Part shown: piece after piece, positions 1-64,000 of the stretch
How positions within the stretch are numbered: position 1 is the first letter of the stretch
How the letters are laid out: each line of letters begins with the position of its first letter
NCBI GenBank assembly: GCA_040005235.1
Contig: JBDTZG010000002.1
Span: forward strand, 160,001 to 224,000
Reading direction: 5' to 3'
Source of the DNA: Acidobacteriota bacterium
GTDB taxonomy: Bacteria > Acidobacteriota > Thermoanaerobaculia > Multivoradales > UBA5704
DNA length: 64,000 bases
Program-made: the position numbers and the translations under genes
The notes under the pieces: model-generated
Told to the model about the DNA's origin: nothing
The model's input: only the letters and a program-made list of their open reading frames with translations
The model's database searches: none

Positions 1-25
1 CTAACTCTTCCGTCCGCGCCATGCC

Positions 26-1375
26 CTAAAGCCCCATCTCCCTCTCGACCACGGTCATCGACTCCTCCAACGCCCCCAGGAAAGTGTCCATCTGCTCCCG
101 CGAAATCACCAACGGCGGCTCGACGCGGAGGACCCGGGAGTTGATGTAGGTGCCGGAGATCAGGATCTGGCGGGCGAAGAGGTTCTTGGAGACGGCGTAG
201 CCGATCTCGTCGCTTTGGAACTCCATTCCGAGCATCAGCCCGCGGCCTCGGCCGCAGAGCATGACTTTCGGGTGCTGCCCAGCCAGCTCGTTCATCCGGC
301 CTAGCAGGTAGTCGCCTTTCTCGGCTGCCTGGTCGAGTAGGCCCTCTTCGAGCAGGACGTGGATCGTGGCGATCGCGGCGGCGCAGCAAACCGGGTTTCC
401 TCCGAAGGTGGTGGTGTGGAGGAACGGATTTTCAATGTAGCGCTCCCAGGTCTTCGGGGTGCCGACGCAGGCTCCGATCGGCATCACCCCTCCGCCGAAG
501 CCTTTGCCCAGCGCCAGCAGGTCGGGGGTGATGCCGTCGTGCTCGCAGCAGAACATCTTGCCCGTTCGGCCCATGCCGGACTGGACCTCGTCCAGGATCA
601 GCATCGTGCCGTAGCGGTCGCACAGCTCGCGCGCTCCGGGGAGGAAGCCGGGCGGGGCGACGTTGATCCCCCCTTCGCCCTGGATCGGTTCGATCACCAC
701 GCCCGCGATCCGGTCGCCCGAGAAATCGCACGTCTTCATGAACTGGGCGAGCGCGTCGAGGTCGCCGAACGGCACGTGCGACCAGTGGAGCAGCGGCAGG
801 AACGGCTCGCGGAACACGGCTTTCGAGGTGCCGCCGAGGCTGCCGAGACTCTTGCCGTGGAATCCTCCGACCATGCCGACGAAATGCTTTCGGCCGGTGG
901 TGAGCATCGCCATCTTCAAGCACCCTTCGATCGACTCGGTGCCGGAGTTGGTGAAGAAGGCGTATTGCAGATCGCCCGGCGTGATCTGGGAGACCAGGTG
1001 CGCGAGGTAGGTGCGCAGCGGGTCGATCAGCTCTTGCGAGTGGATCGCCTGGCGATCGAGCTGATCGCGCACGGCCTTCAAGACCTTCGGGTGCCGGTGG
1101 CCGACGACGTAGATGCCGAATCCGCCCAGGCAGTCGATGAACTCCTTGCCGTTGATGTCGCGGAAGACCGCCCCCTCGTCGTCCCATTCGACCGCCGTGT
1201 AATCGGTCGAGACCGACTTCCTGTACTGGAGGAACCCCGGGTTCACGTGGTCGGTCCAGTACTGCACCGATTCGCGGATCACCCGCGCGCGTTCGTCCGC
1301 GTCGAGCGTCTTCTTCGAGATCAGGTCCAGAACGTCGGCGGAGGTGTCGAGTGCGGCTTTGAGGTCTTGCGCCAT
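26..1375 (-). CDS. patA: Putrescine aminotransferase (class III PLP aminotransferase)
   Basis: 449 aa; DCLGGFG, NSGTE, FHGKSLG, EPIQGEGG, DEVQSGMGRTG, PLP lysine in ALGKGFGGG, HTTTFGGNP; N-terminal HVNPGFLQYRKSV typical of PatA/YgjG. Confidence 0.85.
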   Translation of the reverse strand: MAQDLKAALDTSADVLDLISKKTLDADERARVIRESVQYWTDHVNPGFLQYRKSVSTDYTAVEWDDEGAVFRDINGKEFIDCLGGFGIYVVGHRHPKVLKAVRDQLDRQAIHSQELIDPLRTYLAHLVSQITPGDLQYAFFTNSGTESIEGCLKMAMLTTGRKHFVGMVGGFHGKSLGSLGGTSKAVFREPFLPLLHWSHVPFGDLDALAQFMKTCDFSGDRIAGVVIEPIQGEGGINVAPPGFLPGARELCDRYGTMLILDEVQSGMGRTGKMFCCEHDGITPDLLALGKGFGGGVMPIGACVGTPKTWERYIENPFLHTTTFGGNPVCCAAAIATIHVLLEEGLLDQAAEKGDYLLGRMNELAGQHPKVMLCGRGRGLMLGMEFQSDEIGYAVSKNLFARQILISGTYINSRVLRVEPPLVISREQMDTFLGALEESMTVVEREMGL

Positions 1376-1417
1376 TATCGAAAGTCGGGCTCCCTGGGAA
1401 GTTGAGGAGCGGCGACT

Positions 1418-2563
1418 CTACCAGCGATCCCGCGGTGCCTCAGGGGTGCGCTTTTCCAGCTCTAGGGCGCCGCGGCGGTCGGCTGGGCCTGGGCGGTGAA
1501 TGCTCCGGGGCGTCGCGGGGTCAAAGACGGCCTGGCGCCCTGGGCCTTCGGTCTTCGCTTGATACATCGCCGAGTCGGCGTCCCGCAGCAGATCCTCCGG
1601 GCGGTCGTACGCGGGCGACGAGAGCGTGATGCCAATGCTCACGGAGAGTCTCACCTCTTGCCCATCGAGGTCGAAGGGAGCCTCGAAAACATGGTGGATG
1701 CGCAGCGCGAGCTTGCTGGCCTGGCCTTTCTCTTCGAGGTAATCGAGGAGCATGGCGAATTCGTCGCCTCCCATCCGGGCCACCGTATCGACCGGCCGGA
1801 GGCAGCGGTTCAGGCGTTCCGCGATTTTCCGGAGCAGCTCGTCTCCCGCCATGTGCCCCAGGTTGTCGTTGACCCGTTTGAACAGGTCGATGTCGACGAA
1901 CAAGACGGCGAACAGGGCGTCCTCTCGCCGCTGGAACCGCTTCAACGCCATGCCCAAACGGTCGAGGAAGAGGATACGGTTGGGCAGACCGGTGAGCGGA
2001 TCGTGGAGGGTGCTGTGGACCAGTCGATCGCGCGCCCCCGCAGCTTCAATGGCGATCGCGGCGATATCGGCCGCCGTCTCGATCAGGTGGATTTCGGCTT
2101 CGGTGGGAGAGCGGGGTTTGGGGTAATACATCGCCAAGGTCCCCAACACCGCACCGGCCGACGAGACGATCGGTTGCGACCAGCAGGCGCGCAGACCGTG
2201 GGCGGCGGCCAGCTCCCGGTAGTCCGCCCACAACGGGTCCCGTTGGATGTCGGTGACCACCACCCTCGTTCCTCGGAAGGCGGCGGTGCCGCAGGAGCCG
2301 ACGCTCGGTCCGATCCGGACGCCGTCGATGGCGCGACTGAAACTCTGCGGCAGGTGGGGCGCCGCCGCGGTGGCCAGTTGAGCTCCCTCTCGGTCCAGCA
2401 GGAGAATCGAACCGAACATCCCAGTCCCCGGATCCTCGATCGCCAGAGCGAGCTGGTTCAGGGTTTCCGCCAGCGGCGCGCCGCGAGCGATCCGTCGCAG
2501 CACGTCGTTTTGCCGTTCCAGCCGTTCTTTGCTCACCCGCACCTGTTCCAGGCTCTGGCGCAT
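1418..2563 (-). CDS. GAF + GGDEF diguanylate cyclase
   Basis: GAF signature (GPSVGSCGTAAF...ACWSQPI), then HDPLTGLPNR, FKRVNDNLGH and an intact GGDEF motif (RMGGDEF). Confidence 0.9.
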   Translation of the reverse strand: MRQSLEQVRVSKERLERQNDVLRRIARGAPLAETLNQLALAIEDPGTGMFGSILLLDREGAQLATAAAPHLPQSFSRAIDGVRIGPSVGSCGTAAFRGTRVVVTDIQRDPLWADYRELAAAHGLRACWSQPIVSSAGAVLGTLAMYYPKPRSPTEAEIHLIETAADIAAIAIEAAGARDRLVHSTLHDPLTGLPNRILFLDRLGMALKRFQRREDALFAVLFVDIDLFKRVNDNLGHMAGDELLRKIAERLNRCLRPVDTVARMGGDEFAMLLDYLEEKGQASKLALRIHHVFEAPFDLDGQEVRLSVSIGITLSSPAYDRPEDLLRDADSAMYQAKTEGPGRQAVFDPATPRSIHRPGPADRRGALELEKRTPEAPRDRW

Positions 2564-2611
2564 GAGCCCTATATTAACGCATAGCCACCTTTATTCGGAA
2601 ATACCTAAAAC

Positions 2612-2646
2612 AAAAGCCCGGCGGACGTGAAGCCGCCGGGCCTTTG
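2612..2646 (-). terminator. Rho-independent terminator after the outer-membrane protein gene
   Basis: Stem gcccggcgg/ccgccgggc with an 8-nt loop, followed on the minus strand by TTTTGTTTT. Confidence 0.75.
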
Positions 2647-2674
2647 GGCTGGAGCTCGAAGCGTTCGAGAATCC

Positions 2675-4810
2675 CTAGAACTGGACCTTCATGAACGCCT
2701 TGACCCGCTGCTGCGAGAAGTCGCGCTTTTCGAGGCTGTTCCAGCCGCCGGAACGGCCGGCGAAGCCGAGCGAACCGACCGGCACGTTGTGATCCTTGGA
2801 GATCTGCTCGGTCGCGACCTGCGGGACGAAACCGCCGCCGAAGTCCGGATCGAACGTGCCCTGGTTGTACTGGTATTCGAAACCGATCTCGGCGCCGGCC
2901 AGGATGTAGCGCGCCTTGAGCGAGATCTTGTTCTGGGTGTGATCGCCCGAGGCCAGCTCGTGCAGCTGATAAGCCTGGAACGCCGTGTTGCCGTCTTCGA
3001 GCGTCGTGTCGTAACGCTCCAGGGTGAGTGAGGCGTACAGGTCGTCGGTCAGCTGGTAGCCGGCTCCTATCTGGAGCAGCTTGTAGGAGAGGTCGCGGTC
3101 GTCGTCAGACAGGCTGTCGAACGGCTTCCACTGGTAGCCGATGACGCCGTTGACCGTGATCACCGGCGGGTTGCCATAGATGTCGGCCGTCGAGTTGCCC
3201 GCCGAGTAGAACCGCTTGTTGTCGGCGCACGCCTGGCCGCCGCCCGGGCAGGAACCCGCCTGGTAGGGGAGGAAGCGCGCGTCGTTCAGGCGCTTGTCGG
3301 TCTCGTCGATGAGCTTGATTTTGCCGAAGACATCGACGCCCTTGCCGATGTCCCACAGGTACTTGGCGCGGATCACGCCGATCTGGGTCTTCTTGTCCTG
3401 GAAGGGTGAGTAAGCGCTGCGGAAATTGTGGCCGACTCCCGTGTCCAGCTCGTTGACCGGATAGGCCGTCGACGTGACGTTGCGGCTCGCATCGCCGAAC
3501 GCCTGCCAGTTGGTGCTGTAGTCGATCACCGTGATCTCGGCCGCCAGATCGAGCCCGCCAAGGCTCCAGGTCGGAGCGACCGTGATGCCCTTCCAGCCGA
3601 TCACCGTCTCGGCCGCCGGCTCGTCGAAATCGGTGAGCTGGTTGTCGACGTTGATCGTCGCCACCTGCTGCATGTTGCCGCTCCAGCCGCCGAGGCCGAT
3701 CCGCGTCGGGGCGCTCGGAAACACGCCGAACGCGGAATTGTCCGGTCCGGGGAACGCATACGTCGCGTCGTGACCTTCGGTGAGCAGAACGTCGGACTCG
3801 CGGCGCGCGGCCATCAGCGCCACGTATTCGGCGCCGATGTCGAATGCCTGGATGTTGACCGAGAGGCCGTTTTCGAACGGATCGTTGAAGTCGACGCCGA
3901 ACTTCCACGATTTGTCTTCATGCCTGCCGACGGGGACCGCCGAAAAGCCCGCGAGGCCGAAGGAGCGGGCCGGGACGAGATCTTCGCCCGAGTCGGCGCG
4001 GGACCCATACATCGAGCCCGCAATGTCCAACTTCGAGCTCGGGTGGAAGCCGAACCTGCCGCCGATCACGGTATCGCGGAACCGGGTGCGGAGGTCCCGT
4101 CCTTCGTCGAAGTTGCGGTCGGTCGCTTCGACCTCCAGATTGTTGACATGGCTCGCGATCAAGCCGAAATCGAACTTCGAGCTGGGCGCGAGCTTTGCCT
4201 GGAAGCCGTAGACCGCGTCCGCGGCGTAGAGCTTGCCCGTGGTGAAATTCGATCCGGAAAAACGGCGAGGCAGCGAGATGCGGGCCGCGTCCCAGGTAAA
4301 TCTTCGGTCGGCGGCCGAGCCCTGCAACAGCAATCCCGAGGCGCTGTCGCGATCGATATAGCGGAAACGGCCGATCACGAACGGATCGAACTGCCCGAAG
4401 TCGTTCGAGCCGAGCGTCGCCGAGTCGATCCGCCGAACCGCAGGCGTGAGTGTGAGCGATAGGCCGCGCAGCCTGACGGATGAGTCGAAGCGCGAATCGC
4501 AGCCGGCGCCGGCGCAGCTTCGGGCCGGCGGATCGTCGAGCGTCGGACCGTGCTCGCCAAAGCCGCCGGAGTGGGTCCAGTAGTTCTGGGCGAAGCGGCC
4601 TTCCAGACGCCCCTTGACCTCGACCTTCTTGGACAGGCGGGCGGAGAGCAGCAGCTCGATCTCCGTGCCCTGGCCTTTGTCGCCGTTCTCGGCCCAGAGT
4701 CCCTTGGTGTAGATCGTGCCGCCGATCGTCGGTCCGTTCAGCTGGGCCGACGCAGTGTCGGCGGCCATCGCGAGTGCGAACAGCACCCCTCCGTGCGCAA
4801 AGCGATTCAT
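2675..4810 (-). CDS. Hypothetical outer-membrane (beta-barrel/porin-like) protein
   Basis: 711 aa; signal peptide ending ASA-Q; alternating amphipathic beta-strand pattern; C-terminal Phe (AFMKVQF); 10 nt downstream of the sugar ABC ATPase. Confidence 0.6.
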   Translation of the reverse strand: MNRFAHGGVLFALAMAADTASAQLNGPTIGGTIYTKGLWAENGDKGQGTEIELLLSARLSKKVEVKGRLEGRFAQNYWTHSGGFGEHGPTLDDPPARSCAGAGCDSRFDSSVRLRGLSLTLTPAVRRIDSATLGSNDFGQFDPFVIGRFRYIDRDSASGLLLQGSAADRRFTWDAARISLPRRFSGSNFTTGKLYAADAVYGFQAKLAPSSKFDFGLIASHVNNLEVEATDRNFDEGRDLRTRFRDTVIGGRFGFHPSSKLDIAGSMYGSRADSGEDLVPARSFGLAGFSAVPVGRHEDKSWKFGVDFNDPFENGLSVNIQAFDIGAEYVALMAARRESDVLLTEGHDATYAFPGPDNSAFGVFPSAPTRIGLGGWSGNMQQVATINVDNQLTDFDEPAAETVIGWKGITVAPTWSLGGLDLAAEITVIDYSTNWQAFGDASRNVTSTAYPVNELDTGVGHNFRSAYSPFQDKKTQIGVIRAKYLWDIGKGVDVFGKIKLIDETDKRLNDARFLPYQAGSCPGGGQACADNKRFYSAGNSTADIYGNPPVITVNGVIGYQWKPFDSLSDDDRDLSYKLLQIGAGYQLTDDLYASLTLERYDTTLEDGNTAFQAYQLHELASGDHTQNKISLKARYILAGAEIGFEYQYNQGTFDPDFGGGFVPQVATEQISKDHNVPVGSLGFAGRSGGWNSLEKRDFSQQRVKAFMKVQF

Positions 4811-4820
4811 GCGCTCGCGG

Positions 4821-5939
4821 TCAGGCGGTCCGGAGCCGTGTCTCGGTCTGTGCGTCGAAGACGTGAAGGCCCGCCAGGTAGATTTCGAGGTCGAGCGTGT
4901 CGCCTACCTGAGGCGCGTGGTGCGGCTCGGTCTTGGCGACTAGCAGGTCGTCGCCGATCCGACCGTGGATGATCACCTCGTGGCCGAGCGGCTCGACGAA
5001 CTCGATCACAGCCCGGATCGCCACCACCGGACCCTGCTGTCGCCGGCCGCTCTGCCCCTGATCACCGCCCGCTTCTCGGATGTTTTCGGGCCGGATGCCG
5101 AGCACCACTTTGCTCCCATCTTTGCGGGATGCGGCGCCGCGTGGCGCTTCCGGCACCGGCAGCTCGAAGCCCGAGGTCTTGAGCGTCGCGCCGTTGTCGA
5201 AGATCGTGCCCGAGAGGAAGTTCATCGGCGGCGTGCCGATGAAGCTCGCGACAAACAGGTTGGTCGGCTGCTCGTAGACCTCCAGCGGCGTCCCCACCTG
5301 CTGCAACTTGCCATCCTTCATGATGGCGATCCGATGGCCCATGGTCATCGCTTCGACTTGATCGTGGGTGACGTAGACCGTAGTGGTCTGGAGATTCCTC
5401 TGGAGCTTCGAGATCTCGGCGCGCATCTGGACCCGGAGCTTGGCGTCGAGGTTCGACAGCGGCTCGTCGAACAGGAAGACCGAGGGCTTGCGGACGATCG
5501 CCCGGCCGAGCGCCACGCGCTGGCGCTGGCCGCCGGAGAGTTGCTTCGGCTTCCGGTCGAGCAACTGGGTGATGCCGAGGGTGTTGGCCGCCTCGGAGAC
5601 CAGTTTGTCCATTTCCGGCTTCGGCGTCTTGCGGATCTTGAGCCCGAACTCCAGGTTCTCCTTGACCGTCATGTGAGGGTAGAGCGCGTAGCTCTGGAAG
5701 ACCATCGCGATGTCGCGATCTTTGGGCGGCAGCTCGTTGACCCGCCGGTCGCCGATCCGGATTTCGCCGTCGGTGACCTCTTCGAGACCCGCGATCATGC
5801 GCAGAGCCGTCGACTTTCCACAGCCCGAAGGGCCGACCAGCACCATGAATTCCTTGTCGTGGATGTCGAGGTCGAAGCTCTCGATCACCGTCACCGGTCC
5901 ATACGCCTTCTTGACTTTGTCGAAGACGACTTCCGCCAT
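4821..5939 (-). CDS. ugpC: Carbohydrate ABC transporter ATP-binding protein (MalK/UgpC/MsmX family)
   Basis: Walker A GPSGCGKS, signature LSGGQRQR, Walker B FLFDEPLSNLD, YVTHDQ, FVASFIGTPPMN, C-terminal TOBE region; exact subfamily uncertain. Confidence 0.85.
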   Translation of the reverse strand: MAEVVFDKVKKAYGPVTVIESFDLDIHDKEFMVLVGPSGCGKSTALRMIAGLEEVTDGEIRIGDRRVNELPPKDRDIAMVFQSYALYPHMTVKENLEFGLKIRKTPKPEMDKLVSEAANTLGITQLLDRKPKQLSGGQRQRVALGRAIVRKPSVFLFDEPLSNLDAKLRVQMRAEISKLQRNLQTTTVYVTHDQVEAMTMGHRIAIMKDGKLQQVGTPLEVYEQPTNLFVASFIGTPPMNFLSGTIFDNGATLKTSGFELPVPEAPRGAASRKDGSKVVLGIRPENIREAGGDQGQSGRRQQGPVVAIRAVIEFVEPLGHEVIIHGRIGDDLLVAKTEPHHAPQVGDTLDLEIYLAGLHVFDAQTETRLRTA

Positions 5940-6045
5940 GTTCCGCTAACCTCCGGTGGGCAAGAGGGTGAGAATCCGAGCCTTCCTTGTAGCAGATTCG
6001 GCGAACGAGGAACCACCCGCGCGGTCGGGGCATTTCCAGGTCGGG

Positions 6046-7440
6046 CTATTCGCTTGGGGTGATGGCCGAGATCTCAGCCGCGATCCGGCCGGCGTTCCTG
6101 ATGCAATCGGGAACCGAGACGCCGCCCAGGAAGTTGCCGGCCAGCCGCAGGCCAGGCAGCTCGCGCTCGATCTCCTCGGCCAAAGCGACGAACCGGCCGT
6201 GGCCCACTTCGTACTGCGGGATCGCCCGTGGCCAACGCCGAACGATCGCCAACTTGGGCCGACTGTATAATCCGAGCGCTCTCCCCAGGTCTTTCTGAAC
6301 CAGGCCGAGCAGGCGGTCGTCGCTCCAGATCGCGGGGTCGACGATCTCCGGGTCGGTCCGGCCCCCCAGGAACGCGGAGAGGGCGACGTGTCCCGCGGGA
6401 GCGCGGTCGGGGAAGATCGTCGAGGGGAACAGGCAGCCGAGCAGCCGCAGGCTCTCTCGCCGGGGGGCGAGGAAGCCGAAGCCGTCGAGCGGATGAACGA
6501 TCTGCTCGCGGGCCACCCCCAAGGCGACGACCGCGACAGGGGCGTAGGGGATTTCGGTGAATGTCCGGCTCTTGCCCTCGGTCGCTTCCTCCAGCAGCCG
6601 CGCCGCCACGTCGGCGGGGACCGCGAGCACTACCCGTCGGGCGCCAATCGGCCCATCGCTCGTCTCGACCCGGAAGCCCTCCCCGCTACGAACCACCGAC
6701 ATTGCGGAAACGTCCGTCCGCAAGTCGCCGATCTCCTGGGCCAAGCGCCGCGGCAGGGTCTCCAAACCGTCCCGGAAGGAGAACATCGCCCCGCCGGGCG
6801 ACGGGCCTTTCCGTTGGGCGAGAGCGCCGCGGATCAGGCTGCCGTGCTCAGTCTCGAGAGCGAAGATCTTCGGCACCGCCCAGCGCACCGCGAGCCGCTC
6901 GGGATCTCCGGCATAGATGCCCGAGACGAACGGCCCCACGGCATAATCGAGCAGCTCGTCCCCCAGCCGGCGGCGGACGAAAGCGGCGACCGTCTCGTCG
7001 GGCGCGGCCGCGATCTCAGCTGCCGAACGGCGGCGAATCCAGGGCTCGCGGAGCAGTCGGAGCTTCCCGCCGAGCGAAAACAGACGGGTGAGCAGGAGCC
7101 CCGGCGGACCGCCCGGGAGCGGTTCCAGGTGATCGCCCTTCCATAAATAGCGGCGTTTGGCGGCGGGGGAGGCGACGATTTTCTCGCGATTCGCCTCGTC
7201 ATCGAGGCCGGCGTCGCGAAGCAGCTTGGAGACCGCGGGGTGATTATCGAGCACCGTGTTCGGTCCCAGCTCGAAGCGGAAACCGGCCTCGGAATGGGTT
7301 TCGATCGCGCCGCCGACGCGCCCGCTCGCCTCGATCACCTCGACGGAAAGGCCGGCCCGTCTCAGGCGGAACGCCGCGGTCAGGCCGGAGATACCGGCGC
7401 CAATGACCAAGACGTCCAACGCTTCGGCCGATTCGGGCAT
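6046..7440 (-). CDS. hemY: Protoporphyrinogen/coproporphyrinogen oxidase, HemY type
   Basis: FAD motif IGAGISGL, ELGPNT, GIYAGDP, GFGFLAP, RWPRAIPQY, LAGNFLGGVSVPDCI. Confidence 0.9.
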   Translation of the reverse strand: MPESAEALDVLVIGAGISGLTAAFRLRRAGLSVEVIEASGRVGGAIETHSEAGFRFELGPNTVLDNHPAVSKLLRDAGLDDEANREKIVASPAAKRRYLWKGDHLEPLPGGPPGLLLTRLFSLGGKLRLLREPWIRRRSAAEIAAAPDETVAAFVRRRLGDELLDYAVGPFVSGIYAGDPERLAVRWAVPKIFALETEHGSLIRGALAQRKGPSPGGAMFSFRDGLETLPRRLAQEIGDLRTDVSAMSVVRSGEGFRVETSDGPIGARRVVLAVPADVAARLLEEATEGKSRTFTEIPYAPVAVVALGVAREQIVHPLDGFGFLAPRRESLRLLGCLFPSTIFPDRAPAGHVALSAFLGGRTDPEIVDPAIWSDDRLLGLVQKDLGRALGLYSRPKLAIVRRWPRAIPQYEVGHGRFVALAEEIERELPGLRLAGNFLGGVSVPDCIRNAGRIAAEISAITPSE

Positions 7441-7452
7441 CGCGGAGGCCGG

Positions 7453-10400
7453 TCAGGTCCCGGTTGGCGGTCCGTCGATCACCTGGCGGACGGCGCGAGC
7501 GAGAACTCCGGCGGAGAAAGGTTTCTGCAGGCAGAGCGGCCCCTCTCTTCGGGCCGACACGGTGCCGCTACGGTAGCCCGACATGTAGAGGACCCGCAAC
7601 TCCGGTCGGTCCGCCAAAAGGAGGGCCGCGATCTCGATTCCCTTAAGGCCGGGCATGGTCAGATCGGTCAGCAGCAGGTCGATCGGCTCGGTCGAGCCGG
7701 CCGCGATCTCGATGGCCTCCGCCCCCGAGGCCGCGACGAGCACGCGATAGCCGCGGCCTTCGAGGATTCGGCGCAGGACATCGCGGACCTTGTCTTCGTC
7801 TTCGACCAGCAGGATCGTCTCGTCGCCGGGTTCCAAGGGCTCTTCCGGAGCCACCGCCGGCTCGATCTCGGGATCGAGATGGGCGGGAAGATAGAGGCTG
7901 AACCGGGCGCCTTCTCCCGGGGCGCTGTCGACGAAAATGAAGCCGCCGCTCTGCTGGACGAAACCATAGCTGGTCGCCAGCCCCAAGCCGGTCCCCTCTC
8001 CGACCTCGCGCGTGCTGAAGAACGGCTCGAAGATTCTTCCTTGCGTTTCGGCATCCATGCCGATTCCGGTATCGGAAATGGCGACCAGCGCCCAGACGCC
8101 CGGCGGAACGTCGTGCTCGGCAGGCGCTTCGTGGGCGACGGTCACCGGTTCGGTCCGCAGGGTGAGCACGCCGCCTTCGGGCATGGCGTGGCGGGCGTTG
8201 ACCGCGAGGTTCACCAGAACGTGTTCCAAGCGGTTCGGATCGAGACGGACCGCGGGCAGATCGGGGTGGAGAGAGGTGCGGACCTCCACGTCGTTGCCCA
8301 GCAGCCGATGGACCATGCGCAGGAGGCCGGTGATCGATTCGTTCAGATCGACCACCCGCTGTTCCACCGCTTGGCGCCGGGCAAATGCCAAAAGCTGGCG
8401 GGTGAGCGCGGCGGCCTTTTCGCTCGCCTCGCGCAGCCCGACCAAGTTTTGTTGCAGGAAGTCGTCGTCCCGGTAGATCTCCGTCAGGATGTCGGTGTAG
8501 CCAAAGATCGCGAGCAGGCAGTTGTTGAAGTCGTGGGCGACGCCGGCCGAAAGCCGGCCGATCGCCTCCATCTTCTCCGCGAGCAGGAGCTGGCGTTGAA
8601 GGCGGTCCTTCTCCTCCTCGTCGCGCTTGCGCCGGTCGATGTCGCGAATCGCGACCACGGTAGCGGCTTCCCCCTGGAAAAGGATCCGTTTGCCCGCGAT
8701 TTCGAGATTCACCGCCGAGCCGTCCCGGCGGCGGCCGATCGTTTCGCGCGGCTCGCTCGACAGCGGAGTCTCGGTCAAATCGCCGAGCTCGATCAGCTCG
8801 GCGAGTGCCTGTCCCTGCAGCTCGAGGGCGGGAACGCCGAAGATCGCGGTCATCGCGCCGTTGACCGCCAAGACGGTTCCATCGCGAACGATCGCGATCC
8901 CTTCGAGGGTCGCTTCGAACAGCGCGCGGAAGCGCTGCTCGCTCTGCCGGATTTCCTGTTCGATCGCGCGCCGCTGCTCGATTTCGAGTTGAGCCCGCTC
9001 GTACAGGCGAATGTTTTCGAGCATCGGCGCGACCTGATTCGCGACCGTCGACAAAAGCTGAATGTCGCTTGCGGGATAGAAGTCGTCAGGATCGCGCCGA
9101 CCCATCAGCCAGACGCCGAGGGTCTGCTCCTTGACTTCGAGCGGAAGAGCCAACCGTACCCAGGAGCGGGTTCGCCCGTCCTGTGCCGACGAGGGCCGTA
9201 GATAACGTCGTCCGCGGGCGAGCCAGGCGCCGATCTCCAGCCGGTCGGGTGTCGGTTCGCCGCTTGGGAGGCCCTGAGAATAGAGCGCTTCCACCCCTTC
9301 TTCGGCGAACAGGTAGAGCGCCGATTGGCGAACCAACAAGGTGGGCAAGATCTCCTCGACCAGCGTCGTTCCGAGCACCGATCGATCGAACGCCCGCGGA
9401 ATCTTCTCGGCGACCAGGCCGACCACCTCTTCGTGATTATGCCGAATGCCGAAGACGTGGCGGTCGACCAGAGTCTGGAAACGGTCGTGCAGACTGGGAG
9501 CGAAAACCACTAAGACGAGTGCGGTCGCAAGAAGGGTGGCAAGGGTGCGCGGTTGGCCGGCGAGGCTGCGCGAACCGGCCATCAGCAGGAGACTGACGGC
9601 CAGGGTGAGGTACAGAGCCCAAAAGCTGTAGGCGCCGATCAGCCGATTGGCGCGGAACTCCATCGCTCCCAGGGTATGTTTGTAAATCGCATAGATATAG
9701 CTCGCCGACGGAATCGGTGCCGCGACCAAAGAGATCGTGATCGCCCAGGGTAGCGAGTGGCTGATGTCGGAGGCGGACATGCCCAGCCGGCTGCTGAAGA
9801 GGGGCAGCAGGGCGAAGAACCCGGCGATCGGCGCAAAACCCAGAGTCACGCCGAACAACATGATGCGGGTTGCCTGGCGCACCGCGGGCGGCCCGGGGAG
9901 AAAAAGGCGGGCGACGAGAAAAGCGAACGAAAGGACCAGGCCGCCGAGAAAGGAGAGCCGGAAGAAAACCGGAAAATCCTCGAGAAGGTGGGCGGTGTCG
10001 AGTCCGGCCAAGACCAGGGAAATGGCGTACAGCGGAGCGAGCACCCAGCCTCCCCGTCGACCGAACAGCGGGCTGGGCAGGAGGGTATGAAGGTGGGCGG
10101 CCAGAGGCAGGAAGAGCCAAACCACGAAATGGAACACGACCGAGGAGCCTGCGGTGTGGCGTGCCGAGGCGATTCCCGAGGAGAGCAAGATCGCGGTCAC
10201 ATAGGCGAACAAGACGAGCGCCAGCCATCGCTCGTCTCGAGGACGCAGAAAAAGGACGACAGCGGTACCGAAGAGCCAGAAAATCTGCGGCAGAAGGGAG
10301 AGAAGCGCGGACTCCTCGAGGAGCGCCTGGGGGCCGTCCTTCCAGTGGGAAGGGATCTTGAACGTCTCGCCGTGACGTAAGACCGTGAGCGTCGTGGCGC

Positions 10401-10683
10401 CATCGACCGAATACCCCTTGAAGATGTCGAGGCTGCGGTCCGCGAGAAAGCGCTCGCGGTCGATGCCGCCGATGGCAAGGATCTGATCCTCGGCGCGAAG
10501 ACAAACTTGAGTCTTCGGGCAGCTCGGTGCCTGGGTTACCGTCCAGTCGGCTCTCATCTCGAAGCCGAAGCCTGGGTAGTAGGCGATGTAGGAGTAATAG
10601 AGGGTCGGAGCGAGAACCAGCAGCGATATGCTGATCCACACCAGGTCGACGATTCGGCGGGTTTGCGCCGTTCTTGGGGTCAC
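7453..10683 (-). CDS. Membrane hybrid sensor histidine kinase (TM-PDZ-multiTM-GAF-PAS-HisKA-HATPase-REC)
   Basis: 1076 aa; PDZ-like segment (YPGFGF...LRAEDQILAIGG...TLTVLRHGE) after the first TM; many further hydrophobic helices; H-box AGVAHDFNN; NLAVNA, DTGIGM, GTGLGL; REC domain ILLVEDE...DLTMPG...KPF; GTG start overlaps the upstream TGA. Confidence 0.9.
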   Translation of the reverse strand: MTPRTAQTRRIVDLVWISISLLVLAPTLYYSYIAYYPGFGFEMRADWTVTQAPSCPKTQVCLRAEDQILAIGGIDRERFLADRSLDIFKGYSVDGATTLTVLRHGETFKIPSHWKDGPQALLEESALLSLLPQIFWLFGTAVVLFLRPRDERWLALVLFAYVTAILLSSGIASARHTAGSSVVFHFVVWLFLPLAAHLHTLLPSPLFGRRGGWVLAPLYAISLVLAGLDTAHLLEDFPVFFRLSFLGGLVLSFAFLVARLFLPGPPAVRQATRIMLFGVTLGFAPIAGFFALLPLFSSRLGMSASDISHSLPWAITISLVAAPIPSASYIYAIYKHTLGAMEFRANRLIGAYSFWALYLTLAVSLLLMAGSRSLAGQPRTLATLLATALVLVVFAPSLHDRFQTLVDRHVFGIRHNHEEVVGLVAEKIPRAFDRSVLGTTLVEEILPTLLVRQSALYLFAEEGVEALYSQGLPSGEPTPDRLEIGAWLARGRRYLRPSSAQDGRTRSWVRLALPLEVKEQTLGVWLMGRRDPDDFYPASDIQLLSTVANQVAPMLENIRLYERAQLEIEQRRAIEQEIRQSEQRFRALFEATLEGIAIVRDGTVLAVNGAMTAIFGVPALELQGQALAELIELGDLTETPLSSEPRETIGRRRDGSAVNLEIAGKRILFQGEAATVVAIRDIDRRKRDEEEKDRLQRQLLLAEKMEAIGRLSAGVAHDFNNCLLAIFGYTDILTEIYRDDDFLQQNLVGLREASEKAAALTRQLLAFARRQAVEQRVVDLNESITGLLRMVHRLLGNDVEVRTSLHPDLPAVRLDPNRLEHVLVNLAVNARHAMPEGGVLTLRTEPVTVAHEAPAEHDVPPGVWALVAISDTGIGMDAETQGRIFEPFFSTREVGEGTGLGLATSYGFVQQSGGFIFVDSAPGEGARFSLYLPAHLDPEIEPAVAPEEPLEPGDETILLVEDEDKVRDVLRRILEGRGYRVLVAASGAEAIEIAAGSTEPIDLLLTDLTMPGLKGIEIAALLLADRPELRVLYMSGYRSGTVSARREGPLCLQKPFSAGVLARAVRQVIDGPPTGT

Positions 10684-11669
10684 CTCGGCTCCGGGATTCC
10701 CTGGAGCCTGTCGCCGCTACCGAGCGAAAGCAGGTGCTCGAGCGGGCGCACCAGCCGGTTGACCATCCGATCGAGAGGCGCGTGCGAGATCACTTCCAGG
10801 GCTTGTACCTGTCGACGTGACTCGGTGGAAAAATGGTCCATCTGGAGCGCACAGTAGCTCACGGCTCCCGATTTGAAAAGAAGTTTTTGCGCGGAGGCTA
10901 GCGATTCCGGGTCTCCCACCCCTTGGGCGAGGCGGGCGAACTCGTTCCGCTCAGGGTACGTGGCGGTCATGGCGTAGAGCAGGGCCAGGTTGTTGCGTGG
11001 CCGGCTCCAGTCGGCGCTCGCCGGCGTGTTGAGCGAATCGGCGAGATCGTCGCTCACTTGAATGAAACGGCCGAGACTTCGTCCGAGGCGCTCGAATCCG
11101 GCGATCGTGGAGCTCGAGGCTCCGGCCAGCAGACCGCCCAGAGCGAAGGCGGCGGCGAACAGCGGCGGGGACTTTGCCTCGACTCTCCGCCAGTAATCTT
11201 CCTCCGTTGTCGATTCGACGGTGTCCAATTCTTGGCCATGAGCCGTCGCGAGAAACGCGCAGGAAAGCTGAGCTTGAAGCGCCGAGTATCGAGGCGATTC
11301 GATCGCGGTATTCTCGATCAGTCGATGGGCCGCGGCTTGGAAAGCCGAGGCCAGATTCGCGGCCCGGCCGACTCCTAGAAAGTGAAAGTCGCCCTTCGGG
11401 TCGTTGTCGAGCAGGTCGTCGATCAGATGGATGGCGGTCAAGGCGCAGAGAATCGCCGCCGCGCCAGGCAACGCCTGCTCTTCCGTACCGCCCGAAGCCA
11501 GGCATGCGGCAACGGGGTATTCCCATACCGAGATTTCGTCGCAATGTTTGGCCCGACTGATGAGATCGAGCATCTCGGGCCAGCGGTTGACCTCGGGCAG
11601 GTGAGCGACCAGCGCTTTCAAACGTTCAAAACGCTGGTTTATAGAGCGACCGCGAACTTCGACTTGCAT
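10680..11669 (-). CDS. Class I isoprenoid synthase-fold (polyprenyl synthetase-like) protein; candidate ComQ-like peptide prenyltransferase
   Basis: Asp-rich motifs HLIDDLLD and QVSDDLAD, GQELD, KS motif; no GKRxR motif and no RRG after the first Asp motif. Confidence 0.75.
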   Translation of the reverse strand: MQVEVRGRSINQRFERLKALVAHLPEVNRWPEMLDLISRAKHCDEISVWEYPVAACLASGGTEEQALPGAAAILCALTAIHLIDDLLDNDPKGDFHFLGVGRAANLASAFQAAAHRLIENTAIESPRYSALQAQLSCAFLATAHGQELDTVESTTEEDYWRRVEAKSPPLFAAAFALGGLLAGASSSTIAGFERLGRSLGRFIQVSDDLADSLNTPASADWSRPRNNLALLYAMTATYPERNEFARLAQGVGDPESLASAQKLLFKSGAVSYCALQMDHFSTESRRQVQALEVISHAPLDRMVNRLVRPLEHLLSLGSGDRLQGIPEPR

Positions 11670-11756
11670 CTAGGTAAATTTCTCGAACCTCTAAAAACCT
11701 TGCGCGAATCGGGTAGGCGAAACGACGGGTTCGTCGCTTCGCCTACTCGGGATATT

Positions 11757-11942
11757 TTAGGAAAGCTCGGAAGCAGCCTGGGCCGACGAAGTCCATTCGG
11801 GCCAGCCGTCCGGATCGGGTTTACCTGCCGCTCCGAACACTTGCGATGGATCTTCAACCTTAGAGATGGCGCGAAGCCTGATCAAAAGGGGGTCGGCATC
11901 GCACACGCCATGCAGAGATCGGTTAAAACTTTCGATGGACAT
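11757..11942 (-). CDS. Small Trp-containing peptide (candidate ComX-like precursor), 61 aa
   Basis: Strong RBS GGAGGGAG 6 nt before the ATG at 11942; MSIESFNRSLHGVCDADPLLIRLRAISKVEDPSQVFGAAGKPDPDGWPEWTSSAQAASELS; directly upstream of and co-oriented with the prenyltransferase. Confidence 0.6.
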   Translation of the reverse strand: MSIESFNRSLHGVCDADPLLIRLRAISKVEDPSQVFGAAGKPDPDGWPEWTSSAQAASELS

Positions 11943-12129
11943 CAATTACTCCCTCCGACTACAAGTTAGTTGTAAAATCTTGATCGCGGCCCACGCAGAT
12001 CCCCCGAATCGAGCGAGTCTCGATGTAAGAAAGATCTTTGTGAGACGGAAAAACCGCGACCAAGCGACCGTATACCGGTGCTGGAGTGCGACGATCTCCC
12101 TAAAGAGGGACACGTTTGTTCAAAAAAAT

Positions 12130-13326
12130 TCAGGAGGCGGGTGGAATGTGCAAACTCTCGTCGGCCGCGAGGTCTCGGCCCGTGCGGGGGTATGAAAAAA
12201 AGTGACCTTGGCCGAAATCGATTCCCAGTCTGCGAATCTCTTCGGCTTCTGCCGCGGTCTCTACCGCTTCCATCACCGTTTTGGCGCCGGTTCGCGCGGC
12301 CATCTCGGCGGTCGAACGGACCAAGGCTTGTTTAAATGGATCTTGTTCGACTCCGCGACAGAAGGCGGACGAAATCTTAAGGAACTCCGGGCGGAGATCT
12401 AGAAACAAATTTAAATTTGATGATCCTTCGCCAAAATCATCCAAAGCGATTCTTAATCCAAGATCGCGCAACTTCGCGAGGGTCGCGGCGAAGGCGCGCG
12501 GATTCAAGATCGTGTGTTGCTCGGTGAGCTCCAGAATCACCCGCTGGTGATCGACCTCCGCCGTGCGCAGCGCTTCGACCAGCCGGGGGGTGAACTCGGG
12601 GTGGGTGAGAGATCGCGGCTGGACGTTCAAAAATGCGGTCAAGCGTCCCGGCAGGTGGCGAAATTCGGCGAGCGCGGCACGGATACAAAGTAAATCGACC
12701 TCGAACGCCAACTCTTTCTTTGCCGCATAAGCGAACAATAGAGCCGGCATGCCGAGCAGAGAACCCGCCGGGCCGCGGGCGAGACCTTCGACGCCGAAAA
12801 CCTCGAACGGCGGGCCGCCGTCGAACAGCGGAACCACGGGCTGAAGCAGAGCGTGCAGCGGACCCGCCGACAGGAAGCTTTCGAGCAGCGGAACTTTCTC
12901 GACCGTCGGCGCCTGCGGCGGACTCTTCGGCGTTTCCGGATCAGCTGAAGCCGCCGCTTGCCGCGCCTGCTCGGCGAGCAGCAGGCGGCGCAGCTCGCCC
13001 AAACCGCCCGGTTTATCGAGGACGGCCGCGACCCCCATCAGATGGCAGATCGAACGGACGCTCTCGTCCAAGAAACCCGAGAGGACGTAAAGCGCGGTGT
13101 CCGGGAAGTGCGTGGCGACGAAGCGGATCAGCCGTACCCCTTCGAGCCCGCCGAGCGGCGACACCGAAAGATCGGTAACCACGGCGTCGAAGGGATACTG
13201 GCTGAGCAACGCCTCCGCCGCCTCGATTTCCAGGCAGGTGGTCAGGGCAACGTCGGGCGCTCGTAACGCGAGCGCGAGCATGTCGACCACCATCGACTCG
13301 TCATCGAGCACCAAGACTCTAAACAT
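12130..13326 (-). CDS. Response regulator receiver + EAL c-di-GMP phosphodiesterase
   Basis: Likely start MFRVLVLDDE; REC with VVTDL and DKP; EAL variant VEGLAR, FLNV, LELTE, ALDDFGEG, LKIS, EAVET, GQG. Confidence 0.85.
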   Translation of the reverse strand: MFRVLVLDDESMVVDMLALALRAPDVALTTCLEIEAAEALLSQYPFDAVVTDLSVSPLGGLEGVRLIRFVATHFPDTALYVLSGFLDESVRSICHLMGVAAVLDKPGGLGELRRLLLAEQARQAAASADPETPKSPPQAPTVEKVPLLESFLSAGPLHALLQPVVPLFDGGPPFEVFGVEGLARGPAGSLLGMPALLFAYAAKKELAFEVDLLCIRAALAEFRHLPGRLTAFLNVQPRSLTHPEFTPRLVEALRTAEVDHQRVILELTEQHTILNPRAFAATLAKLRDLGLRIALDDFGEGSSNLNLFLDLRPEFLKISSAFCRGVEQDPFKQALVRSTAEMAARTGAKTVMEAVETAAEAEEIRRLGIDFGQGHFFSYPRTGRDLAADESLHIPPAS

Positions 13327-13582
13327 TGGGTGAGCAGTATAAGCGTCGACAGCTTGGGAGCCAAGAAACGAGGACGGGGAACCGCCTCGTTGTCCTCTCA
13401 CGGTGGCATCCGTGGGTCCGAAGCGCCGGGCCAGATTATCGCGATCGCGCCCGACGATCGCGAGTGAAGCTTGATTCTAAGGACCTTACCGCCCTCGCGC
13501 GTCTTCTGGCACCTGAGTTGCTCTGATGAGGAATCGAACATCGATCGCCCCCCTATTTCGGGGCGCTGGAGGATTTCGCACC

Positions 13583-14287
13583 ATGTCGAAGCACATCACC
13601 CTCGCCCTCGCCCTGCTCGGCTCCGCGCTGGTCGCGGCCAACGCCCAAGCTCAAGTCCCGAGCGGGCCGATCGAACAATCCGTGCGCCTTCGTCTCGGCA
13701 GTTTCCGGCCCGAAGGAAACTCGCAGTACTGGCACGACAAGGCGGTTCAATTCAACGGCAAAGCCTCCGATCTGGAGGATGCGGTCGGCGGCATCGATTA
13801 CCAGCTGGCGCTCAACCCCCATTTCGCGCTGCTGTTTTCGGGCTCCTCGTACCAGGGGAAGACCGACCCGTCCTATCGGAACTTTGTCGATTCACGGGGC
13901 GGCGAGGTCTCGCACACCGCGACGCTCGACATCGCCTCGCTCACCGCCGGCCTGGTGTTTCATCTGGCCGGGCCGAACGCTCCGATCCGTCCGTACCTGG
14001 GCGGCGGAGGGGGCGTCTACGCCTACCGATTGGAAGAGGACGGACGGTTCATAGACTTTACGCCGCCGCCTCCGACCGTCTTCCGCGCCGATTCGGTCGC
14101 CGAGGGCAATTCCTTCGGCTATTACTGGCTGGCCGGTTTTGAAGTGCCGGTCGGTCGCAGCTGGGGCTTTTTCGCCGAGGGGCGCTGGCACCAAGTCGAC
14201 GACGAGCTGGGCGACGACTTCGCCGGCTTCGGCAAGATCGACTTGTCCGGCCGTGACGTCTCGGCGGGCATCTCCTACCGGTTCTGA
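13583..14287 (+). CDS. Outer-membrane beta-barrel protein (OmpA/OmpW-like)
   Basis: RBS GGAGG before ATG 13583; signal peptide ending AQA; RPYLGGGGG strand; C-terminal AGISYRF. Confidence 0.75.
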   Translation: MSKHITLALALLGSALVAANAQAQVPSGPIEQSVRLRLGSFRPEGNSQYWHDKAVQFNGKASDLEDAVGGIDYQLALNPHFALLFSGSSYQGKTDPSYRNFVDSRGGEVSHTATLDIASLTAGLVFHLAGPNAPIRPYLGGGGGVYAYRLEEDGRFIDFTPPPPTVFRADSVAEGNSFGYYWLAGFEVPVGRSWGFFAEGRWHQVDDELGDDFAGFGKIDLSGRDVSAGISYRF

Positions 14288-14296
14288 TCGTTCCCA

Positions 14297-14330
14297 AGGT
14301 CCGCCCGCGTGGCCCCGCGCGGGCGGACCT
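14297..14330 (+). terminator. Stem-loop after the OMP gene (possible terminator)
   Basis: 13-bp perfect inverted repeat aggtccgcccgcg/cgcgggcggacct; weak U-tail. Confidence 0.45.
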
Positions 14331-14350
14331 GTTACGCTTCCCGCCGTTCG

Positions 14351-16825
14351 ATGCCCTCCACTCTTCGCACCCCCACGCCGGAAGCCGGTACGCCCAGTCG
14401 TTGGCGTAAGAAGCGCCTGCTATGGATCGGATTGGGGTTGTTGGTGGTCGTGCTGCTCGCGTTCCTGCCGTTCTGGCAGATCGTCGGCCGGTTCGGGGAC
14501 ATGATTTTCCGCCAGCCCTCGCGGCTCTACGCGCGGATCGATCGGGTGCAAAAAGGCGGTCTGTGCAGCATGGATCGGGTGGTCGCCGAGTTGCGCGCCT
14601 CGGGCTACCGTTCGGTCGGCGGAGAGGGCCCGCTCCTCTCGGGGCGCTATCGCCGAGCGGGGGATCGGCTCGAAGCTCACCTGCGCTATTTCCCGACCCC
14701 CGAAGGCGAGCGCGGCGGAGCGCGGTTCGATCTGCGCACCGCCCAGTCGCGCGTGGTCTCGATCACCCGCGACGGCCGGCCGGTCGACGAGATGATCCTC
14801 GAACCGCCGTTGGTCGCGTCGTACTACGGACCGAAGCTCGAAGAGCGCCGGCCGCTCCGCCTGGAGCAGGTGCCCCAGGATCTGGTGAACGCGGTGCTCG
14901 CGGCGGAGGACGACAGTTTCTTCGAGCACTCGGGGATCTCGGTGCGCGGCGTCGCCCGGGCGGTTTTGGTCAACCTTCGCGGTCACGGCATCCGCCAAGG
15001 CGGCAGCACGCTTACTCAGCAGCTGGTCAAGAACATCTTTCTCACCCAGAAGCGTTCGCTGGGGAGAAAGGCGCAAGAGGCGATCCTCGCGGTGCTGATG
15101 GAGGTGCGGTACGACAAGAAGGAGATCCTGGAGTCGTACCTGAACGAGATCTACCTCGGATCGAGCGGCGGCGTCTCGGTGCTCGGCGTAGGAGCCGCGG
15201 CGCGCGCTTTTTTCGGCAAGGACGCGCGGGATCTCGATCTCGCCGAGGCGGCGACTCTCGCCGGGATGATTCAGTCTCCCGCCCCCTATTCGCCGGTCGC
15301 CCATCCGGAGCGGTGCAAACAGCGCCGCGACTGGGTTTTGGCTCGGCTGGAAGAGCTGGGCCTCGCCGAGCCGGACCGCGTGGCGCGGGCCCTGGCGACG
15401 CCGGTCCTCGCCGAGCCGGAGGCCCCGACCCGCCGCCGCGCGCCCTACTTCAGCGACGCGATGACCCACGAGGTGGAACGCCGTTTCCGCATCGCCGATC
15501 TTGCCGATGCCGGCTTTGCCCTCTATTCGAGCCTCGATCTCACCGATCAGCGCGCGGCGCAGGCGGCGGTCGAGAGCGGCCTCGCCGACCTTGAAAAGAA
15601 GGGACCGCAGGGCGACAGCAAGGGTCCGCTGGAGTCCGCCCTGGTCTCGGTCGATCCGGCGACCGGCGGCCTGCTCGCCTACGTCGGGGGACGAAGCTAT
15701 ACCCGCAGCCAGTTCGATCGGGCGAGCCAGGCGAAGCGCCAGCCCGGCAGCGCGTTCAAGCCAATCGTCTACGCCCAACTGTTCGAATCGGGAAAGGGAA
15801 CGCCGGCGTCGTTCGTCGAGGATTCGCCGCTCACGATCGACATGGCCGGCAAGCCCTGGAGTCCGAAAAACGACGACGGTAGCTTTCACGGCTGGGTCAC
15901 CGTCCGCCGGGCGCTGGAGCACAGCTACAACCCGGCGACGACGCGCATCGCCCTCCAGGTCGGCATGGACCATGTGGTGACGCTTGCCCACAAGATGGGG
16001 GTCGAAGCGGAGATGGACCCGTTCCCCGCGGTGGCGCTCGGCGCCACGTCCGTTTCGCCGATCGAGCTGTTGCGGGTCTATGCGACGCTCGCCGCGGGCG
16101 GCGTCCGTCCGGAGGTCCATGGCATCGACGCGGTGTTCGACCGCTTCGGCAAGCCGGTCGAGGGCGAGGTCCTGCCGGCGCCCGAGCGGGTCCTTTCGCC
16201 GCAGTCGGCGTATCTGGTGACCACTCTGCTTCAAGGCGTGATCGATCGAGGAACCGGCTTTGGGATTCGGGCCCAGGGAATCGAAGGGGCGCTCGCCGGG
16301 AAAACCGGCACCACGAACGACCGGCGCGACGCCTGGTTCGGCGGCTATTCGGTCAACCGCGCGACGGTCGTCTGGGTCGGGTTCGACGACAACTCTCCCA
16401 CCCGCCTGTCGGGCGCCCGCGGCGCCCTGCCGATTTGGGCGCGATTCACCTCGCAGGTCCGCTCTCCGGCGGGATTCCCGCCGTTCAAGCAGCCTCCCGG
16501 CCTGCGGACGGCGATGATCGATCCGACCACCGGCGCGCTCGCCACCGAGTATTGTCCGGCGGTGATCACCGAGGTCTTCCCCGAAGGGAAGGTCCCTTCC
16601 CAGCTGTGCGATCGCCACACCGGATTTGACTCCACGAGCGGCTACGACGAGGACGGCCAGCCGCTCGACGGCGAGGATGCGGGAGGAGTCCAGCCGCAGC
16701 GGCATCCCTTCCGCCGCTGGTTGAACCAGATCTTTGGCAACCGCGATCCCAACGCGCCGCCGCCGCGAAATTCAGGCGACGGTTCGTCGCCTCCCCCGGT
16801 GCCTCCTCCGGATCCCCATCGCTAG
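14351..16825 (+). CDS. mrcB: Bifunctional penicillin-binding protein 1B (transglycosylase/transpeptidase)
   Basis: N-terminal TM and UB2H-like region; GT motifs AEDDSFFEH, QGGSTLTQQLVKN, YLNEIYLG; TP motifs GSAFK, SYN, GKTGT. Confidence 0.88.
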   Translation: MPSTLRTPTPEAGTPSRWRKKRLLWIGLGLLVVVLLAFLPFWQIVGRFGDMIFRQPSRLYARIDRVQKGGLCSMDRVVAELRASGYRSVGGEGPLLSGRYRRAGDRLEAHLRYFPTPEGERGGARFDLRTAQSRVVSITRDGRPVDEMILEPPLVASYYGPKLEERRPLRLEQVPQDLVNAVLAAEDDSFFEHSGISVRGVARAVLVNLRGHGIRQGGSTLTQQLVKNIFLTQKRSLGRKAQEAILAVLMEVRYDKKEILESYLNEIYLGSSGGVSVLGVGAAARAFFGKDARDLDLAEAATLAGMIQSPAPYSPVAHPERCKQRRDWVLARLEELGLAEPDRVARALATPVLAEPEAPTRRRAPYFSDAMTHEVERRFRIADLADAGFALYSSLDLTDQRAAQAAVESGLADLEKKGPQGDSKGPLESALVSVDPATGGLLAYVGGRSYTRSQFDRASQAKRQPGSAFKPIVYAQLFESGKGTPASFVEDSPLTIDMAGKPWSPKNDDGSFHGWVTVRRALEHSYNPATTRIALQVGMDHVVTLAHKMGVEAEMDPFPAVALGATSVSPIELLRVYATLAAGGVRPEVHGIDAVFDRFGKPVEGEVLPAPERVLSPQSAYLVTTLLQGVIDRGTGFGIRAQGIEGALAGKTGTTNDRRDAWFGGYSVNRATVVWVGFDDNSPTRLSGARGALPIWARFTSQVRSPAGFPPFKQPPGLRTAMIDPTTGALATEYCPAVITEVFPEGKVPSQLCDRHTGFDSTSGYDEDGQPLDGEDAGGVQPQRHPFRRWLNQIFGNRDPNAPPPRNSGDGSSPPPVPPPDPHR

Positions 16826-16867
16826 ACCTACAAGGCGGCCGCCGCGCGGTGCCGCGAGAGAGGCTCC

Positions 16868-17764
16868 ATGCCCGACATCCGCCGCTTTTACCTGGTTCCC
16901 CTCCGGCTCGAAGAGCTGTTCGCCGCCGAGCTGTGGGCTGCCGGAACGCTCGGCCTGGAGATCAAGCCGCACGACGGCGAGCGGGTGCGGATCGAGGCGT
17001 ACTTCGACGAGGCGGCGCCGGAACCTGGTCTCGCGGCGATGGGGCTTCTAGGTTTCGAAGAGATCGAGACGGTGGGCGTTGAGCCCGTGCCCCAGGTCGA
17101 CTGGCTGGCCCGCTACCGCGAAAACGCCCGGCCGTTCTGGGTCGGCCGGCGGCTGTTGCTCGATCCCCGCGAACCGGACGAGCCCCCTTGTGAGGTTCCG
17201 CCGGGGCGCGTTCTCCTCCGCCTGCCGGCGCGTTCGGCGTTCGGCGTCGGCAGTCACGAATCGACCCGTTTGGCGCTGGAGCTGCTGGAGGATTTGGTCG
17301 AGGATTGGGCGGAGGAGGGAGGGCTCGCCGGCCGCACCGCGCTGGAGATCGGCGCCGGCACGGCGGTCCTGTCGTTCGCCGCGCTCCGGTTCGGCGCCCG
17401 TTCGGCGATCGCTTTCGATCTCGATCCCGGCGCACCGATCCACGCCCGCGACAACAGCCGGCTGAACGACTTGTATCCGCGCCATTTCGCCGGCCGGCTC
17501 GCGGCGCTGGTCGCCCCGCCTCATCCGAAATCGCGGTTCGATCTCCTGCTGTTGAACGTCCTTCCCGAGGAGATCCTTTCTGAGCTTCCCGATCTGGCCG
17601 AGCGGCTCGCGCCGGGCGGCGAGCTGATCTTTTCCGGCATTCTCGCCGAACGTGGCGATGAGATTTTGGCCCGGGTCGCCGCGCTCGGCCTGGTCGAGCG
17701 CGGCCGGCGGATCGCCAACGAGTGGATCGCGTTCCGGCTGGTGCGGGCCGCCCCCGGCGCGTGA
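16868..17764 (+). CDS. prmA: 50S ribosomal protein L11 methyltransferase
   Basis: AFGVGSHEST, SAM-binding LEIGAGTAVL, PGGELIFSGIL; adjacent to rsmE. Confidence 0.8.
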   Translation: MPDIRRFYLVPLRLEELFAAELWAAGTLGLEIKPHDGERVRIEAYFDEAAPEPGLAAMGLLGFEEIETVGVEPVPQVDWLARYRENARPFWVGRRLLLDPREPDEPPCEVPPGRVLLRLPARSAFGVGSHESTRLALELLEDLVEDWAEEGGLAGRTALEIGAGTAVLSFAALRFGARSAIAFDLDPGAPIHARDNSRLNDLYPRHFAGRLAALVAPPHPKSRFDLLLLNVLPEEILSELPDLAERLAPGGELIFSGILAERGDEILARVAALGLVERGRRIANEWIAFRLVRAAPGA

Positions 17765-18498
17765 TCACCCTTCTCGTCTCCCCGGAAGACTTTTTCGCCG
17801 CTGAAATCGCGGTCGAAGGGGAGGCCTACCGCCACCTGTTTCGCGCCCGCCGCGCCGAAGTGGGAGATTCGATTCGCCTGACCGACGGCTTGGGGACCGC
17901 GCGCGCCGGGCGGGTCGTCCGCATCGACCGCAAGGCGGGCTGGATCGCCCCGGTCGAACCGATCGAGGAGCTGCCGGAGAACGAGCCCGCGCTCCGCCTC
18001 TCCCTCCTGGTGCCGACTCTGCGTCCCGAGCGCGCCGCCTGGCTGGTCGAGAAGGCGACCGAGCTGGGGGTCGCCGCGATCCGCTTTCTCCACACCGAGC
18101 GCGCGCCGCGCGATTTCGGCTCCGGCACGCTCGACCGGCTCCGCCGGGTGGCGGTCTCGGCGCTCGAACAGTGCCACGGCTCCCGCCTGCCCCTGATCGA
18201 TGGCCCTCACGGCTGGAGCGATCTGGCGAAACTCGCGGAGGGAATGGAGGCGCGATGGGTGCTCGATCCGGGCGGTGATCCGGATCTCGGCGTCGATCGG
18301 GAGGCGCGCGCGACGCGCACCTCGGCGCTGCTCGTCGGTCCCGAAGGGGGGCTGACGGATCAGGAGCTTGCCGCCGCCCGCTCGCTGGGTTTTCGTCCCG
18401 TGGCTCTCGGTCCGCGAATATTGCGGATCGAAACCGCCGCGGTGGCCGGAGCCTCTCTCGCGCTTCTGGCCGTAACTCCCGGGCCGGGAAGAGAATAG
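17761..18498 (+). CDS. rsmE: 16S rRNA m3U1498 methyltransferase
   Basis: GTGA overlap with prmA; EKATELGV, EQC, LVGPEGG, LGPRILRIETA. Confidence 0.9.
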   Translation: MITLLVSPEDFFAAEIAVEGEAYRHLFRARRAEVGDSIRLTDGLGTARAGRVVRIDRKAGWIAPVEPIEELPENEPALRLSLLVPTLRPERAAWLVEKATELGVAAIRFLHTERAPRDFGSGTLDRLRRVAVSALEQCHGSRLPLIDGPHGWSDLAKLAEGMEARWVLDPGGDPDLGVDREARATRTSALLVGPEGGLTDQELAAARSLGFRPVALGPRILRIETAAVAGASLALLAVTPGPGRE

Positions 18499-18533
18499 GA
18501 TGAGGTCGCCCCCCCTTTAAAGAGAGGAACGAC

Positions 18534-18959
18534 ATGTCCGAGCCTTCGACCCCTTCCCCTTCTTCGCCGACCTCCCCACCCCCCCGCCGGTTGGCACGGC
18601 GTCTCGGTTGCGGAGCGGCCCTCGTCCTGCTGCTCGCCGCGGGCGGTTTCGCCCTCTACGTCTGGGCGGCGCTCAAGTTCAATTTCTCGGAAGGCGAGCG
18701 GGCGGGGTACGTCCAGAAGTTCTCGAAGAAGGGCTGGGTGTGCAAGACCTGGGAGGGGGAGCTGGCGATGGTGAGCCTGCCGGGCACCCTTGCCGAGACG
18801 TTCCGGTTTTCGGTGCGCGACGCCAAGGTGGCCGAGGTGATCAACGCCTCCGTCGGCAAACGGGTGGCGCTCTCCTACGAGCAGCATAAGGGGATTCCCA
18901 CGGACTGTTTCGGCGAGACCGACTACTTCGTGACCGGTGCCAAGCGGGTCGAACCGTAG
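18534..18959 (+). CDS. Conserved hypothetical single-TM protein
   Basis: RBS GAGG; one TM helix, then SEGERAGYVQKFSKKGWVCKTWEGEL motif. Confidence 0.7.
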   Translation: MSEPSTPSPSSPTSPPPRRLARRLGCGAALVLLLAAGGFALYVWAALKFNFSEGERAGYVQKFSKKGWVCKTWEGELAMVSLPGTLAETFRFSVRDAKVAEVINASVGKRVALSYEQHKGIPTDCFGETDYFVTGAKRVEP

Positions 18960-19045
18960 AGATGGGCGACATGGACACCCTTCCCCCCATCGGCTACGAT
19001 CGCTCGCTCAGGACCTCTGTACGAAATCCAAAGGGAGGCCCCGCC

Positions 19046-20011
19046 GTGGCGAACCATCCGTTCGAAGGAATCCGCTGGGCTTGGATGAACGGCCGATTGG
19101 TGGAGTTCGAAAAAGCCACCGTCCCGGTCATGACCCATGCTCTGCATTACGGCACCGGAGTGTTCGAAGGCATCCGGTGCTATCAGACCCAGCAGGGTTC
19201 GGCGGTGTTCCGTCTGGCGGAGCACATCCAGCGGTTGCTCCATTCGGCCAAAATCTGCCGCATGGAGCTGGCGTTTTCCGCGGGCGAGCTGGAGGCGGCG
19301 GTCGATGAGACGATCCGCGCCAACGAGCTGAACGCCTGCTACATCCGGCCGATCGCGTTCCGCGGTTTCGGGCCGATGGGCGTCAATCCGCTCAAATCGC
19401 CGATTGAGGTCGCGATCGGCGTCTGGCCCTGGGGGACCTATCTGGGCGAGGAAGCGCTGGAGAAAGGCGTCGACGTCTGCGTCTCCTCGTGGCGCCGGCC
19501 GTCCCAGGACGCGGTGCCCGCGATCTCCAAAGCGACCGGCAACTACATGAACGGCGGCCTGATCAAGATGGAGGCGGTCCTCGGAGGCTTCCACGAGGCG
19601 ATCGCGCTCGATACCGCGGGCTACGTCAGCGAAGGTTCGGGCGAGAACCTGTTTCTGGTACAGGGCGGCGTGCTCTACACGCCGCCGGTCGCGTCGTCGA
19701 TCCTCGCCGGCATCACCCGCGATACGGTGCTGACCCTCGCCCGCGACCTCGGGATCGCGATCCGCGAAGAGACCATTCCGCGAAGCCTGCTCTACATCTG
19801 CGACGAGCTCTTCTTCACCGGCACCGCGGCCGAGATCACGCCGATCCGCTCCGTCGATCGAATCACGGTCGGCCTCGGACGGCCCGGCGAGATCACCCGC
19901 CGGCTGATGGCCGAATTCCGGCGCGTCGTCACGGGCGAGACGCCCGATCGCCATGGCTGGCTCCACCCGGTCGCCGTCGAGGCGGCGGCTTCGTTGGCTT
20001 CGGTCGTCTGA
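19046..20011 (+). CDS. ilvE: Branched-chain amino acid aminotransferase
   Basis: RBS GGAGG before GTG 19046; HALHYGTGVFEGIR, YIRP, KATGNY, EGSGENLF, LAGITR, FFTGTAAEITPI. Confidence 0.92.
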   Translation: MANHPFEGIRWAWMNGRLVEFEKATVPVMTHALHYGTGVFEGIRCYQTQQGSAVFRLAEHIQRLLHSAKICRMELAFSAGELEAAVDETIRANELNACYIRPIAFRGFGPMGVNPLKSPIEVAIGVWPWGTYLGEEALEKGVDVCVSSWRRPSQDAVPAISKATGNYMNGGLIKMEAVLGGFHEAIALDTAGYVSEGSGENLFLVQGGVLYTPPVASSILAGITRDTVLTLARDLGIAIREETIPRSLLYICDELFFTGTAAEITPIRSVDRITVGLGRPGEITRRLMAEFRRVVTGETPDRHGWLHPVAVEAAASLASVV

Positions 20012-20030
20012 CGCGATGAGTTTCTTCTAG

Positions 20031-21203
20031 ATGAACATCAACGACCTGCTCAAGATCGCGGTCGAACGCAAGGCCTCCGACCTTCACCTGAAGGTCGGCA
20101 GCCATCCGGTCATTCGCGTCGACGGCGAGCTGATCGGCCTTGCCGATTTGAAGCGCCTGCTCCAAGAGGACACCATCGCGATGGCGTTCTCGATCATGAA
20201 CGCGCGCCAGAAGCAGCGCTTCAAGGAAGAGTACGAGCTCGACATCGCGTATTCTGTTCCCGGTCTCGGCCGTTTCCGGTGCAACGTCTTCCAGCAGCGC
20301 GGCGCGGTGGGCCTGGTGCTCCGCGTCATCCCGGCCCGCATCCAGACGATGCGCGAGCTGATGCTGCCGCCCGTGCTCGAAAAGATCTGCGAGGAACGCC
20401 GCGGCCTGATCCTCTGCACGGGGACCACCGGCTCGGGCAAGTCGACGACGCTCGCCGCGATGCTCGACTCGATCAATTCCGGGCGCTCCGAGCACATCAT
20501 GACGATCGAGGACCCGATCGAATTCCTCCACCGGGACAAGAAATCGATCGTCAACCAGCGCGAGATCGACGTCGACACGCGGGCCTTCTCGCCCGCCCTG
20601 CGCGCCGCCCTGCGCCAAGACCCGGACGTCATCCTGGTCGGCGAAATGCGCGACTACGAGACGATCGAAACCGCGCTGCTCGCGGCCGAGACGGGCCACC
20701 TCGTCTTTTCGACCCTTCACACCCTGGACGCGACGGAAACGATCAACCGCATCATCTCGGTCTTCCCGCCGCATCATCAAAAGCAGATCCGCATTCAGCT
20801 TTCCGCGGTCTTGAAGTCGGTCGTCTCCCTTCGCCTGCTGCCTCGCGCCGACGGCATCGGCCGGGTGCCGGCGGTCGAGGTGATGATTTCGACCCCCTAC
20901 ATCCGCGACTGCATCGAGAACAAAGAGAAGACCAAGTTCATCCGCGAGCAAATCGCCGGCGGCACCAGCCAGTACGGCATGCAGACGTTCGACCAGTCGC
21001 TGTTTCAGCTGTATAAGGGCGGCCTGATCACGCTCGAAGAGGCGCTACGCCGCGCTTCGAACCCGGACGAGTTCAAGCTCAAAATCCAGGGCGTGCAGTT
21101 CACCTCGGACGCCGCGCGCGAGCAGATGGAAGAGTCGATCGAGCTGGCGCCCGAAAACGATCTGCTCGGTTCGGCCTCGCCGTTCGAGATCGAACACAAC
21201 TGA
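20031..21203 (+). CDS. pilT: PilT/PilU-family type IV pilus retraction ATPase
   Basis: ASDLHL, GTTGSGKSTT, TIEDPIE, LRQDPDVILVGEMRD, AETGHLVFSTLHT, GMQTFDQSL. Confidence 0.9.
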   Translation: MNINDLLKIAVERKASDLHLKVGSHPVIRVDGELIGLADLKRLLQEDTIAMAFSIMNARQKQRFKEEYELDIAYSVPGLGRFRCNVFQQRGAVGLVLRVIPARIQTMRELMLPPVLEKICEERRGLILCTGTTGSGKSTTLAAMLDSINSGRSEHIMTIEDPIEFLHRDKKSIVNQREIDVDTRAFSPALRAALRQDPDVILVGEMRDYETIETALLAAETGHLVFSTLHTLDATETINRIISVFPPHHQKQIRIQLSAVLKSVVSLRLLPRADGIGRVPAVEVMISTPYIRDCIENKEKTKFIREQIAGGTSQYGMQTFDQSLFQLYKGGLITLEEALRRASNPDEFKLKIQGVQFTSDAAREQMEESIELAPENDLLGSASPFEIEHN

Positions 21204-21231
21204 CGACCGACGGCACATTCGTGAACACCCC

Positions 21232-21699
21232 ATGACCCGGGAAAAACCGCCCGCCTACGAGCAGGCGGTTCGACTGCTCGGAACCCGGCCCCACTTTCGC
21301 CGCGAGCTGGAACAGAAGCTCGCGGCCCGCGCCTACGAAGACGCCGAAGTCGCCCCGGCGCTCGACCGGTTGGCGGGAGCCGGCTACCTCGACGACTTTT
21401 CGACCGCCCGCTCCTTCGTCGCCCAGCGCCTCGCTCGCGGCGCCGAAGGAAAACTCAAGCTGAAAGCCGAGCTGGAACGCCGCGGGGCCTCGTCCGCAGC
21501 CGTGGCGGCGGCGCTCGCCGAGATCCCCGACGACGACCTGGAACCCGCGCGGCAAGCCGCCGCCAAGTGGTCGCGCCGCGGCAAGACCGATCCCGCGGCG
21601 CTCGCCCGGCATCTCGCGGCCAAGGGGTTCTCGCGCCGGGCGATCGGGGCGGTGATCGCAGCAGGCGGCTGGGATGAAACCTTTGATCTCGATTCGTAA
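21232..21699 (+). CDS. recX: RecX regulatory protein
   Basis: AVRLLGTRPHFRRELEQKL, GYLDD, LKAELERRG, LARHLAAKGFS: the three-helix-repeat RecX pattern. Confidence 0.8.
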   Translation: MTREKPPAYEQAVRLLGTRPHFRRELEQKLAARAYEDAEVAPALDRLAGAGYLDDFSTARSFVAQRLARGAEGKLKLKAELERRGASSAAVAAALAEIPDDDLEPARQAAAKWSRRGKTDPAALARHLAAKGFSRRAIGAVIAAGGWDETFDLDS

Positions 21700-21765
21700 C
21701 CGGGGACCGCTTCGCAGGAGCCGAGACGCACTTCGCGGCTTCCCGCAAGCGCCTCCCCGCTTCGC

Positions 21766-21891
21766 AAACCCGGTGGGCAGGCGCCGGAAAGCGGCGGGCA
21801 GGTGCCGGAAACCGCCGGGCAGGCGCCGAAACCCGGTGGGCAGGTGCCGGAAACCGCCGGGCAGGCGCCGGAATCCGGTGGGCAGGAAGCG
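21766..21891. repeat. Six degenerate tandem 21-bp repeats
   Basis: Units such as aaacccggtgggcaggcgccg, gaaagcggcgggcaggtgccg and gaaaccgccgggcaggcgccg, contiguous with no spacers. Confidence 0.85.
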
Positions 21892-22070
21892 GAGAGTGCT
21901 GTGCGGCAACCCAAACCCACCGGATCGGGTCCGAGCACCGCTTCGCAAGGTGCCGGAAGCGGCGGATGGGCGCCGAGCACCGGTTTGCGCCCGCCGCGAA
22001 GCGCTTCTAGGGACCGGGCCACCGGTGCGCTGACGCGATCCACCGGTCTCCGCTTCCCACCCGCCGCTCT

Positions 22071-22198
22071 TGGGCAGCCGCGAAGCGGTCACGGGTCTTC
22101 ACCCACCGCTTCTGGGAACCTGCGAAGCGGTGTTCGGACTCGGCCCACCACTTTGGGGAACCTGCGAAGCGGTCTCCGGGCTCGGTCTACCACCTGGG
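22071..22198. repeat. About three degenerate tandem 42-bp repeats
   Basis: gggaacctgcgaagcggt...caccac(t/c) recurs at 42-bp spacing. Confidence 0.6.
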
Positions 22199-22350
22199 TG
22201 AAACTGCCCACCGGAGCCGGAAAGTGAACCCCAAGCGGCGGGCGTATCCCGAGATCTCGCTCGACCTCGAAGCGTTCTGGGGAAAGGTGGAGCGGCGGCT
22301 GGGGTAAGAAACCGTTGGCAGGGGGAGATGCGGCGCCGCCCGGACAATCC

Positions 22351-23802
22351 TCAACCGATCGGATCGTGAGGGCGGCGCGCCAAGTCGCGGGCGGCTTGCC
22401 GGGCAAGGGCGGCGGTGGCGGTTTCTTGGACCGCCGCGGCGAGGAACAGCTTGAGCGACACGTGCGCTTCGCGGTGGAGCTGTTCGCTCTCGAAGGTCTT
22501 GCGCATCTCGAAGACCATCGAGCGGACTTCCGCCCCCCGCCCCTCGCCCAAAAGGAGCGCCGCTTCGTCCAGACCCACGAGCGCCGCGTCGAGATGGAGA
22601 TTGAGATCCGCGAAAGCTTTTCGCACGTCGGGATAGCGGGCCAGCGCCTCGGCCGTCCTGCCGCTCGCGGCACAGATCCAGGCTTCCAGCCAATCAACGC
22701 GGAGGCGGTCCAAGTCGTTGCCCAGCTCCCCGGCCAGGGAGCGGATCTCGGGCAGCAGCGTCTCGGCCTCCGCGGGCCGGTCGAGGTGGAGCAGGTTGGT
22801 GGCGAGGTTGAACCGGAGAACGCAGCGCGGGCGCAAGTCCCCTATGGCTTCGATCAGGGGCGCGGCTTCGCGCAGGGTGGCGACCGCCGCTTCAGGGTCA
22901 CCCTTCTGCGCAAGAGTCGTCGCGCGATTGATGAGCAAGCGGCCGCGGAGCGGTCCTTCCCCTTCAAGCGCCTGGGCGCGATCATGGCGTTCGAACGCAG
23001 CAGAAAATCGGCGTTGATCCCGCGACAGTGAGGCCTCGCGATCGAGAACGCGGACTTCCGACAGCAGGCCCGGATCGTCGGCCGCGCCGCGGTCGAACCG
23101 CCCACGGGCGCGGCGCAGGGTGATCTCGGCGCCGTGGGGCTGGTTGGCCACACGGATCGCGTTGGCGAGGAAAACGCCCGCGTAGCCGCAAACACGCTCT
23201 CGCCAGCCCTCGCCACCGGGAACTTGCTCCGCCAGCTGAACCGCGAGCCGTGCCAGGTCGAGCGCCTCGCATGCAGTGGCGCTCGCCTTGACCTCGCTGA
23301 GGTGACAAAGGATCTCCACGAGAGCCCACGCGTGGAACGAGGGGAGGGTTTCGACCAGCAGGCGCCGTTCCTCGGCCGACCGGGGCTCGAGGCGCTTCCA
23401 GAGCGCGAGCGCCGGAAGTCGATCTTCCGCTCGCGGCCCGGCGGGTTCGGCGGTTCCGCCCCCCAGGCCGGAAAGGGCGGGCACCATGGCGGCGGCGGCG
23501 CGGCGCCCGGCTTCCGATCCGAGGGTCGGCCCGAGATCCGGCCCGATACCCGGCCCGCCGTCCCCCTGGGCTAGCTCGCGATCGGCCTGGACCACGCTTT
23601 CCAAGAAGCTCAACGAGCGGCGGGCGGCCGCTGCGATCCGTTCGAGCTGTGGGCGCTCCGGGGTTACCTCGCCCCGTTCGTAGTCCGAAATCTGGCTGGC
23701 GTGCATCCCTGCGCGCTCGGCCAGCTCGCCCTGGTTGAGGTTGGCGAGCGCCCGGGCGACCCTCACGATCGCCGACTCGACCGCCTGGCTCTTTTCAGCC
23801 AT
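22351..23802 (-). CDS. XRE-family HTH + TPR-repeat regulator (paralog 1), 483 aa
   Basis: RBS GGAGG before ATG 23802 (MAEKSQ); HTH LNQGELAERAGMHASQISDYERG; long TPR-like helical C-terminus. Confidence 0.85.
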   Translation of the reverse strand: MAEKSQAVESAIVRVARALANLNQGELAERAGMHASQISDYERGEVTPERPQLERIAAAARRSLSFLESVVQADRELAQGDGGPGIGPDLGPTLGSEAGRRAAAAMVPALSGLGGGTAEPAGPRAEDRLPALALWKRLEPRSAEERRLLVETLPSFHAWALVEILCHLSEVKASATACEALDLARLAVQLAEQVPGGEGWRERVCGYAGVFLANAIRVANQPHGAEITLRRARGRFDRGAADDPGLLSEVRVLDREASLSRDQRRFSAAFERHDRAQALEGEGPLRGRLLINRATTLAQKGDPEAAVATLREAAPLIEAIGDLRPRCVLRFNLATNLLHLDRPAEAETLLPEIRSLAGELGNDLDRLRVDWLEAWICAASGRTAEALARYPDVRKAFADLNLHLDAALVGLDEAALLLGEGRGAEVRSMVFEMRKTFESEQLHREAHVSLKLFLAAAVQETATAALARQAARDLARRPHDPIG

Positions 23803-23931
23803 CGTCAGCCTCCCCGAACCGCCGGCCGATGCCGCATGATCCCCAGGGCGACAAAGTTCGGCGAATCCCTTCGCCGAGCCTCGCGCGGGCCGGACGAACC
23901 GGCCCCGCCATACGCGCCCGGGAGAATCCTC

Positions 23932-24219
23932 ATGGCTCGCTTCAAGGTCTTCGTACCCCTCGTTCTCATCCTGCTGCTCATCGTACCCGCGGCGGCCTCG
24001 GCCGCCACCCTCTCCCGCGGTTCCGGCGAGGGCTGGTCCACCTGGATGCGTTCGATCTGGGCTGCGATCGGCTGTACTATTGATCCTAGCGGTTCTTGCG
24101 CACAAGAGCCAAGATCCAACATCGGCTGCGGCATCGATCCGGGCGGGCACTGCGGCGGCGCGCCCGCCCCGGCGGAGATCGGCTGCATTCTCGATCCGGG
24201 TGGGCGCTGCCGCGGTTGA
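23932..24219 (+). CDS. Secreted 95-aa peptide with three IGCx(I/L)DPxGxC repeats
   Basis: RBS GGAGA; signal peptide MARFKVFVPLVLILLLIVPAAASA; cores IGCTIDPSGSC, IGCGIDPGGHC, IGCILDPGGRC. Confidence 0.8.
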   Translation: MARFKVFVPLVLILLLIVPAAASAATLSRGSGEGWSTWMRSIWAAIGCTIDPSGSCAQEPRSNIGCGIDPGGHCGGAPAPAEIGCILDPGGRCRG

Positions 24220-24255
24220 GACCTGGGCCTTCGACCGAATCAGGTTGGGAAAGTG

Positions 24256-24323
24256 GTAGGGGCGGAGCTCGCCTCCGCCCGAGATCTGCGGCAACCGCGG
24301 TCGGAGGCAAGCTCCGCCCCTAC
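24256..24323. repeat. GTAG-type REP doublet (REPIN-like inverted repeat)
   Basis: gtaggggcggagctcgcctccg ... cggaggcaagctccgcccctac; GTAG at both outer ends; lies between convergent genes. Confidence 0.65.
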
Positions 24324-24343
24324 GACAACCCAGGCCGCGATCG

Positions 24344-25777
24344 TCAACTTTTCAGGCGGGAACGGCCCCATGCACGAGCCGCCTCTCGGGCGAGCGCCGC
24401 GGTCGCCGATTCGTGCTCCGCCGCTTCGAGGAAAAGCCGAACCGAAGCCAGCTCTTCACCTTCGAGCCCGTGCGCTGAAAACAAGGGGACCAGGTCGGCT
24501 GCCAGCCGTTTGACCCGGCCGTGGCGGCCGGCTTCGAGATGGAGGGCGGCGGCTTCCAGTCCGGCGAGCGCCGCATCCGCGCCTTGGTCCAAGCGATCGA
24601 ATTCGCCGATCAAGCTTTCGTACGCAACGATCGCCTCCCCGCTGCGTCCGGACGCTTCGGCAATCCGGCCTTCCAACCAACGCAAGCGTAGGCGGTCGAG
24701 GGCTCCGCCGAGCTGAACCGCCAGCGTGCGGACCTGGGGAAGAAGCGCTCGGGCATCCTCCACCCGTCCGAGGCCCAGATAGCTGACCACGAGGTTGAAA
24801 CGGAGGACCAGCCGTTCCCGTTGCGTCTCGGCCCGATCGACCGATGGAAGCGCCTCGATCATGTCCGAGAGCGCGGCCTCGCCCTTCCCCATGACTTCCA
24901 ACGTGGCTGCCCGATTGAGCAGCAGCCGGCCGCGCAGCTCCTTTCGCCCCTCCGCCAGCGCCCGGTCCTGCAGCGCCAGCGCCTTCGCAAACTCCCTCTG
25001 GTCGCGCCAGAACGAGGCTTCGCGGTCCAGCAAACGCACCGGATCGAGCAGGCCGGGATCCTCCTCCGCGCCGCGGGGGAACAGGTCGTTCGACCGGGCG
25101 AGAGCCTTCCGGGAGCGCTCGAAGTCATTCGCCACCCGGCAGGCGCTGCTCAGGTAGGCCCAGGCGTACCCTTCCACCCGCGCGCGCCAACCTTCACTGC
25201 CGGGAACGCGCTCGGCCACCCAGAGCGCCAGCTCGGCAAGCAGGACCGATTCCTGGGCGGAATCGCTGGCCTTGTCTTCGCTCTCGTGGCTCAGCCGCTC
25301 CACCAGCGCCCAGCTCCAGACCTCCGGGCCGTTTTCGACCACGAAGCGGCGCTCTGCCGTGCTCTTGCCGGCGAGCCGGCGCCAGAGCGCTGCGGCTTCC
25401 GCGCGCTCCTCCTCCGCGTGCCGCAGCCGGGTTTGCCCGGTCAGATGCGCTCGCAGCTCGGCCGCCCCGGCGGCGACCGCTTCGTCGATTCTCCTTCGTT
25501 CCTCAGGAGTGGGCTCGATGGGGCCGGCTTCGGTGTCGCCCGGCGCGATCACCGCCACGAACGCCAGGGCGGCGGCGAACGCCCCGTAAGGAGCGTTCAT
25601 CAGAGCGGCAAAAAAGTCCAAACGCTCCCGGGTCAGGCGGGTGTCGCCCGACTCGATCTCCGACATCGCGCTTCGCGACAGGCCGGCCGCCCGACCGAGC
25701 TGCTCCTGGCCCCAGCCCAAGGCGATGCGCAGAAGCTTTAGCGCGAGGTGAAGCGGGAGGCCGCAATGGGTAGGCAT
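24344..25777 (-). CDS. XRE-family HTH + TPR-repeat regulator (paralog 2), 477 aa
   Basis: HTH WGQEQLGRAAGLSRSAMSEIESG; shares blocks with paralog 1 (VPGxEGWR, DPGLL..VRxLDREAS..RDQR, LRFNL, LDRLR..WLE). Confidence 0.85.
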   Translation of the reverse strand: MPTHCGLPLHLALKLLRIALGWGQEQLGRAAGLSRSAMSEIESGDTRLTRERLDFFAALMNAPYGAFAAALAFVAVIAPGDTEAGPIEPTPEERRRIDEAVAAGAAELRAHLTGQTRLRHAEEERAEAAALWRRLAGKSTAERRFVVENGPEVWSWALVERLSHESEDKASDSAQESVLLAELALWVAERVPGSEGWRARVEGYAWAYLSSACRVANDFERSRKALARSNDLFPRGAEEDPGLLDPVRLLDREASFWRDQREFAKALALQDRALAEGRKELRGRLLLNRAATLEVMGKGEAALSDMIEALPSVDRAETQRERLVLRFNLVVSYLGLGRVEDARALLPQVRTLAVQLGGALDRLRLRWLEGRIAEASGRSGEAIVAYESLIGEFDRLDQGADAALAGLEAAALHLEAGRHGRVKRLAADLVPLFSAHGLEGEELASVRLFLEAAEHESATAALAREAARAWGRSRLKS

Positions 25778-25942
25778 GGGTTCATCTCTTCACTATAGGT
25801 AGGCATGGGTTTCATCGGCTCCACTAAAGGAGTAAGTTGCCGCAACCCCCTATTTGGAGGACAAGAAAGATCGAATTCCGGGAATCCGATACCGGGACGC
25901 CGAACTTTGTCGCCTCTGCGCCTGTTCTGCATCAGAAGTTGA

Positions 25943-26434
25943 ATGGATCGTAAAAAAATTGGAGCGAGGGCGGTTACCGTTCCCTGCATGGACACGCCAT
26001 CACCGCTCGGGCGGCTTGTTGGGCCACTTGGGCCCGAGAGGCTCGCGGATGCGCCGAAATCGGTGCCGGTGCATTCGCCCCATTTCCGGCTGGCGTGGCG
26101 CTCGATGGAGCTTGCCGAGCGCGCGGCCCGAATGGGGGAGCTGGCCCGAGCCGAGGAAGCGTTCCTCATCGCCGCCCATGGTTTCGGCCTTTCCGGGCTG
26201 CCTTGGCTCGAAGGGTTGGCGACGCTCGCGCTCGCCGCGGTCTACCGGCTCGAAGGCTTCGAGCTGCCGGACTGGATCGTCGATCGGCCGAGGGTTCTCG
26301 GCGTCGCGCCCGATGTCGTAGAGCTGCTGCTCGACATCCTGCTCTTGATCGACATCACCCCGCCGGATTCGCAGTTTTTGTGGGAATTGCTCGCGGACGT
26401 GAGCGCCCACCGGATGGGCTTGGAGCGCTCATGA
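25943..26434 (+). CDS. Hypothetical protein with TPR-like helical hairpin
   Basis: 163 aa (start could be a later Met); LAWRSMELAERAARMGELARAEEAF...LATLALAAVYRLEG resembles the C-terminal TPRs of the neighbouring regulators. Confidence 0.55.
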   Translation: MDRKKIGARAVTVPCMDTPSPLGRLVGPLGPERLADAPKSVPVHSPHFRLAWRSMELAERAARMGELARAEEAFLIAAHGFGLSGLPWLEGLATLALAAVYRLEGFELPDWIVDRPRVLGVAPDVVELLLDILLLIDITPPDSQFLWELLADVSAHRMGLERS

Positions 26435-26922
26435 CGGTCCGCAAGGACTCCGCGCATCTGACGTTTCCCCAGGATGCCCAACAGGTCTTCGCCCGTGCGG
26501 AGGCGGCGCGTGACCAAGGTCGACTGGAAGATGCCGCAAGGCTTTTTGGGCGCTCCGCGACAACCTGGGGCACTGAAGGCAGGGTGTTTCAAGCCATCGA
26601 CGCATACCTTGAGCTGGGGGCCATTCTTCTCCTCCAGGGCAGAGGAACTCTGCTTCCCGACCTCGCCGAAAGGCTGCTCGAACTGTCGAAGCAGAACCCG
26701 CTGCCGCCGGGCACTTACGCGAAGCTTCAGATCTTCGCGGTTCTGATGAGAAAGGCCGTCGAGATTGAGGGAGCGTACTTCAGCCTCGTTCACGAACAGC
26801 GCCGCCACCGGAAGGCGGTACGGGACTTTGAAGAGGCAAAGCCTGAGGCGCCCGATCACCGAGAGGCTCTTGGCGAACCCTCGTCGTCTTGGACGCCTGC
26901 CACCCGAAGGAGTTGCCCGTGA
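26431..26922 (+). CDS. Hypothetical protein with TPR-like segment
   Basis: ATGA overlap with the previous gene; ARAEAARDQGRLEDAARLF...AYLELGAILLLQGRG. Confidence 0.6.
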   Translation: MTVRKDSAHLTFPQDAQQVFARAEAARDQGRLEDAARLFGRSATTWGTEGRVFQAIDAYLELGAILLLQGRGTLLPDLAERLLELSKQNPLPPGTYAKLQIFAVLMRKAVEIEGAYFSLVHEQRRHRKAVRDFEEAKPEAPDHREALGEPSSSWTPATRRSCP

Positions 26923-27389
26923 AGCTAGAAGTCACCAAATTCCACCTGGTCCTTGAACTGGACCTGGTACGAGGGAACTGCCGCTGGCGCGAGCTGGCGC
27001 CTTTTCGCGAAGCGGTGTTGTCCCACTTTGCCGATGCGGAGCTTCGCGCTCACCTTGCTCTCCTGGGCGAGGCCCTGGCCGAACACCTGCTGGAGTTCGA
27101 GCAAGAAGCGGTAAGCCCCGGGGAGCCCTGGCCGAAGGTGCAGCTCCGAGCTTTGACGGTGGATCTTCGCCACTCCTGGGAAGGGCTCCAAGAGGTCGTT
27201 TCAACCGCCGAAGGGGATGACTCCCTCGCGGATCGACAGCAGTTGATTCAGATTTCCAAGGAGTTGATCCGAGGTCTTGACCGAGATCTCTCGAAAGTGG
27301 AGAGCTTCCTCGGTTCGATTCCAAAGCCCCGACCTCCGAAGAAGGGGCGCGGAAAATCTCTTGGGAAGGAATCCAAAGGAAGGCCCTGA
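26919..27389 (+). CDS. Hypothetical helical protein
   Basis: RBS AAGGAG and GTGA overlap with the previous stop; 156 aa with a basic tail. Confidence 0.55.
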   Translation: MKLEVTKFHLVLELDLVRGNCRWRELAPFREAVLSHFADAELRAHLALLGEALAEHLLEFEQEAVSPGEPWPKVQLRALTVDLRHSWEGLQEVVSTAEGDDSLADRQQLIQISKELIRGLDRDLSKVESFLGSIPKPRPPKKGRGKSLGKESKGRP

Positions 27390-27633
27390 AATGACGTCAG
27401 CGCCGGGAGAGTCAGTCGGTTCCCAAACAGGGACTCCTTCTTTTGGAGGTCTGTCCAAGTCCGAACGGTTGCGATTGGCTGTTCAGGAGTTTACCTGTAG
27501 AGACGGCCGAAAATCCCATCCCACCCTTTAGGCCGGGGGCTTTCCTCGCGAGACACTCGCGCGAGATCGTCCCGCCGCTGCGATAGACTCCCGCTCACAC
27601 TTCACCCTCCCCGCCGTGTCTTCGGAGGTGGCC

Positions 27634-28203
27634 ATGAGCGTCGGTTTGATCTATATCTCTCTCCTCGCGTTGGGTGTCGTCTATGCCCTGATGACCGGGG
27701 TGTTCGGTTGGCTTTCCGACATGATCGGCGGGGGCGGGGTCCACGTCGACATCGGGGGGCACGACGTGGCGGGGCACCTCGATTCGGTCGATGCGAGCCA
27801 TTCGCATCCCGTTTCGGGGACCACGGCGGCGACGTTTGTTACGGGGTTTGGCGGTGGTGGCGTCATCGCTCATTACGTTCTGGGGCTCGGGGTGATTCCG
27901 GGCCTGTTGGTGGCTTCCGGGTCGGGTTTGGTGCTCGCGTTCGCCGCCTACCTGGCACTCGATTGGTTGTTCCAGCAGACCCAGGGGGGCAGCGAGTACA
28001 ACGTCTCCGAGACCACCGGCCGCGAGGCGGAGGTGATCACGGCGATCCCCACGGGCGGCATGGGCGAGGTCGCCTATCTGGTGCGCGGCCGGCGCGAGAA
28101 CTCTCCGGCGCGCGCCGTCGACGGTGCTGAGATTCCCAAGGGCCGGCTGGTCAAAATCGAAAAAACTCTCGGTAATACGCTCTACGTCCGGCCGCAAAGC
28201 TAG
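27634..28203 (+). CDS. NfeD-like membrane protein (flotillin partner)
   Basis: RBS GGAGGT; TM helices, His/Gly-rich linker, C-terminal OB-fold (GREAEVITAIP...GEV); immediately upstream of flotillin. Confidence 0.8.
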   Translation: MSVGLIYISLLALGVVYALMTGVFGWLSDMIGGGGVHVDIGGHDVAGHLDSVDASHSHPVSGTTAATFVTGFGGGGVIAHYVLGLGVIPGLLVASGSGLVLAFAAYLALDWLFQQTQGGSEYNVSETTGREAEVITAIPTGGMGEVAYLVRGRRENSPARAVDGAEIPKGRLVKIEKTLGNTLYVRPQS

Positions 28204-28224
28204 CGGTTCGAGGGAGATCCGTTC

Positions 28225-29691
28225 ATGGAAAAATACGGCACCGAAGCGGCGGTCTTCGTCTTCTTCGTCGTCCCGCTCGTCTTCTTCATCCTGCTGATCG
28301 CGATCGCCAAGCGCTACAAGAAGGTCGGCCCGAACGAGGTCATGATCATCTCGGGCCGCAAGCACAAGATGCAGAATGCAGACGGCTCGTCCGAGACCAC
28401 CGGTTTCCGCATCCGGACCGGCGGCGGTGCGTTCATCTTCCCGCTGCTGGAGCGCGTCGACCTGCTCTCGCTTCAGGTGATGACGCTCGACATCACGACC
28501 CCCGAGGTCTACACCAAGCCGGGCGTGCCGGTGGTGGTCGAAGCGGTCGCTCAGGTAAAGATCAAGGGCGACGAGGCGTCGATCCGCACCGCGGCCGAAC
28601 AGTGCCTCGGCAAGTCCATCCCCGAGATCAAGGACATCGCGCGCCAGACGGTGGAAGGGCACCTGCGGGCGATCATTGGCACGTTGACGGTTGAGGAGAT
28701 CTACCGCAATCGCGACCAGTTCGCCTCCTCGGTCCAGGAGGTCGCCGTCGCCGACCTTCAGAACATGGGCCTTCAGGTCGTCTCGTTCACGCTCAAGGAC
28801 ATCCGTGACACCCACGGCTACCTGGACGCTTTGGGCAAGCCGAAGATCGCCGAGATCAAGCGCGACGCGATCATCGCCCAGGCCGAGGCCGATCGGGACG
28901 CCAACATCAAATCCTCGCAGGCGCGCCAGCTCGGCGACGTCGCGAAGTTCGCCGCCGATACCCAGATCGCCGCGGCGCAGCGCGATTTCGAGACGCAGAA
29001 GGCGCAGTACGACGGGGCGGTGAACTTGAAGCGCGCCGAGGCCGACCTTGCCTACGACATCCAGAAAGCCAAGACCTCGCAGGAGCTGAAGAAGGAAGAG
29101 ATCCAGGTCTCGATCGTCGAGAAAGAGCAGCAGATCACGGTCCAGGAGCGCGAAATCCAGCGCCGCGAAAAAGAGCTGGAAGCGACCGTCAAACGCCAGG
29201 CGGACGCCGAGCGCTACAAGGTCGAAACGGAAGCCGCCGCGTTCCGCGCTCGCGTAGAGCAGGAAGCGAAAGGCCAGGCGGAAGCCACCCGCGCGAAGGG
29301 CCAGGCGCAGGCCGAGGTGTTGCGCGTCACCGGTACCGCGGAAGCCGAGATCATCGCTTTGAAGGGAACGGCCGAAGCCGAGGCGATGAAGAAGCGCGCC
29401 GACTCCTTCAAGGAGTACAACCAGGCCGCCGTTCTGCAGCTGCTGATCGCGTCGCTGCCCGAGATCGCCCGTGCGGTCGCCGAGCCGCTCGGCAAGACCG
29501 ACCGCATCACGCTCGTTTCGACCGGCGGCGAAGGGATCGGCGCCTCGAAGATCACCGGCGACATCGCCAAGGTGATCGCCGAGCTTCCCGCGGTGATCGA
29601 AGGGCTCTCCGGAATCGACCTGAGGAAGCTGATGGCGCAAATCCCGGCGCTTAAAAACGTCACTACCCAGAAGACGGACGGGGAGAGCTGA
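28225..29691 (+). CDS. Flotillin (SPFH domain + EA-rich coiled coil)
   Basis: YKKVGPNEVMIISG, EGHLRAIIG, GYLDALG, AEAE repeats, EPLGKTDRIT. Confidence 0.92.
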   Translation: MEKYGTEAAVFVFFVVPLVFFILLIAIAKRYKKVGPNEVMIISGRKHKMQNADGSSETTGFRIRTGGGAFIFPLLERVDLLSLQVMTLDITTPEVYTKPGVPVVVEAVAQVKIKGDEASIRTAAEQCLGKSIPEIKDIARQTVEGHLRAIIGTLTVEEIYRNRDQFASSVQEVAVADLQNMGLQVVSFTLKDIRDTHGYLDALGKPKIAEIKRDAIIAQAEADRDANIKSSQARQLGDVAKFAADTQIAAAQRDFETQKAQYDGAVNLKRAEADLAYDIQKAKTSQELKKEEIQVSIVEKEQQITVQEREIQRREKELEATVKRQADAERYKVETEAAAFRARVEQEAKGQAEATRAKGQAQAEVLRVTGTAEAEIIALKGTAEAEAMKKRADSFKEYNQAAVLQLLIASLPEIARAVAEPLGKTDRITLVSTGGEGIGASKITGDIAKVIAELPAVIEGLSGIDLRKLMAQIPALKNVTTQKTDGES

Positions 29692-29722
29692 CGCCAGCCC
29701 TCCCCGGAGTGAGGGGCTGGAC

Positions 29723-30775
29723 CTAGGCCCCCGCCGTGCCTTCGCGCGGCGTGGGGGCGATTCCGGAGATGCCGAGCTTCTCGCGCACCTTCAGCTCCAG
29801 CTCGGCGGCCAATTCCGGGTTCTCGCGGAGGAACTGCTTCGAGTTCTCTCGCCCCTGGCCGAGGCGGACATCACCGTAGCTGAACCAGGCGCCGCTTTTG
29901 ACCACCAGTTTGTGCTCGACGCCCAGGTCGATCAGCTCGCCCGCGCGCGAGATCCCCTCGCCGTAGTCGATGTCGAACTCGGCCTGGCGGAACGGCGCCG
30001 CCGTCTTGTTTTTGACGATTTTCACCTTGACCCGCGAGCCGGTCACGGTTTCGCCGTCTTTGATCGAGGCGATGCGCCGAATGTCCACCCGCACCGACGA
30101 GTAGAACTTCAGCGCCCGGCCGCCGGTCGTGGTCTCCGGGTTGCCGAACATGACGCCGATCTTTTCCCGGATCTGGTTGATGAAGATCAGGCAGGTGTTC
30201 GACTTGGCGACGATCGCCGTCAGCTTGCGCAGCGCCTGGGACATCAGGCGCGCCTGAAGGCCGACGTGAGAATCGCCCATCTCGCCTTCGAGCTCCGCCT
30301 TCGGCACGAGCGCCGCGACCGAGTCGACGACCACCACGTCGACGCTGTTGGAGCGCACCAGCATCTCGGTGATCTCCAGGGCCTGCTCGCCGTTGTCCGG
30401 CTGGGAGACCAGAAGGTTGTCGATGTCGACGCCCAGCTTCTTGGCGTACTCCGCATCCAGGGCGTGCTCGGCGTCGATGAACGCGGCGGTGCCGCCTTTT
30501 TTCTGCGCCTGGCCGACGACCGAGAGGGCGAGCGTCGTCTTGCCCGACGATTCCGGGCCGTAGACCTCGACCACCCGGCCGCGCGGGAAGCCGCCGATGC
30601 CGATCGCCCAATCGACTGCGATCGAGCCGGTCGGGATGGAATCGATCGCGAGCCCCTCCTTCGAGCCCAGGCGCATGATCGCGCCCTTGCCGAACTGGCG
30701 CTCGATCTGGGAGAGCGCTCCTTCTATGGCTTTCAGACGCTCCGCCGCTTTGACTTCCGGTTTGGCTTCGGACAT
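29723..30775 (-). CDS. recA: Recombinase A
   Basis: [47 protein letters not shown]. Confidence 0.99.
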
Positions 30776-30793
30776 GGGGGGACCTTGCTCCTC

Positions 30794-30808
30794 GTTCTCC
30801 GTGGGTTC
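30794..30808 (-). promoter_or_regulatory. Putative LexA (SOS) box GTTC-N7-GTTC upstream of recA
   Basis: gttc-tccgtgg-gttc directly beside the recA RBS; matches the LexA motif described for Alphaproteobacteria and Acidobacterium. Confidence 0.65.
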
Positions 30809-31004
30809 GAAACCTGGGCCGACCCGGGATCGGGAGGGCGCAGGGGTGGGCCGGAGGAAACCTGATCTTAAAAGACGTAAAACGAGTCGGCAATCTTGAC
30901 AATTGAGAGAATTTCTGCTCTGTTACCGCCTGCTGCGGAAAAAACAGGCGCCGTCGGCCTTCGTTCCCGCCCCTCTCCCCGAAGACTTTCCCCGCTCGCT
31001 CTAC

Positions 31005-31033
31005 TTGACAGCCTCCGCCTCCATCCCTAATAT
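31005..31033 (+). promoter_or_regulatory. Sigma70 promoter of the rplM-rpsI-rpsB operon
   Basis: TTGACA, 17-nt spacer, TAATAT. Confidence 0.75.
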
Positions 31034-31285
31034 CGGAGGTCCTTTGCCTGGCAAAGGCGGGGCTTTCGTTTGCCGAGCACCTCTCGGTGCTTGAGCCAAG
31101 CCCGCGAGCCGGGTATCCCAGAGCGCATCTTCGCTTCGTCGTTGCGGGCTGGTCTTTTGAAATAAGTGCTTTGGACATCGACCTTTGGGTATCGATACCG
31201 AATCTCGTAAGCTGAGCTCTTCGGCGGGTCGAGCATCGGGCCGTTTGAGTCGCCGTTTTGAATTCGGACCAAGCAGGGAGACGAG

Positions 31286-31729
31286 ATGAACAGGACCTAC
31301 AGCCCCAAGGCGTCCGAGATCGAACGCGGTTGGTGGGTGATCGACGCGGCCGGCGTGCCGCTCGGTCGCTTGTCGAGCGTGGTCGCCGGCCTGATCATGG
31401 GCAAGCACAAGCCGAATTTCGTTCCGCACCTCGACACCGGGGACTTTGTAGTCGTGATCAACGCCGAGAAGGCGGTGCTCACGGGGCGGAAAGAGCAGCA
31501 AAAGGTCTACTACCGGCACAGCGGATTCCCGGGCGGCATCAAGGCCGAGACCGCGGAGAAACTGCGCCAGCGCCGCCCCGAGCTGATGATCGAGCGGGCC
31601 GTCTGGGGCATGCTGCCGAAGAACAAGCTGGGCCGTCGCCTGAAGCTCAAGGTCAAGGTCTATGCAGGCGTCGATCATCCGCATCAGGCTCAGCAGCCCG
31701 CGGCTTTCGACGTGACGAAGGCCATCTAA
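31286..31729 (+). CDS. rplM: 50S ribosomal protein L13
   Basis: [42 protein letters not shown]. Confidence 0.98.
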
Positions 31730-31766
31730 GCGACCCCTTGTCGGCGAGCCAACAGGAGACGATTAC

Positions 31767-32159
31767 GTGAACGATCTGCATTACTACGGCACCGGCCGGC
31801 GCAAGACCTCGACGGCGAGGGTTTTCCTGCGCCTGGGTAGCGGCGAGGTGAAGGTCAACGAACGCACCTTGGACGACTACTTTCCGAACGAAGTCTTGAA
31901 AATGGTCATCAAGCAGCCCCTTCTGCTCACCGAGACGGCGGAGAAGTTCGACATCGTCGTGACGGTTTTGGGAGGCGGCAGCGCGGGCCAGGCGGGTGCG
32001 ATTCGCCACGGCATTTCGCGCGCCCTGCTCCTGTGGAACGGCGAGTTGCGCGATCGTCTCAAGTCGGCTGGCTTGTTGACCCGCGACTCGCGCAAGAAAG
32101 AACGCAAAAAGTACGGCCAGCGCGGCGCCCGCGCCCGGTTCCAGTTCAGCAAGCGCTAG
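31767..32159 (+). CDS. rpsI: 30S ribosomal protein S9
   Basis: [26 protein letters not shown]...QFSKR. Confidence 0.98.
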
Positions 32160-32173
32160 GTAAGGAGGGTCTC

Positions 32174-32953
32174 TTGGTCGGAGTCACCATGAAGGAGCTG
32201 CTGGAAGCTGGCGTCCACTTCGGACACCAGACCCGGCGGTGGAACCCGAAGATGAAGCCCTACATCTTCGGTAAGCGCAATGGCATCTATATCGTCGATC
32301 TGCAGAAGACTCTCAAGCTCTTCGAGCAGGCCGCCGAGTTCGTCCATGATCTTGCCAGCCAAGGCAAGCGCATCCTGTTCGTCGGCACGAAGCGCCAGGC
32401 GCAGGAGGCGATGGCCGAAGAGGCGGCTCGCTGCGGCGAGTTTTACGTCACCAACCGTTGGTTGGGCGGCACGCTCACCAACTTCGTCACCTTGCGCACC
32501 TCGATCACGAAGCTCAAGGAGATCGAGGCGCGTCTGAACGACCCGAGCGGCTCGCTGACGAAGAAAGAAAAGCTGCGCCTGGACCGCGAGCGTGACCGGA
32601 TGGCGAAGAACCTCGAAGGCATTCGCGACATGAGCGAGCTGCCGGACGCGCTTTTCGTCATCGACCCGAAGAAGGAAGACATCGCGATTTCCGAGGCGAT
32701 CAAACTGCGCATCCCGGTGATCGCGGTGGTCGATACGAACTGCGATCCCGAGCTGGTGGACTACATCATCCCGGGCAACGACGACGCGATCCGCGCCATC
32801 CGCCTGTTCGCTTCGCGCATCGCCGACTCCTATCTCGCGGGGTCCGGCAAGCTCGAGCGCGATCAGGAGATCCAGGCCAAGGACGCGCCGCTCCCGCCGA
32901 TCACGCCGCCGCCCAGTCAGGGCGCCGGTATGGAGAGCGCGCCCGCGGCTTAG
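32174..32953 (+). CDS. rpsB: 30S ribosomal protein S2
   Basis: RBS AAGGAGG before TTG 32174; [32 protein letters not shown]. Confidence 0.97.
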
Positions 32954-33201
32954 CCTGATCAGGGACTTGAAGACGGGTCGGGCTCTTCGGGGTCCGGCTG
33001 CGTCGACACCAGAAAAGGTCAGTCGATGGGTCTCCCTGGGCTGGCCTTTTCGCTTGTTGGAACCGTTCGATCCCGGGGAATCATCGACGGGAATCGATCG
33101 GCAGCGGTTTTAGTTCTCAGGTCTTCGGCGTGCGATTCGTTGGCCGCGCGCCGTCCTGCCCCGCAAGGATCGGGGCGGGCAATAGCGGAAGGAGTTTTGC
33201 G

Positions 33202-33855
33202 ATGGAAATCACGGCTCAGATGGTCAAAGAGCTCCGCGAGCGTAGCGGCGCGGGGATGATGGATTGCAAGGCGGCTCTCGTCGAGACGAAGGGCGATATC
33301 GAGACAGCGGTCGATACCCTGCGGAAGAAGGGGCTTGCCGCGGCCGACAAAAAGGCGGGACGCGTGGCGGCGGAAGGCGCGGTCGGTTCCTACATTCATG
33401 CCGGTGGCAAGCTCGGCGTATTGGTCGAAGTGAACTGCGAGACCGATTTCGTCGCGCGCACCGACCAATTTCAGGAGTTGGTCCGTGACATCGCGATGCA
33501 CATCGCCGCGGCCGAGCCGCGGTTCGTGCGGCGCGAAGAGGTCACGTCCGACGTTCTGGACCGTGAGCGGGCGATCTATCGCGAGCAGACCATCGCCGCG
33601 GGCAAGCCGGAAAAGATGCTCGACAAGATCGTCGATGGGAAGGTCGAGAAGTTCTACTCAGAGGCGGTGCTCTTGGAGCAGCCCTACGTGAAGAACCCCG
33701 ATCAGACGGTTGGCGAGCTGGTGGTCGAAAAGATCGCCAAGATCGGCGAGAACATCCAGATTCGCCGGTTCTCCCGCTTCCGCCTCGGCGAGGGGATCGA
33801 GAAGAAGAAGGAAGATTTTGCCGCCGAGGTCGCGGCAGTCGTCGGACCGAAGTGA
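33202..33855 (+). CDS. tsf: Elongation factor Ts (short form)
   Basis: [42 protein letters not shown]; 217 aa. Confidence 0.97.
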
Positions 33856-34577
33856 GCGAGGAGCCCACGCCGGCCTATCGCCGGATCTTGCTCAAGATTT
33901 CCGGCGAGGCCCTGATGGGCGACAAGCCGTTCGGCTTGGATGAAACCGTCGTCGCCGACATCGCAGATCAGCTAGGGGAGGTGCATGCCCTCGGCGTTCA
34001 GATGGCGATCGTCGTCGGCGGCGGCAACATCATTCGGGGTCTGGCGGCCAGCCACCGGGGAATCGATCGGGTGACCGGCGATCACATGGGGATGCTGGCC
34101 ACCGTGATCAACGCGCTCGCACTCCAAGATGCGCTCGAAAAGCGGGGGGTCTCGACCCGGGTGCAGACCGCGATCGACATCCGCGAGATTGCCGAGCCGT
34201 ACATCCGGCGCCGGGCGATCCGTCATTTCGAGAAGGGCCGGGCGGTGATCTTCGGCGCCGGCACCGGCAATCCGTTTTTCACCACCGATAGTGCCGCGGC
34301 GCTCCGCGCGGCGGAAATCCACGCCGAAATCCTGCTCAAGGCGACCAAGGTCGACGGTCTTTATTCCGCCGATCCGGAGCTCGACCCTGAAGCGCGCCTG
34401 TTGCCGGAAGTGACCTACCAGGAGGTTTTGGAAAAGAATCTCCAGGTGATGGACGCGGCGGCGATCAGCCTGTGCCGGGAAAACCAGATCCCGATCGCGA
34501 TTTTCGATCTCGGAGTACCGGGTAACATTCGGCGGGTGATCTGCGGCGAGCGGATCGGGTCGGTCGTTCGCGACTAA
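33852..34577 (+). CDS. pyrH: UMP kinase
   Basis: [35 protein letters not shown]. Confidence 0.97.
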
Positions 34578-34587
34578 GGAGAATCCT

Positions 34588-35142
34588 ATGAAAGAGCTGT
34601 TCCTCGAAGTCGAGCTGCAAATGAAGCACGCGGTGGACCACCTCCACCATGAGTTCAAGCACCTCCGGACGGGGCGCGCCACGCTCCAGCTTCTCGACGG
34701 CGTGGTGGCCGAGTACTACGGCACCCCGACGCCGCTCAACCAGCTCGCCAACCTCCAGGTGGCGGACGCCGCCATGCTGATCGCTCAGCCCTACGACACG
34801 TCGCAGATCGCGGCGATCGAGCGGGCGATCATCAAGGCCGACTTGGGGTTGAATCCCAGCAACGACGGCAAGTTGATCCGCATCCCGGTTCCTCAACTCA
34901 CCGAGGACCGCCGCCGCGAGATCGTGAAGAAAGCTCACGACATGACAGAGCACGCCAAGACCGGAATCCGTCAGGCGCGGCGCGAGGGCAACGACAAGCT
35001 CAAGAAGATGGAGAAGGACCACGAGATCAGCCAGGACGACGAACGCCGGGGTTTGGACGAGGTCCAGAAGCTCCACGACCATTACATCGCCGAGGTGGGA
35101 ACGGCGTCCGCCAAAAAGGAGGCGCAGATCCTAGAGGTCTGA
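34588..35142 (+). CDS. frr: Ribosome recycling factor
   Basis: LRTGRA, YYGTPTPL, DLGLNPSNDG, LTEDRR. Confidence 0.97.
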   Translation: MKELFLEVELQMKHAVDHLHHEFKHLRTGRATLQLLDGVVAEYYGTPTPLNQLANLQVADAAMLIAQPYDTSQIAAIERAIIKADLGLNPSNDGKLIRIPVPQLTEDRRREIVKKAHDMTEHAKTGIRQARREGNDKLKKMEKDHEISQDDERRGLDEVQKLHDHYIAEVGTASAKKEAQILEV

Positions 35143-35255
35143 TGCCTGGAGACCCGGTAGTGGCTCAGTTTACCTCCTCGCTCCTTCGGGCGCCTTCGGC
35201 AGCGGCCAGTCGCTGCGGGGCAAACTGAGCCACTACCGCGAGCCCTGGTCCCCCC

Positions 35256-35984
35256 ATGTTTCTTTACGGCTTCCATCCGGTGCGTGAGGCGCTGCGGCAT
35301 CGGCCGCACGACGTCCTGCGCGTGCTGGTCGCCCGAGGGCGGGGGGGAGCGCGCCGCGACCAGGTGGCAGAGCTCTGCCTCCGGCACCAGATCGAAATCC
35401 GCGACGTGCCCGAGCACGAGCTATCGGTACTCGCCGGCCCGGCGCACAACGGTCTGGTGGCGGAGGTCCGCGAAGCGGAAGCGGTGGAGACCCCGTCGGC
35501 CGATCCGGACTTCCGGGTGCTGCTCGAAGACGTCCAGGACCCGCGGAACCTCGGCGCCGTCCTGCGCGTCTGCGAAGGGGCCGGGGTGGGTCAGGTGATG
35601 ATCCGCGACCGGGGAGCGGCGCCGATCTCACCCACCGTGGTCAAGACCTCCGCCGGGGCGAGCGAGTGGCTGGCGATCGAGCGGATCACCAACTCGGCGA
35701 TGGCCATCGCTCAGCTCAAAAAAGAGGGCTTCTGGATCTACGGCACCGACGCCCACGGCGATCCGCCCTGGGAGATCGACCTCACCGGCAAAGTCGTCAT
35801 CTGCCTGGGCGGCGAAGAAAACGGCCTCCGCGACCTCACCCGGAAGAACTGCGACCGCCTGATCGGCTTGCCGATGCGCGGTCACGTCGAATCGCTCAAC
35901 ATCGCGACCGCCACCGCGGCGGTCCTCTACGAAGCGGTCCGCCAGCGTCTCCGGGCCTTGCAGAGACCGCCCGCGAACAAGTAG
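35256..35984 (+). CDS. rlmB: 23S rRNA Gm2251 2'-O-methyltransferase (SpoU family)
   Basis: YGFHPVREAL, DPRNLGA, KTSAGA, GGEENGL, ESLNIA. Confidence 0.88.
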   Translation: MFLYGFHPVREALRHRPHDVLRVLVARGRGGARRDQVAELCLRHQIEIRDVPEHELSVLAGPAHNGLVAEVREAEAVETPSADPDFRVLLEDVQDPRNLGAVLRVCEGAGVGQVMIRDRGAAPISPTVVKTSAGASEWLAIERITNSAMAIAQLKKEGFWIYGTDAHGDPPWEIDLTGKVVICLGGEENGLRDLTRKNCDRLIGLPMRGHVESLNIATATAAVLYEAVRQRLRALQRPPANK

Positions 35985-36021
35985 ACTCCGCCCTCGCTCT
36001 TGGGGGAGACCCCAGGCGCCC

Positions 36022-36093
36022 GCCGGCATAGCTCAGCGGTAGAGCGCCTGTCTTGTAAACAGGGGGTCCCCGGTTCAAGCCCGGGTGCCGGCT
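36022..36093 (+). tRNA. tRNA-Thr(TGT)
   Basis: Acceptor stem GCCGGCA/TGCCGGC; anticodon arm CCTGT-CT-TGT-AA-ACAGG; T-loop GGTTCAAG; CCA not encoded. Confidence 0.95.
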
Positions 36094-36130
36094 CCCTAAG
36101 GTTCAAGGCGCAAGCAGCACGCAGTTCTTT

Positions 36131-36217
36131 GGAGGTGTGGCCGAGTGGACAATGGCAGCAGACTGTAAATCTGCCGGGCTTCGCCCTACCTAGGTTCGAA
36201 TCCTAGCGCCTCCACCA
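36131..36217 (+). tRNA. tRNA-Tyr(GTA)
   Basis: GGAGGTG...; anticodon arm GCAGA-CT-GTA-AA-TCTGC; long variable arm; GGTTCGAATCC; encoded CCA. Confidence 0.96.
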
Positions 36218-36372
36218 TTTTCACCCTAAGCCACCTGGAAAATTCGGACCTGGCACGATTAGGATCTTCACAAGGCGTGTCCCTCTAGATAACGTCGTCT
36301 TGGCGCGCGTCCAGAATTCCTGCTCACCGGCCTCATTAGGGCACCCATCGACGATCTGAAGGAGACCGCTAG

Positions 36373-36948
36373 ATGAGGATGACGGCGATCCCAAGCTGGA
36401 CTGATTCCGGTGTGCTGCCTCCTATCAATCCTGCATCTCCGACTTCTACGGATCGGTCTCCCTATGGGGTCTCGCTAACGGATTTGGTCCTGCGCTTCAA
36501 TACATCGCCCGAGCGACAGTCGATCCTTACGGGCCTCCTCAACTTTCGTAGCGCCTTGCACGCAGTCGGGTTAACTCATGGGTTCCAATGGTTGAACGGG
36601 AGTTTCTTGGAAAATATCGAGGCAGCTGAAAGCCGCGCCCCTCGAGATATCGACGTGGTGACCTTCTTCCACATGCCGGCAGGTCAGACGCAAGCGAGCC
36701 TTCTACAACTCGATGGGTCGCTGTTCGAGCCTCAGGGGGCGAAGAGACGGTTCCAGGTTGACGCGTATTTTGTGCAGTTGGATGGCGCCAAGCCCGAGCT
36801 ACTCGTGGACAACTCCATATACTGGTACAGCCTATGGTCCCATCGACGCAGTGGGGACTGGAAGGGCTATATCCACATCGATCTCACACCCAGCGACGAT
36901 CAAGCGGCGCGCGCCAACCTAATCAGCACCCAGGGGCAGGGAGGCTAG
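36373..36948 (+). CDS. DUF6932-like predicted nucleotidyltransferase
   Basis: RBS AAGGAG; GVLPP...RSPY; Pol-beta-type motif WLNGSF...PRDIDVVTF. Confidence 0.7.
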   Translation: MRMTAIPSWTDSGVLPPINPASPTSTDRSPYGVSLTDLVLRFNTSPERQSILTGLLNFRSALHAVGLTHGFQWLNGSFLENIEAAESRAPRDIDVVTFFHMPAGQTQASLLQLDGSLFEPQGAKRRFQVDAYFVQLDGAKPELLVDNSIYWYSLWSHRRSGDWKGYIHIDLTPSDDQAARANLISTQGQGG

Positions 36949-36950
36949 CC

Positions 36951-37862
36951 ATGAACCTACAAGATTACCGCCAGCTTCAAGCCGATCGTGGCGCGATCGA
37001 AAGTCTCCTGGCGGAGCTTCCTGAAGATCGAGAGATCGAACGGCTTGGCCTCCTTTCGAGGAAGCGAAAGATCGAAGAGATTCTCTCGGCGCAGCCGCCA
37101 CTTTCGCGCGAGCCCCTGCGTGCCCGCTTGACTTTCCGTGGCAAGCCGATCATCGGCAGTTACGGCATCTTTGCGGAGTTCGGCGCTACAGCTGTCAACG
37201 AGTTCTCCGAAGCTGTCGCCGCGCTGGGTGCCAGTCAGAGCGGCCCCCTTGGGGCGAGAGGAGTCTTGCCCGGTCGAGATGCATTCCGCATGCTCATCAC
37301 CGGCACGGCTTCCGGCTCGTTTGGTTTTCAGTTCGAAGAGGCGCCGGTCGATAACGCGATCCTCTTTCCTGAGAGTTCTCCGCTCGAGCCAGCCATCGAT
37401 CAAGCCAAAGCGATCATGCAAGCGTCGCTCGGAACGGACGACGAGCTGACCGAAGCATTGTCCGAGACGGATCCACGTGCTCTCGATGCGATTCGTAAGT
37501 TCCTGGATACCATGGAGAAGAGCGAAGCTGTCTGCGCGCTTGAGTTCAAGGGGGACGTATTTCGCTTTGCGGATGTCGAACAGCTTCGTAGAAGCAGGGC
37601 TCGCCTCGAGCAGGACAACATTCATGAGAGCGACGAGAATCTGGCTGGAAACTTCCTGGGCGTGCTTCCCAACCGTCGAACGTTCGAGTTTCGCGTCGCG
37701 GAAACCGACACACTCATCAGCGGGAAAGTTGGCAAAGAAATCGTGGACCCGGCTTCGATAAATCATGTGCTCGAGAATCGCGTCAACATCATGATTCACA
37801 GCCGTCGGGTAGGCGAGGGACGCCCTCAGTACGTTCTGCTCGCATACCAAAAAGATGCCTAG
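36951..37862 (+). CDS. Hypothetical protein (partner of the DUF6932-like gene)
   Basis: RBS GGAGG; starts 2 nt after the upstream stop; 303 aa; LTFRGKP...GI, GTASGSFGF motifs. Confidence 0.75.
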   Translation: MNLQDYRQLQADRGAIESLLAELPEDREIERLGLLSRKRKIEEILSAQPPLSREPLRARLTFRGKPIIGSYGIFAEFGATAVNEFSEAVAALGASQSGPLGARGVLPGRDAFRMLITGTASGSFGFQFEEAPVDNAILFPESSPLEPAIDQAKAIMQASLGTDDELTEALSETDPRALDAIRKFLDTMEKSEAVCALEFKGDVFRFADVEQLRRSRARLEQDNIHESDENLAGNFLGVLPNRRTFEFRVAETDTLISGKVGKEIVDPASINHVLENRVNIMIHSRRVGEGRPQYVLLAYQKDA

Positions 37863-37966
37863 GCTTGCTTGAATCCATCGGGCTCGAAGCGACCACCGAA
37901 GACTTCCCCGATTCAAGCCGGGGTGCCGGCTCCCTGGATTCCAAGCGCAGCAGCACGCAGTTCTTT

Positions 37967-38053
37967 GGAGGTGTGGCCGAGTGAACAATGGCAGCAAACT
38001 GTAAATCTGCCGGGCTTCGCCCTACCTAGGTTTGAATCCTAGCGCCTCCACCA
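37967..38053 (+). pseudogene. Degenerate copy of tRNA-Tyr(GTA)
   Basis: Three substitutions versus 36131-36217: D-loop GG>GA, anticodon stem GCAGA>GCAAA, T-loop TTC>TTT. Confidence 0.8.
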
Positions 38054-38315
38054 TTTTTAACTCCCGTGGATGAAGTAGTTGCAGGCCATGGTGTAGGTAT
38101 TGTTCTCTGTCCGAGGCCCCCATTGCCCGCCCGCCCAGTGAGCCGCGTGGCCTCGTTTAATTTGTGAGCCACGTGCAGCCTTTGGCCGCGCCAGAGTGCT
38201 GACTGGTTCGCTTCAGTATGAAGGCGACACCGAGTGGCGCCAAACACGGCAAGTCGGACAGAGGACAAACCCATCAAGCGTTGTGTTGCTTGGGAGCGTC
38301 CAGAATGTTGAGGCC

Positions 38316-39890
38316 CTATTCCGGGATAAATTGAAGAAACCGCACTCGGCAGTCTCCGAACAGCCTTTCTCGGTGAGACTCTTTTCCTCTCAATACTGGC
38401 AAGGCCTCAGGGAGTTTCATGAGCGCCTGGTAGAGTGCCGAAAGGTCGTCATCTTTGATGCTAGCTTTTAGGTCATCGCTAGTGACTATCGGGATGGCAC
38501 TGTCTTCCACGAGCACGCTCGGCCTGGCCATCTTGCTTACGATTATTCCCACAATCTTCGTATTGCGACCCAGTGGTGGTTGAAGGTTAAAGTTTCTTGA
38601 TAGGTTGATCTTGCTGAGCTCTAGTTCGTGCAGGCACCGCTTGTGAATGTTTAGCGCCTCACTGAATTTTTCGTCGTGTCTCTGTACTTCATAAACGGAG
38701 TCCGGTCCGAAGAACCACTTTAGGGAAATTGCCATGGCAATTGTGGAACCTCGATCGTAGACAAGAAGGTCAATGTCTCCGGCTACATACGGAGGAGTAC
38801 CTAGGCGCAAACGTTGCCGTGTAATTAGGCCTTGCGCCGAGAAGAGAGGTTCTAGTTCCTCGAGCATCAGGTGCTCCTTTATGCTATTTATTGCTTGTGA
38901 CGAAGCAGTGCTAAGGTTGTCTACAGTCAAAAGGAAATTCCGTTCGTGGTTGCTGCCATAGATTAATAGCGGAGCTGTGGCGTAGTGCCCTTCTTTGAGC
39001 AATATGAGGGGCTGGTGGATGATGTCTCGAGCTGCCTCCGTATACGTAAGGTCTTGCAGAATCGCGCTGGCTGGCCGGTATCGAAGCCCTACCCGATGTT
39101 TCATTCTGCTTAACTCGGTGTTTGCATCGAGCAACAATACTCCCGAATTGTAAGGGGATGTATTCCCTCCAAGTTCTGTACAGGCTGCCGCTAAGAAAAA
39201 TCGATGAAGTTCTGCGAGCGACTTAAGATATTTCCAGAAACTGTGAAAGTCGCCCCAGGTATATGATTCGAGTTGAAGGCCCGAAGGAAATAGGGTCGGA
39301 GCCTCCTGCGAATAGAAGTACCTAAACATGGCATCTGTCGTTGTGTAGCTAATAGTTGCGTTGCGTTCGATGCGGCATCGCTTTTCGAAGAGTGCCTCGC
39401 AAATGGGGGCGCGAGTGGAGGCATTTGAATCGACAGCGTGGACCTTGTCTCTCTCATCAGATATCTTACGAGACCACGAGGAGATGGGGTGCCTATTATT
39501 GAACTCGATGCAGTTGTCCTCGTAAGTGCAGTCGGTAAAGCCAGCGTTGGCCTCTTCAAGGCTATCCTGGAGTTTAGAGTAGATTTCAAAGGCATTCACG
39601 GCTTCTTCTGCTAGTCGAATTTCTGTCTGGCTCGAAAGACACGAAGCATTGCCACCAGGCGGACACCACTTATGGGCCTTATACACGAAGTGGCGCAGGA
39701 TATCCTGATGGGTACGGAGCGCACGGTATGGGGCGAGAGGACCTCTTGCACAATTCTCCCATATGGTTTGTTTACTTTGGGCATATCGGATTACGTGAAG
39801 AAGTGCCTCAATTCGCGGCATCCTGAATATTTCCAACTCGCGGATAACATTCTCGGCCAGGCGGCGAACAGTTTGGACTGTGTTGGACAT
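38316..39890 (-). CDS. Low-GC hypothetical protein with C-terminal PD-(D/E)xK/NERD-like region
   Basis: 524 aa, visibly AT-richer than the flanks; GDIDLLVYD...IAMAISLKW. Confidence 0.6.
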   Translation of the reverse strand: MSNTVQTVRRLAENVIRELEIFRMPRIEALLHVIRYAQSKQTIWENCARGPLAPYRALRTHQDILRHFVYKAHKWCPPGGNASCLSSQTEIRLAEEAVNAFEIYSKLQDSLEEANAGFTDCTYEDNCIEFNNRHPISSWSRKISDERDKVHAVDSNASTRAPICEALFEKRCRIERNATISYTTTDAMFRYFYSQEAPTLFPSGLQLESYTWGDFHSFWKYLKSLAELHRFFLAAACTELGGNTSPYNSGVLLLDANTELSRMKHRVGLRYRPASAILQDLTYTEAARDIIHQPLILLKEGHYATAPLLIYGSNHERNFLLTVDNLSTASSQAINSIKEHLMLEELEPLFSAQGLITRQRLRLGTPPYVAGDIDLLVYDRGSTIAMAISLKWFFGPDSVYEVQRHDEKFSEALNIHKRCLHELELSKINLSRNFNLQPPLGRNTKIVGIIVSKMARPSVLVEDSAIPIVTSDDLKASIKDDDLSALYQALMKLPEALPVLRGKESHRERLFGDCRVRFLQFIPE

Positions 39891-39960
39891 GGCCTCTCTA
39901 GTATAGTCGCAAGTGAGGGCGTTCCGCTGCGCACGATTGTTCGAGAATTGAAGGCAGATT

Positions 39961-40101
39961 CATCTCTCCGAGGAGTCGTCAAGGAGATCGAGGATGGCGA
40001 CGACGAAGCGGGACATCGGGAAGGAGATCCTCGAAGGGATTCGCCAGATCAAGCGCGGCGAGATCGGCCGCAGAACGACCGTACCTCCGTCGCTAGCAGT
40101 G
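39961..40101 (+). pseudogene. Fragment of a second higBA-like locus (toxin C-terminus + antitoxin N-terminus)
   Basis: MATTKRDIGKEILEGIRQIKRGEIGRRTTVP aligns to 41224 (MAKAKRDIGQEILEGIRQIKRGDIGRITTVP), then diverges before the HTH. Confidence 0.75.
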
Positions 40102-40150
40102 AAGAACCTGGTCGGCGGAGACGCCGATAAGCGATCTGAAGGTTCAGGCC

Positions 40151-40408
40151 CTACTTCTTTGCCGGCTGCCGCCGCATTTGCAGGGAAGAGACCCGCGACC
40201 CTCCCGGAAGAGCTGGGAGCCCTCCAGGGCGCAACGAGGCTTCCAGAATGGTGATTCCCACCAGTTCTTTGCCCTGGTAGCGGAGCAGAAGACCGTCGTC
40301 GGTCACCCTGGAATCCGTCGCCTCCTGAGGGCGCCGGAGGCTGATGTATAGGACATCGGCCTCCTTGTCGTAGTCCACCGAAAAGCGCGCCATTGGGAGG
40401 TCAGCCAT
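40151..40408 (-). CDS. DUF2283-like small protein
   Basis: DYDKEADVLYISL...ELVGITILEAS; start overlaps the upstream UPF0175 stop. Confidence 0.6.
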   Translation of the reverse strand: MADLPMARFSVDYDKEADVLYISLRRPQEATDSRVTDDGLLLRYQGKELVGITILEASLRPGGLPALPGGSRVSSLQMRRQPAKK

Positions 40409-40652
40409 CGACCAGTTCGGCCGCGAGTTCGTCAAGGTCGATCTTGACCGTGTCCAGCCTTCGCCGCGCAAGCTCGTCGAGGAATGCGAGCCGGGTCAAG
40501 CCGGCGATCTGACCGGCCTTACTGCCGCTGATCAGGCCCTGGTGGTACCACTGGACGGCCGCCGCAAACCTCAGCTCTTCGGCGAATTGCGTCGGGTCGA
40601 TTCGCAGAGCGGAAAAGGCCTCTTCGGGCAAGTCGATCTTGAGTGAGATCAT
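40401..40652 (-). CDS. UPF0175-family putative antitoxin
   Basis: RBS AAGGAG; ELRFAAAVQWYHQGLISGSKAGQIAGLTRLAFLDEL. Confidence 0.8.
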   Translation of the reverse strand: MISLKIDLPEEAFSALRIDPTQFAEELRFAAAVQWYHQGLISGSKAGQIAGLTRLAFLDELARRRLDTVKIDLDELAAELVDG

Positions 40653-40916
40653 GGACTCTCCTTCGCTGGAACAGCATCGTACTCTATGAGTCGAGAACTC
40701 CTCCAATCTCCAGAGGTGGCCGAACCCGGGGCGTCCCACCCTAGCAAACGCAATTTGCGGCGGGAAAAAGACTCCTCTGGTGCCTACTAAAGGACGTGCC
40801 GTACCTGGCTAAGCTCCAAACGGAGGCGGCTCGGGACAGTAAGCGGAATACGATCTTCATTGACTCGGCGAAGACTCGGCGAGGAGCAGCTGGCGGCATG
40901 GACGTATAATCCTCTC

Positions 40917-41237
40917 GTGTTCGTCTTCATCGAGACTCCGCTCTTCACTCGGTTGGTTGCGGACTATCTGACAGACGAAGAGCTTTCCGCCGTGCAGCAG
41001 CGCCTCTCCAGCTTTCCCGAAACCGGAGACCTGATTCCCGGCTCGGGTGGTCTTCGCAAGATGCGCTGGGCCGGCTCCGGACGAGGAAAGCGTGGTGGTG
41101 TCAGAATCATCTACTACGCGCGAACCCGTGCGGGGGTCATCTGGCTCCTGACCCTCTACGCCAAGAATGAGGCCGAGAACATCTCAACGCACACCCTCCG
41201 GAGAATCGCCAAGGAGATCGAAAATGGCGAAGGCTAA
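40917..41237 (+). CDS. higB: RelE/HigB-family toxin
   Basis: FIETPLF...GDLIPGSGGLRKMRW...GKRGGVRIIYY...LLTLYAKNE; GTG lies 6 nt after TATAAT. Confidence 0.85.
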   Translation: MFVFIETPLFTRLVADYLTDEELSAVQQRLSSFPETGDLIPGSGGLRKMRWAGSGRGKRGGVRIIYYARTRAGVIWLLTLYAKNEAENISTHTLRRIAKEIENGEG

Positions 41238-41499
41238 ACGTGACATCGGGCAGGAGATCCTCGAAGGGATCCGCCAAATCAAGCGCGGCGACATCGGCCG
41301 GATCACGACCGTTCCTTCCGTCGCCAGTGTTCGAGAGCAAACCGGCCTCTCGCAGACTGCGTTCGCGAGGCTGATCGGCGTCTCCGTCCGCACATTGCAG
41401 GACTGGGAGCAAGGCCGGCGAGCGCCCTCGGGGCCGGCTCGTACCCTTCTGGCGATCGCGCACCGGAATCCCAAAGCTCTCCTCGATCTGGTGGCTTGA
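41224..41499 (+). CDS. higA: HigA-type XRE-HTH antitoxin
   Basis: Overlaps the toxin end; GLSQTAFARLIGVSVRTLQDWEQGRRAPSGPA. Confidence 0.88.
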   Translation: MAKAKRDIGQEILEGIRQIKRGDIGRITTVPSVASVREQTGLSQTAFARLIGVSVRTLQDWEQGRRAPSGPARTLLAIAHRNPKALLDLVA

Positions 41500-41508
41500 G
41501 GTGCCATC

Positions 41509-41796
41509 GTGGAGATTCGTTACCCCGCTACCGTAGAAGCGCAGAGCGACGGGCGCTTCCTCGTCCAGTTCGTCGACCTGCCCGATACCTTCACGGAAGG
41601 TGAGACGAAGGAAGAAGCTCTGTTCAACGCCTCCGAGGTTCTTTCGGCCATGCTCGCCTGGCGGCTCGACGAGGCGAAGGACGTTCCCGCTCCAAGCTTG
41701 GAGGTCAAAGGCGCGTTCTACATCGCACCCGATGCGAAGACGCAGGCGGCGATGCTGCTCCGCCTCGCTCGCGGTGACCGGGGCCTCTCCGTGTGA
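41509..41796 (+). CDS. HicB-family antitoxin, C-terminally truncated; no hicA
   Basis: YPATVE...FLVQFVDLPDTFTEGETKEEALFNA...VPAPS; stops where the HTH would begin. Confidence 0.7.
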   Translation: MEIRYPATVEAQSDGRFLVQFVDLPDTFTEGETKEEALFNASEVLSAMLAWRLDEAKDVPAPSLEVKGAFYIAPDAKTQAAMLLRLARGDRGLSV

Positions 41797-41842
41797 GACA
41801 GCCCCCTCTCTCGGCGCGTACTAGACGCGAAGGAGATTCAGT

Positions 41843-42130
41843 ATGCGGAAGGAAGATGACTTCTCAAGTGCCAAGCGCGCCAAGGACGTGCCCCACTTGG
41901 CGAATCTTCAAGCGGAGGCAGCTCGGGCTGGTCAAGATGTGCGGCTGATCGGCACGGGGATCGCTCACGAAGAGAAGCTCTTGACGGTCTCGCTCAAAGG
42001 AACGCGCCGGCTCCTGGAGCCATTGGAGAATAAGTACCGCCTCGCGGAGTTTCTAGCGACGCTTGAACCGAGCACCGACAACTTCCCGGAGATCGAAGAT
42101 CCGCCGATCGAACCAGAGGACATCTTCTGA
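41843..42130 (+). pseudogene. Chimeric antitoxin remnant (BrnA-like N-terminus + VapB-like C-terminus)
   Basis: MRKEDDFSSAKRAKDVPHL... and ...LAEFLATLEPSTDNFPEIEDPPIEPEDIF; a BrnT-like tail (EIQYAEGR*) overlaps the start. Confidence 0.5.
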
Positions 42131-42207
42131 GGTGGGCTGCTCCCTCAACACCAACGTCCATTCTCATTTCCGTGACCTCCAGTTGATTCGGATAGAGTGC
42201 CGATCCG

Positions 42208-42654
42208 ATGGAATGCGGACTGAGCATCTCGGTAGTTGATCCCGACCCGGACTACCTCGGGATCAAAATCCGCGGATGGAACGAGCGGTTTTCTGGAACG
42301 ACGTTCATCTACGCTGAATGTTCCTCACTGTCGGGCCTCGCGGCGCAGATTGCTGGGTTCCCTAAGGGCATCCCCGATGAGCGAGTCTTCGTTTTCGGTT
42401 CAAAGGATCCGCGCGTTGCTGGCGGCTACTGCCGCCTACGTCTGCGGACGATCGGCGGTGTGGGGCACGCAATGCTGGACATCGAGATTGACGACAAGTC
42501 GGAGCATGATGACTCTCCGGGACTGGCTGCCTTCAGCAATCCCATAGCCGCGGCAAGCGTGGACGATTTTGTCGGAGCGCTAAGGCGGGTTGAATTCGCT
42601 CGAAAAGGCGATGCGATGCTTCCACCGGGTAGGACCCCATGCATCCAGTCCTAG
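42208..42654 (+). CDS. Hypothetical protein
   Basis: 148-aa ORF; end overlaps the next gene. Confidence 0.55.
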   Translation: MECGLSISVVDPDPDYLGIKIRGWNERFSGTTFIYAECSSLSGLAAQIAGFPKGIPDERVFVFGSKDPRVAGGYCRLRLRTIGGVGHAMLDIEIDDKSEHDDSPGLAAFSNPIAAASVDDFVGALRRVEFARKGDAMLPPGRTPCIQS

Positions 42655-43499
42655 TAACCGGAGCCACGGGTCGGGTCGGTCGTCTGGTGGTCGACCAACT
42701 ATTGGCCAAGGGTGTGCCAGTGCGCGCCCTCAGTCGCCGTCCCGGCGCGGCGGGGTTGCCGTCGGCCGTTGAGGCGGTATTCGGCGACCTGACTGTGCCC
42801 GAATCCTTGGACGCTGCGTTCCAGGGTGTCGGTGCGGTTTTCGTCGTGTGGACCGCTCCGTTGGCGACGGCTCAGGCGGTCGCCGCGCGCCTCGCTACTC
42901 ACGCCGAGCGGGTCGTCTTTCTCTCCTCGCCGCACCAAACGCCGCACCCGTTCTTCCAGCAACCGAATCCAATGGCTCTGCTGCACGCCGAGATCGAGCG
43001 CTTGATCGCGGCTACTGGCCTCCCATCGACCATCATCCGGCCGGGGATGTTCGCGTCCAATACGGTGAACTGGTGGGCGGGCCAAATTCGCAACGGTGGC
43101 GTCGTCCGGTGGCCCTATGGCGCGGCCGAGACGGCTCCGATCGACGAGCGCGATATCGCGTCGGTGGCGGCGCGTACCTTGGTTGAGGATGGCCATGCCG
43201 GAGCCGATTACGTTCTGACAGGCCCCGAGTCGCTGAGTCAGGTCGAACAGGTTAGGGCCATCGGTGATGCCATGGGGCGCCGGATTCAGTTCGAGGAGCT
43301 GTCGCCGGAGGATTTCCGGCGAGAGACCGCGGGATCCTGGCCTGGTTCGGTCGTGGAGATGCTGCTCGCCGCATGGAAGGCAACCCTTGGCCGGCCGGCG
43401 TTCGTGACCTCCTGCGTGTCTGATGTCGTCGGCTCACCGGCGCGGACGTTTCGCCAGTGGGCCGCCGATCACGCTGACGCGTTCCGGGAGCGCGAATGA
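42639..43499 (+). CDS. NmrA-like NAD(P)H-binding protein
   Basis: VLVTGATGRVG, GDLTVPESL, IRPGMFASN, PIDERDIA, YVLTGPE. Confidence 0.88.
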   Translation: MHPVLVTGATGRVGRLVVDQLLAKGVPVRALSRRPGAAGLPSAVEAVFGDLTVPESLDAAFQGVGAVFVVWTAPLATAQAVAARLATHAERVVFLSSPHQTPHPFFQQPNPMALLHAEIERLIAATGLPSTIIRPGMFASNTVNWWAGQIRNGGVVRWPYGAAETAPIDERDIASVAARTLVEDGHAGADYVLTGPESLSQVEQVRAIGDAMGRRIQFEELSPEDFRRETAGSWPGSVVEMLLAAWKATLGRPAFVTSCVSDVVGSPARTFRQWAADHADAFRERE

Positions 43500-44182
43500 G
43501 TGGGGAAGACGACCCTCAAGCGCGGGTCGCGGCGTTTCCGCCCGACGTGCGAGCTCTAACGCCGCCGCCTCGCCGCAGCGCAGGAACGGGAGGCCTTCGA
43601 TGGCTAAGGTACCTCCTCCTGATTGCCGTAGTGTTCGGGTTCACCCAGAGCTTCGTGATGCTGCGCCAATTTCTCGGCGCCGACTCCCCCTGGCTCGGCT
43701 TGCAGTTGATGCTCTATTTCCTGGGATTGACCAAGGTCGCGGAGCCAATCTTTACCTTGAGGATGCCCGGAAGACTCCGCTCGATCCAGCCGGAGGAACG
43801 GGATGGCGCGCTCTACCGTAAGCTTCTCGTGCCTCAGTTCGGACAGATGCTGCGGGACACTCCCCTTCGCTATCTCAATCTCGCCGTCTATGTGAAGAAA
43901 GGCCGGCCGGACCTTCGAACGCTCGTTCGGTACGTCGAGGCGGCGGAGGCGGCTCACTTTTGGGCCGCGGTGCTCTTTGCGCCCTACATCGCGTACGTGT
44001 TCCTCAAAGGTCGGCCTTGGGTCGCCGGGTTCTTTTTTCTCGTCCAGGTGTTTTTCAATGTCTACCCGATCTTCCACTTGCGGATCGTGCGGGAACGTCT
44101 GGACCGGCATTTCGGCAAGAAGAGCGGCCATGGCCTCCAAGAAAACTTCTCGAGCGGGTCCGTCTCAAAGCTAAGAGCCTGA
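43496..44182 (+). CDS. Membrane protein, possibly CrtO-like acyltransferase family
   Basis: ATGA overlap; several TM helices; AEAAHFW and FNVYPIFHLRIVRERL. Confidence 0.5.
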   Translation: MSGEDDPQARVAAFPPDVRALTPPPRRSAGTGGLRWLRYLLLIAVVFGFTQSFVMLRQFLGADSPWLGLQLMLYFLGLTKVAEPIFTLRMPGRLRSIQPEERDGALYRKLLVPQFGQMLRDTPLRYLNLAVYVKKGRPDLRTLVRYVEAAEAAHFWAAVLFAPYIAYVFLKGRPWVAGFFFLVQVFFNVYPIFHLRIVRERLDRHFGKKSGHGLQENFSSGSVSKLRA

Positions 44183-44241
44183 TCGAAGGCGTGGCCTGGG
44201 GTGTACTTGGCCAGCTGATGCGGTAGATAGAGGACCTACGA

Positions 44242-46920
44242 ATGGCCAAGACGTTCATCGCCTGCCGACCGAGGAGCCTCACGGAGGCACAGGCCGAGGT
44301 GGCCCGCCGCCGTGCGCTGGAGATCAATCCCGACAACATTCTCGAGAGCCATACCGTGCTCCGAACCCCAGAGGGGCGCCGCGGCGGTCCGCGACGCTTG
44401 ACGCTGGTCATCGGGCGACGCTGGCCGGCTTCCGGAGTCCGCCTCACCGTACAGTTCCTGGATTCTCCGGCTAAGGATTTGAGAGCGCGCCTTCTGCAGC
44501 ATATGAATGCCTGGAACCAGACGGCCAACGTGCACTTCACGGAGACTAAAGGTACCGGCCAAGTGCGCATTGCGCGGCTCGACAGTCCGGCGGCGATGGC
44601 CGGATACTGGTCGTATGTCGGTACGGAGATCCTCGCGATCCCCGAAGACGAGCCGACTTTGAATCTTCAAGAGTTCACCATGAAGACTCTGGATTCCGAG
44701 TTTCACCGCGTGGTGCGCCACGAGGCGGGCCACACTTTGGGATTCGACCACGAGCACATGCGCCAAGAGTTGGTGCAGAAGATCGATCGCAAGAAGGCCT
44801 TCGCCTTCTATGACCAGGACCAGGGGTGGACCCGGGAAGAAACGATCGAGCAGGTGCTCACGCCGCTGGCGAAGAAATCGATTCTGGGCACGACGGAAGC
44901 CGACCCGACTTCGATCATGTGCTACCAGATCCCTGGCGACATCACCAAGGATGGCAAACCGATCGTCGGCGGCACGGACATTAACGCCAAGGATTTCGCC
45001 TTCGTCGCGACGATCTACCCGAAGAAGGCCGCGGCGCCTGTCGCAACGGTGGAATCCCCGATCGAGGCGGTCCTACCGCTTCCTTTGGCTGCCAGTCCCT
45101 TGGTCATGCCGTCGTCGGATGAGGGCGCCTTTCATCTGGTGATTCTGGACGCATTCGACGGCCTCACGGCGGAAGGCAAGGAAGCCGAGAAGCCACGCTT
45201 CGCTCGATTGTTCGCCAGCTATGGCGGAGCGCGGGTGACCGCGCCGATGCGCCTCAGGAAAGCGGAAGGTGAGGCGCCAACACATTTTGGCGAAATCATC
45301 GACATGCAAAAGCGTCTCAAGGACTACACGGATCGGGAAAAGGGTTCCTTGCCCACCGACAAAGAGATGCTGATTTTCGGCGGAAGTCTGTTCGACACCC
45401 TCTTTCAAGGCGATGTGCGCCGCCTCTACGACGAAGCGCGCTCGCGACAGAAATCGGGACAGCTCGATTTCATTCTCACTTCGATGATCCCATGGATCGC
45501 CGAGAAGCCTTGGGAATTTGCCTATGACTCGGTTCGCAAGTGTTTCCTCGCGACCGAGGAAGTTCACTTCGTTCGCAACGTCCTCACTGCGGTTCCCGCG
45601 GAAGTCATTCCCCCTCGCACCGGCCCTCTTCGCATTTTGGTTGTGTCGGCCCAGCCGGTCGCCTTCGGGCGCCTGTCCGTCGAGCAGGAGACAGAGGTCA
45701 TTCGAAGGGGTTTTGCTCCGCTGATCGAGGCCGGCCTGGCCGTGGTTGACGTCGTGGCCCGGGTCACGCCGGGGATGCTCCATGCCCGCCTGTCGACGGG
45801 CGAGTTCCAGGTGGTGCATTTCATCGGTCATGGCGGGTTCGACGAGGACACCCAGGAGGGGTTCCTGATCTTTGAGAACAACCGCGGAGGAGACGTCCGG
45901 CTCACAGAGCGTTCGGCACGGGAAATCTTCTGCCAGCGGGGCGTGAGCATGGTGTTTCTCAACGCTTGCCAAACCGGCGCCGGTGGCCTGTCCGACTTCA
46001 ACAAAGGAGTGGCTCAGTCCCTTGTAGCTCGGGGCCTGCCGGCCCTGGTGGCCAACCAGTACAGCGTGCTCGACTCTTCGGCCACCTCGTTCGCCCAATG
46101 TTTCTACTGGTCGCTGGCGCAGGGGCTCACCCTGGGCCAAGCCGCACGAGAAGCACGCATTGCCGTCAACTACTCCATGCAAGGGGATTCCATCGATTGG
46201 GCCGTGCCGGTGGTTTACGCCCGCGACCCCGACATGACCCTCGCCACGGCGCCTCCGCGGTTCGTGCCTTTCCCGGCCGGTGCCGGCCGCGAAGTTCGCC
46301 GCGAAATGACCCGCGGTCGGATGGTGCGGGTGGCAATGTGGGACATCGACAGCGTTTTTCCTGCGCTCGAAGAAACGCTCCGGAAAATGAACGAGGCCCA
46401 GGAGACTTTCGCCTTCGAGCTGGCGGCCATGTCGCCCCCTTTGGATATCTGGGACCTCGAAACTCCCGGACCCGATGGAGAACCCTATCTATCGGCGAAC
46501 CGGCTAGCCGAGCGAATGGCCGGAAAACCGGGTGAATTGCGGGTGGACCTCCTGGTCGCGATGACGCGGCATTGGATGCGCGACGAAGACTGGTTGAACC
46601 TCGATGGCTGGTGGCCGCGCGACCGGAATCCGCCGGTCGTGGTGTTTTCCTTCGCTGGATTCGAGAATCTCGCGGCGGAGGGGCCGGCTACCGACCGGGC
46701 GCTCACGAATCTCACCGTAGCGGGACTGGCCGGTTTTCTCGCCAACGTCGAAAGTCACGAAACCGGCACGCGAACCTGCCCCCTTTATTTTGATCCGGAG
46801 CATGACCTGGCGCTCCAGACCGGTCCGCAAACGTTTGACAAGTCGTGCCGGACTAAATTGGAGCAGGCGATTCCGCGTGAGCTACCGGGCCTCGACGCAC
46901 TGCTCAAGGCATTTCTCTAA
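44242..46920 (+). CDS. M12-like zinc metalloprotease + CHAT (caspase-like) domain fusion
   Basis: HEAGHTLGFDHEH zinc motif with Met-turn SIMCY; CHAT dyad HFIGHG and FLNACQTG; PWE, WAVPVVY; additional C-terminal domain. Confidence 0.85.
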   Translation: MAKTFIACRPRSLTEAQAEVARRRALEINPDNILESHTVLRTPEGRRGGPRRLTLVIGRRWPASGVRLTVQFLDSPAKDLRARLLQHMNAWNQTANVHFTETKGTGQVRIARLDSPAAMAGYWSYVGTEILAIPEDEPTLNLQEFTMKTLDSEFHRVVRHEAGHTLGFDHEHMRQELVQKIDRKKAFAFYDQDQGWTREETIEQVLTPLAKKSILGTTEADPTSIMCYQIPGDITKDGKPIVGGTDINAKDFAFVATIYPKKAAAPVATVESPIEAVLPLPLAASPLVMPSSDEGAFHLVILDAFDGLTAEGKEAEKPRFARLFASYGGARVTAPMRLRKAEGEAPTHFGEIIDMQKRLKDYTDREKGSLPTDKEMLIFGGSLFDTLFQGDVRRLYDEARSRQKSGQLDFILTSMIPWIAEKPWEFAYDSVRKCFLATEEVHFVRNVLTAVPAEVIPPRTGPLRILVVSAQPVAFGRLSVEQETEVIRRGFAPLIEAGLAVVDVVARVTPGMLHARLSTGEFQVVHFIGHGGFDEDTQEGFLIFENNRGGDVRLTERSAREIFCQRGVSMVFLNACQTGAGGLSDFNKGVAQSLVARGLPALVANQYSVLDSSATSFAQCFYWSLAQGLTLGQAAREARIAVNYSMQGDSIDWAVPVVYARDPDMTLATAPPRFVPFPAGAGREVRREMTRGRMVRVAMWDIDSVFPALEETLRKMNEAQETFAFELAAMSPPLDIWDLETPGPDGEPYLSANRLAERMAGKPGELRVDLLVAMTRHWMRDEDWLNLDGWWPRDRNPPVVVFSFAGFENLAAEGPATDRALTNLTVAGLAGFLANVESHETGTRTCPLYFDPEHDLALQTGPQTFDKSCRTKLEQAIPRELPGLDALLKAFL

Positions 46921-46938
46921 GGAAAGGAGTAGTTCTCA

Positions 46939-48144
46939 GTGGTCACCAAGAGTACGAAGACACCCAAGAAGTCGACGCCCAAGAAGGCAGAGCCTAAGAA
47001 GGCAGTCGCCAAAAAAGCGGCCCCCGAGAAGGCGGCACCGAAGACACCGAAAAAGGCGCCGCGGGGTCCGCGCAGAGCCACGATCTCTGATGGGCCGCCC
47101 TTGACGCTGGAGCAGGCCCAAGCGGTGGTACGGTCGACTCAGGCGCCACGGCGTGGGACGCGCCGGGCGTTGGTCGTCGACGCCACGCCGGCTTCGGTGG
47201 GCAAGGAGCGCGAGCAGCTCGAAAAACAGCAGCGCGAGGAGCGTGAACGCCGGGTGGAAGAGTACAAGGCGACGATGGAGCTGTTGAAGAAGAGAGGCGT
47301 CAAAGGACTCGGCCCGCCGGAAACCGAAAAACGGCGGGCCGCCACCCCCGGTGGCGGAGGAAGGCGGCGAGCGCCGGGGGTAACCGACCCCAATGCGGGA
47401 AAGCCGCTGCAGATCTTCGCCGAAGGCGATTCCTGGTTCGACTACCCGGTACCTCTTTTCGGTGGGGGAATCGTCCTGCGCCTGCAAAAGAAGCTGGGCG
47501 TACCGGTCCTCAACCTGGCCAAGGCGGGGGATGAAGCGCGTTTCATGCTGGGAGTCAAAGAACGCCAGATCATCGTGCAGCAGCTCACGAACGGTTGCCC
47601 CGCGGGCGGGCCGTGGGATGCGATGCTTTTCTCCGGCGGGGGCAACGACATCGTCGACAACCCGATGGCCCTTTGGATCACGGATTTCGATCCGAACATC
47701 CCGGTCGTCAACCACATTCATCCGGCGCGTTTCGCGGCAGCTCTCGACTTGGTCCGCTTTGCGTACGAGGATCTAATCGGTCTGCGCGACCAGCTCAGCC
47801 CGACCACGCACCTGATCTTTCACGCCTATGATTTTGCGATTCCCGACGGCCGCGGAGTCTGCTTTATGGGGCCTTGGCTCCAACCCACTTTCAAACTGAG
47901 GAAGTTTCCTACGCAGGCTGCAGGTTTCAATGTTGTGAAGGCGATGCTCCAGAAGTTCGCGGCCATGCTGACCGCCCTGGAAGGCGCGCACCCGAACGTC
48001 ACTTTCATCAATGGCCAGGGCACGCTGGCGCCAGTAACGACCTCCTGGCACAACGAGCTGCACCCGACGAAAACCGGATTCCAAACCTTCGCCGACTTGT
48101 TTCACGCGAAGTTGAAGGCGATGTTTCCGGGCAGAGTGCTGTAA
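46939..48144 (+). CDS. SGNH/GDSL-type hydrolase with Lys/Ala/Pro-rich N-terminal extension
   Basis: RBS AAGGAG; AEGDSWF, SGGGND, HAYD, NELHP; histone-like N-terminal tail. Confidence 0.8.
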   Translation: MVTKSTKTPKKSTPKKAEPKKAVAKKAAPEKAAPKTPKKAPRGPRRATISDGPPLTLEQAQAVVRSTQAPRRGTRRALVVDATPASVGKEREQLEKQQREERERRVEEYKATMELLKKRGVKGLGPPETEKRRAATPGGGGRRRAPGVTDPNAGKPLQIFAEGDSWFDYPVPLFGGGIVLRLQKKLGVPVLNLAKAGDEARFMLGVKERQIIVQQLTNGCPAGGPWDAMLFSGGGNDIVDNPMALWITDFDPNIPVVNHIHPARFAAALDLVRFAYEDLIGLRDQLSPTTHLIFHAYDFAIPDGRGVCFMGPWLQPTFKLRKFPTQAAGFNVVKAMLQKFAAMLTALEGAHPNVTFINGQGTLAPVTTSWHNELHPTKTGFQTFADLFHAKLKAMFPGRVL

Positions 48145-48204
48145 GGGCTCCGGCCCGCCTTAGAGACCGGCACTTTTCGCGATCTCTCAAGATCGAGCGA
48201 TAAA

Positions 48205-48236
48205 CCGCCGCCCGGTGGCCTACTCCCGGGCGGCGG
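48205..48236 (-). terminator. Terminator hairpin after the aldehyde dehydrogenase gene
   Basis: 11-bp stem ccgccgcccgg/ccgggcggcgg followed by TTTAT on the minus strand; between convergent genes. Confidence 0.6.
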
Positions 48237-48256
48237 ATGCGGCGGGTCCGGCTGTG

Positions 48257-49798
48257 CTATCCCTCGACCTCGAACTTGACCCCTTGGGCGAGCGGCAGCG
48301 CCTCGCCCCAGTTGATCGTGCAGGTCTGGCGGCGCATGTAGGCCTTCCAGGAGTCGGAGCCCGCTTCGCGGCCTCCGCCGGTTTCCTTCTCCCCTCCGAA
48401 GGCTCCGCCGATCTCCGCTCCCGAGGTTCCGATGTTGACGTTGGCGATGCCGCAATCCGAGCCGGTGGCGGCTAGGAAACGCTCGGCGCTCCGCATGTTG
48501 AGGGTAAAGATCGCGGAGGAGAGCCCTTGCGGCACGGCGTTGTGGTCGCGGATCGCCTCGTCGAGGGTCTCGAATTCGAACAGGTAGAGGATCGGCGCGA
48601 ACGTCTCGTCGCAGGTGATCGGCATCTGGGCGGTGGCTTCGATCAGCGTCGGTTCGACGTAGAAGCCGGGACGATCGAGGCGCTTGCCGCCGACCAGGAC
48701 GGTGCCCCCTTCGGACTTCGCCCGCTCGATCGCGGCCATCATGTTGTCGACCGCCGCCTCGTCGATCAACGGCCCCATCAGCGTGCCGGGCTCGGCCGGA
48801 TCGGTCGGACGGATCGACCCGTAAGCCTTGGTCAGGCGCTTCTTCATCTCGGCCGCGATCCCCTTCTGGAGGAACAGGCGGCGGGTGGAGGTGCAGCGCT
48901 GGCCGGCCGTGCCGACCGCGGCGAACAGAACGGCGCGGAGGGCGAGATCGAGATCCGCGTCATCCATCACCACGATGCCGTTGTTGCCACCCAGCTCCAG
49001 AAGCGCGCGGCCGAAGCGCTCGGCGAGCACCTTACCGACCTCGCGCCCCATGCGCACCGAGCCGGTGGCGGAAACCAGCGGCACGCGCGGGTCGGCGACT
49101 AGTCTTTGTCCCACGCCGGTCCGGCCGCCCATGATCAACGTGAAGATCGCCGGGGCATGGTTCCGTTCGAGCACCCGGGCAGCGATCTTGGTGACCGCGA
49201 TCGCGGTGAGCGGCGCCTGGTGCGACGGCTTCCAGATCGAGGAGTCACCGCAGACGGCGGCGACCATCGCGTTCCAGGCCCAGACGGCGACGGGGAAGTT
49301 GAACGCGGTGATCACGCCCACCGGCCCGAGAGGGTGCCACTGTTCATACATCCTGTGCTGCGGTCGCTCGGAGTGCATCGACAGGCCGTAGAGCTGGCGT
49401 GACAGACCGACCGAGAAATCGGCCATGTCGATCATCTCCTGCACCTCGCCCTGGCCCTCGGAGAGGATCTTGCCCACCTCGTAGGTGACCAGTAGGCCCA
49501 GCTCTTCCTTGTGCTTGCGCAGCTCTTCGCCGATCTGGCGGACGATCTCGCCGCGCCGCGGGGCGGGCCAGGTCCGCCACTCTTCAAACGCCTTGACGCT
49601 CGCCGCGGCGACCCGCTCGTAGTCCTCTTCGGTCGCCAGATGAACGGCGGCGATCGGCTCGCCGGTGGCGGGATTGAGCGAAACGACCCGCTCGCCATGG
49701 GTTTCGAACCAGGTGCCGTCGAAGGCCCCCGGGTTTTCGGGTCCAATCTCTAGCGCTGCGAGAACTTCGTCAACGCGATGTGCGGTGGTGGCGGTCAT
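48257..49798 (-). CDS. Aldehyde dehydrogenase family 7 (piperideine-6-carboxylate/aminoadipate-semialdehyde dehydrogenase-like)
   Basis: Start MTATTAH with RBS GGAG; TAFNFPVAVW, LELGGNN, GTAGQRCT, ETFAP, GAFGGEKETGGGRE. Confidence 0.9.
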   Translation of the reverse strand: MTATTAHRVDEVLAALEIGPENPGAFDGTWFETHGERVVSLNPATGEPIAAVHLATEEDYERVAAASVKAFEEWRTWPAPRRGEIVRQIGEELRKHKEELGLLVTYEVGKILSEGQGEVQEMIDMADFSVGLSRQLYGLSMHSERPQHRMYEQWHPLGPVGVITAFNFPVAVWAWNAMVAAVCGDSSIWKPSHQAPLTAIAVTKIAARVLERNHAPAIFTLIMGGRTGVGQRLVADPRVPLVSATGSVRMGREVGKVLAERFGRALLELGGNNGIVVMDDADLDLALRAVLFAAVGTAGQRCTSTRRLFLQKGIAAEMKKRLTKAYGSIRPTDPAEPGTLMGPLIDEAAVDNMMAAIERAKSEGGTVLVGGKRLDRPGFYVEPTLIEATAQMPITCDETFAPILYLFEFETLDEAIRDHNAVPQGLSSAIFTLNMRSAERFLAATGSDCGIANVNIGTSGAEIGGAFGGEKETGGGREAGSDSWKAYMRRQTCTINWGEALPLAQGVKFEVEG

Positions 49799-50000
49799 GG
49801 GGACTGATCTCCTGAGAGAAGAAGGGAATACGAAGTCTGGGGAGGCGGACCGGGGGAGCCCGCGAGCAGGAAGGATATCGCAGGGAGGACTACGGCTCTT
49901 CCCCCTGTTAGAACATTCGCCGCATTCCCTTCGTTCCCGGCCGCCGAAGGAATGGGACCTGCTTTCCGCAGGTTCGTTTGAGTAGACTTCAAGGCAAACC

Positions 50001-52970
50001 ATGTCGGATGACGTTTCATCGCCGGGAGAGCCCGCTTCCGAGGCGGAAGAGGGCGAGACCGTTTTCCTGGGACCGAGCGGCGCGGCGGTCAAGGGGGAGC
50101 CTCCGCTCGCGACCCAGCCGGCGGCGGGTGGGGCGGATCCGATGGGATCGGACGAGCTCGCCCGGGGGAGCGTCGTCGATCGGTTCGTGATCCTCGATGT
50201 AGTGGGGCGCGGCGGGATGGGGGTGGTCTACGCCGCCTACGATCCGGATCTCGACCGGAAGATCGCCTTGAAGCTGGTCCGGCCGAACCGGCCGGGGGCC
50301 GGGGAAGGGCAGCTGTTGCGTGAGGCGCAGGCGATCGCCCGACTGTCACACCCGAACGTCGTCGCGGTCTACGACGTCGGTACCCATCGCGACCAGGTGT
50401 TTCTCGCGATGGAGCTGGTCGAGGGGAGGAACCTCGGCCCCTGGCTGGCCCAGGCTCCGCGCTCGGTGCGCGAGATCCTGGATGTCTTCATCGCGGCGGG
50501 TCGCGGTCTCGCGGCGGCGCATGCCGCGGGCCTGGTTCATCGCGATTTCAAGCCGGACAACGTGCTGATCGGCAACGACGGCCGGGTGCGGGTCGCCGAT
50601 TTCGGCGTCGCCCGGCGGTTCGAATCGGCGGGAGAACAGCCGGCGGAATTTCGCGATCTGCCGGAAGAGGCGCGTTCGGCGCGGGCGACCCGTTCGACCG
50701 TCGCGGTCGGCGAGGCGACGCGGTTCGGAATGGCGGTCGGGACCGTTCCTTACATGGCGCCCGAGCAGCTGCGGCGGGGCGTGGCCGACGCCAAGAGCGA
50801 TCAGTTCGCGTTTTCGATCGCCCTGTTCGAGGCGCTCTACGGCGAGCGGCCATTCGCCGGCCAGGGCGCGCTCGATCTGGCGCTCGCGATGGAATCGGGC
50901 GAGCTGCGCACGCCGAATCCTCCCGGCCGGCGGATCCCGCCCGCCTTTCGCGCGGCGCTCGGGCGTGGCCTGGCGTTCGATCCCGCCGCGCGCTTTTCCT
51001 CAATGGACGAGCTGCTCTCCACCCTGGCCCACGATCCGGAGGCAGCCCGGCGGCGGGCGTGGGGGATCGCCGCGGTGCTGGCGCTCCTGATCGTCGCGGG
51101 CTTCGGCCTGCGCGAATTGGCGCTGCGCCGCGCCCGGGTCTGCGCCGGGGGAGAAGAGAAGGTCGCCGATCTGTGGAACCCGCAGCGGAAAGCGGCCGTT
51201 GCCGCCGCGTTCCGTGCGACCGGTCTACCGTTTGCCGAAGGGACATGGGCCGGGGTGGAGCGCGTTCTCGACCGCTACGCCGCGGACTGGGCCGGCATGC
51301 ACCGCGAGGCGTGCGAGGCGACCCGCGTGCGCGGCGACCAGTCCGAGGCGCTGCTCGATCGGCGGATGTTCTGCCTCGACCAGAGGCTGCGCGACGCGGG
51401 GGCTCTGATCGACCTGCTCAGCCACGCGGACGGCGCGGTGGTCGAAAAATCGGTCGCCGCCTCGATCGACCTGCCGGCCCTCGCCTCGTGCGCGGACCTG
51501 TCGGCGATCAACGCCCGGGTGCCGCCGCCGGCCGACCCCAAAGTCCGGGCCGCCGCGCGAATCGTGGGGCAGCAGGTCGCCGCGGCGCGGGCGAGCTATG
51601 CGGCCGGACAATACAAAGCCGGAGTCAACCCCGCGCGCCGCGCGGCGGATGCGGCGGGAAAGATCGCCTATCCGCCGCTCCGCGCCGAAGCGCTGGTGGT
51701 CCTCGGCGGGCTCGAAGAGCGGACCGAAGATTTCGCCGCGGCGCGCGAGACGCTCCACTCCGCCTGGTGGACGGCGGAAGCTGGAGCCGACGACGAGGTG
51801 AAGACCCGGGCGGCGACTGAGCTGATGCGGCTCGAACGGCTGCAGAGCCGGTTCGACGTCGGCAGCGACTGGGGGCGTTTCGCCGCGGCGACGCTCGATC
51901 GCCTGGGCTCCGAACCGAGCCTCAAAGCGGGCTACCTGTTGGAGCTGGGGCTGCTCCGATCCGAAGAGGGAAAGTACAACGAGGCGCTGGTACCGCTGCG
52001 CGAGGCGGTCGCCCTGCGCCGGAAAGCGGCGGAGCGCGCCGAGTTGGTCGGTCCGCTCGGCAGCCTCGGCATGGTGCTCCACCGCAAGGGGGAGTACGAG
52101 CCGGCCCGAAAAGCTTACGAAGAGGCGCTCGCGCTCGGCCGGCGCGAGCTGGGAGCGGAGCATCCGGAAGTCGCCTCGATGCTCCAACGGGTGGGGAACC
52201 TTTTGTTCGATCAGGGGCGCTACGAGGAGTCCGCGACCTACAGCCGCCAAGCGCTCGCGATCCGCGAAAAGGTCCTCGGAAAGGATCACTACCAGGTCGG
52301 CGCGTCGCTCACCAGCTTGGGCAACGCCCTTTCCGAGCTGGGCCGTCAGGCCGAGGCGCTCGCCTGCTACGAGCGGGGGTTGGCCCTCCAGAGCCGTGCC
52401 TTCGGAGAGGGCTCCCCGGGTGTGGCGGTCACGCTCAACAACATGGCGAACGTCTATCTGAAGCAGCGCCGTTTCGACCTCGCGGAGCAGCAGTTCCGGC
52501 GGGTCTACGAGATCCGCTCGAAAGCCCTTGGCCCCGAGCACCCGGCGACCGCGCTCGCGCTCCACAACATCGGCGTGACACTCGATCAGAGCGGCCAGCC
52601 GGGAGAAGCGCTGCCGTTTTTCGAAAAATCGCTGAGCATCTCGGAGCATGCGCTCGGCCCGGATCACCCGACTATCGTAGAAACCCTCCTGGCAATCGCC
52701 GACGCCGAAACCCACGACGGGCATCCTGAGCGTGCCCTGCCGCGCCTCGAACGGGCTCTCAAGGCCGTCGAGAAAGGGGATATGGACGCCGACCTCGGAG
52801 GCCGAACCCGATTCGCCCTCGCCTCGGTCCTCGGCAAAGCGAGACGCGATTCGGCGAGAGCAAAGGCCCTCGCCGAACGGGCGATGGCCGATTTCGCCTC
52901 TCTCGGCAAAGACGGCGAGGAGTTGCGGAAAGAGGTCGAAGTCTGGCTTGCCGGCCGGGTTAAGGGCTGA
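50001..52970 (+). CDS. Hanks-type Ser/Thr protein kinase with TM segment and TPR repeats
   Basis: GRGGMGVVY, IALK, HRDFKPDN, DFG, YMAPE; kinesin-light-chain-like repeats LGxxHPxVA. Confidence 0.92.
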   Translation: MSDDVSSPGEPASEAEEGETVFLGPSGAAVKGEPPLATQPAAGGADPMGSDELARGSVVDRFVILDVVGRGGMGVVYAAYDPDLDRKIALKLVRPNRPGAGEGQLLREAQAIARLSHPNVVAVYDVGTHRDQVFLAMELVEGRNLGPWLAQAPRSVREILDVFIAAGRGLAAAHAAGLVHRDFKPDNVLIGNDGRVRVADFGVARRFESAGEQPAEFRDLPEEARSARATRSTVAVGEATRFGMAVGTVPYMAPEQLRRGVADAKSDQFAFSIALFEALYGERPFAGQGALDLALAMESGELRTPNPPGRRIPPAFRAALGRGLAFDPAARFSSMDELLSTLAHDPEAARRRAWGIAAVLALLIVAGFGLRELALRRARVCAGGEEKVADLWNPQRKAAVAAAFRATGLPFAEGTWAGVERVLDRYAADWAGMHREACEATRVRGDQSEALLDRRMFCLDQRLRDAGALIDLLSHADGAVVEKSVAASIDLPALASCADLSAINARVPPPADPKVRAAARIVGQQVAAARASYAAGQYKAGVNPARRAADAAGKIAYPPLRAEALVVLGGLEERTEDFAAARETLHSAWWTAEAGADDEVKTRAATELMRLERLQSRFDVGSDWGRFAAATLDRLGSEPSLKAGYLLELGLLRSEEGKYNEALVPLREAVALRRKAAERAELVGPLGSLGMVLHRKGEYEPARKAYEEALALGRRELGAEHPEVASMLQRVGNLLFDQGRYEESATYSRQALAIREKVLGKDHYQVGASLTSLGNALSELGRQAEALACYERGLALQSRAFGEGSPGVAVTLNNMANVYLKQRRFDLAEQQFRRVYEIRSKALGPEHPATALALHNIGVTLDQSGQPGEALPFFEKSLSISEHALGPDHPTIVETLLAIADAETHDGHPERALPRLERALKAVEKGDMDADLGGRTRFALASVLGKARRDSARAKALAERAMADFASLGKDGEELRKEVEVWLAGRVKG

Positions 52971-53069
52971 CGGGAGAGTGGTCCCCGCCCTGCTAGACTC
53001 GGGTTCCACCCAAACGTAACGAACGCACCGATTGCGGCAACCCCGGTTCGTTCGAAGGAGCGTTTCCGT

Positions 53070-55010
53070 TTGCTTCCCACCACCGACATAGCCTCGGAGA
53101 TTGAGCGGGCGATTCTGGATCGGGGGTCGCTCTCGAAGGCGGAGATCGTCGAGACGTGGGGGCTCGATGAGGGCGGGTATCGCGAGCTGCAAGGGTTCTT
53201 GGCGCGGCATTCCGAGATTGAGCCGGGGGCTCCGGGGACGGGGGGATTTTCGGCGCGGCAGAAGCGCGGGCGGATTCCCGAGGAGAGTGAAATCGCGGCC
53301 GGCCTTTTGCGCGAGGGGTGGGAGACTCTGGCGGTGGAGCGCCTGGTGGCGCTTCTGCAACACGCGACGCTCGAAAAGCTGCTGGACGACCTGCTCTACA
53401 CGATCCGCCAGGTGAGGAAAGAGGTGGAAGGCTCCGACCGGCGCGGCACGAAACGGGAGCTGGCGACAGCGCTCGTGTTGCGACACGGCATCGACCTGCT
53501 GGCCTCGCCGGCCGTGCGCGAAGCGGTCGCCAAAGCCGCGGGGGTCGATTTCCCGCGCCGTTGGCACCCGGGCAAAGCGACCGCCAGCGAGTTCGTGCTG
53601 CTGTTGGGGTTTCCGCCGGAGCTGGCGGGGATTCCGGCGCCCGAGTCGCTGCCTGACCTCGAATTCCTCGAAGGGCGATTCAAGCTCGAACCGCTCGCGG
53701 ATTTCCAAAAAGAGGTCCAGCGCGGCATCCTCGAAACGCTGCAAGAACCCCTCGGCCGGCGCTGCCTGGTGACCCTGCCGACCGGCGGCGGCAAGACGCG
53801 GGTGGCGGTCGAAAGCATCGCCTGGTGGCTGCCCGATCACTACGACCGGGAGAAAGAACGGGCGCACCAAGGAGCGGTTCTTTGGCTTGCCCATACGGAA
53901 GAGCTGTGCGAACAGGCATGCGCCTGTTTCAAGCAGGTTTGGGAGGCGTCCGAAAACGTCTGTCCGATGACGTTGATTCGCTTCTGGGGCGATCACCTCA
54001 AAGATCTGATCGCCCACCAGAGCACGCTGCTTCAAGTGCTCGCCCGGCCGAACGTAGTAGTCACCACGCCGCAGAGGCTGGTGAATCTGCTTGATGGGCG
54101 AGCGCAGGGAGCGGCACATCTGCTCGGCGAGTTGATCCCCGCGCTCGGCCTGATCGTGATCGACGAGGCGCACCGCGCGGCGGCCCCCTCGTACCGACGC
54201 ATCTTGAGCGACCTCGCGGCCGAGCGGAAGGTCTCGGTGATCGGCCTCACCGCGACGCCGTTCCGTATGGAGTATCTGGGCGACGATCCGGAAGAGGGGA
54301 CTCGCGAGTTGCGCGCGGTCTTCGATCGCTTGATCGAGCCGCGCGACAAGCTGGGGGACGATCCGCACCAGCGGCTTCAGGAAATGGGCGTTCTCGCGCG
54401 GCCGGAGTTCGAGACGATCCGGACGCCCACGACGATTCGATTGCCCGATCCGCCGACCTCGAACCTGCTCACCGAAGAGCAGCTCGACCGGCTCGACCGG
54501 GTGCTCGCGATCCGCACCGACAACACGGCTCGCCGTCTGGCGATTCTGGAGCGGCTGCTGCCTCTCGCCCGCGAGCCGCACCATTCGATTCTCTATTTCG
54601 GTCCGAGCGTCCGCGATGCCGAGTGCATGGCGTTTCTGTTGCGCCAGCAGGGGATTCCCGCCGCGGTGATCTCCGGCGTCACCCGCGACGTCACGCGGCG
54701 GCAGGTGGTGGCGGAATTCAAGCAAGGCGGCATTCGCGTACTGTGCAATTGCGAGGTGTTGACCACCGGATTCGACGCACCGCGCGTGACCCACGTGGTG
54801 ATGGCACGGCCGACCGTGTCCCGCGTGCTCTACGAACAGATCGTCGGCCGCGGCCTGCGCGGTCCGAAGTTCGGCGGCACGGCGACCTGCGCAATCCTCG
54901 ATTGCGAAGACAACTTCCGCGGCGACCGGCCGCAGCTCGGCTATGAGGCGTTTCGCAAAGTTTGGCTGGAGCGGCGGCGCGGGCGGGGAAGCATCCTGCC
55001 CGCGTCATGA
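53070..55010 (+). CDS. SF2 DEAD/DEAH-box helicase (ResIII-like) with N-terminal extension
   Basis: RBS AAGGAG before TTG; LPTGGGKT, IDEAH, GLTATP, LTTGFDAP, QIVGRGLR. Confidence 0.9.
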   Translation: MLPTTDIASEIERAILDRGSLSKAEIVETWGLDEGGYRELQGFLARHSEIEPGAPGTGGFSARQKRGRIPEESEIAAGLLREGWETLAVERLVALLQHATLEKLLDDLLYTIRQVRKEVEGSDRRGTKRELATALVLRHGIDLLASPAVREAVAKAAGVDFPRRWHPGKATASEFVLLLGFPPELAGIPAPESLPDLEFLEGRFKLEPLADFQKEVQRGILETLQEPLGRRCLVTLPTGGGKTRVAVESIAWWLPDHYDREKERAHQGAVLWLAHTEELCEQACACFKQVWEASENVCPMTLIRFWGDHLKDLIAHQSTLLQVLARPNVVVTTPQRLVNLLDGRAQGAAHLLGELIPALGLIVIDEAHRAAAPSYRRILSDLAAERKVSVIGLTATPFRMEYLGDDPEEGTRELRAVFDRLIEPRDKLGDDPHQRLQEMGVLARPEFETIRTPTTIRLPDPPTSNLLTEEQLDRLDRVLAIRTDNTARRLAILERLLPLAREPHHSILYFGPSVRDAECMAFLLRQQGIPAAVISGVTRDVTRRQVVAEFKQGGIRVLCNCEVLTTGFDAPRVTHVVMARPTVSRVLYEQIVGRGLRGPKFGGTATCAILDCEDNFRGDRPQLGYEAFRKVWLERRRGRGSILPAS

Positions 55011-55023
55011 TCCGTTCGCCTCG

Positions 55024-56460
55024 TCAGCTGATCGCGTCCCGCTCCTTTTGTGCCAGCTTTTTCGCCAGCCGCGCGCGCTCCTTTTGGAAGGCCGGGTCGT
55101 AGGCGAGGTTGTTGATCTCGGTCGGATCGTTGTCCAGGTCGTAGAGTTCGAACTCCTCCGGGTAGGTGCCGTTGGCGTCGAAGTAGCGAGCGTACTTCCA
55201 GCGCGTCTCCCGGATGCAGCGGATGCGGTTCGCGGCGCGGACGGCGCTCGGGTTGTTCGGAAATCCGGCGCGCACGTCGTCGAAGGTGAAGTAGAGATCG
55301 TTCGATCCAGTAGCTTTCCCCTCCGGGTTCGTGATCATCGGGGCGAACGAAGTTCCTTTGGCTCCCTCGGGAGGGGCTACACCGCAAAGATCGGCGATCG
55401 TGGGTAGCACGTCGATCAGCGAGACGATTCGGTCGGAGGTCCGGGCCTCCGGGAACAGCACCGGGTTTGAGACCACCATCGGCACGCGGAGCGTCTCTTC
55501 ATAGACGTTGAATGCCTTCTGTCGCAGGCCGCCGTGGGCCATGCCCATCTCGCCATGGTCGGCGGCGCGGATCACGATCGTGTTCTTCCCCAGCTCGGTC
55601 GGCTCGCCGTTTTCGTCGTAGAGCAGGTCGATGACCGGGGTCAACTGGCTGTCGATCTGGGCGATCAGGTTGGCGTAGAAGTTGATGTAGTCGAGCTTGC
55701 GCTGCTTGGTCGGCAGCAGCCCGAGGCCGAACGCGGCGGTCGGGATCAACTGGACCTGAGCGGTCGGTTTCTGGTTGTTCCTCAGGTTTTCATTCCAAGT
55801 GGAAGGGAGGCGGACGTCGCCCTTCAAGTCTTCATCGGTATAACCGTAGGTGTAGCTCTGGGGATAGGAGAGCACGTCGTGCGGGTTCACCAGCGAGAGC
55901 GTCAGGCAAAACGGCTGGTTCGCTTCCGCCGACTTGAGGAATTCGACCGCCTGGGAGATGTACCGCGCATCGTGAGCGGCATAGCCGCCGCCGAAATTTC
56001 GCACGTCGGTGTCTTCCCCCGCATCCGGCGGCACCCACCCTTCGAAGCCGTAGATCGAGATGCCTTCCTGCAAAAGACTGTTCTCGCCGTCGGGCCCCTT
56101 CACCAGGTGAAATTTGCCCCGGTAGGGAACGCGATAGCCGGCGGGGCGCAGGGTGGTCGCGAGGTTCGGCAGGGTCGGATCGAGCACGGTTTCGGTCGGC
56201 GAGAACGTGCCGCCATAGGTGAGCGTGTCCACAGCCTGATGCTGCGCCGGGTAGAGGCTGGTGAACAGCGTGCTCCGACTGGGCGTACACATGCAGGCGT
56301 TGCAAAATGCGCGTTCGAAGGACATCCCGTGGCGCTTCAAGCGCGTCAGGTTCTTCAGGTGCCGCTGTTCCCAGCCTGGCGGAAAATGTTGGGTCGCGCG
56401 CTCCTGATCGGTGAGCAGCAGAATGACGTTCGGGCGAGTGGGGAGCGGACTCTTCATCAT
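55024..56460 (-). CDS. Sulfatase (formylglycine-dependent)
   Basis: PNVILLLTDQ, CTPSR, GKFHL, NPHD, ADHGE, ELYDL..DP.E. Confidence 0.9.
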   Translation of the reverse strand: MMKSPLPTRPNVILLLTDQERATQHFPPGWEQRHLKNLTRLKRHGMSFERAFCNACMCTPSRSTLFTSLYPAQHQAVDTLTYGGTFSPTETVLDPTLPNLATTLRPAGYRVPYRGKFHLVKGPDGENSLLQEGISIYGFEGWVPPDAGEDTDVRNFGGGYAAHDARYISQAVEFLKSAEANQPFCLTLSLVNPHDVLSYPQSYTYGYTDEDLKGDVRLPSTWNENLRNNQKPTAQVQLIPTAAFGLGLLPTKQRKLDYINFYANLIAQIDSQLTPVIDLLYDENGEPTELGKNTIVIRAADHGEMGMAHGGLRQKAFNVYEETLRVPMVVSNPVLFPEARTSDRIVSLIDVLPTIADLCGVAPPEGAKGTSFAPMITNPEGKATGSNDLYFTFDDVRAGFPNNPSAVRAANRIRCIRETRWKYARYFDANGTYPEEFELYDLDNDPTEINNLAYDPAFQKERARLAKKLAQKERDAIS

Positions 56461-56583
56461 GGATCTCCTCGGAGGACGGTCACGATTCGAACGGAAACCG
56501 AATCGTAGTCGATAGCGGGGAGGATGCGGCGGGGCGCGCCACCGAGAGATGCCTCGGCCGCGCGCCCTTTTGGGTTGCAGCGA

Positions 56584-58293
56584 CTACTCGGCGCCGGTCA
56601 CGGAAGCCGCGGACGGAGCGTACTCGATCGCCTGAAGCTCGGCCGCCATCGGGGCCTTCGCCTTGCGGTCGGACATTTGGGCCATCACGTGATCCGCGGA
56701 GAGCACCGCGCCTTCCTGCCAGCCGGGCAGGTAGGACATCTGGTCCCCCGCCACGTAGAAGCGCTGGTCGGGGAAGAGCAGGCGCGCGTAGGCTCTTTTG
56801 TGTGCCTCGTTGTTGCGATCCCAATCGGCCCAGCCCCCTTCGAGGAACGGCACCTGCTGCCAGGCGATCGATAGACCGCCGGACTTGGGCACGAACTCGC
56901 GGAATCGGGGGTGCAGTCGTTCGCCGCCGCGGAGCGCCTCTTCCAGTCGCTCGTCGAGCGACAGATTGCCGAAGATCTCCGCGGTTTTCTGGGTCGACGA
57001 GTCGTAGTTGTAGGTGCCGGTGAGTACCGCGCGTCCCTTCGAAAAGAAGCCGGAGGAGGGATACCAGACCTGCGTCACCGGATGATTGATCCAACTGATA
57101 CCGCCGAACAGGCGGTCGCCGTCGAGATCCTCCCAGAAGCGCCGCTCAGCCTGCCAGCCCACCTTGCAGGTTTTGGCGAGCGGCACGGCATTCACCGCAT
57201 CGATGAACGCCGGCTCGAACGTCGATTTGTCGAGCGCCTTGCTGAGCAGACGAAGCGGAATCGTGCTGATGCAGTAGTCGGCCTTGAAATTTTTACCGTT
57301 CGCCGTGCTGACTGCGACCCCCGTGGTGCCGTTCTGGATGTGCGTAACGATCGCGCCGCGCAGGATGGTCGAATCGCTTCCGACCGCCGTGGCCAACGCG
57401 TCGACGATTTTCCGCATGCCGCCGACCGGCTGGAACAACGTGGTCTGCCACTCGTAATCCTCGGGCTGGTAGAAGCGGTGATCCCAGAATCGCGAGCCGA
57501 ACAGCTGGGAGCGGTCGAGCTTCTGATCGAGGATTCCGGGGGACACGACCCCCGGTTCCTTGACGTAACCGATCCGCGGCGAGCCGTTGTACTGGCGCGT
57601 CGCCTTGTCGATCTTGCCGAAGGCGACCAGCAGGTCGCGCAGCTCCTGGCGCTCCTTTTCGTTCGGAATCTCATTGTTCAAGTTGCCTTGCGCGACCGCC
57701 TTATCGAGCAGTTGGGAGACGTAGCCGCGGGTGTCGTTGGCGATCCGCCGGTTCGCGATCGAGGCCTTGTCGAACGCGATGTCGGTCTGGAAACGGTTCG
57801 CCCGGGTCTCCATGATGTAGGTCTCTAGAGGCACGCCCAACTCGGCGCACAGTGCGAGTAAGGCGGTGTGGTGGTACGGGATGCGCCCGCAGCCGGCCTC
57901 GAAATAGAGCCCTTTATCGTAGCGGCAGGTTTGGTCCGCGCGGCCGATCTGGCGGATCACGTTGCGCTTCTCCACCGGGTCGCTGGTGACCGTGAAATTC
58001 CGGCCGCCGATTCGGTCCGACGCTTCGAGCACGAGCACCTGGCAACCCGCCTTCTTCAACCGGTACGCCGCTGTGAGCCCGGCGACCCCAGCCCCCAGAA
58101 TGAGCACCGATTTTCCCTTGCACTCCTCCTTGCCGAGCTCCAAAGGCGCCGCCGCGGCGGGGGTCGGCATCACGCCGAACGCGACCATCGTTTCGTACAC
58201 CGCCGAGGCGCCTCCCACGACGCCGACCATTTCGAGGAACCGCCTACGGGTCAAAGGTCCGGGGCCACTGCCGCTTTCGCCGTTCTCGCTCAC
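56584..58293 (-). CDS. Flavin monoamine/L-amino-acid oxidase with Tat-like signal
   Basis: TRRRFL; ILGAGVAGL, EASDRIGGR, FQPVGGM, AGDQMSYLPGWQEGA. Confidence 0.88.
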   Translation of the reverse strand: MSENGESGSGPGPLTRRRFLEMVGVVGGASAVYETMVAFGVMPTPAAAAPLELGKEECKGKSVLILGAGVAGLTAAYRLKKAGCQVLVLEASDRIGGRNFTVTSDPVEKRNVIRQIGRADQTCRYDKGLYFEAGCGRIPYHHTALLALCAELGVPLETYIMETRANRFQTDIAFDKASIANRRIANDTRGYVSQLLDKAVAQGNLNNEIPNEKERQELRDLLVAFGKIDKATRQYNGSPRIGYVKEPGVVSPGILDQKLDRSQLFGSRFWDHRFYQPEDYEWQTTLFQPVGGMRKIVDALATAVGSDSTILRGAIVTHIQNGTTGVAVSTANGKNFKADYCISTIPLRLLSKALDKSTFEPAFIDAVNAVPLAKTCKVGWQAERRFWEDLDGDRLFGGISWINHPVTQVWYPSSGFFSKGRAVLTGTYNYDSSTQKTAEIFGNLSLDERLEEALRGGERLHPRFREFVPKSGGLSIAWQQVPFLEGGWADWDRNNEAHKRAYARLLFPDQRFYVAGDQMSYLPGWQEGAVLSADHVMAQMSDRKAKAPMAAELQAIEYAPSAASVTGAE

Positions 58294-58461
58294 GCCGTTC
58301 TCCTTCCTGCGTCGTTGCCGATCGCTGCACCCCGACGCCGCGGTGGCGGCGCCGGAGGAGTTGACTCGAACTGGGAGAGGTCTACAGCGGTGAAGCTAAC
58401 ACGCGGCGAGGTAAAAGCCGAGAGACAACGGAGGTTGACAGAGCGGACCCTCGGCCCTGCT

Positions 58462-59094
58462 TCACGCCGAGGCCTGAAGCTCCTTGTTCTCGCGAATCGC
58501 GGCATAACCGCGGCTCATGGCAATGAGGAAGAAGGTTTTGATCAGGAGGGAACCCGCCCCTCCATGAGGGCCTTCCTGGAAGAACGAGTAGATCGCCGTC
58601 AACATGTCGAGCGCGATCAAACCGATCGCCAAGGAGAGCGCGATCGGAGATTGGCGTTTCTGCAGCCAGAAGCCGAGCGCGACGAAGACCAGTCCGACCA
58701 GGCATGCGCCCCAGCCGAGTCCAGCGCTCAGCAGCAATGGGATCGAAAAAATCTCCGCGGCGAGACCGACGAGAAAGCTCAGACCGCCGATGAAGTAGAT
58801 GAGCCCCACGACATTCCAAATACGGGTGAGCGGCTCGCCAGCCGACCCCGGCAGGTGCTTGCCGTCGAGATCCAGGTACAGGTCCCGTTTCCTGAATGAT
58901 CGCATCAGCTGCACGCGCAAATCCCGCCCGTCGGGAAGGGTCGTACTTCGCCCGGCCTCCAGCTCTGTCGAGGAGGCAACGTGCAGAACCTCCCGGCCAT
59001 CGAGCGTCAGGTGAAGGTCTTCGAACCTCCCTTTCCAGCTCACAGTCAGCCGCTTCGGTCCGTCGGGTTCCAGGGCGTAGCTCTTGGTTGGCAT
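58462..59094 (-). CDS. Hypothetical membrane protein
   Basis: 210 aa; beta-rich N-terminus and about four C-terminal TM helices; RBS AAGGA. Confidence 0.7.
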   Translation of the reverse strand: MPTKSYALEPDGPKRLTVSWKGRFEDLHLTLDGREVLHVASSTELEAGRSTTLPDGRDLRVQLMRSFRKRDLYLDLDGKHLPGSAGEPLTRIWNVVGLIYFIGGLSFLVGLAAEIFSIPLLLSAGLGWGACLVGLVFVALGFWLQKRQSPIALSLAIGLIALDMLTAIYSFFQEGPHGGAGSLLIKTFFLIAMSRGYAAIRENKELQASA

Positions 59095-59483
59095 GAGGGG
59101 TTCCTTTTCGCTCGCTCTTTAAAACGGCGATTCGCTCCGACGACGCCGGCTCGGACCGGCGGACGTTCGACGAGAGGGACTCGTGGATGTCCCAGGGAGG
59201 CTAGACGGTAACGAGAGGCGAATCAAGCCGCTCGGGGACGATCTGCAAGGCTGGGCCTTTTCATGCAGGCTGTCGTGGGGCGGCCCGTTGGGCCGGAATT
59301 TGGATTGCCAGTGCCTCCTCCTCGCGGTCGATGCCGACGCGCACCCCGGAGCCCGGCGGGAGGTGAGGGCTCCGCAGGCGTGGAATTTGACGAGGCCTTT
59401 GGCCGAATTAGCTCCGCCTGTGGGATCGGCGATCGAGGTTCTATAGGTGGTGGTACTCTTTCAGTGCTCCTCCTATGCGCGCC

Positions 59484-59795
59484 ATGAAACAACCCAACGA
59501 TCAGCTCTCGGCGAAACGAATGCTCGAGACCCGCGAGCGCGGGTTCTCGTTCTCCCACTTAATCCGCCGCAACGCTAAGCGCTACCTTCTTCGTTTCGCC
59601 GTCATGATCCTGGTTCTCGCCGTGTTCGCCAACTTGAAACTCTGGGTGGTGTTCTACGTCTTTCTCGGAGTTCTCATCGGCGCCCTGCTCCGGGACATCG
59701 GATGGTTTCGAGTCATCGGCAGGTCTTGGCCGTTCTCCGAGAAGGTGACGGATTGGGAGAAGGTTCAGAGGCTGGCGGATGGGAAGGACGTGTAG
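59484..59795 (+). CDS. Hypothetical small membrane protein
   Basis: Two TM helices, ends WPF...DWEKVQRLA. Confidence 0.55.
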   Translation: MKQPNDQLSAKRMLETRERGFSFSHLIRRNAKRYLLRFAVMILVLAVFANLKLWVVFYVFLGVLIGALLRDIGWFRVIGRSWPFSEKVTDWEKVQRLADGKDV

Positions 59796-59840
59796 TCTAA
59801 AGAGCAAGGTTCCCACGAACCATGCTCAGGGAGGCAGCCT

Positions 59841-60107
59841 ATGGGCACCGGTCTCTTCCTCCTCGCCGGGTTCCTGCTCCTGGCGGTGTCGCTCCTCCTC
59901 GCTCGACCGTTCTCCCAGAACTATCCCGCCTCGACCACCTGGGCGACGGCGGTTTTCATCATGCTGTGGCTCGCGCTCACGGTGTTCAACCTGTGGGTCG
60001 GCGTGACGAAGGCCGGTTATTCGACCCGCGAGGAGCTGCCGATCCTGCTCCTTCTGTTCGGCGTGCCGGCTGCGGTGGCCTTGGTGATTAGGTGGAAGTT
60101 GCTCTAA
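59841..60107 (+). CDS. Hypothetical small membrane protein
   Basis: RBS GGAGG; three TM helices; NLWVGVTKAGYS.REELPI. Confidence 0.65.
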   Translation: MGTGLFLLAGFLLLAVSLLLARPFSQNYPASTTWATAVFIMLWLALTVFNLWVGVTKAGYSTREELPILLLLFGVPAAVALVIRWKLL

Positions 60108-60458
60108 CTAACTAAGCTAGGACGGCGGTCGCACGGGACTCCAGCGATTGATCCGTGCCCACGCCGATCTCCGGAGAACGCTTCGGAACGAACCTTGCTG
60201 GTCTTCGACTTAGGTCTTCCAGGGCAGTTTGACCAGCTGACATCACCATGGTGATATTCATACTGGCAGACGCATTGGTCGAGAGGACTTCGGCTCCCCC
60301 GTCGCCTTTGACGCAAGGGGAGAGTTGCTTTAGCACCGCGAGAGGACTTAAACTCAAGAAGATAGAGTCCGAAGTATGATCGAATCGAATCGCTATTTGC
60401 GTCTAGCACCGTTCTGGTTAGCAGCTAGGTTTGCCGGCAAGCAATGAGGTGAAGAAGG

Positions 60459-61571
60459 ATGGCGCGAAAAAAAGTAGAAGAGCCAGAAGGGAGATTGGCT
60501 AGCACACCACCCAGCCTTGAAGCGTCTGCGACGGGAGCGCGGGCTGTTCCCTTAGTCTTCATCAGTCATGATTCGCGAGACGCAGATCTAGCGGAAGCCT
60601 TTGACCACCTTCTGACCGATGCCAGTGGAGGTGTTATCCAGACTTTTCGGTCCTCTGACCAGTCAGGCCGCGCAGGTATTGACTACGGCGAGAACTGGTT
60701 TTCCAAGATCACCAAGACGCTCAGCGATGCTACTGACGTAGTGGCCCTATTGACACCGAATAGTATTGGCCGGCCCTGGATTCTCTTTGAAGCAGGCTTC
60801 GCTATTGGGCGACTAGATGCAAAGGTCTTTGGCATCGCATTGGGTTTGCCTCTCTCGAAAGCGGTAGCTGGCCCTTTCGCTCAGTTTCAAAACTGCGAGG
60901 CAAATGAGGATTCGCTTACCACGGTTGTCCTACAGCTAATTCAGCGCAACCCAAACGCACGTCCTCGAGAACAAGCTGTCAGAAAGCAGGTGGGAACTTT
61001 TCTTGAGGAGATCTCCCCTCTACTGACGCAACGCTCTGGCCCCCAAGAGGAAACAAAGGAAGATATGGACGCCACGGCCGTTGCAAAGCTGTTCGAGGAG
61101 GTCAAGATAATGTTTCGAGATCTCCCGTCTCGGGTGCAGTCCGAACTCCGCGAGAGTATGCCTGGACGTAGGCGCGGGCGGTTTCATCCCATGATGCTTG
61201 AGGAGATTTTCTTTGTGAGTCGGGCGGAGGAAAACCAGTCACTTCCTTGGCTGCTGCTTGGGTCACTTCTTCGCGACGACATGCCTTTCATCGCTGACGC
61301 TGCGATGGAGGTTTACAGAGCTATGCAGGCCGGTGATCCCGAGGGGACCCAAAAGGCGTACCATAATTTGCAGGCGACAGCCCGCCTAATGAACGGGTCG
61401 AAATTCTTCCGTCGTTTTAATACCAAAGACGACGAAACGTTCATCTGGATGCGCCATCTCCCCGAACTACTCGATCAGTTCACGCCCATTATGCCCCCAG
61501 AGCAAAGGAAATCACGTCGAGGGAAATCTCCTGAATTGCCTTCTTCATCGGGAGGAGAGCCCGACCAATAA
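60459..61571 (+). CDS. TIR-domain protein
   Basis: VFISHDSRD, FRSSD, LLTPNSIGRPWILFEAG (catalytic Glu position retained); lower GC. Confidence 0.85.
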   Translation: MARKKVEEPEGRLASTPPSLEASATGARAVPLVFISHDSRDADLAEAFDHLLTDASGGVIQTFRSSDQSGRAGIDYGENWFSKITKTLSDATDVVALLTPNSIGRPWILFEAGFAIGRLDAKVFGIALGLPLSKAVAGPFAQFQNCEANEDSLTTVVLQLIQRNPNARPREQAVRKQVGTFLEEISPLLTQRSGPQEETKEDMDATAVAKLFEEVKIMFRDLPSRVQSELRESMPGRRRGRFHPMMLEEIFFVSRAEENQSLPWLLLGSLLRDDMPFIADAAMEVYRAMQAGDPEGTQKAYHNLQATARLMNGSKFFRRFNTKDDETFIWMRHLPELLDQFTPIMPPEQRKSRRGKSPELPSSSGGEPDQ

Positions 61572-61590
61572 ACTAGGTCAGGAGTATTGC

Positions 61591-61651
61591 CGCCCAACTA
61601 GCCGATTAAGCGGACAGCTGGCGCTTACGTTATCGGAAATCTCGTTGGGCG
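61591..61651 (+). other. attC-like integron recombination site
   Basis: GCCCAAC ... GTTGGGC outer boxes with inner arms ccgattaagcg / cgcttacgttatcgg; between co-oriented, closely spaced ORFs. Confidence 0.5.
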
Positions 61652-61668
61652 AATCTCGTAAAACGCAC

Positions 61669-62508
61669 ATGGAAAAACTCTACTACTCAGAAAGACAGGG
61701 CCGGCGCCCTGAAACTCCAAAGCTCTCCTTCGACGAACTGAAGCGGGCTGCTAAGGTTTACCTTGTGGGAATTCAAGTGGAAGGTTACTTCCAAGAAGGC
61801 CTTGGACACTTCTGTGTTGACAGCGGCTTCTCGCCGGGCCTGATCGGCGGCGATCCGGAGATCGAGATCAGGCTAACTCTCGGTAAATCACACCTCTGGC
61901 CCATCGCCGAAACACTCGATGATTGGAGCGAGGATGACTTCTTCGATATGGTCGAGTTCCTTTGCGCGCATGTCTCGAAGCCCATAGACCGCTACTACCA
62001 CCAATGGGACGGTTGCGGGTGGCACTGCACTGCTTTTGATGCCGAGGAAGGCCGCACGGAGTTTCGAGCTAAACTTAACCGCTTCCTGGGCTTCTACGAC
62101 TCAGGTTTCGAACTCAATAGGGCGGGCGAGATCCTCGCGATTCCACCCACTGGACTTGAGCGACTTGTGGCAGAGCCACTAGTCCATCACGACCCTGACA
62201 ACGTTACTGGCAGAATTAAAACAGCCCTGCACAAGTTTCGTCACCACCGTGCAGCGATCGACGAGCGGCGTGGCGCGGTTAGGGACCTAGCTGACGTTCT
62301 CGAGTTTCTGCGACCGGAACTCAAGCGAGTTCTGGCCTCTCAGGACGAGAAAGATCTTTTCAATATCGCAAATAGTTTTGGTATTCGCCATCACAGGTCG
62401 GACCAGCGGACCGACTACGACCAAGAGGTCTGGCTTGATTGGATCTTCTATTACTACCTGGCAACCATCCACACCGCGATCCGCCTCATAGAGAAGCATC
62501 CAACTTGA
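61669..62508 (+). CDS. AbiJ-like protein with HEPN-like C-terminus (candidate abortive infection)
   Basis: YYSERQG N-terminus, FFDMVEFL, C-terminal LADVLE...IANSFGIRHH. Confidence 0.55.
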   Translation: MEKLYYSERQGRRPETPKLSFDELKRAAKVYLVGIQVEGYFQEGLGHFCVDSGFSPGLIGGDPEIEIRLTLGKSHLWPIAETLDDWSEDDFFDMVEFLCAHVSKPIDRYYHQWDGCGWHCTAFDAEEGRTEFRAKLNRFLGFYDSGFELNRAGEILAIPPTGLERLVAEPLVHHDPDNVTGRIKTALHKFRHHRAAIDERRGAVRDLADVLEFLRPELKRVLASQDEKDLFNIANSFGIRHHRSDQRTDYDQEVWLDWIFYYYLATIHTAIRLIEKHPT

Positions 62509-62521
62509 ATCTTGAACGAAA

Positions 62522-62605
62522 TGTCGGCTAGTACACGGCTTTCACCGGCCAGTCAACGAGCTACGCCCGTCGTCAGCCGGTGAAGCCCGACACTTTGTGT
62601 CGACA
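62522..62605 (+). other. Degenerate attC-like hairpin
   Basis: tgtcgg...cgaca outer arms; inner ggctttcaccggc / gccggtgaagcc with one extra base; R boxes imperfect. Confidence 0.35.
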
Positions 62606-62617
62606 CAAGCGCTAATC

Positions 62618-63646
62618 ATGTCAACTTCACGGGTCCTTTCCTTCTCAGAAGCCCTTTCGCAGGTCCCAAGCTCGAAAGGACCGCACCTTCTGCTTGGAAA
62701 TGGCTTCAGTCGGGCGTGTCGCAACGACATCTTCGCCTATGACTCGCTCTTCCATCGCGCAGACTTCGCGACGCTCTCGCCTGCGGCAAGAGGAGCGTTC
62801 GATGCGCTAAAGACGACAGACTTCGAAGTCGTCATGAAGGCCCTGAGGAATGCCGCTGCTCTAGTTTCACGATACCGCCCGACGGATACCGACCTTGCGC
62901 AGCGACTCGCGAATGATGCAGACGGTCTCCGTGAGGTTCTCGTACACGCAATTGCTGACAGTCATCCAGAGTGGCCAGGCGACATCGCGCCGGAGGACTT
63001 CGCGGCCTGTCGCGCATTTCTGGGGCACTTTGACCGAATCTTCACGCTTAACTACGACCTCTTGCTATACTGGGCTCTCATGCAGGCAGAGATTCCTCCT
63101 CCGCTTCGCTGCGATGACGGCTTTAGGACCCCAGACGCTGGGCCAGCGGGATATGTGACATGGGAGCCGGAGAACACTTACCAGCAGAACGTCTACTACC
63201 TTCATGGCGCCCTCCACCTTTATGACGCTGGGGCGGAGTTGCAGAAATACACGTGGACAAACACCGGGGTTCGCCTTGTTGAGCAGGTTCGAGCAGCCCT
63301 AGAGGCTGATCGCTATCCTGTCTTCGTCGCTGAAGGAACCAGCTCGCAGAAGCTTGAGCGCATAAAGCATAGTGACTACTTGTCGAAGGCCTATCGAAGT
63401 TTCTCTCAGCTGGGAGGCGACCTCTTTGTTTATGGCCACTCGCTGGCTCCCAGCGACGAGCACATTCTTCGCCTGATCGAGAAGGGCAAGGTTCGAAGGA
63501 TCTTTGTCAGTCTCTTCGGCGTCCCGGAAGCGGAGCACAACACCCGCCTCATCGTGAGGGCGGCCCAGCTAGGAAGAAGGCGAAGCGCAAGGCACCCCCT
63601 TGAGTTGGCCTTCTTCGATGCGGCAACCTGTTCAGTATGGGGTTGA
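62618..63646 (+). CDS. DUF4917 / SIR2-like protein
   Basis: LLLGNGFS, FTLNYDLLLYW, DDGF, YLHGALH, FVYGHSL...DEHI. Confidence 0.75.
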   Translation: MSTSRVLSFSEALSQVPSSKGPHLLLGNGFSRACRNDIFAYDSLFHRADFATLSPAARGAFDALKTTDFEVVMKALRNAAALVSRYRPTDTDLAQRLANDADGLREVLVHAIADSHPEWPGDIAPEDFAACRAFLGHFDRIFTLNYDLLLYWALMQAEIPPPLRCDDGFRTPDAGPAGYVTWEPENTYQQNVYYLHGALHLYDAGAELQKYTWTNTGVRLVEQVRAALEADRYPVFVAEGTSSQKLERIKHSDYLSKAYRSFSQLGGDLFVYGHSLAPSDEHILRLIEKGKVRRIFVSLFGVPEAEHNTRLIVRAAQLGRRRSARHPLELAFFDAATCSVWG

Positions 63647-63839
63647 GCCGGGCGTTGGCTGACACTTGGCGCGGCGCCGGTGATTACGAATCCGCCGTGG
63701 GTGGGGATCTCGACCTCGATGTGGCTCGGCCGGACTATCGCTTCAGTCTGGTAGATCATGAACCTAGCCGGCACCCGGCGGAACTGGCGCTCGATTTCCA
63801 AAGTCATTACGGTGGTGGCTTCCGTCGCGACATCCCTGC

Positions 63840-64000
63840 TCACTTCCTCAAGATCTTGTCCATCGCCTTTCCTTTTGCCAGTTCGTCGACCAGCTTGTCT
63901 AGGTAACGGATCTTTTGCATGAGCTTGTCCTCGATCTCCTCCACCCGATAGCCGCAGATCACGCCGGTGATCTTCGAGACGTTCGGATGGATCCGGGCTT
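63840..64000 (-). CDS. DUF2200-family protein, 3' part (runs off window)
   Basis: Manual translation: [43 protein letters not shown]. Confidence 0.8.

What the first reader, a model, noticed from the sequence alone, without database searches (positions are those of the whole stretch)
7453..11956. ComQXP-like prenylated-peptide signalling locus in a diderm, non-Firmicute genome
Seen: three co-oriented genes. A 61-aa peptide with a strong RBS and two Trp (DGWPEW) is followed by an isoprenoid-synthase-fold enzyme. That enzyme is coupled by a GTGA overlap to a kinase whose input is TM, PDZ-like segment, many TMs and GAF. Known: Bacillus ComQ (prenyl-synthase fold) prenylates a Trp of the small ComX precursor, which is sensed by the PDZ-containing polytopic kinase ComP. 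Inference: this is an analogous quorum-sensing/RiPP system with X-Q-P gene order and a PAS-HisKA-REC hybrid output in place of ComP's HisKA_3 and ComA.
Basis: partly seen in the sequence, partly recalled or inferred. Interest (0 to 1): 0.88.

Follow-up and report, generated by a model that had tools for sequence, protein, structure and literature searches.

The report
Prenylated-peptide signalling cassette in Acidobacteria
A soil acidobacterium carries a small tryptophan-bearing peptide gene, a lipid-transferring enzyme gene and a membrane sensor kinase gene side by side, a conserved trio that looks like the Bacillus ComX/ComQ/ComP pheromone system transplanted into bacteria with two membranes.

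Summary
On the minus strand lie a 61-aa peptide gene (11757-11942) with a Shine-Dalgarno site, a 329-aa isoprenyl-diphosphate-synthase-fold enzyme (10680-11669), and a 1076-aa hybrid kinase (7453-10683) joined to the enzyme by a GTGA overlap.

The trio is a conserved cassette, not chance. Among 80 loci holding enzyme homologues (Acidobacteriota, Chloroflexota, Myxococcota, Bacteroidota, Entotheonella):
- 73 of 81 sources (80 loci plus the window) hold a homologous small ORF. Its leader is M-x-I-x-x-F...L-R and its core is W-x-x-W in 96 of 105 copies.
- 65 of 74 assessable loci hold the same TM-PDZ-polytopic-GAF sensor module.

The enzyme keeps both Asp-rich motifs but lacks the basic motifs that canonical synthases of the same genome carry. 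A complex model scores 0.78 against a best control of 0.23. It docks the leader on family-specific helices and the W-x-x-W core beside the Asp-rich motifs.

The sensor's topology matches the published ComP model. The peptide is not a ComX, the enzyme keeps a true SARM (ComQ and StheQ have N-D), and the output is HisKA-REC with a conserved REC-EAL neighbour.

The best reading is a Trp-prenylated peptide signal: it works like ComQXP but is not a member. Chemistry, export and sensing are untested.

The parts
11951..11956 (-). Shine-Dalgarno site GGAGGG, 8 nt upstream of the peptide's ATG
   Evidence: Sequence read. Across relatives, 74 of 93 peptide starts have GGAG/GAGG/AGGA at -17..-4, against 256 of 1860 random positions.
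11757..11942 (-). Precursor peptide gene ('X'), 61 aa. The leader spans about residues 1-35 (M1, I3, F6, L23 conserved). The core holds W47-P-E-W50, followed by an 11-residue tail.
   Evidence: ORF. jackhmmer found the family in 73 of 81 sources. W-x-x-W is in 96 of 105 copies. M1, F6, W47 and W50 are invariant in a 48-sequence alignment. A database search found 92 homologues, all unnamed or 'hypothetical protein', with no Pfam domain. No Pfam or NCBIfam family matches.
11713..11746 (-). 15-bp perfect GC-rich hairpin between the peptide gene and the enzyme gene. It is a candidate attenuator or transcript-stabilising 3' end, as after many RiPP precursor genes.
   Evidence: z-score -4.88, 0 of 200 shuffles fold as well. 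An uninterrupted 11-14 bp stem lies at the same place in 7 of 7 other loci that I picked (z from -5.19 to -1.73). The sequences are not alike.
10680..11669 (-). Trans-isoprenyl-diphosphate-synthase-fold enzyme ('Q'), 329 aa. FARM is D84-D85-L-L-D88; K166; Q204; SARM is D207-D208-L-A-D211. It is the putative peptide Trp prenyltransferase.
   Evidence: Pfam. Invariant residues. AF2 model. Foldseek. Motif comparison with the genome's own canonical synthases. Complex model with the peptide. Single copy in the genome.
7453..10683 (-). Hybrid sensor histidine kinase ('P'), 1076 aa. Its GTG start overlaps the enzyme's TGA stop (GTGA).
10312..10584 (-). Extracytoplasmic PDZ-like domain (residues 34-124) between TM1 (residues 6-33, 10585-10668) and TM2.
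   Evidence: AF2 model. Profile A4 against PDB sequences gives PDZ domains only at the top, best E 3.2e-6. PDZ_2 hits 2 of 31 members. Atlas neighbours carry PDZ_2 or PDZ_6 in 10-21% of members (a lead only).
9457..10311 (-). Polytopic membrane bundle (residues 125-409, about nine helices). It has no Pfam or NCBIfam family.
   Evidence: AF2 helices. No family found. Invariant W136, W153, H197, H199, P203 and Y219 across phyla. Single copy in the genome.
8974..9441 (-). Cytoplasmic GAF domain (residues 415-570).
7489..8937 (-). Output: PAS (583-682), HisKA (709-772), HATPase_c (815-934) and REC (957-1065).
   Evidence: Pfam. NCBIfam gives CckA-like and PRK13557-like partial matches, all below the curated cut-offs.
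12130..13401 (-). REC-EAL protein (c-di-GMP phosphodiesterase type) directly upstream on the same strand. It is a candidate downstream partner of the kinase. The true start may be near residue 26.
   Evidence: Pfam EAL 4.5e-43 and Response_reg 9.4e-9. It lies upstream on the same strand in 34 of 80 loci, all Acidobacteriota.

Best explanation
This is a three-gene peptide-signal cassette. The inferred pathway is as follows.

1. The 61-aa product of the first gene is a ribosomal precursor. Its helical leader docks on the C-terminal helices of the adjacent enzyme.
2. The enzyme is a trans-isoprenyl-diphosphate-synthase-fold protein that has lost chain-elongation motifs. It binds an allylic prenyl diphosphate (C10-C20) through its Asp-rich motifs.
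3. It transfers the prenyl group to one or both of the invariant tryptophans of the W-x-x-W core.
4. After leader removal and export by unidentified factors, the lipopeptide is sensed at or in the inner membrane by the translationally coupled kinase. Sensing goes through the kinase's periplasmic PDZ-like domain and its roughly ten-helix bundle.
5. The signal passes through GAF-PAS to HisKA/HATPase/REC. In Acidobacteriota it probably reaches the neighbouring REC-EAL protein, linking the signal to c-di-GMP turnover.

Shown here: the genes, their domains, and their co-conservation. Modelled here: a peptide-enzyme interface. Inferred: prenylation, processing, export, sensing and the c-di-GMP output.
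For: Co-conservation
- 80 loci with enzyme homologues were fetched. The peptide family is found in 73 of 81 sources.
- W-x-x-W is in 96 of 105 copies; five more have WGWxWDW.
- M1, F6, W47 and W50 are invariant in 48 sequences.
- A Shine-Dalgarno core precedes 74 of 93 starts, against 13.8% of random positions.
- The sensor module is present in 65 of 74 assessable loci: 56 downstream on the same strand, 2 upstream, 7 divergent. In Chloroflexota it carries other outputs.
- Enzyme and sensor are each single copy in this genome.

Enzyme
- FARM, K166, Q204 and SARM are invariant.
- The family lacks three motifs present in three canonical synthases of the same genome: G-G-K-R-x-R-P, the R-R-G after FARM, and the G-K after SARM. 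The roles of these motifs are recalled from the trans-IPPS literature.
- On a FastTree tree the family forms one clade apart from those three.

Complex model
- Score 0.78 (runs 0.75, 0.78, 0.80); best of 3 controls 0.23.
- The mark was reached by 58 of 80 solved complexes and 2 of 110 mismatched pairs.
- The runs share at least 57% of contacts; partner pLDDT is at least 60.
- Leader residues 1-7 and 19-30 touch enzyme residues 231-238 and 264-275, which include the family-invariant Y232, A233, G268, Y272 and C273.
- Core residues 42-53 touch enzyme residues 77-81, 92-97, 156 and 203-213, beside FARM and SARM.

Precedent
- All characterised trans-IDS-like peptide prenyltransferases modify Trp (review PMC13290415, section 2.4 read).
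- ComQ/ComX, PalQ/PalX with kinase PalP (PMC10853753, sections 2.1 and 2.7 read) and StheQ/StheX (bioRxiv 10.64898/2026.08.29.745113, Introduction, Results and Discussion read) have the same logic.

Sensor
- The TM1-PDZ-nine TM topology equals the modelled ComP topology: ten TM helices with a PDZ-fold loop at 27-111 (PMC9620489, passages).

Operon features
- A hairpin follows the precursor gene in 8 of 8 loci examined.
Against: - No chemistry and no expression data were obtained.
- The enzyme keeps a full D-D-x-x-D SARM. ComQ and StheQ have Asn at the first position, and changing it to Asp cost about 90% of activity in ComQ RO-E-2 and 98% in StheQ (preprint Results). The ComQ mechanism therefore cannot simply be transferred, and residual diphosphate chemistry is not excluded.
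HMM libraries place the enzyme only in generic PF00348.
- No exporter or leader peptidase is conserved in the cassette. Passage of a lipopeptide across an outer membrane is unexplained; the genome has BamA and LptD.
- 9 of 74 assessable loci have peptide and enzyme but no sensor within 6 kb, so the peptide's role is not bound to this kinase everywhere.
- Distribution is patchy: 6 of 201 sampled genomes of the class have a match at E <= 1e-40.
- The complex score is a model's confidence, not a measurement.
Confidence: 0.62

Rival explanations
1. The peptide and enzyme make a lipidated RiPP natural product, for example a membrane-active or antimicrobial lipopeptide. The kinase only regulates production or immunity, as in lantibiotic autoinduction, and is not a cell-density pheromone system.
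For: - 9 of 74 assessable loci have peptide plus enzyme without the sensor.
- Myxococcota loci L041, L049 and L050 encode multi-core precursors with three or four W-x-x-W repeats, as natural-product RiPPs often do.
- Some loci have two or three peptide genes or two enzymes.
Against: - The sensor module is tightly and specifically linked: 65 of 74 loci, translational coupling in the window, single copy in the genome.
- No immunity or exporter genes are conserved.
- Autoinduction by the product would still be signalling through this kinase.
Confidence: 0.2
2. The enzyme acts on the peptide but does something other than simple Trp prenylation. Options include bis-prenylation, a prenyl bridge or cyclisation joining the two Trp three residues apart, or modification of another residue. 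The product stays cell-associated as a membrane-anchored co-factor of the kinase and is not secreted.
For: - Two invariant Trp at fixed i/i+3 spacing, where known systems have one acceptor Trp.
- An intact SARM unlike ComQ or StheQ.
- No exporter in the cassette, and the host is diderm.
- Long C-terminal tails follow the core in Acidobacteriota: median 12 residues over 85 peptides.
Against: - All characterised relatives of this fold that act on peptides prenylate a Trp (PMC13290415).
- In Chloroflexota, Entotheonella and Bacteroidota the core sits at or near the C-terminus as in ComX, PalX and StheX.
Confidence: 0.13
3. The enzyme is an ordinary polyprenyl diphosphate synthase for lipid or quinone metabolism, and the small ORF is a chance or unrelated ORF.
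For: - PF00348 match and public names such as 'geranylgeranyl pyrophosphate synthase'.
- Both Asp-rich motifs are intact.
Against: - The small ORF is conserved across at least five phylum-level groups, with invariant residues and ribosome-binding sites.
- Canonical basic motifs are missing.
- The genome has separate canonical synthases.
- The complex model passes its controls.
- NCBIfam scores are far below every equivalog cut-off, best 65 bits against 450.
Confidence: 0.03

Closest known systems
Bacillus ComQXPA (ComX pheromone, ComQ Trp prenyltransferase, ComP kinase, ComA regulator)
   Same: - A small precursor with a leader and a Trp-bearing C-terminal core.
- An adjacent trans-IPPS-fold enzyme with FARM.
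- An adjacent sensor kinase with TM1, a PDZ-fold loop of about 85-90 residues and about nine more TM helices. The ComP topology is taken from PMC9620489; this kinase.
   Different: - The peptide does not match Pfam ComX: 0 of 48 members.
- The enzyme has D-D-x-x-D where ComQ has N-D-x-x-x.
- Gene order is X-Q-P, not Q-X-P-A.
- A GAF-PAS-HisKA-HATPase-REC hybrid output with a REC-EAL neighbour replaces the ComP kinase core and ComA.
- Two invariant Trp (W-x-x-W).
- The host is a diderm acidobacterium.
- Sequence homology to ComQ or ComP was not tested here.
PalP-PalX-PalQ of Paenibacillus alvei (PMC10853753)
   Same: A three-gene cluster of histidine kinase, precursor peptide and isoprene-synthase-superfamily Trp prenyltransferase. 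The leader-enzyme complex is predictable by structure models.
   Different: - PalX has an NHLP-type leader and a strictly C-terminal Trp. This peptide family has its own leader, matches no family, and in the window 11 residues follow the core.
- PalQ forms its own cluster, remote from polyprenyl synthases. This enzyme still scores as PF00348.
- Whether PalP has the PDZ-polytopic module was not stated in the sections I read.
StheQ/StheX of Sphaerobacter thermophilus (bioRxiv 10.64898/2026.08.29.745113)
   Same: - A ComQ-like peptide Trp prenyltransferase outside Firmicutes with an adjacent precursor of about 69 aa.
- The D-[DE]-x-x-D-x-D FARM pattern, a Lys, and a Gln three residues before the second motif are at comparable positions.
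- Strong leader-dependent enzyme-peptide binding.
   Different: - StheX lies downstream of StheQ and ends in W-W-x.
- StheQ has the N215-D216 pseudo-SARM and one Mg site.
- No kinase is described, and the biological role is stated as unknown.
- The family here has X upstream, W-x-x-W, a true SARM and a linked sensor kinase.
Ord1 (PDB 9V4J) and the P domain of ChrPC (trans-IDS-like Trp prenyltransferases; review PMC13290415)
   Same: All-alpha IPPS fold used for indole prenylation with C10-C20 donors. A conserved Gln lies upstream of the second Asp-rich motif.
   Different: - Ord1 acts on free Trp.
- ChrPC is fused to a terpene cyclase.
- The primary ChrPC paper (Hubrich et al., Chem 2024, PMC11484575) is not held, so I could not test whether ChrPC belongs to this family.
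- Ord1 (9v4g) matches this enzyme only at E about 1e-3 in the PDB sequence search.
Canonical trans-isoprenyl diphosphate synthases (GGPPS, OPPS; PF00348)
   Same: Fold, FARM, the G-Q-x-x-D motif, a K-T/S Lys, and SARM.
   Different: - No G-G-K-R-x-R-P motif, no R-R-G after FARM, and no G-K after SARM.
- The family has its own invariant residues (W30, W49, W160, W221, Y272, C273). Two of them, Y272 and C273, contact the peptide leader in the model.

Membership tests
ComQXPA: ComQ (IPR033965) | Trans-isoprenyl diphosphate synthase fold | tested here: met
   PF00348 at 50.9 bits. AF2 pLDDT 90.6. Foldseek top hits are trans-IPPS.
ComQXPA: ComQ (IPR033965) | First Asp-rich motif DDxxD | tested here: met
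   D84, D85 and D88 are invariant in 26 sequences.
ComQXPA: ComQ (IPR033965) | Pseudo-SARM N-D-x-x-x in place of SARM, as defined in the StheQ preprint's Introduction | tested here: not met
   D207, D208 and D211 are invariant, so this is a true DDxxD. N-to-D changes cripple ComQ and StheQ.
ComQXPA: ComQ (IPR033965) | Sequence membership of the ComQ family model | not testable with these tools
   No ComQ model or sequence was reachable. Pfam and NCBIfam gave only generic polyprenyl synthase matches.
ComQXPA: ComX | Match to Pfam ComX (PF05952) | tested here: not met
   No family for the window peptide. PF05952 was not found in the genome, while the control rang in B. subtilis. 0 of 48 family members match.
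ComQXPA: ComX | Short precursor with a leader and a Trp in a C-terminal core | tested here: met
ComQXPA: ComX | Trp carries a geranyl or farnesyl group (tricyclic C3-prenyl Trp) | not testable with these tools
   This needs mass spectrometry or NMR.
ComQXPA: operon | Gene order comQ-comX-comP-comA | tested here: not met
   The order here is X-Q-P. In many relatives it is X1-Q-X2-P. No NarL/LuxR-type regulator is adjacent; the neighbour is REC-EAL.
ComQXPA: ComP | Sensor of about ten TM helices with a PDZ-fold first extracellular loop (PMC9620489) | tested here: met
   AF2 model. The PDZ profile match has best E 3.2e-6. This is an architecture-level match only.
ComQXPA: ComP | Sequence homology of the sensor module to ComP | not testable with these tools
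No Pfam or NCBIfam family covers residues 1-440.
   HisKA PF00512 at 28 bits, plus a C-terminal REC.
PalPXQ (Paenibacillus) | NHLP-type leader on the precursor | tested here: not met
   0 of 48 peptides match any NHLP or Nif11-type model at a meaningful level. There was one Nif11 hit at E 0.095. That NCBIfam holds an NHLP model is recalled.
PalPXQ (Paenibacillus) | Acceptor Trp is the C-terminal residue | tested here: not met
   In the window, 11 residues follow W50. The median tail is 12 residues over 85 peptides. Terminal Trp occurs in a minority, for example L059 and L070.
Chain-elongating trans-IPPS | Basic motifs G-G-K-R-x-R-P, R-R-G after FARM and G-K after SARM (roles recalled) | tested here: not met
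   All three are absent from 14 family members and present in 3 canonical synthases of the same genome.

The most novel reading that the evidence does not exclude
The peptide-enzyme-sensor trio is an ancient, cross-phylum module truly homologous to ComQXP, in both the enzyme and the TM-PDZ-polytopic sensor. If so, isoprenyl-tryptophan peptide pheromones are not a Firmicute speciality. They would be a widespread signalling chemistry that also operates in diderm bacteria (Acidobacteriota, Myxococcota, Bacteroidota). In Acidobacteriota it would feed through a hybrid kinase into c-di-GMP turnover by the adjacent REC-EAL protein. The fixed W-x-x-W core may mean a doubly prenylated or prenyl-bridged product not yet seen in any RiPP.
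Probability: 0.3. Interest if true: 0.87.

Novelty: new variant of a known kind. Interest (0 to 1): 0.72.

Why it matters
Peptide pheromones are textbook Gram-positive signals. Diderm bacteria are thought to rely on small molecules such as acyl-homoserine lactones. Prenyl-tryptophan peptides have been characterised only in a few Bacillota and, in a 2026 preprint, in one Chloroflexota species whose biology is unknown.

A conserved peptide-prenyltransferase-sensor cassette in hard-to-culture soil Acidobacteriota and in Chloroflexota, Myxococcota and Bacteroidota would give several things:
- A candidate cell-cell signal for phyla in which none is known.
- A new precursor family (W-x-x-W) and a new branch of peptide prenyltransferases for lipidating peptides.
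- A natural ligand-receptor pair for the poorly understood PDZ-polytopic sensor class to which ComP belongs.
- A direct, testable link from a peptide signal to c-di-GMP.

All parts are small and can be expressed in E. coli, so the hypothesis is cheap to test.

Tried and rejected
- PDZ test by fold search. VIA-align of the 570-residue sensor model against 48,161 chains was filled by GAF matches covering residues 414-569, so it says nothing about the loop.
- Pfam and NCBIfam on sensor residues 1-440. Pfam found no family, and NCBIfam gave one chance hit at E 0.026.
- Direct comparison with ComQ, ComP, PalQ, PalP, StheQ and ChrPC. No sequence of any of them could be obtained. The ComX Pfam search reports only that the B. 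subtilis control 'rings'.
- The primary ChrPC paper, PMC11484575, is not held. Supplementary files, which hold the StheX and PalX sequences and the motif logos, are closed. They may bear on whether StheQ, ChrPC or PalQ fall inside this family.
- Expression. No RNA holder is listed for window 7453-12200; read laying was not run.
- Long homologues as possible prenyltransferase-cyclase fusions. P0184, P0195, P0217, P0230 and P0209 show only PF00348, and the four that I looked up (P0184, P0195, P0217, P0230) are metagenomic singletons. P0184 is enzyme plus sensor N-terminus in one frame. The enzyme's last 70 or so residues are replaced, so it is probably a frameshift or read-through, and I do not count it as a fusion. 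P0230 shows no similarity to the sensor.
- Conserved exporter or peptidase. ORFs around kinase-less loci L041, L065 and L070 gave TPR, GH30, an oxidoreductase, an OmpR-type regulator, an ECF sigma factor, NADH dehydrogenase, or nothing. Nothing is shared.
- Promoter scan. No sigma-70-like site lies upstream of the peptide gene. Three terminator-like sites were found, below the shuffle mean of 7.0.
- Literature. Five searches found no description of this cassette in Acidobacteriota or of a W-x-x-W precursor family. One search was badly posed: its 15 listed papers are unrelated to ComQXPA. Subscription papers are not covered.

Full report
**What is there.** The window's minus strand carries, in order:
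- a REC-EAL gene (12130-13401);
- a 61-aa ORF (ATG at 11942, stop at 11757), preceded by GGAGGG eight bases upstream;
- an 87-nt spacer;
- a 329-aa ORF (10680-11669);
- a 1076-aa ORF (7453-10683) whose GTG start overlaps the previous TGA stop as GTGA.

The peptide has exactly two tryptophans, in D-G-W-P-E-W. Pfam places the 329-aa protein in polyprenyl_synt (50.9 bits). It finds GAF, PAS, HisKA, HATPase_c and REC in the large protein, and nothing in that protein's first 430 residues or in the peptide. NCBIfam scores for the enzyme are far below every curated cut-off (best 65 bits against 450). Homologue names and record titles point to Thermoanaerobaculia-type Acidobacteriota. The genome encodes Omp85/BamA and LptD, so the host is diderm.

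**The trio is a conserved cassette.**
- An exhaustive representative search finds 163 clusters at E <= 1e-30 for the enzyme, well separated from the 1907 general matches at E <= 1e-3.
- I fetched 80 loci with enzyme homologues from species-representative genomes. They are Acidobacteriota, Chloroflexota, Myxococcota (including Plesiocystis pacifica SIR-1), Bacteroidota (Kordia, a Cytophagales bin), Entotheonella, and one contig binned as an Asgard archaeon.
- tblastn with the kinase's first 570 residues finds the same sensor module in 65 of the 74 loci long enough to judge. It is downstream on the same strand in 56, upstream on the same strand in 2, and on the opposite strand in 7. Six loci are too short. 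Nine have 6 kb on both sides and no sensor.
- In Chloroflexota the sensor module is kept while the C-terminal output differs.
- jackhmmer seeded with the window peptide, run on all six-frame ORFs of the loci, converged in four rounds on 105 ORFs in 73 of 81 sources. Of the eight misses, three have the upstream region cut by a contig end. The other five (L066, L069, L074, L078, L082) have divergent small ORFs with a W-x-x-W end that I saw only by eye.
- 96 of the 105 copies have W-x-x-W in their last 40 residues. Five of the other nine end in WGWxWDW. The remaining four have one or differently spaced Trp.
- In a 48-sequence alignment that I chose for spread from 93 peptides with a recognisable start, the only invariant columns are M1, F6, W47 and W50; I3 and L23 are nearly invariant.
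- 74 of 93 starts have a Shine-Dalgarno core, against 256 of 1860 random positions.
- A database search with the peptide profile gives 92 proteins, all unnamed or 'hypothetical protein', none with a Pfam domain. None of the 48 peptides matches ComX, NHLP or any other family meaningfully.
- Many Acidobacteriota loci are X1-Q-X2-P. Some have two enzymes. A Cytophagales contig has three tandem peptide genes. Three Myxococcota loci have multi-core precursors.
- A strong uninterrupted hairpin follows the peptide gene in the window (15 bp, z -4.88). One also follows it in all seven other loci I picked (two of these are weak by z-score), although the sequences differ.

**The enzyme.**
- The AlphaFold2 model is confident (pLDDT 90.6), and its nearest solved folds are trans-isoprenyl diphosphate synthases.
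- Twenty-six family members share invariant D84, D85 and D88 (FARM), K166, Q204, and D207, D208 and D211 (SARM). They also share family-specific residues such as W30, W49, W160, W221, Y272 and C273.
- I aligned 14 family members with three canonical synthases of the same genome. A fourth ORF that my filter picked up was a spurious frame. The family lacks the G-G-K-R-x-R-P motif, the R-R-G after FARM (a six-residue deletion) and the G-K after SARM. By my recollection of the trans-IPPS literature these basic residues bind the diphosphates, chiefly of IPP. Their loss fits an enzyme that no longer elongates chains.
- The conserved Gln before SARM, stressed for Trp prenyltransferases in the review PMC13290415, is present. 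It is also present in the canonical enzymes, so it does not discriminate.
- An important difference from ComQ and StheQ is that they carry N-D at the second motif, and Asn-to-Asp changes cost 90-98% of activity (preprint). This family has Asp there invariably.
- A FastTree tree used 83 family sequences plus 3 outgroups. L058 and L084 were dropped for short HSPs, and support values were not printed. The family forms one clade. The sensor-less loci form three clades nested among sensor-bearing ones, which suggests loss of the sensor, although the root rests on three outgroups only.

**Peptide-enzyme complex.** The complex job gave a score of 0.78 (runs 0.75, 0.78, 0.80) against a best control of 0.23. 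That mark was reached by 58 of 80 solved complexes and 2 of 110 mismatched pairs. The runs share at least 57% of contacts, and partner pLDDT is at least 60.
- The leader (residues 1-7 and 19-30, including F6 and L23) lies on enzyme residues 231-238 and 264-275, which are family-invariant.
- The core (residues 42-53, with both Trp) lies against residues 77-81, 92-97, 156 and 203-213, next to FARM and SARM.

This is a model's confidence, not a measurement. It is what a leader-guided modification of the W-x-x-W core would look like, and PalQ-PalX was found the same way (PMC10853753).

**The sensor.**
- The AF2 model of residues 1-570 (pLDDT 85) has one TM helix, a 90-residue beta-rich loop, about nine more membrane helices and a GAF domain.
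- A profile of the loop from 31 relatives hits only PDZ domains at the top of the PDB sequence search. The best are site-2-protease and DegQ/DegP PDZs, with E down to 3.2e-6.
- A published AlphaFold study of B. amyloliquefaciens ComP describes ten TM helices, with the first extracellular loop (27-111) adopting a PDZ fold and proposed to bind ComX (PMC9620489). The two sensors therefore have the same topology. Whether they are homologous I could not test.
- The module is single copy in this genome and is invariant at several membrane-embedded residues across phyla.

**How it most likely works, and how sure.**
- I put about 0.85 on the peptide being the enzyme's substrate.
- I put about 0.7 on the modification being Trp prenylation.
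- I put about 0.6 on the kinase sensing the product, and 0.62 on the whole statement.

The REC-EAL neighbour is syntenic in 34 of 80 loci, all Acidobacteriota. It is a plausible phosphoacceptor, which would tie the signal to c-di-GMP; this is inference only. Leader removal, export and outer-membrane passage are unexplained.

**Comparison with what is known.** The system works like ComQXPA, PalPXQ and StheQX, but it fails membership of each on tested features: peptide family, second motif, gene order, kinase core and regulator. In the library I could search, ComQ-like systems outside Firmicutes are represented only by the 2026 StheQ/StheX preprint. That preprint reports no kinase and states that the biological role is unknown. 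Searches for this cassette in Acidobacteriota found nothing relevant. The ChrPC paper and all supplements were out of reach, so a link to ChrPC's P domain cannot be excluded.

**Verdict.** This is a real, conserved, undescribed variant of the prenyl-peptide signalling theme in diderm and other non-Firmicute phyla, and it is directly testable.

Noticed in passing
L041:5715-5984, L049:5697-5957, L050:5662-5973: Myxococcota loci, including Plesiocystis pacifica SIR-1, encode longer precursors (87-104 aa) with the same leader but three or four repeats of a G/S-W-x-P/V-W core. They look like multi-core RiPP precursors. No sensor kinase lies within 6 kb.
   Followed up: partly
L070, L073, L075, L079, L081 (Ardenticatenaceae / Leptofilum-like Chloroflexota): These peptides end in W-G-W-x-W-D-W, with Trp at every second position and at the C-terminus, instead of W-x-x-W. 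No sensor module is present. In L070 an OmpR-type response regulator lies next to the enzyme on the opposite strand.
   Followed up: partly
L062 (record titled Promethearchaeota archaeon): This contig carries peptide, enzyme and sensor, and branches inside the Chloroflexota clade of the enzyme tree. It is probably a mis-binned bacterial contig, not an archaeal instance.
   Followed up: no
P0184 (655 aa, metagenomic singleton): A single ORF contains the enzyme (residues 5-247) and, from M319, the sensor's N-terminus (31% identity over 303 columns, E 1e-31). The enzyme's last 70 or so residues are replaced, so this is probably a frameshift or read-through at an overlapping stop/start, not a true fusion.
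   Followed up: partly
window 12130-13401 (-): REC-EAL protein. By eye, most EAL catalytic motifs are present (E-G-L-A-R, E-L-T-E, D-D-F-G, E-A-V-E, G-Q-G), but the K-x-D motif reads K-I-S. Whether it is an active phosphodiesterase was not checked.
   Followed up: no
window 6046-7440 (-): A flavin amine-oxidase-family protein (Amino_oxidase, 223 bits) lies directly downstream of the kinase. It looks like a protoporphyrinogen or phytoene-type oxidase. It was not examined in the related loci.
   Followed up: no
window 13526-14287 (+) and 14309-16825 (+): By eye only: a 253-aa protein with a signal-peptide-like N-terminus and a C-terminal ...S-Y-R-F, as in outer-membrane beta-barrels, followed by a large protein resembling a class A penicillin-binding protein.
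   Followed up: no
L017, L033, L046, L064: Two tandem paralogues of the enzyme sit in one locus, each with its own upstream peptide gene in L017 and L033. This suggests duplication of peptide-enzyme pairs in front of one sensor.
   Followed up: partly

Follow-up and report, generated by a model that had tools for sequence, protein, structure and literature searches.

A secreted repeat-peptide gene between two XRE-TPR regulators in a Thermoanaerobaculia genome: one of many paralogous modules with a possibly RRNPP-like mode of action

The locus at positions 22351-27389 of the window (the whole stretch of 64,000 nucleotides that was analysed) belongs to a large family of modules, restricted to this class, in which a peptide gene is paired with TPR regulators and whose mode of action is most likely RRNPP-like. 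At least 26 paralogous modules, each made up of a secreted repeat peptide gene beside one or two TPR-type regulators, are present in the 6.2-Mb genome of this soil bacterium, a member of the Thermoanaerobaculia (Acidobacteriota). The module resembles the peptide signalling of Gram-positive bacteria, and binding of the peptide by the regulators is a proposal here. ORF calls and translations confirm all elements of the arrangement described in the first-pass annotation, including the 95-residue peptide gene, its Sec-type leader, and its divergent orientation relative to regA, at the coordinates given there. The features are as follows:

22351-23802, minus strand: regA (P0001), 483 aa, XRE-type HTH at about residues 8-60 and nine TPR-like pairs at 125-475
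23803-23931, no strand: control region separating the divergently transcribed regA and peptide genes, 129 nt
23932-24219, plus strand: precursor peptide gene (P0002), 95 aa, Sec-type leader and three cores
23932-24003, plus strand: Sec-type leader of P0002, residues 1-24, from the translation
24070-24099, plus strand: core 1 of P0002, G47-C56, G-C-x2-D-P-x-G-x-C
24124-24153, plus strand: core 2 of P0002, G65-C74, G-C-x2-D-P-x-G-x-C
24181-24210, plus strand: core 3 of P0002, G84-C93, G-C-x2-D-P-x-G-x-C
24220-24343, no strand: convergent spacer from the peptide-gene stop to the regB stop, 124 nt
24344-25777, minus strand: regB (P0003), 477 aa, XRE HTH and the same nine-TPR domain as regA
25778-25942, no strand: divergent region between regB and X1, 165 nt
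25943-26434, plus strand: X1, small gene divergent from regB, no known family
about 26431-26922, plus strand: X2, small gene, no known family
26889-27389, plus strand: X3, small gene, start uncertain, no known family

The two regulators are indeed paralogs of about 480 residues, sharing 48% identity over 328 aa (E = 3e-77), and the sequence GGAGG can be read 7 nt upstream of the regA ATG. Both carry an XRE-type HTH, with Pfam scores above the cut-offs for P0001 (HTH_3, 38.6 bits, cut-off 23; HTH_31, 34.5 bits, cut-off 27) and for P0003 (HTH_31, 33.3 bits; HTH_3, 29.8 bits). TPR_12 reaches 38.9 bits in P0001 against a cut-off of 30.1, and 25.2 bits, below the cut-off, in P0003. The AF2 model of regA (mean pLDDT 88.2) contains 18 helices that form nine TPR-like pairs, with a low-confidence linker at residues ~80-120. 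There is no conserved transmembrane segment, as the 19-residue hydropathy maximum does not exceed ~2.0 and its position is not conserved, and the regulators are predicted to be soluble cytoplasmic proteins with a TPR-type solenoid. On a tree of the family, the regA and regB labels require 2 changes compared with a shuffled mean of 8.0, and a full-length regB-type partner is found in all 14 HTH-type modules of the genome.

Asparagines in the TPR helices had been singled out as conserved. In an alignment of 44 sequences this holds for the Asn of the LRFNL motif (N332, kept in 34), but the Asn of LxNRA (N292) is kept in only 19, and the best-conserved Asn is one that had not been listed, N214 (43/44). 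The description of the system as RRNPP-like likewise stands in part. The architecture and the TPR solenoid agree with it, but sequence-level membership is not supported: at E <= 1, Pfam returns only generic HTH_x and TPR_x families for the regulators, plus TPR_MalT below its cut-off, and no RRNPP family, while the 60 top-ranked of 208 PDB profile matches contain no RRNPP chain. The predicted fold matches the peptide-binding solenoids of LGN, APPBP2, Rap and NprR, tied within ~2 Z, a likeness that is general to peptide-binding TPR solenoids.

The translation of P0002 begins with positive charge, a hydrophobic run and A-S-A before residue 25, followed by a W35/W38/W43 motif ahead of the cores, and the protein stops 2 residues beyond the last Cys. 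Searches of Pfam, NCBIfam, PADLOC and PHROG gave no match to P0002. The first question for so short a gene is whether it is a chance open frame, as DNA of 65-70% G+C yields long spurious frames and 81 ORFs of at least 40 aa occur in 10 kb. At the protein level, however, the family comprises 1281 clusters when the threshold is E <= 1e-3, and 390 remain when it is tightened to E <= 1e-10. Among 156 short global representatives, leader, W motif, cores and C-terminal end are all conserved: 152 have an N-terminal hydrophobic run, 139 have 3-4 cores, and 130 end 2-4 residues past the last core. Furthermore, the peptide genes of paralogous loci have strong, conserved AAGGAG ribosome sites, and the gene is found at the same position in relatives. 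The family size and the conserved peptide anatomy thus effectively refute a chance frame, which is now an extremely improbable explanation.

Across the peptide family, a W..L..LWA motif followed by a G-x3-D-P-x-G unit is conserved. The Cys loop, which had been taken as the defining feature of the core, does not have that status; it is restricted to a subfamily, and about half of the paralogs in the genome are Cys-free and keep only G-x3-DP-x-G. Where Cys occurs in cores of this genome, it usually occurs twice (by eye: both positions 2 and 10 in 29 cases, the first only in 3, the second only in 0, neither in 25). This co-occurrence of two Cys 7 residues apart suggests, at the level of sequence, that C-x7-C cores form a disulfide loop. 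Cores are also more alike within a precursor than between precursors, with identities at the six variable positions of 0.585 and 0.322, respectively; the test took in the 36 of 44 peptides with at least two cores, and 0 of 2000 permutations reached the within-precursor similarity.

The proposed association of motif peptides with HTH-TPR genes was examined across this genome and its relatives, and it held. A search of the genome with an HMM built from 10 paralogs identified 26 peptide ORFs, of which 25 lie within 1.5 kb of a TPR-paralog segment, where 0.78 would be expected by chance (binomial P ~2e-37, with the caveat that module duplicates are not independent events). Conversely, 38 of the 47 TPR-paralog segments in the genome are near a peptide ORF, and single-core peptide ORFs also lie close to three further 'orphan' TPR genes. 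Of 24 genomes from the same family, 18 carry P0002-like genes, HTH-TPR flanks are kept in 18 of 19 P0002-type loci of relatives, and two named MAG loci (L064 and L065) retain the order X3-X2-X1 / regB / peptide / regA. For TPR homologs from more distantly related families of the class, a recognisable DPxG ORF within 1.5 kb is the exception (2 of 21 loci). The pairing of HTH-TPR regulators with a small propeptide that looks exported is real.

A regulator and the gene it controls would be just as likely to sit side by side and to be duplicated together. The main alternative, possible if somewhat unlikely, is that the HTH-TPR and anti-sigma-TPR proteins respond to a different cue and simply switch on a secreted effector peptide. 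Such a peptide could act as an antimicrobial or in competition, bind metal or calcium through its loops, or form part of the envelope or matrix. The divergent promoters with palindromes fit such local regulation as well, and some relatives of P0002 are secreted proteins of 730-780 aa with ~40 G-x3-DPNG-[KR] units between two other domains, which look structural or effector-like rather than like pheromone precursors. In addition, the recurrent flanking families of the modules are only TPR genes, peptides and X1-X3, with no protease, exporter or importer gene. An effector alone, however, leaves unexplained why almost all of the 47 TPR paralogs come with a peptide of their own, why the cores of one precursor are homogenised yet differ between paralogs, and why the TPR domain and its conserved residues stay with the peptide gene whichever output domain is attached. 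Moreover, no immunity, modification or export genes typical of bacteriocin/RiPP clusters recur in the modules.

The exchange of output domains is seen in 11 paralogs in which the same TPR domain follows an N-terminal H..H-x4-C-x2-C domain in place of the HTH. A profile of this N-terminal domain, built from 10 of the 11, matches the anti-sigma factor ChrR (2q1z_B, E = 3.5e-5), and H5, H30, C35 and C38 are invariant in 20 sequences; Pfam at E <= 0.01 gives no zinc-finger or other family for this end. On contig C103, two anti-sigma-type genes each share a 4-nt overlap with an ECF sigma gene, and a third sigma gene lies ahead of the peptide gene. An adjacent sigma gene is found for only 2 of the 11 non-HTH paralogs, and C103 is the only such locus. 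Residues N214, R217, Q263, R264, R368, W371, D405 and E445 of the HTH type recur in the consensus motifs of the anti-sigma type. The TPR domain is thus a module that is fused to either an XRE HTH or a ChrR-like anti-sigma domain.

In the divergent region between regA and the peptide gene, two perfectly matching 8-nt arms of an inverted repeat stand 4 nt apart (23858-23877) and form a candidate operator. This palindrome is kept at the paralogous locus C79, and ACCC-N8-GGGT-type palindromes lie at the same place in four other paralog loci. Between regB and X1 there is an imperfect palindrome (25870-25890), which the terminator scan reported as a terminator-like stem, and a 19-nt direct repeat (25769-25787 and 25799-25817), found by eye, overlaps the regB start. 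A G+C-rich 8-bp stem with a 5-nt loop and no T run (24250-24270), seen by eye and not reported by the terminator scan, may serve as a bidirectional terminator in the convergent spacer. X1, X2 and X3 have no Pfam match at E <= 1e-3. By tblastn against the own genome, X2 is found at 8 further places, of which 7 adjoin a module, whereas X3 has 4 such places and X1 has 3; as these genes are found next to regB again in other modules and at orthologous loci, they are candidate regulated output. X2 has a TPR-like appearance in the Atlas, a weak lead.

In the proposed mechanism, the 95-aa precursor would first be exported by Sec and its leader cut after A-S-A. Each C-x7-C core would then form a disulfide loop around the D-P-x-G turn in the oxidising periplasm, and cleavage of the 7-12-residue linkers would release three related small peptides. 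These peptides would accumulate outside the cell and, following re-uptake, bind the concave groove of the cytoplasmic nine-TPR domain of regB, and perhaps regA. Binding would alter XRE HTH occupancy of palindromic operators in both divergent control regions, so that regA and the peptide gene would be under feedback and X1-X3 would be regulated as well. Several points weigh against an RRNPP-like reading: the mature product, if uncut, would be ~70 aa and thus large for Opp-type uptake, the disulfide loop would be reduced in the cytoplasm, and at least 26 parallel channels per genome is many for quorum sensing. On the supporting side, the genome contains one SBP_bac_5 (Opp-type binding protein) gene.

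Re-import across two membranes would not be needed if the TPR domain instead bound, within the cytoplasm, the unexported precursor or a version lacking the leader; the regulator would then report export flux. Type III secretion offers an analogy, as its TPR chaperones free a co-activator once the substrate has left. The predicted cytoplasmic location of the regulators suits this arrangement, as does, at a distant locus (L061), a single unverified small ORF beside a TPR homolog, which would encode 32-45 aa and two G-x3-DP-x-G units but no leader. Sec substrates normally leave quickly, however, 152 of the 156 representatives have an N-terminal hydrophobic run, and neither 26 diverged copies nor precursors with several cores would be required for sensing flux. 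A partner switch of this kind is quite unlikely.

That the modules represent a peptide-sensing regulator family working like RRNPP, arisen outside Bacillota, is given about even chances. A more specific version is put forward tentatively, as rather less than an even bet: Thermoanaerobaculia may have independently evolved a nine-TPR sensor that reads D-P-x-G turn peptides, often disulfide-stapled, from Sec-exported multi-core precursors, with an XRE HTH or an anti-sigma domain holding an ECF sigma factor as outputs and ~25-30 channels per genome. If so, no earlier RRNPP-like system would be known from a diderm phylum, nor any earlier cytoplasmic anti-sigma factor gated by a peptide, with one sensor domain gating either a repressor-type HTH or an anti-sigma factor. 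It would extend genetically encoded peptide signalling to a major, poorly cultured soil phylum and provide a natural set of possibly orthogonal peptide/regulator pairs. Should the peptides prove to be effectors instead, the G-x3-DP-x-G / C-x7-C repeat peptides would still constitute an abundant secreted family, not described before, with dedicated regulators.

Among known systems, the nearest likeness is to the RRNPP(A) family (Rap, Rgg, NprR, PlcR, PrgX, AimR), specifically to the HTH-9TPR architecture of NprR, AloR and AimR. As in that family, the secreted-propeptide gene adjoins the receptor genes, here putative, at 129 nt from regA and 124 nt from regB. In contrast to the Bacillota hosts of known systems, the host here is an acidobacterial diderm, as had been supposed, based on 4 Omp85 matches and closest relatives whose records are Thermoanaerobaculia and Holophagales MAGs. 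The regulators also differ in showing no specific homology to RRNPP receptors in the Pfam and PDB profile searches, Rap and NprR being no better structural matches than the eukaryotic LGN or APPBP2, and the peptides belong to an unrelated family with a G-x3-DP-x-G unit and often a C-x7-C loop. The fold is all that is shared with LGN/Pins and APPBP2, which wrap extended peptides or an RxxGP degron (11-18% identity, no evolutionary link implied).

In the Rgg2/Rgg3-SHP system of Streptococcus pyogenes the peptide gene is divergent from its regulator, and the SHPs are short, leaderless hydrophobic peptides. The two paralogous receptors of that system reportedly act oppositely on shared peptides (PMC3150281). 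Similarly, two paralogous HTH-repeat regulators lie here beside one peptide gene, divergent from one and convergent with the other, but the precursor combines a Sec-type leader with three cores. That regA and regB might act in opposition, by analogy, is pure conjecture. The multi-core design does not set the system apart from RRNPP, as the consulted parts of two papers describe tandemly duplicated propeptides for Rap, AimR, PlcR and NprR (PMC11343458, PMC9765709). Both designs place several copies of the mature unit in one precursor, for release by proteolysis outside the cell, which for the present family is a proposal, and the copy number here varies among relatives (3, 4 or 5 in P0002 orthologs). 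The Phr/AimP-type units are linear 5-7-mers (PMC11343458, PMC9765709), whereas the unit here is a 10-residue turn motif with a two-Cys bracket in half of the paralogs.

In the sections consulted, RRNPP is described as a family of Bacillota and their mobile elements, and pheromone sensing by cytoplasmic TPR proteins as peculiar to Bacillota together with the phages and plasmids they carry (PMC10075063, PMC12700828, PMC9765709). Neither RRNPP(A) systems outside Bacillota nor an anti-sigma output for RRNPP, as in part of the present family, was found described in the portions of the literature searched. One of these reports notes, in the part available, that an outgroup from remote structural homology would help root the RRNPP family (PMC12700828).

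Finally, the non-HTH paralogs resemble ChrR-type ASD/ZAS anti-sigma factors in their profile match to ChrR and, at C103, in the translational coupling of the pair to ECF sigma genes. The ZAS spacing is H-x3-C-x2-C, compared with H-x4-C-x2-C in these paralogs, and their sensor part is a soluble nine-TPR domain instead of a cupin or membrane-anchored domain.

The genome that holds the window (6.22 Mb, 140 contigs, 100% complete) encodes the following genes at the locus.

22351-23802, minus strand: regA (P0001), ORF of 483 aa
23932-24219, plus strand: precursor peptide gene (P0002), ORF of 95 aa
24344-25777, minus strand: regB (P0003), ORF of 477 aa
25943-27389, plus strand: X1-X3, three small genes divergent from regB, with no Pfam family

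The first-pass annotation had described two HTH-TPR paralogs and a 95-aa gene facing one of them across a divergent gap, and every coordinate of this description is borne out by the ORFs, the Pfam matches, and the similarity of P0001 to P0003 (48% identity over 328 residues, E = 3e-77). Both regulators carry an N-terminal XRE-type HTH above the Pfam gathering scores, while the TPR_12 match of P0001 (38.9 bits) exceeds the cut-off of 30.1 and that of P0003 (25.2 bits) is below it. The peptide gene is divergent from regA (129-nt gap) and convergent with regB (124-nt gap). The translated P0002 opens with charged residues, continues with a hydrophobic run, and has A-S-A ahead of residue 25; this leader is followed by a Trp-rich stretch and three G-C-x2-D-P-x-G-x-C units (residues 47-56, 65-74, and 84-93), the last Cys lying two residues from the C-terminal end. 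P0002 has no match in Pfam, NCBIfam, PADLOC, or PHROGs, and the matches of PADLOC and PHROGs at the locus are to the HTH only, and nothing in them points to a defence system or prophage.

Housekeeping genes make up the wider neighbourhood: PrmA, a class IV aminotransferase, a PilT-like ATPase, and RecX flank the locus on one side, and NfeD and flotillin flank it on the other. Two tandem repeat arrays lie in the 650 nt that separate recX from the end of regA, one at 21766-21886 (21-nt period, 5.6 copies, also readable as 42 or 63 nt) and one at 22080-22207 (42-nt period, 3 copies), and both give rise to long, spurious reading frames on either strand in which peptide motifs recur. Elsewhere in the window, the G+C content falls to 0.51 (38001-40000) and 0.54-0.57 (60001-64000) against an average of about 0.64, and these segments may be foreign or otherwise atypical DNA. 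The locus stretch is present in four DNA runs from one soil/root/rhizosphere study, two of which may be the assembly source; among the sequencing runs listed, no RNA run contains it.

A regular-expression scan followed by an HMM built from ten paralogs identified 26 small ORFs of the P0002 family in the genome (E <= 0.1), each of which has a leader, a W..L..LWA motif, and between one and four G-x3-[D/E]-P-x-G units. A phmmer search with P0001 and P0003 found 47 TPR-paralog segments (E < 1e-5). The proposed association of the motif peptides with HTH-TPR genes was upheld, as a TPR paralog is found no more than 1.5 kb from 25 of the 26 peptide ORFs and 38 of the 47 TPR segments lie near a peptide. 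The regulator neighbourhoods make up 3.0% of the genome, which puts the chance expectation at 0.78 peptides (binomial P ~2e-37). The modules arose by duplication, so the 25 pairings are not independent events; the weight of the pairing lies in its having outlasted divergence down to 30-40% identity. Of the nine regulators classed as 'orphans', three prove to have a single-core peptide ORF close by, and one more lies 2.2 kb from such an ORF.

Type A comprises 14 loci, whose regulators are HTH-TPR proteins. The P0003-like regB, which follows the peptide gene in convergent orientation, is full length in every type A locus, while the P0001-like regA, upstream and divergent, is present in 10 of the tree set and in several loci is a version of ~260 aa that stops after the first TPRs. 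A tree built from the 245 N-terminal residues that regA and regB have in common (24 rows) requires 2 changes of the regA/regB label, compared with a shuffled mean of 8.0 and with none of 500 shuffles as low, and four locus pairs are sisters in both the regA and regB halves, indicating that whole modules were duplicated. The module at G000:C107:4052-5818 looks decayed: its TPR gene is split over two frames, and its peptide ORF, overlapping the TPR frame, extends to 154 aa and no longer shows the core pattern beyond the second unit.

Adjacency of this kind is equally expected of regulators that do no more than govern the gene of a secreted effector peptide, an explanation that is possible but rather less probable than peptide sensing. 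The strongest argument for a direct partnership of TPR domain and peptide comes from a second group of 11 genes (type B), in which the TPR domain of type A is joined to another N-terminal domain and is preceded by the peptide gene on the same strand. Pfam finds only TPRs in the ten type B proteins scanned. Their N-terminal 80 positions, taken as a profile, give a match to the anti-sigma factor ChrR (2q1z_B, E = 3.5e-5) and a weaker one to DdvA, and the residues H5, H30, C35, and C38 are invariant in 20 sequences. The following cluster, in locus L030 (G000:C103:10000-19000 of this genome), combines such genes with sigma factors.

1797-6842 of L030, single strand: three ECF sigma genes, two anti-sigma-like TPR genes, and one Cys-free repeat peptide gene

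The order in this cluster is sigma, anti-sigma-like TPR gene (4-nt overlap), sigma, peptide, sigma, anti-sigma-like TPR gene (4-nt overlap); no sigma gene adjoins the type B genes outside it. The motifs N214/R217, Q263/R264, R368/W371, D405, and E445, nearly invariant in type A, recur in the type B consensus. The output domain has thus been swapped while the TPR domain and the peptide gene stayed together, which argues that these two work together directly.

The peptides themselves have also been compared. Only about half of those in the genome contain the two Cys, the rest having a hydrophobic residue and, usually, Pro instead. Counted by eye, both Cys are present in 29 of the genome's own cores, the first only in 3, the second only in none, and neither in 25; the cores are related, so the counts do not amount to a statistical test. 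The two Cys are gained or lost together, which fits a disulfide. Of 44 peptides, 36 have two or more cores, and in these the identity at the six variable core positions is 0.585 within a precursor (114 pairs) and 0.322 between precursors (5557 pairs), a within-precursor value reached by 0 of 2000 shuffles. This difference indicates a paralog-specific core 'flavour', with P0002 at the heterogeneous end of the family in having three different cores.

A profile search of 1.84 billion representatives with the Cys-type peptides returned 1281 clusters at E <= 1e-3 and 390 at E <= 1e-10. In the 156 short representatives, 3-4 cores are found in 139, a Trp within 12 residues ahead of the first core in 137, and a C-terminal end 2-4 residues past the last core in 130, with linkers mostly of 7-12 residues. 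An N-terminal hydrophobic run is present in 152 of them; a switch in which the precursor is sensed in the cytoplasm is considered quite improbable. Two long, secreted-looking proteins of the global library, P0094 (783 aa) and P0100 (731 aa), contain ~40 tandem G-x3-DPNG-[KR] units between N- and C-terminal domains, and could be either giant multi-unit precursors or a structural repeat protein of the same unit. An RTX-like calcium repeat was set aside for their G-x-G-x-D-P-N-G-K nonapeptide, as the Gly/Asp register differs by eye from the RTX consensus.

The control regions and neighbours of the modules were examined as well. The 129-nt divergent region contains a perfect 8+8 inverted repeat with a 4-nt spacer (23858-23877) that is kept in the paralogous locus C79, and four other modules have A+T-rich palindromes of the ACCC-N8-GGGT type upstream of the peptide gene. 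Most peptide genes of the genome have an AAGGAG ribosome site. A promoter consensus scan of the locus found 0 sigma-70-like promoters, and a terminator scan found 4 terminator-like sites against 3.1 expected. At 25769-25817, a 19-nt direct repeat noted by eye spans the regB start codon, with its second copy 30 nt upstream; a regulator may bind here, or the repeat may be no more than a small duplication.

X2 has counterparts at 8 other sites of the genome (7 next to a module), X3 has 4, and X1 has 3, and the order X3-X2-X1/regB/peptide/regA is kept in two MAG loci. X1-X3, which thus accompany regB in further modules and in orthologous loci, are the likeliest candidates for the regulated output of the module. 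Atlas matches of X2 are limited to generic TPR-like clusters of low recognition value, a weak hint that X2 may be a short TPR-like protein, and X3 has no usable Atlas match. Comparing all ORFs within 6 kb of the 26 peptides with one another revealed no recurrent real family (protease, transporter, or modifying enzyme) beyond the regulators and X1-X3. The genome has one Opp-type (SBP_bac_5; Opp/Dpp) binding-protein gene, outside the window at G000:C8:64502-65602. It lies ~4 kb from another peptide/TPR module (C8:56.5-60.8 kb), which may be coincidence. The four Omp85 genes of the genome fit a diderm envelope.

The AF2 model of P0001 (mean pLDDT 88.2, 44-sequence alignment) contains a five-helix HTH, a low-confidence linker (~80-120), and 18 helices; that of a type B protein reaches a pLDDT of 89.4. 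In a Foldseek-independent search of known folds, the type B model matches LGN (24.2), Pins (23.1), APPBP2 (23.0), Rap (20.1), and NprR (19.3). The match lists of the fold searches are filled by the TPR part and so say nothing on the N-terminal domains; with values tied or nearly so, the modelled fold would be a peptide-binding type of TPR solenoid with no specific RRNPP pointer. A complex model of P0003 (123-477) with P0002 (25-95) scored 0.01 (mark 0.32) without controls and counts neither for nor against binding. A hydrophobic stretch after the HTH is found in P0003 and some homologs (maximum hydropathy 1.6-2.0) and is absent from P0001 and many others. A periplasmic TPR domain behind a membrane helix was rejected as a conserved feature, since this stretch is not conserved and contains charged residues.

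Within the same family, 18 of 24 genomes have relatives of P0002 (at most 23 matches in any one genome), and the peptide is flanked by HTH-TPR genes in 18 of 19 fetched loci; three orthologous loci (L009-L011) have 3, 4, or 5 cores. In other families of the order, 1 of 16 genomes gave a match (L027), and later inspection of this locus found neither peptide nor regulator. At E <= 1e-15, the regulator profile matches at least 11 of 301 genomes across the phylum, all of the same class, with five candidates per genome scored. Distant TPR homologs from other families of the class have a DPxG ORF within 1.5 kb in 2 of 21 loci (short flanks, five candidates per genome), one leaderless (L061) and one with a leader and W motif (L063). 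The L061 ORF (886-1050, plus strand; G025:C12), a single predicted case from another family of the order, encodes 32-45 aa ending in two identical G-x3-DP-x-G units and lies just upstream of the TPR homolog.

A peptide/sensor relationship is the best explanation for the pairing, for the domain swap, and for multi-core precursors that are specific to each paralog. The precursor would be exported and then processed, and the re-imported peptide would gate the cytoplasmic TPR regulator, a scheme to which, on sequence evidence, we assign roughly even chances, with a small remainder for readings other than those named here. The modules form a real peptide/TPR-regulator family, undescribed in the literature searched, with a putative RRNPP-like logic in a diderm phylum and an added anti-sigma branch. 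The accessible parts of the literature on RRNPP(A), Acidobacteria, Thermoanaerobaculia, and diderm peptide signalling do not describe it, and candidates from outside Bacillota may be listed in supplementary tables (PMC10075063, PMC9765709).

Gating of a TPR regulator by a peptide that is exported, processed, and taken up again is the logic of RRNPP systems, and is that proposed for this family. The RRNPP-like reading of the first-pass annotation is partly supported: the family shares the architectural features of RRNPP systems, no sequence-level link of the regulators to RRNPP receptors was seen, and membership is not claimed. In the portions of the sources available, RRNPP(A) is a family of Bacillota and their mobile elements (PMC10075063, PMC12700828, PMC9765709), for the rooting of which an outgroup from remote structural homologs would help (PMC12700828). 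TPRs are reported in ECF42 extensions and in a FecR-like anti-sigma factor of ECF267, in an arrangement that differs from type B (PMC7826278). Multi-copy propeptides are in print for RRNPP systems (PMC11343458, PMC9765709), and on the text available the multi-core design of the present precursors is therefore a likeness to RRNPP and not a difference from it.
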